This document shows positions 1 to 6,373 of a stretch of 6,373 nt of DNA, piece after piece; the stretch's first letter is position 1, and each line of letters starts with the position of its first letter. The stretch is taken from IMG/VR virus record IMGVR_UViG_3300020041_000064, positions 1-6,373 of that record; one strand, written 5' to 3'. The DNA is from a virus. The translations under genes were made by a program, and so were the position numbers. The notes under the pieces were generated by a model, which ran no database searches, was not told the DNA's origin, and was given only the letters and a program-made list of their open reading frames with translations.

Positions 1-121
1 ACTATTTTCTCGGATATAATACGCAAGAACCTGTCTCGGCCATAGAGCGCTCCTCCTGGAGAGCCGCTGGACCAGAAGAGCTCTGAGCATCCATCTGTTG
101 AATATGTTCGAATAAATTTAG
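1..121. repeat. Left copy of the exact 121-nt terminal redundancy (circularisation overlap)
   Basis: By eye, 1-121 (actattttctcggatataat...cgaataaatttag) matches 6253-6373 base for base with an offset of 6252. Confidence 0.97.
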
Positions 122-1442
122 AAATTCCGAGGAAAAAGCGGTATAAGCGGGAAAGGCGATGAGAAGCTTCCAAATCAACACCATCGTACAAACGACATTC
201 AGTAAGAATAAGAATATCATCATGCGGTAAATCCGCTTTAGGAGAAAGTATATTTCGTTCATCATTTTCTTTATGATAATTGTCTACATAATTTAAATAA
301 AGCTTACAAAAAGACAAAATGCTCTGTTTGGATGAAGCATTTTCATTAAACGGATCACAAGTTAGATCAGCACATCCGCTACGAATGACTCGTTGGGGCG
401 CCGTGAACGCAGAATGTAATAGTTGATAAACACCCGATGGAAGTTCACGAACAGAGTCTGAAAATCGGGGGAATAATCGAAGGAGATACGGCCAAGTAGG
501 CTTAATTGTACGAAAATATCCATTGCGCTCAACGCGGACTCCATCAAGGCACTTATCGGCAACTTCATCAATTTCGGCAATTCGTACCTTTCGAGGAAAG
601 AGATTTGATTCTGTAAATCCAATGGAATGGAAGGACTTAGGTCGCACCACTTTTGGCATCTGAGTATAAAAGTCGGGTAAAGCGACAAAACTATTAACAT
701 ACGACGCAACATACGGTGCTGCGAATCCTCGCGAGAGTGACGCATCACAACGTCCGTAAGACCAAGCCTTAGATACATTTTCACAAACAGTTTGCGAGAA
801 TCGTTCGGAATCGGAAAACAATAACAAGTGCCAATGCGGGCGGAAACTGGTAGGGCCGTATTCTGATACAGCGTAGTAACGTAATTTTTCATCGGGGTAA
901 TAACTTCTTAAACGTTTTAAAAATAAATCAAGGTCACGATTACAGATATAAGGAATCCTATTAGGAACATCATGCCTAACCTTACCAAGAATATATAAAA
1001 GATCCTTAGATTTCATAGGACAAGAAAACCGAAATTCGGGATCCTTAAAAGTACGCTCAACAGTAGAACTCTTCAACTTGACAGAAGCGGAGCGAGGAAC
1101 GCTACGAAAACCAAACAGATAAGTATTAGGGTCACCAGCATCCAAGTCATCAATAGAGGGAACACAGGGTACATCCGCAATATCATCCGTACATGTTTCA
1201 ATAACGGAAACCTCCAAAGTAGGGAGAAAACAAGGTGCATAAGTAAGAGTAACAAAATATACGTAACGGAATTGGGCAGAATAAGAGGTGAGCAAATTTG
1301 TCTGAATCCCGGAACGACGAAGGATACAAGAAGGACAAGAACCACAAGACACAAGAACAGACTCGTGTGTATACTTGTTAACGACCGTACGAGGATTCTG
1401 ACAACGAGTCACTAACTTATTCTGTAATTCCTTAGTAATCAT
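1..1442 (-). CDS. VP4: Rolling-circle replication initiation protein (VP4/Rep, HUH endonuclease), N-terminal 480 codons; the ORF continues across the circular junction into 6252..5976
   Basis: The ATG at 1442-1440 overlaps the TGA of the upstream peptidase gene (ATGA). Hand translation of this frame is open from 1442 to base 1, and the last residues (..FLRIISEKIV) run into the 100-aa ORF at 5976..6278. The total is 1719 nt, or 572 aa. Motifs seen are a Cys cluster C14 and C33-G-S-C-P-S-C39 (1326-1346), RCR motif 1 YFVTLTY (1239-1259), HUH motif HWHLLLF (816-836) and the double-Tyr motif YVASYVN (693-713). As I recall it, the last resembles the phiX174 gpA active site YVAKYVNK. The ORF is absent from the track because it leaves the window. 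Confidence 0.9.
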   Translation of the reverse strand, partial: MITKELQNKLVTRCQNPRTVVNKYTHESVLVSCGSCPSCILRRSGIQTNLLTSYSAQFRYVYFVTLTYAPCFLPTLEVSVIETCTDDIADVPCVPSIDDLDAGDPNTYLFGFRSVPRSASVKLKSSTVERTFKDPEFRFSCPMKSKDLLYILGKVRHDVPNRIPYICNRDLDLFLKRLRSYYPDEKLRYYAVSEYGPTSFRPHWHLLLFSDSERFSQTVCENVSKAWSYGRCDASLSRGFAAPYVASYVNSFVALPDFYTQMPKVVRPKSFHSIGFTESNLFPRKVRIAEIDEVADKCLDGVRVERNGYFRTIKPTWPYLLRLFPRFSDSVRELPSGVYQLLHSAFTAPQRVIRSGCADLTCDPFNENASSKQSILSFCKLYLNYVDNYHKENDERNILSPKADLPHDDILILTECRLYDGVDLEASHRLSRLYRFFLGISKFIRTYSTDGCSELFWSSGSPGGALYGRDRFLRIISEKI

Positions 1443-1747
1443 TTTCTATCAACAAAATTAAGTTCCATTTGACGGGGGTTACGACCGCGAGCAAAGGAAA
1501 CATGAACAAATGTACGATATTTTATAAGCTGGTCAAATTTAAAGGAAGAACCTTTAATCTTCAAAATGAAGTCATCAACAGTAAAATCGATAGGCTTCAA
1601 ATCAATAGCGTCACCAGTCAAATGCTGAGAGGTTTTGGATCCATTACACGCATTATTCTGTTCTTCAGTACGATAAGCAGAAGTAACAGTGAAATGAATA
1701 TTCCGGCGGAGAAGCCACTCAACAAATTTCATCAATTCTGGATTCAT
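1439..1747 (-). CDS. Zn-dependent cell-wall peptidase, M15 family (Peptidase_M15_3 / D-Ala-D-Ala carboxypeptidase-like fold), 102 aa; putative endolysin
   Basis: The motif TSAYRTEEQN is followed by S40-Q-H42-L-T-G-D-A-I-D49 (1601-1630), which fits the SxHxxGxAxD zinc-binding signature of LAS/M15 peptidases. A distal FVH82VS (His at 1502-1504) could supply the third ligand. T-rich codon position 3 matches the other genes. The ATG lies 3 nt after the upstream stop, and the TGA overlaps the Rep ATG. Confidence 0.85.
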   Translation of the reverse strand: MNPELMKFVEWLLRRNIHFTVTSAYRTEEQNNACNGSKTSQHLTGDAIDLKPIDFTVDDFILKIKGSSFKFDQLIKYRTFVHVSFARGRNPRQMELNFVDRK

Positions 1748-1750
1748 GAC

Positions 1751-1840
1751 TTACGAAAATATTTGAGCAATAGACGTAAGAAGACTGACAGCAGCTGCAA
1801 TAATTGCAGACCAAATCTTAGATTTAGTTTCACTTTTCAT
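1751..1840 (-). CDS. 29-aa single-pass membrane peptide (MKSETKSKIWSAIIAAAVSLLTSIAQIFS); candidate holin-like partner of the peptidase
   Basis: It has an ATG start and a net +2 N-terminus (MKSETKSK), followed by a 20-residue uncharged hydrophobic stretch. About half of its codons end in T, like the confirmed genes. The stop TAA at 1753-1751 lies 3 nt before the peptidase ATG. Its small size keeps confidence moderate. Confidence 0.45.
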   Translation of the reverse strand: MKSETKSKIWSAIIAAAVSLLTSIAQIFS

Positions 1841-2027
1841 CTGGAATTGCTTTAAAGGTTGAACAATGAGAGACAATAAGAACACAATCAGGACGAAGAT
1901 GCGAAGAAACAAATTCGGAAATTTCATCAACGGGAACAAGAATGGTTTCGTTCTGATTGGGACTCGTTTTTGATTGAACGGAGCACAAATAATACTTTTC
2001 CATAAAAATAAAAGTTAAATTAGACAT
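1830..2027 (-). CDS. Hypothetical protein of 65 aa (57 aa if started at ATG 2003; 89 aa with a hydrophobic N-terminus if started at ATG 2099)
   Basis: The frame has a very strong T3 codon signature, e.g. att ctt gtt ccc gtt gat gaa att tcc gaa ttt gtt tct tcg cat ctt cgt cct gat tgt gtt ctt att. Its stop TGA at 1832-1830 overlaps the 29-aa ORF by 11 nt. I recognise no motif in it. Confidence 0.45.
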   Translation of the reverse strand: MSNLTFIFMEKYYLCSVQSKTSPNQNETILVPVDEISEFVSSHLRPDCVLIVSHCSTFKAIPDEK

Positions 2028-2044
2028 TGTTTTTAAAGACAGAA

Positions 2045-2077
2045 CAAAGATAAAAACAAACACTTTAAAAAAACAAA
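2045..2077 (-). promoter_or_regulatory. Candidate Bacteroides-type promoter: TTTG (2077-2074), 21-nt spacer, TATCTTTG (2052-2045)
   Basis: Read on the minus strand it is TTTG-tttttttaaagtgtttgtttt-TATCTTTG. This fits the -33 TTTG / -7 TAnnTTTG consensus described for Bacteroides sigma-A promoters. It sits 17 nt upstream of ATG 2027. The local sequence is AT-rich, so a chance match is possible. Confidence 0.3.
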
Positions 2078-2137
2078 TGTCAACGTAAAATATTAACATT
2101 AATAAACAATGAGCTATATGGGTGACGGGATGGTCTG

Positions 2138-2209
2138 TGAGTTTGCGTATATAAGACAAGGAGAGACTGAAAGCTATAAGGTAAATAGCTTTCCCTTCGG
2201 GCAAACTCA
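2138..2209 (-). other. 72-nt nested stem-loop in the non-coding region
   Basis: The outer stem is a perfect 9 bp, tgagtttgc (2138-2146) with gcaaactca (2201-2209). The middle stem is aagg (2158-2161) with cctt (2194-2197). The apical stem is a perfect 8 bp, gaaagcta (2169-2176) with tagctttc (2186-2193), closing a 9-nt loop taaggtaaa. Confidence 0.6.
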
Positions 2210-2331
2210 TGTAGGCTTCGCCAAATAATATTTAGGGGTATAGCAGCGACGGGGGAGAAGAGCTCTCCGGGAAATTGCTTACGCGTTGCAGACATCAAGC
2301 TTCAAGGAAGGCAGTACTATAGCCTAACGGC

Positions 2332-2363
2332 TCTGATTTCAGTCCTACGTCCCGAAATTCAGA
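2332..2363 (-). other. Stem-loop of 9 bp with one bulge
   Basis: tctgatttc (2332-2340) pairs with gaaattcaga (2354-2363). Position t2358 is bulged, and the loop is 13 nt. Confidence 0.5.
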
Positions 2364-2371
2364 AGGTGTAT

Positions 2372-2390
2372 AACCACGCTGCGCGCGGTT
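2372..2390 (-). other. GC-rich 7-bp stem-loop
   Basis: On the minus strand it reads aaccgcg-cgcag-cgtggtt. The stem is continuous in that sense, using one G-T wobble. On the plus sense the same position is an A-C mismatch. Confidence 0.45.
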
Positions 2391-2404
2391 GCCGGAAGTT
2401 ACTC

Positions 2405-2442
2405 CAAACACAAAAACCCGACACGTATCACTACGGCCGGGT
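2405..2442 (-). terminator. Intrinsic-terminator-like hairpin plus T-tract downstream of VP2
   Basis: The minus strand reads ACCCGGCCGTA-GTGA-TACG(T)GTCGGGT, an 11-bp stem with one bulge and one G-T pair closed by a GNRA-type GTGA loop (2416-2442). TTTTGTGTTTGG follows directly (2415-2404). It lies 88 nt after the VP2 stop codon. Confidence 0.5.
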
Positions 2443-2529
2443 AAATGTAAACAAAAAAATACTAACGATTGAAATTATAATTAGTATTAGAATTACTATT
2501 AATAGAACGAGAAAAAGATTAGAAATGAC

Positions 2530-3597
2530 TCAATGAGGTAAGAAATTACCTATAGTATTACCAATACTAGTTCCATAACCAACCCATTTATCAGCGTCAA
2601 AATATGAATGCTTTTTCTTTTCATTTCTGGAACGATACCATTCTTCAATATTCTTACTGCGAGCATTATCTTGAGGAAGACCCAATCTAAGCTCCTCATT
2701 ATGAAAAGCGGCAGAAGACTGATTAGCCGCAATATTAGCGGCAATCTGAGACTCAGCAATACGAGAGGCAATCCCATTAGAAATAACCTGGCCACGAGCA
2801 CGAGCAGCAGCAAGAGCTTCCTCAGCTAGAGCCTTTTTAGCCTCAGCATAAGAAAGATATCCAGAAGCCATACGTTGATAATAATCCGCAGCCTTAACAT
2901 TCAAATCAAGTTGTTGTTGCTGATCAAGATACTTATTCATAACACCTTTAGCCTCATTATCAAGAAGCATACCAGCATGCTGAGCGCGCATAACAAGACC
3001 AGTCATTGCCATGTTGTCAACTTCCTGCTGTTCCTTAGCATAACCAAGCTGGGCACGTGCTAATCCAGTAGACCGCATATAATCACGAGCTTCATCAGTA
3101 AGTTTTCCCCAATCAACATTGGAAAGGATCTCCATAGCCTTGGCATCAGCAAGCTGTCTGGCTCCTTGCATTTGTGACTTTTCAGACTGCATAAGCTCAT
3201 ATTGAAAAACATTACCAATAGAAGAACCAATGCCGGAATAATCCGCCTGGAAAGGCTGCATGACAGCAGAACCGGCAGAAGAGGCAGCAGCACCAGTACC
3301 GACAGACTGGGCAGAACCAGCAGAACCACCATTCATCATCAGATAAGGATTCAAACCAGCTTCTTCGAGGCGTTGACGTTGCGCGGAGGCAGTATTATAT
3401 GCGTTTTCCTTGTTCCACATATTTTCCTGGAAATCGCGCTGCTGCATTGCCATACGCTCGTTAAACTGATTATTCATCTGATTTATCTTATAATTCATCT
3501 GGTTAGTCTCCCGGACATTTTGTCTGTTCTGCGAATTCTGAATAGCAGAAGAACCAACACCAAGGAGACCACCAGCGATTGAACCAAGAAGACCCAT
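2530..3597 (-). CDS. VP2: DNA pilot / minor capsid protein VP2, 355 aa
   Basis: It has a Gly-rich hydrophobic N-terminus (MGLLGSIAGGLLGVGSS) and a Q/N/M-rich coiled region. The motif QRQRLEEAGLNPYLM is one I recognise as typical of non-phiX microvirus VP2 proteins. An Ala/Gln-rich helical C-terminal half follows. The start ATG shares one base with the upstream stop (TAATG at 3599-3595). Confidence 0.85.
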   Translation of the reverse strand: MGLLGSIAGGLLGVGSSAIQNSQNRQNVRETNQMNYKINQMNNQFNERMAMQQRDFQENMWNKENAYNTASAQRQRLEEAGLNPYLMMNGGSAGSAQSVGTGAAASSAGSAVMQPFQADYSGIGSSIGNVFQYELMQSEKSQMQGARQLADAKAMEILSNVDWGKLTDEARDYMRSTGLARAQLGYAKEQQEVDNMAMTGLVMRAQHAGMLLDNEAKGVMNKYLDQQQQLDLNVKAADYYQRMASGYLSYAEAKKALAEEALAAARARGQVISNGIASRIAESQIAANIAANQSSAAFHNEELRLGLPQDNARSKNIEEWYRSRNEKKKHSYFDADKWVGYGTSIGNTIGNFLPH

Positions 3598-4079
3598 TAT
3601 TCAGAGGAAGCAGCATCAGCGGGAGCAGCAACCGCTTTTTCTGCCTCTTGTTTAGCGTTTTCAGCATCAATCAATTCCTGAGCCTGAACTTCAAGATTTT
3701 GAGCATAAGCCGACAACTCCTTAGACCAAGCAATAATCTCAGAAGGAGCCTGGACATACCGAGAACGAACCGTCGCCAAAAGATCATCATCAGACATTCC
3801 GTCCATAATCTGCTGAATCTGAGAAGCGGGCCGATTGCCTTGGCCAAACTTGGAAGCGACAGAAATACCGGCACGGGAAGCCAAGTCCTTAGAATGAAGA
3901 ATCAGATGGATATCAGAAGTATAACGCACCGGACAAGTCTCTTCATTATCATAAATTTCAACTCGAAGCTGTTCGGTAGAATCAAACTCGGGAGCAACTG
4001 CAAAAACATCCGGAGAAACATCGGGAACAAGTCCGGAACCTGGTTCCAAACTTTTCAGAGAATTAAATTTTCCTATCAT
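3597..4079 (-). CDS. 160-aa acidic protein between VP1 and VP2; putative internal scaffolding protein (VP3-like)
   Basis: It has an ATG start 11 nt after the VP1 stop, a T3 codon signature, an acidic Ala/Glu-rich C-terminus and a size typical of VP3. The function is assigned from position and size only. Confidence 0.65.
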   Translation of the reverse strand: MIGKFNSLKSLEPGSGLVPDVSPDVFAVAPEFDSTEQLRVEIYDNEETCPVRYTSDIHLILHSKDLASRAGISVASKFGQGNRPASQIQQIMDGMSDDDLLATVRSRYVQAPSEIIAWSKELSAYAQNLEVQAQELIDAENAKQEAEKAVAAPADAASSE

Positions 4080-4090
4080 AATTAAAAACT

Positions 4091-5956
4091 TTAGTAAGGT
4101 ACACCATCACGAGACAAATTACGGGCAACATAGCAACCGATATAAGAGTTAACCAACAATTGGTCAGTATCCCAGGTAGAATCAGCGTTCACACCAAAAA
4201 TCGGGTCAAGAACAGAAGGATTGACCTTGAAAAACTTGTAATTCAAACCAACTTTAGTCACCGGATCGGGAGTAGAACCGCCAAAACGGGCCCAGCCAGA
4301 AAGCAAGGAATCAGTTACAGGAGAAACCCAAGATTTTAAAGTAGTAGTAAACGCGCCGTTAATGACATCAAGCTTAGTCTTCCAATTGAAATAACGGGGA
4401 TTATAACCGGCATTAAACAGATTGAAAGCAGTAGCAAGTGAAGAATTAAAAATCTGCGTCATAGGAAGCGTTTCCATGCCAATATTATCAAACTCCGGAA
4501 TCGGGAGAGACTCAGCATCGGTAACAAGCAACTGGCCATCCTGTCCGGTAATGGAATAATCAAGCAAAGGAACGGCATGATAGATACACATAACGACACA
4601 ATGTTCGTCAGTAGTATAAGTGAAAGAACCGTTTCCTGCACCGACACCCTTACCGGCAATAACAGCAGTATCACCTTCAGTAGCAAGGTTATTGTTCACA
4701 ACCTCACTGATATCAAGGTTACGGGAAATACCACCGATATAGGTACACATATTAGAAAGAGCCTGGGGCAGTTTCACGCCAAAGTGCTTGCGAATCTGTT
4801 CACGATAGTCGGAGTCTCCGGACTGACTGATTTCCTTCCAACGCTGAAGGGCTTCGGCCTGGCGAAGAGCAAGAACAGTAAATTGATTCTGCAAACCAGA
4901 AAGGTCAACTTGAAGAGTAGAACCAGAAAGAATAACGTTAGAAGTAGAAGCGTCTTTGGCCGAGAAAGATATCGGGGTAAGAGGAGCATTATAAGAACCC
5001 GCAGTAGCAACCTCAGAAGTAGCATTACCGCTTGAACTCTTTAAAAATACAGAAGGAGAAACAACACCATCAGTATTTAAAAGATTAATTATAGCAACAT
5101 CTCCAAACTGGGAATTCGGAAGAACACCCATCAGCATGTCCTTGTTCCAGTTACAATATTTGAGGTCAAACATTGTGTCAGATTTCCAATAATCAGATTT
5201 ATCGGAAGGAATAGAATCAAAAGGAATGAAATCGGGAGAAATTCCAGAAAAGTAATCAACATTATAAGAAGAAGGATTAGAATTTTCCCATTGAGACCAA
5301 CGGAAGAAATCCTGGTAAATCTTCTGATAAGCAAGAATAGGGAATATATTCACAACGTTATTCTGAGAATACTGTTGAGAAAAACTTGCTGCATCATCAT
5401 TATTCACTAAAGAAGTAGACCACCAACGATTGCCAGAAGTAGGGACAGAAGACACAAAGTTTCCATAACCAAGATAAGACAAAAGTTTAAAAGACAAATC
5501 TCCTCGGAAAAAACCAAACGAATTTTTAAAACCAGAAGAATTTCCGGGATTAGGAGAAGTTCCATTAAGCCGATAAGGGAAATAGAACAAAGAAGACAAA
5601 GGCAAAGAAGGAAGATAAGTACCCAAAGACAAATTCTGTGTCAAAGACAGGGCCTGGATCTGATTAACATCCTGCATTTGAGTCAACACAGAAGGAGCAG
5701 ATTTCCAGAGAAGGCGCAACGGCACAGCATAGAAATCAAAATACTCACGCAACCGGGTATAAGCAGAAGTCTCAACGGGCTGAGTACGAGTAAAATACTC
5801 AACATTGAACTTATACTTATCACCAGGCATAGAAATATCCCAGTAAACAGGAAGAAGCTCACCAACTTTTGCGGTAAACGCATTTTTACGTCCAATATCA
5901 AATCCAGAACGGTGAGGATGATTCTGAAGATTGGACATCCCGGTGTAAGAAGCCAT
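4091..5956 (-). CDS. VP1: Major capsid protein VP1 (F-like jelly-roll capsid protein), 621 aa
   Basis: This is the largest ORF. Its N-terminus HPHRSGFDIGRKNAFTAKVGELLPVYWDISMPGDKY..YTRLREYFDFYAVPLRLLW matches the conserved start of Microviridae VP1 as I recall it, with AFTAKVGELLP resembling Alpavirinae. It has a very strong T3 codon bias and ends in TAA at 4093-4091. Confidence 0.93.
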   Translation of the reverse strand: MASYTGMSNLQNHPHRSGFDIGRKNAFTAKVGELLPVYWDISMPGDKYKFNVEYFTRTQPVETSAYTRLREYFDFYAVPLRLLWKSAPSVLTQMQDVNQIQALSLTQNLSLGTYLPSLPLSSLFYFPYRLNGTSPNPGNSSGFKNSFGFFRGDLSFKLLSYLGYGNFVSSVPTSGNRWWSTSLVNNDDAASFSQQYSQNNVVNIFPILAYQKIYQDFFRWSQWENSNPSSYNVDYFSGISPDFIPFDSIPSDKSDYWKSDTMFDLKYCNWNKDMLMGVLPNSQFGDVAIINLLNTDGVVSPSVFLKSSSGNATSEVATAGSYNAPLTPISFSAKDASTSNVILSGSTLQVDLSGLQNQFTVLALRQAEALQRWKEISQSGDSDYREQIRKHFGVKLPQALSNMCTYIGGISRNLDISEVVNNNLATEGDTAVIAGKGVGAGNGSFTYTTDEHCVVMCIYHAVPLLDYSITGQDGQLLVTDAESLPIPEFDNIGMETLPMTQIFNSSLATAFNLFNAGYNPRYFNWKTKLDVINGAFTTTLKSWVSPVTDSLLSGWARFGGSTPDPVTKVGLNYKFFKVNPSVLDPIFGVNADSTWDTDQLLVNSYIGCYVARNLSRDGVPY

Positions 5957-5975
5957 AAAAAAAAATAATTAAAGA

Positions 5976-6373
5976 TTAAACAATACCAGGCTCATTCTGA
6001 TAAGAAAAAATACCAGACAAATCATTAAACCTCTTATGTTTGACCTTATCTCGACATTTCATCAATGCCGCAGCGGCCAAGCGACGAACAAGAGGTAGTT
6101 TATGGTAAGGTTCTTCCTTATTCTCGGGAAGCCTGTTATAACGGAAAGAATAATTACGAATCTCAAAGTCAACCAAATCCTTGTCATCAGAAACTTCCAG
6201 GGTCTGATAAAAATCGACAAGACGATTGTAATCGTAACGACTCCAAAAATTGACTATTTTCTCGGATATAATACGCAAGAACCTGTCTCGGCCATAGAGC
6301 GCTCCTCCTGGAGAGCCGCTGGACCAGAAGAGCTCTGAGCATCCATCTGTTGAATATGTTCGAATAAATTTAG
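5976..6373 (-). CDS. VP4: Rep (VP4) C-terminal part; 6253-6373 duplicates 1-121, and the unique continuation is 6252..5976 with stop TAA at 5978-5976
   Basis: It is in the same frame as 1..1442 (6252 is divisible by 3) and is open from the window edge to 5976. The track reports it as a 100-aa ORF starting at an internal TTG (6278), which is Leu473 of Rep. Confidence 0.88.
   Translation of the reverse strand, partial: KFIRTYSTDGCSELFWSSGSPGGALYGRDRFLRIISEKIVNFWSRYDYNRLVDFYQTLEVSDDKDLVDFEIRNYSFRYNRLPENKEEPYHKLPLVRRLAAAALMKCRDKVKHKRFNDLSGIFSYQNEPGIV
6253..6373. repeat. Right copy of the exact 121-nt terminal redundancy
   Basis: This is the same string as 1-121. It lies inside the Rep coding frame, so it is an artefact of linearising a circle and not a biological repeat. 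Confidence 0.97.

Follow-up and report, generated by a model that had tools for sequence, protein, structure and literature searches.

A 29-codon membrane-peptide ORF linked to a trimmed M15A peptidase gene in an alpavirus-like microvirus: a candidate two-gene lysis module

Gene order in the window

The window, by which we mean the whole 6,373-nt stretch of DNA that was analysed, is a complete alpavirus-like microvirus whose genome is read on the minus strand (Table 1). The repeat at its two ends is the overlap left by assembly of a circle, and the true genome length is therefore 6252 nt. Rep runs across the circular junction, and its two parts (1442 + 277 nt) add up to 573 codons, which fits a protein of 572 aa; a Rep orthologue matches Pfam REP_ORF2-G2P. 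The Rep ATG (1442-1440) overlaps the peptidase stop (1441-1439) as ATGA, and this 4-nt overlap is annotated likewise in relatives. The peptide gene lies 3 nt upstream of the peptidase gene, and its start is in turn overlapped by the final 11 nt of the 57-aa ORF. With stops and starts that overlap or nearly abut throughout, the arrangement suggests that the 57-aa ORF, the peptide, the peptidase and Rep may be expressed together. Orthologues of the 57-aa ORF are labelled hypothetical proteins in PQ007409.1, PP511526.1 and prophage L003, and the ORF has no PHROG match. In PQ007409.1 and PP511526.1, the peptide ORF falls in an unannotated gap of 82 nt. An Rfam search of the window found nothing, and sigma-70 promoter-like and terminator-like sites around the genes were no commoner than in shuffled sequence, Bacteroides promoters being outside the models of the tool.

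Table 1 Positions of the features discussed, in window coordinates.
Feature	Position	Strand	Basis or remark
Terminal repeat	6253..6373		Same as positions 1-121; 2 copies of 121 nt, 100% identical, 6252 nt apart
Rep (replication initiator, 572 aa), first 1442 nt	1..1442	-	Frame translation
Rep C-terminal end, across the circular junction	5976..6252	-	Frame translation
M15A / Peptidase_M15_3 zinc peptidase, putative endolysin, 102 aa	1439..1747	-	Pfam, PHROG, conserved columns, predicted fold
Unannotated 29-codon ORF MKSETKSKIWSAIIAAAVSLLTSIAQIFS, predicted membrane peptide	1751..1840	-	Conservation, codon-position pattern, linkage
57-aa ORF (MEKYYLCSVQSK...PDEK), conserved, not hydrophobic	1830..2003	-	Translation

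One relative, whose peptidase is 85% identical, lies integrated in a metagenomic contig, and the GyrA and Clp proteins that flank it are identical to Bacteroides uniformis proteins. The host is probably a Bacteroides species, and Bacteroides uniformis is the likely one. No close prophage turned up when one genome per species was scanned, and the 23-nt attachment repeat of the integrated relative does not occur in the window within 3 mismatches.

Family, fold and zinc site of the peptidase

The peptidase ORF has an ATG start and occupies exactly the interval given in Table 1; an in-frame stop two codons upstream of the ATG fixes its length. A sequence-only reading of this DNA had recognised an M15 zinc-peptidase homologue in a microvirus, and a Pfam search bears this out for an M15A, LAS-type protein, with a match to PF08291 (Peptidase_M15_3) at 44.6 bits (E=1.7e-11), the gathering cut-off being 23.2 bits. 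PHROG 894, 'endolysin', is matched at E=1e-18. The SxHxxGxAxD signature and distal His named in that reading are present with the same numbering, as S40-x-H42-x-x-G45-x-A47-x-D49 in SQHLTGDAID (residues 40-49) and as H82 in FVHVS (residues 80-84). Also as stated there, the protein has no wall-binding domain and no signal peptide: its N-terminus has no signal-like segment, and in the structural model residues 3-14 belong to a helix of the fold.

The match to PF08291 is partial. It covers profile positions 42-108 of 108, compared with 2-107 for the ST79 endolysin, and since the alignment starts only at position 42, about 30-40 residues of the N-terminal part of the domain are absent. Set against the ST79, KS9 and Bacteroides phage enzymes, the loss amounts to about 31-40 residues and includes the N-terminal 'F-T-x-x-E-L ... 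N-x-P' segment. Typical relatives are 130-150 aa long, and this peptidase is one of the smallest natural M15A domains. A metagenome protein collection contains 1836 homologues, and almost all of the 119 closest have a length of 102 aa, with H42, D49, H82 and S84 invariant. Further conserved residues are S23, R26, N31, G36, S40, D72, Q73 and R92, and the subfamily is marked by the motifs 'F-D-Q-L-I' and 'H-x-S/G'. Judged by these profile matches and motifs, the protein is a genuine but N-terminally trimmed member of M15A / Peptidase_M15_3.

The AlphaFold2 model of the peptidase has a mean pLDDT of 94.9 and a pTM of 0.86. Its best Foldseek match is 1lbu (probability 1.0, E=7.7e-4), followed by LysB4, hedgehog N-domains, LdcB, Ply500 and VanY, and its matches in BFVD are microvirus and M15A peptidases, the latter with TM-scores up to 0.90. 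The family fold is that of LAS-type zinc peptidases, also called the Hedgehog/DD-peptidase fold. In tailed phages, M15A domains are frequently joined to large virion proteins, among them gp5-like ones and further long structural proteins, and some homologues are annotated as plate proteins. Such cases would be in keeping with a peptidase that does not serve lysis and instead opens the wall locally from the virion at DNA entry, or has some other role in the prophage state. We consider this very improbable, since the peptidase gene lies beside the membrane peptide and Rep, away from the capsid, scaffold and pilot genes. Microviruses deliver their DNA via the pilot protein, and we know of no wall hydrolase in microvirus virions.

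H42, D49 and H82 are the proposed zinc ligands. The sequence-only reading had named the same three residues, and in the alignment they coincide with H77, D84 and H119 of ST79. In T5 endolysin, the H and D of the motif SKHITGDAID likewise line up with H42 and D49; in a single-sequence search against solved structures, T5 endolysin was the sole match, and a weak one (E=0.14). The alignment of the family profile with Sonic hedgehog extends over its SLH..AVD and HIH segments, where the hedgehog zinc ligands lie, and H82 falls on the HIH segment. S40, H42 and D49 are invariant in the 119 close homologues and in 116-132 distant representatives, and H82 is found in 128 of 132 representatives and is invariant in the family alignment (A1). 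R26 is nearly invariant among the 116-132 diverse representatives. It lies 16 residues before H42, the same distance as between R47 and H63 in LysPM1, where R47 is the counterpart of the carboxylate-binding R138 in 1LBU (PMC13461873).

Concern had been raised that Ser84, two positions after the distal His, stands where many family members have an acidic residue. Part of this stands, as an acid does occur at that position (D106 in LysPM1; HVD at the distal His of the Peromfec virus RodF8_10 peptidase). In its own subfamily, however, Ser or Gly is usual, with 104 Ser and 21 Gly among 132 representatives. Ser84 was rejected as a sign of inactivation, because H-x-S/G is the subfamily norm and the active ST79 enzyme has Gly at the equivalent position.

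No obvious general base is found at the three positions where characterised relatives have a known or proposed one. F80 replaces the His two residues before the distal His, which is the general base of 1LBU (H195; PMC13461873), Y77 replaces the Glu that the E/W type, ST79 included, has five residues before the distal His, and S84 replaces the Asp that follows this His by two residues in LysPM1. The only other nearly invariant acid is D72, present in 116 of 132 representatives and in at least 90% of the family alignment. The combination of Y77 and F80, or Tyr/Phe type, is widespread, and covariation is perfect: Tyr goes with Phe or His, and Glu with Trp. With all three positions filled by Tyr, Phe and Ser and about 40 profile positions missing, the protein might be a catalytically dead remnant that keeps the fold, perhaps for peptidoglycan or metal binding, and has lost hydrolysis through N-terminal truncation and lack of a general base. 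This is the least probable of the explanations that we weighed. Among more than 100 close and more than 100 distant homologues, the metal ligands and ten more positions show little or no variation. Full-length proteins, too, often combine the Tyr/Phe type with Ser, and LysPM1, of the Tyr/Phe type and only 116 aa long, is active. Hundreds of lineages would hardly retain a gene without a use in a genome of 6 kb.

The 29-residue membrane peptide and its linkage to the peptidase

The peptide has a basic N-terminus, MKSETKSK, followed by a 20-residue hydrophobic stretch, IWSAIIAAAVSLLTSIAQIF, for which a single membrane pass is predicted. It ends one residue past the hydrophobic segment, and its charge is N-terminal. 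Of 41 related genomes, 40 have the ORF intact, and its variable sites are distributed 8/3/21 over the three codon positions. Synonymous and non-synonymous variant codons stand at 28:14 in its own frame, whereas the two alternative frames give 7:35 and 3:39. Selection acts on the peptide ORF at the protein level.

The peptide ORF is also linked to the peptidase. All 52 IMG/VR contigs that contain the peptide core DNA have the peptidase directly downstream. In a second clade, a divergent homologue of 26-29 aa is found, whose stop overlaps the peptidase ATG out of frame (ATGA). Among the genomes examined, the peptide was seen only alongside the peptidase (52/52 and 11/11), much of this evidence coming from related genomes that are hence not independent. 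In bajarodmic virus 633 and Peromfec virus RodF8_10, the peptidase lies elsewhere in the genome and is directly followed by a 29-aa single-pass ORF. We note that small hydrophobic ORFs occur at 1.8 per kb in these AT-rich genomes, which corresponds to a chance of about 9% per 52-nt window. Relatives at 43-53% capsid identity have neither the peptidase nor the peptide, and the two genes therefore behave as one module. In relatives that lack the peptidase, the corresponding site is taken by another small membrane protein. Single-protein scans for related loci returned mainly tailed-phage contigs in two of three.

In the window, the peptide and the peptidase are in one frame with a stop between them (TAA GTC ATG), and a read-through or SAR-type fusion of the two was considered. 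It was rejected, as spacer length and frame differ among relatives. The spacer is 3, 9, 13, 16 or 21 nt long, often with several stops, and with the out-of-frame overlap of the second clade, no single read-through or frameshift fits all genomes.

Several features of the peptide are those of a holin: it is small, it has at least one membrane-spanning segment, and its gene adjoins that of the putative endolysin. The charged hydrophilic C-terminal tail typical of holins is absent from it, and the search for similarity to holin families gave a single match, a non-significant one to PHROG 443 (holin; E=0.13). The peptide belongs to no known holin family. No holin known to us comes anywhere near so small a size as these 29 residues. 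The sequence-only reading had foreseen that the peptidase would need a membrane partner; from its sequence and position, we regard the peptide as a candidate for this partner, with a holin-like role. In the searched literature, with most subscription journals outside its coverage, no published membrane partner for microvirus peptidases was found. A point against the access role is that a peptide of 29 residues would have to pass a 12-kDa protein across the membrane.

The peptide is the most conserved protein of the region, with a mean amino-acid identity of 95% compared with 78% for the peptidase (89% compared with 78% in the second clade), as expected if it fits a conserved host target. In size and in having one membrane segment, it is similar to single-gene lysis proteins, and the different small membrane protein in peptidase-less relatives suggests that such a protein may suffice. 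These features would suit a peptide that is itself the main lysis effector, acting by collapse of the membrane potential in the manner of small pore-forming toxins, or by a block of a membrane step in wall synthesis like phiX174 E and the small RNA-phage lysis proteins, while the peptidase would be an accessory that speeds wall breakdown. We think this unlikely, as in the genomes examined the peptide only ever occurs with the peptidase, distant relatives lack both together, and the peptidase is under purifying selection with invariant metal ligands.

Lysis model and comparison with known systems

The most plausible role of the peptidase, by analogy with its relatives, is enzymatic lysis, which we favour because tailed phages of Burkholderia and Bacteroides carry members of this subfamily within holin-endolysin-spanin cassettes. 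We infer that the peptidase would act as a phage endolysin, in which the zinc ion bound by H42, D49 and H82 would serve to hydrolyse one of the peptide bonds of host peptidoglycan, either in the stem or in the cross-link. Having no signal, it would reach the wall via the product of the upstream gene, the 29-residue peptide, which may damage or permeabilise the inner membrane late in infection in a holin-like manner. To such a two-gene lysis module of membrane peptide and M15A endolysin we give a slightly better than even chance on the present sequence data. A broader proposal, more tentative and somewhat short of an even chance, is that Bacteroides alpavirus-like microviruses would lyse their hosts via a peptide of 26-29 residues and a trimmed M15A endolysin, gained and lost as a unit, and that peptidase-less relatives would use another small membrane or lipoprotein-like protein. 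No spanin or outer-membrane component is evident.

Microviruses are among the most abundant phages of the mammalian gut, and to our knowledge lysis by those outside the phiX174 group is experimentally undefined. If the two-gene module is real, it would be the first defined lysis system for microviruses outside that group. It would also mean that a peptide of 26-29 residues is enough to open the way to the wall for a 12-kDa enzyme, or else is a 'protein antibiotic' in its own right. Characterisation of the Tyr/Phe/Ser active-site type would inform the mechanism of the whole M15A family.

Peptidases of the M15_3 family were reported in 2012 by Roux et al. in human-gut Alpavirinae and Gokushovirinae, where they were proposed to be horizontally acquired endolysins; 5 of 11 of these peptidase genes adjoin an 'unknown' ORF (PMC3394797). 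Microvirus M15_3 peptidases were taken up again in later work (PMC9239249; PMC11499846). Orthologues annotated 'peptidase' are present in Dulem virus 257 and 236 and in bajarodmic virus 1134 and 410, are 70-82% identical, and occupy the same site directly before Rep with a 4-nt overlap. The peptidases of Roux et al. and of these viruses agree with the present one in Pfam family, kind of virus and proposed role, and nothing of substance differs. The sequence-only reading had regarded such proteins as sporadically noted and uncharacterised; the family and the endolysin idea date from 2012, while for the other half of the claim, no experimental characterisation was found in the searched literature. 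The peptidase by itself thus adds nothing to the 2012 proposal. What is described here is the 29-codon membrane-peptide ORF, which neither that report nor the Dulem and bajarodmic annotations contain. A candidate partner gene, a likely host and a related integrated prophage make the 2012 proposal experimentally tractable, and the prophage could be a template for phage resurrection.

The best match among solved structures, both by profile (E=1.4e-12) and by fold, is 1LBU, a Streptomyces zinc DD-peptidase. It shares the zinc motif and the conserved Arg with the window protein, at 19% identity over 85 aligned columns; 1LBU has 213 aa and an extra N-terminal domain, whereas the window protein is a single trimmed domain. 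As 1LBU is a muramoyl-pentapeptide DD-carboxypeptidase, its Arg for the terminal carboxylate of the substrate is conserved as R26, and the peptidase has no export signal, a cytoplasmic DD-carboxypeptidase or dipeptidase resembling VanX is conceivable. It would trim D-Ala-D-Ala from precursors, so that cross-linking fails and the growing cell lyses, and would be an enzymatic counterpart of phiX174 E. We consider such a role quite improbable, because tailed-phage proteins of the same subfamily lie in holin-endolysin-spanin cassettes and the tightly linked membrane peptide would be left without a role. The activity of ST79 peptidase M15A on E. coli peptidoglycan also argues against it: the purified enzyme degrades mature peptidoglycan and lyses permeabilised cells (PMC5025407).

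Burkholderia phage ST79 peptidase M15A and its relatives KS9 gp23, Bacteroides phage BS-TP3 gp15 and UZM3_14 share SxHxxGxAxD, F-D-Q-L-I and (W/F)-x-H-x-(S/G) with the window protein, and 32 residues are identical in the pairwise alignment with ST79. Like the window protein, these enzymes have no acid two positions past the distal His. They differ in having 131-149 aa and the whole Pfam domain, compared with a trimmed 102 aa, and in belonging to the Glu/Trp type (E...W-x-H), the window protein being one of the Tyr/Phe type (Y77...F80-x-H82). LysPM1, a 116-aa single-domain M15A endolysin of Proteus phage Homer, is lytic and metal-dependent, its activity being lost with EDTA and partly restored by Zn2+ (PMC13461873). 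It resembles the window protein in being very small, single-domain and of the Tyr/Phe type (Y98, F102 and H104 for Y77, F80 and H82). It differs in its Asp two residues past the distal His, D106, which its authors proposed for proton transfer (PMC13461873), where the window protein has Ser.

The window virus does not fit the pattern of single-gene lysis of the phiX174 E type, as a wall-peptidase homologue is present and the peptide ORF is not embedded. The E gene of phiX174 lies within another gene, whereas the peptide ORF is free-standing but for its 11-nt upstream overlap. In the tailed phages, the ST79 peptidase gene precedes LysB/LysC, KS9 gp23 lies between the holin gp22 and Rz/Rz1, and BS-TP3 gp15 adjoins a holin, the genes of this group being accompanied by holins of ordinary size and by spanins. 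The locus described here has the layout of a tailed-phage holin-endolysin pair, with the gene of a predicted small membrane protein beside that of a putative wall hydrolase without a signal.

The peptidase gene and its predicted fold

The sequence-only reading had proposed that this microvirus encodes a compact M15 zinc peptidase. The ORF is real, with the start and residue numbering given in that reading, and a stop codon stands in frame two codons upstream of its ATG. The product matches Pfam Peptidase_M15_3 with 44.6 bits (E=1.7e-11; cut-off 23.2 bits) and PHROG 894 'endolysin' with E=1e-18, and 1836 homologues were found among the proteins of a metagenome collection. The nearest 119 lie mostly on contigs of ~6.2 kb and contain H42, D49, H82 and S84 without exception; almost all share the length of 102 aa. 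When distant conservation was scored on one representative per 50%-identity cluster, N31, S40, H42, D49, Q73 and H82 were invariant, and S23, R26, G36, G45, A47, D72, I75 and R92 were at least 90% conserved.

The proposed zinc ligands H42, D49 and H82 align with H77, D84 and H119 of the Burkholderia phage ST79 peptidase M15A, which its authors name as ligands (PMC5025407). H42 and D49 also align with the T5 endolysin motif SKHITGDAID. The family profile places the three residues on the hedgehog N-domain segments SLH..AVD and HIH, where the hedgehog zinc ligands lie. Since the profile match and the aligned ligands are both present, the two sequence findings named beforehand as able to overturn the peptidase reading leave it standing. 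The AlphaFold2 model is confident (mean pLDDT 94.9). Of the solved structures, 1LBU, the Streptomyces zinc DD-peptidase, matches it best (Foldseek E=7.7e-4, probability 1.0), followed by the endolysins LysB4 and Ply500, LdcB, VanY and hedgehog; of the predicted viral structures, M15A peptidases of microviruses and tailed phages rank first. The protein is almost certainly an M15A-type domain that folds and keeps its zinc site intact, and is quite probably catalytically active on peptidoglycan. With the ligands invariant, a dead enzyme is highly improbable. It is very unlikely that the protein is a cytoplasmic carboxypeptidase acting on wall precursors.

All real genes of the window are on the minus strand. 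The window begins and ends with the same 121 nt, a perfect direct repeat that marks it as a circular genome of 6252 nt plus an assembly overlap. Rep, the replication initiator, is missing from the ORF list because it spans the circle junction. Among GenBank genomes, the closest come from lemur faeces (Dulem viruses 257 and 236) and rodent faeces (bajarodmic viruses 1134 and 410); they share the window's gene order, with ~83% DNA identity.

Features of the window and the basis of their assignment
Feature	Position	Strand	Description or basis
Peptidase	1439-1747	-	ATG start, 102 aa
Membrane peptide MKSETKSKIWSAIIAAAVSLLTSIAQIFS	1751-1840	-	29 codons; translation
57-aa ORF	1830-2003	-	upstream of peptide
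Non-coding stretch	2004-2529	-	526 nt, with GC-rich segments
Pilot protein	2530-3597	-	ORF and PHROG searches
160-aa ORF at internal scaffolding protein position	3597-4079	-	ORF call, placement
Major capsid protein	4091-5956	-	621 aa; PHROG 514, E=2.9e-63
Rep, 572 aa	start 1442, off position 1, resumes at other window end, ends 5976	-	frame translation
Terminal direct repeat	1-121 = 6253-6373		perfect, 121 nt

The non-coding stretch that separates the 57-aa ORF from the pilot gene is ~84% conserved with an integrated relative (prophage L003, 15458-15858) and presumably contains the replication origin, attachment site and promoters. An Rfam search gave no match in it, and promoter-like sites of the sigma-70 type did not exceed their frequency in shuffled sequence, Bacteroides promoters being outside the scope of the tool. 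The 57-aa ORF is kept in all relatives, including divergent clades, and has no family match. In PQ007409.1, PP511526.1 and the prophage it is preceded by a further ORF of 60 aa (MKRLTPDTRC...), which the window lacks (about 2016-2050).

A membrane-peptide gene beside the peptidase

The close relatives PQ007409.1 and PP511526.1 have an unannotated 82-nt gap between the conserved 57-aa ORF and the peptidase. In the window, this place is filled by the 29-codon ORF, whose product has a basic N-terminus followed by a single hydrophobic segment of ~20 residues. Within the window's clade, 40 of 41 related genomes keep the ORF intact. Its variable sites fall 8, 3 and 21 times on codon positions 1, 2 and 3; synonymous to non-synonymous variant codons number 28:14, while the two alternative frames give 7:35 and 3:39. 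The mean identity of its product is 95%, compared with 78% for the peptidases of those genomes. A DNA pattern from the peptide core retrieved 52 IMG/VR contigs with the peptidase directly downstream in all 52; these counts are not independent, because most genomes examined are related. A second clade, with peptidases ~55% identical to the window's, has a divergent 27-aa counterpart, MKSNNIWKIVIGAVSAALGYILNAIGL, whose stop codon shares bases with the ATG of the peptidase in 11/11 IMG/VR loci and likewise in the GenBank genomes inspected. Its substitutions follow the pattern seen in the window's clade (variable sites 8/2/22; variant codons 27:15 against 7:39 and 3:43). Microvirus mar62 has an intermediate sequence. 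A caveat is that small hydrophobic ORFs occur on the coding strand at 1.8 per kb. Overall, the peptide is very probably translated and functional.

In bajarodmic virus 633 and Peromfec virus RodF8_10, where the peptidase follows Rep, annotated 29-aa single-pass ORFs (MNKPIVKKILEIIIAVATAFLGCLGASSI and MKSKFISVLLKTVSYFLTALAGAFSTTLI, respectively) lie directly after it. Relatives with 43-53% capsid identity contain neither peptidase nor peptide. On this evidence, the candidate peptide acts somewhat more probably than otherwise in the same lysis pathway as the peptidase. That it is itself the main lysis effector is rather unlikely. Searches of holin families gave no significant match to the peptide. 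Holins have a charged C-terminal tail, which the peptide does not. A fused, SAR-like peptide-peptidase product was rejected, as the spacing and frame between the two ORFs vary among relatives.

We note several irregularities at this locus. In one relative (L009, about 3237-3325), the peptide ORF is cut short by a premature stop and a short duplication is present; this genome is either defective or misassembled. One to three extra 'TCGTAA'-like units separate the peptide stop from the peptidase ATG in L014, L016, L017, L019 and L030. The GenBank peptidase CDS of Dulem viruses 238, 243 and 226 (L056, L057 and L059; PP511323.1, PP511322.1 and PP511396.1; locus 838-1212) begins 21 codons ahead of the conserved MN..LM start and overlaps, in a different frame, a membrane-peptide ORF of 27-28 aa; this annotated start is probably too early. 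Peptidase-less relatives with ~50% capsid identity (L200 and L202-L209, IMG/VR) have a conserved 65-69-aa ORF (MKVTPQQWIEIVKLISTFIVGVITTLFVQSCTVS...) about 160-420 nt upstream of Rep, with an N-terminal membrane segment, a lipobox-like '..QSC' and a Ser/Thr/Asn-rich tail, which may be an alternative lysis protein.

Likely host and proposed lysis model

Prophage L003, whose peptidase is 85% identical to the window's, is integrated in an 89-kb contig (ENA ZHON19-1 scaffold_132), with a TPR gene on one side and a Usp gene on the other. It is bounded by 23-nt direct repeats, ATATTAAACATAATGCTGATATT (9468-9490) and ATATTAAACATTCTGCTGATATT (15855-15877), 6387 nt apart; the repeat resembles a dif-like site and was not found in the window with up to 3 mismatches allowed. 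GyrA and the Clp ATPase encoded beside the prophage on this contig are identical to Bacteroides uniformis proteins, pointing to a Gram-negative Bacteroides species as the likely host of the window phage. Such a host fits the Bacteroides and E. coli sacculi suggested as substrates by the sequence-only reading.

Lysis is the probable role of this putative endolysin; with the membrane-peptide ORF adjoining it, an entry or other non-lysis role is very improbable. In the composite model, which we favour slightly, the membrane peptide would give the cytoplasmic endolysin access to the wall. The conserved, unannotated gene adjoining the peptidase is a useful new lead: with it, how these abundant gut phages lyse their hosts can be tested directly.

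Active-site types and known enzymes

In Gokushovirinae and Alpavirinae associated with humans, Roux et al. 2012 described 11 M15_3 peptidase genes; they argued that these had been acquired horizontally and suggested that the products act as endolysins (PMC3394797). Kirchberger et al. 2022 listed peptidases among recurrent lysis-associated accessory genes in microviruses (PMC9239249), and an M15 peptidase is also present in Occultatumvirinae isolates (PMC11499846). GenBank orthologues of the window's protein are already annotated 'peptidase', and our literature search found no experimental study of any microvirus copy. The observation and the assignment as an M15A zinc-peptidase homologue are upheld, and the sequence-only interpretation as a whole is borne out in part. 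Its novelty is not: such microvirus peptidases have been known since 2012, and the protein is an ordinary further one.

The protein spans only Pfam profile positions 42-108, its first element being the helix in front of the 'T-S-x-x-R' strand, whereas the ST79, KS9 and Bacteroides phage enzymes (131-149 aa) span the whole profile. In our alignments of the M15A subfamily, the positions of residues 77 and 80 define two perfectly covarying active-site types. Glu five before the distal His pairs with Trp two before it (56/56); Tyr at the first position goes with Phe (50/68) or His (12/68) at the second. The window protein is of the Tyr/Phe type. This covariation, of which we know no earlier description, bears on the identity of the catalytic base, a role for which the Asp of the invariant 'D-Q' motif, D72, is the most evident candidate. 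To our knowledge, the exact Tyr/Phe plus Ser combination has no characterised representative, LysPM1 of Proteus phage Homer being Tyr/Phe but with Asp.

The sequence-only reading had cautioned that Ser84 stands where many family members have an acidic residue. This holds for LysPM1, which is likewise small (116 aa), and is lytic and metal-dependent; its authors propose that the Asp two after the distal His serves in proton transfer (PMC13461873). Within the subfamily, however, Ser84 is nothing unusual, the position being Ser in 104/132 representatives and Gly in 21/132. Bacteroides phage endolysins read W-V-H-V-S, with Ser as in the window protein, and ST79 peptidase M15A, which breaks down peptidoglycan of E. 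coli in both zymogram and turbidity assays (PMC5025407), reads W-V-H-I-G, with Gly at this position.

Follow-up and report, generated by a model that had tools for sequence, protein, structure and literature searches.

Background

Does a very small membrane peptide encoded directly upstream of an M15 peptidase take part in host lysis by a microvirus, and is the open reading frame (ORF) that would encode it a gene at all? Microviruses outside the phiX174 group are among the most abundant phages of the mammalian gut. Within the microviruses, phiX174 alone has an established lysis mechanism; the M15 peptidase that others carry has been put forward as an endolysin, with no partner named (PMC3394797, PMC9239249). 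Roux et al. (2012), who made this proposal, reported that 5 of 11 such peptidase genes adjoin an 'unknown' ORF and did not raise the idea of a transmembrane (TM) protein or holin (PMC3394797), Kirchberger et al. (2022) treated the peptidases as lysis-associated accessory genes and explicitly omitted small and overprinted genes (PMC9239249), and the papers on Occultatumvirinae and Sulfitobacter mention a peptidase or lysis proteins only. In the literature on Microviridae that we searched for holins, transmembrane proteins and single-gene lysis, a peptide or TM partner for the M15 peptidase was not found described, in agreement with an earlier note on this DNA, which was not aware of an experimental description of such a cassette for Microviridae. 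The conserved family of 26-32-aa peptides reported below, and its independence from the peptidase, are absent from both PMC3394797 and PMC9239249.

The DNA analysed here (the window, i.e. the whole stretch of 6,373 nt) covers one full circular microvirus genome, 6252 nt in length, with an exact terminal redundancy of 121 nt (1-121 = 6253-6373). The earlier note had suggested that a 29-aa ORF located 3 nt upstream of the peptidase encodes a minimal holin-like peptide, and that the two genes form a lysis cassette of about 400 nt. By means of comparative analysis of related genomes we find that the ORF is a conserved gene and a good candidate for a lysis gene, although its association with the peptidase is not a strict one.

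Genome organization

All genes of the window lie on the minus strand (Table 1). Megablast recovered GenBank genomes of about 84% identity that originate from animal faeces, namely Dulem virus 257 and 236 and the bajarodmic viruses 410 and 1134. The 57-aa ORF that precedes the small ORF has no Pfam or PHROG match, and the record of Dulem virus 257, in which the small ORF has no annotation, lists its product as hypothetical. The translation of positions 1436-1945 (minus strand) reads ...QFQ MKSETKSKIWSAIIAAAVSLLTSIAQIFS, a stop, V and then MNPELMKF..., where MKSETKSKIWSAIIAAAVSLLTSIAQIFS is the 29-aa product of the small ORF. The coordinates and the 3-nt gap given in the earlier note were thus confirmed by translation, and the length of the putative cassette amounts to 402 nt (90+3+309). 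The codon signature ascribed to the small ORF was also recovered, in that its third-position T frequency (0.53) falls within the range of the other genes (0.50-0.57).

Table 1. Features of the window around and beyond the small ORF
Feature	Position	Strand	Remarks
VP1	4091-5956	-	Pfam Phage_F
Scaffold-like ORF	3597-4079	-	
Pilot-like ORF	2530-3597	-	
Bacteroides-type promoter-like motif (TTTG ... TAnnTTTG)	2045-2077	-	about 40 nt upstream of the 57-aa ORF
57-aa ORF (MEKYYLC...PDEK, stop)	1830-2003	-	3' end shares 11 nt with the start of the small ORF
Small membrane-peptide ORF	1751-1840	-	29 codons + TAA; ATG 1840-1838, TAA 1753-1751
Basic head MKSETKSK, codons 1-8	1817-1840	-	net +2; predicted cytoplasmic by the positive-inside rule
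Predicted single TM helix IWSAIIAAAVSLLTSIAQIFS, codons 9-29	1754-1816	-	reaches the C-terminus; segregated small/polar stripe
3-nt spacer GTC	1748-1750	-	from small-ORF stop to peptidase ATG (1747-1745); both ORFs in one frame here
Peptidase_M15_3 gene, 102 aa	1439-1747	-	Pfam
Second Bacteroides-type promoter-like motif	1507-1565	-	within the peptidase gene, upstream of Rep
Rep	ATG from 1442	-	overlaps the peptidase TGA stop as ATGA

The pattern TTTG ... TAnnTTTG, which we take to be the Bacteroides promoter consensus, has three matches in the window against 0.36 expected, and the match ahead of the 57-aa ORF is a possible promoter for the string that runs from the 57-aa ORF via the small ORF and the peptidase to Rep. 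A scan for sigma-70 promoters and terminators found no terminator-like site between the small ORF and the peptidase. Further upstream, a non-coding block (2050-2445) is 84% conserved with the right end of a related prophage (L051, see below) and could be an origin or att region; the G+C content peaks within it (0.505 at about 2200-2400, against 0.30-0.49 in the other 200-nt bins). The fold of positions 2105-2450 (z = -1.67) is unremarkable for a structured RNA, and an Rfam scan of the whole window gave no match.

The small ORF is a gene

To represent the close relatives (clade 1), 37 IMG/VR genomes with 73-89% peptidase identity were retrieved via the peptidase only, so that the set is unbiased with regard to the small ORF. 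The ORF is intact, with 29 codons, in 36 of them. The sole disrupted close copy (L005) combines a GAA to TAA change in codon 4 with a 9-nt duplication in the TM segment, next to an intact peptidase, and could stem from a defective genome or an assembly error. Loss of the ORF in close relatives that keep the peptidase, which the earlier note would have held against its proposal, is thus limited to 1 of the 37, whereas among more distant peptidase-bearing genomes the ORF is lacking in two (mar63 and phiHBP1, see below). The exact peptide MKSETKSKIWSAIIAAAVSLLTSIAQIFS is moreover public as 'hypothetical protein [Microviridae sp.]' on 49 contigs.

The 37 intact copies comprise 30 different nucleotide sequences and 12 different peptides. 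Their variable sites are distributed 7/3/19 over the three codon positions, and the pN/pS ratio is 0.096 as compared to 0.25 for the peptidase; the other five frames of the region give ratios above 1 or contain stops. The spacer between the stop of the small ORF and the ATG of the peptidase measures 3, 9, 13, 16 or 21 nt and consists of TCGTAA-type copies: six genomes (L002, L010, L012, L013, L015 and L026) have 1-3 additional hexamers of this type, which include the stop codon, and spacers of 9-21 nt. As the spacer length varies, the frame that both ORFs share in the window is not conserved.

A second clade (Dulem virus 238, 243, 255 and 226, and mar56), the peptidases of which are only 47-55% identical to that of the window, has a homologous ORF of 26-29 aa at the same position (for instance MKSNNIWKIIIGAVSAALGYILNSIGL), the TGA stop of which overlaps the peptidase ATG as ATGA. 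This ORF is intact in 48 of the 48 IMG/VR genomes that were retrieved via the clade-2 peptidase (L075 starts with GTG), with variable sites distributed 9/3/23 and a pN/pS of 0.135. The peptides of clades 1 and 2 have a common layout, namely MK(S)-x-(I/L)W-x-x-(I/V)I-(A/G)A. A third set, formed by nine clade-2 genomes without a peptidase (see below), yields 6/2/16 and a pN/pS of 0.129. The binomial P of the third-position excess is 4e-4 in clade 1 and ranges from 1e-4 to 9e-4 across the three sets.

Given the conservation and the codon-position statistics in 37 + 46 related genomes, the small ORF is to be seen as a coding gene under purifying selection, and on this comparative evidence we consider it practically certain that the gene is genuine. 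The earlier note listed among its own alternatives that there may be no gene at all. Conservation for a nucleic-acid reason, or via the overlap with the 57-aa ORF, would suit the pS of the small ORF, which is lower than that of the peptidase (0.24 against 0.46), the 11 nt at its start that overlap the 57-aa ORF and its absence from most GenBank and IMG annotations; it has next to no probability in the face of the third-position bias, the pN/pS of 0.10-0.14 in three datasets with other frames above 1 or with stops, and the persistence of length, start and stop across clades with such divergent peptidases. The selection statistics thereby reject the no-gene alternative.

Properties of the encoded peptide

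The peptide consists of a basic head and a hydrophobic stretch that extends to its end. The N-terminal 10 residues carry a net charge of +2 and the last 8 residues a charge of 0, which on the positive-inside rule supports the N-in single-pass topology predicted by the earlier note. The stretch at residues 9-29 is indeed hydrophobic, if only marginally so for stable insertion: the best 17-residue window has a Kyte-Doolittle value of 2.05 and the summed dG on the Hessa scale is about +0.1 kcal/mol, i.e. close to 0. The stretch contains 45% A/G/S/T, its hydrophobic moment of 0.36 is matched by 0.1% of shuffled sequences, and a small/polar stripe at TM positions 3, 7, 10/11, 14, 18 and 21 is common to clades 1 and 2.

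A holin is in general a small phage membrane protein with at least one TM domain, and the peptide, with one predicted TM helix of borderline hydrophobicity, conforms to this description. It does not have the charged hydrophilic cytoplasmic C-terminal domain of holins, since it ends in the TM helix (...IAQIFS, stop). Searches against holin families gave no Pfam match, and the best PHROG hits were the holin families phrog_443 and phrog_4712, at E = 0.13 and over the TM segment only; likewise there was no Pfam or PHROG match to single-gene lysis proteins (E, LysM, L). Two other assignments were considered and discarded. A DNA-binding protein like J of phiX174 or VP8 of gokushoviruses does not fit a peptide with a net charge of only +2 and 21 of its 29 residues in a hydrophobic helix (J-type proteins being very basic, non-hydrophobic small virion proteins), and a lipoprotein or spanin does not fit a peptide without Cys.

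The M15 peptidase

The downstream gene matches Pfam Peptidase_M15_3 (PF08291; 1.7e-11, 44.6 bits against a cut-off of 23.2) and PHROG 894, 'endolysin' (1e-18). Only profile positions 42-108 are covered and the protein is therefore a truncated, minimal form of the family, namely a minimal LAS-type zinc peptidase: beside the profile match it has the zinc-ligand motif H-x(3-6)-D ... H, with SQHLTGDAID as well as the distal H82 unchanged across 22 homologs. No signal peptide and no TM segment were found in the protein, which starts with MNPELMKF. Its AF2 model (pLDDT 78.5) has LAS zinc peptidases and phage endolysins as best, albeit weak, PDB folds (E 0.03-0.2), among which 1lbu, LysECD7, ChiX and the T5 endolysin (E 0.03-0.1); the T5 endolysin is also the PDB match at the sequence level, again a weak one.

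The window peptidase belongs to the same horizontally acquired M15_3 group as the M15 genes described before for Microviridae (PMC3394797, PMC9239249). Homologous enzymes (M15_3, PHROG 894) of the Bacteroides dsDNA phages BS-TP3 and UZM3 are annotated as endolysins, and the gene that precedes them encodes an annotated holin of 158 aa in BS-TP3 and an unannotated protein of 163 aa in UZM3.

Association between peptide and peptidase

The pairing of the two genes was counted by scanning IMG/VR with degenerate patterns for the clade-1 and clade-2 peptide motifs. The clade-1 motif occurs on 62 contigs, with the peptidase motif directly downstream in all 62, and the clade-2 motif on at least 119 microvirus contigs, with the peptidase downstream in 110 of 119 among the matches listed. 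Adjacency to the endolysin, as expected for a holin gene, is therefore the rule (a 3-nt gap in the window, and the counts just given among the matches listed), and with no terminator-like site in between co-transcription is putative.

In the other nine clade-2 contigs among the matches listed, the peptide gene is followed by a conserved, AT-rich spacer of 51-61 nt and then by Rep. No peptidase was found anywhere on these nine contigs by tblastn with eight diverse M15 queries and by a motif scan (positive control 1e-51), and at least four or five of them have full sets of VP1, VP2, VP3 and Rep. VP1 is intact in L244, L261, L264 and L294, and split in two ORFs in L238, L277, L286 and L320, by frameshifts or assembly errors. 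The spacer was also considered as a scar of a deleted peptidase gene, for which comparison by eye revealed no similarity. The synonymous divergence of the peptide gene in these genomes (pS 0.43) is comparable to that of Rep, at the low pN/pS given above. Since it is kept under purifying selection where no peptidase is present, the peptide has a function of its own. Six more distant relatives without a peptidase were sampled. Two of these, L323 and L327, have a comparable TM ORF (26 and 32 aa, respectively) immediately upstream of Rep that is missing from the annotation; the other four have no such ORF.

The reverse situation exists as well. Both mar63 and phiHBP1, a cultured microvirus of Bacteroides fragilis (PMC13064476), have an M15 peptidase and lack the mini-TM ORF. 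In mar63 (L053 / L141) the corresponding position (L053, 1086-1208) is taken by an amphipathic, basic ORF of 40 aa, MKRFLYELKRLLPLLKQVYPLIKSLLSACVRYLKNRRKNE, which is nested in a 58-aa gene in a different frame. In phiHBP1 (L337, PV598014), the genes of which are annotated as hypothetical except for VP1, a full-length M15 peptidase (tblastn 6e-28 to the peptidase of bajarodmic 66) follows Rep and is itself followed, with an ATGA overlap, by a non-TM ORF of 71 aa. This phage offers a culturable system for testing the peptidase.

In other lineages the order is changed. A full-length M15 peptidase comes after Rep in L059, L062, L063 and L065, and an ORF of 26-30 aa with a basic N-terminus and a C-terminal TM segment lies directly downstream of it; L061 has a 68-aa ORF between the peptidase and the mini-TM ORF. 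The mini-TM ORFs of L063 and L065 differ at 6/2/18 sites by codon position. A short TM ORF immediately upstream of the M15 gene is thus conserved within clades 1 and 2; in the other lineages named the ORF is found downstream and in the two genomes mentioned it is absent. The idea of a two-gene cassette likewise stands in part: the tight packing (the 3-nt gap, the ATGA in clade 2) and the co-occurrence of mini-TM ORFs with M15 genes in several lineages speak for it, but the pair is not obligate, with the peptide alone in nine plus two genomes and the peptidase alone in two. Because each occurs alone, strict holin-endolysin dependence can be excluded.

With the window peptide as query, tblastn gave no match in the phage collection, probably due to low-complexity masking, whereas the clade-2 peptide as query did match; a scan of IMG/VR with the peptidase of RodF8_10 yielded no close microvirus relatives. 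Within a 125-kb IMG/VR dsDNA phage (L041, 2737-3367), a full-length M15 peptidase gene is preceded, at a distance of 3 nt, by a TM ORF of 31 aa (MKAVLLLLIIYAAVIFGRFVCSEWKFNKKKK) and a lipoprotein-like ORF overlaps the 3' end, so that the locus looks like a compact lysis cassette of a Bacteroidota-type phage.

Host and lysogeny

One relative, which has the identical peptide and a peptidase of 85% identity, is present as a prophage (L051, 9335-15900) that is integrated in an 89-kb contig. The flanking GyrA is 89-91% identical to the GyrA of Bacteroides, and as the prophage is integrated beside this gene, its host can be taken to be Bacteroides, hence Gram-negative, and the phage to be temperate. 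The prophage is located between a TPR gene and a Usp gene, and the junction between the circular and the linear form corresponds to about position 2016-2050 of the window. A scan of GTDB genomes with the peptidase retrieved distant homologs only and no close prophage.

Relation to known lysis systems and toxins

The locus resembles the holin-endolysin cassettes of other phages (e.g. BS-TP3, with gp14 as holin and gp15 as M15 endolysin, or S and R of lambda) in that the gene for a small membrane protein lies beside a co-oriented gene for a muralytic enzyme that lacks an export signal. Characterised holins measure about 60-220 aa, and the window peptide differs from them in its 29 aa (against 158 aa for the holin of BS-TP3), its one C-terminal TM helix and its lack of a charged tail; it also differs from the cassettes in that peptide and peptidase each occur alone in related genomes. 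Like the single-gene lysis (Sgl) proteins, of which E of phiX174 (91 aa) inhibits MraY and LysM of phage M (37 aa) inhibits MurJ, the peptide is very small, has a single TM segment, belongs to a phage with a minimal genome and is kept without a muralytic enzyme, but it has no sequence similarity to them, is not overprinted and usually goes together with a peptidase. It has a weakly hydrophobic, Ala/Gly/Ser/Thr-rich helix with a stripe of small residues in common with the pinholin and SAR systems (S21-68 and R21 of phage 21, Lyz of P1). Pinholins have two TM domains, however, and the SAR domain is a covalent part of the endolysin, whereas the TM peptide here is encoded by a separate cistron in a frame that is not conserved. 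Type I toxins such as TisB (29 aa) and Hok are of the same size class and single-TM architecture; they are membrane-depolarising products of chromosomal or plasmid toxin-antitoxin genes with control by antisense RNA and a different layout of charges, and the window peptide, encoded in a phage operon, has no homology to them.

Proposed role

The gene is real and conserved, its position and coupling hold, the peptidase has no export signal and the host is Gram-negative. Membrane insertion, topology and oligomerisation of the peptide, and any role in lysis, are what we infer on top of this. Our preferred reading, to which we would assign a probability of roughly 0.45, is that the peptide is a membrane-acting component of lysis, holin-like where it accompanies, as in the window, a peptidase without a signal. 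We say that it works like a holin, not that it is a holin, because it belongs to no described holin or Sgl family and has no charged C-terminal tail. In this scheme the 57-aa ORF, the peptide, the peptidase and Rep would be made from one translationally packed string. The peptide would insert with its basic head in the cytoplasm and its small-residue-rich helix across the membrane (N-in/C-out), presumably post-translationally since the whole peptide fits in the ribosome tunnel, would accumulate in the inner membrane and could self-associate via the small/polar face of the helix. Late in infection it would compromise the membrane, and the lesion would allow the signal-less M15 peptidase of 102 aa (12 kDa) to reach the murein; where the peptidase is lacking, the peptide would damage the membrane itself, perhaps with the help of host autolysins. 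As it is kept under selection in such genomes, the peptide probably has a lytic or membrane-damaging activity of its own, possibly sufficient alone.

The purifying selection in three independent sets (clade 1, clade 2 and the peptidase-less genomes) is consistent with this role, and so is, by analogy, the annotation of the M15 homologs of Bacteroides dsDNA phages as endolysins beside holin genes. Several properties argue against it, i.e. a size of less than half that of characterised holins, the absence of their charged tail, the lack of significant similarity to holin or lysis families and a hydrophobicity at the limit for stable insertion. Moreover, where a genome of 6 kb offers few slots for accessory genes, adjacency is weaker evidence than it would be in large phages.

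A wider proposition is slightly more tentative still, namely that the peptides of 26-32 aa are a new family of minimal lysis effectors that might represent the missing lysis gene of Alpavirinae-like gut microviruses, acting alone or with a captured, truncated M15 endolysin. It would make a candidate lysis gene of a tiny, strongly conserved and mostly unannotated membrane peptide that is present in at least 180 IMG/VR contigs. The peptides would, if this is true, be smaller than any holin-like or stand-alone lysis protein known so far and set a new lower size limit for such proteins, and, if lytic, they might serve as a minimal lysis module in the engineering of Bacteroides.

Alternative roles

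The strongest competitor, doubtful as it is, holds that the peptide acts in the membrane outside lysis: in superinfection exclusion or another lysogen function, as a modulator of burst size like K of phiX174, or as a tether for replication or assembly near Rep. That the phages are temperate, with a prophage in a Bacteroides chromosome, would be in line with such a role, as would the occurrence of the peptide independently of the peptidase, the absence of homology to lysis families in PHROG and the observation that, across lineages, it is most constantly located immediately 5' of either Rep or the peptidase. Yet the gene is part of a packed, co-oriented string with the lytic-cycle genes for the peptidase and Rep, with overlapping stops and starts, other lineages have both peptide and peptidase moved beyond Rep, and an amphipathic TM helix with small residues is typical of pore-forming or lysis peptides.

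We regard it as unlikely that the peptide is a single-gene lysis protein whose TM helix binds and blocks a membrane enzyme that makes or exports murein precursors (MraY, MurJ or a Bacteroides equivalent), with the peptidase as a later, dispensable accessory that speeds up lysis. Such a peptide would explain the purifying selection in genomes that have no peptidase and no room for another enzyme, as well as the similar ORFs just 5' of Rep in the peptidase-less L323 and L327; a conserved helix face is also expected of a helix that binds a target, and very small Sgl proteins with one TM segment are known from small phages (PMC12506998, 10.1101/2023.10.16.562596). Against this, the peptide is not homologous to E, LysM or other Sgls, the gene is free-standing instead of overprinted, and about 95% of the genomes among the matches listed have an adjoining muralytic enzyme, which would be superfluous for an amurin.

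That the peptide is the signal-anchor-release domain of a split or recoded SAR endolysin, joined by readthrough or reinitiation, is very improbable: the single frame of both ORFs in the window with only TAA GTC between them, and a composition (45% A/G/S/T, borderline hydrophobicity) that resembles SAR domains, are outweighed by the loss of the common frame in L002, L015 and L026, where the spacers measure 13 and 16 nt, the additional in-frame TAA copies, the out-of-frame ATGA overlap in clade 2, and the location of the peptide downstream of the peptidase or without any peptidase in other genomes. Membership of the SAR endolysins was accordingly discarded, with a stop codon between the ORFs, the frame broken in relatives and a peptidase that has no TM segment.

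Implications for annotation

Small phages can have core functional genes among their ORFs at or below the usual cut-off of 30 codons. The small ORF of clade 2 is not annotated in GenBank, and the peptidase CDS of Dulem virus 238, 243 and 226 (L054, L055 and L057) starts 63 nt, i.e. 21 codons, too early (1138-1200). The added codons show little conservation and coincide, in a different frame, with the conserved small TM ORF; the finding of this ORF corrects the mis-annotated peptidase starts.
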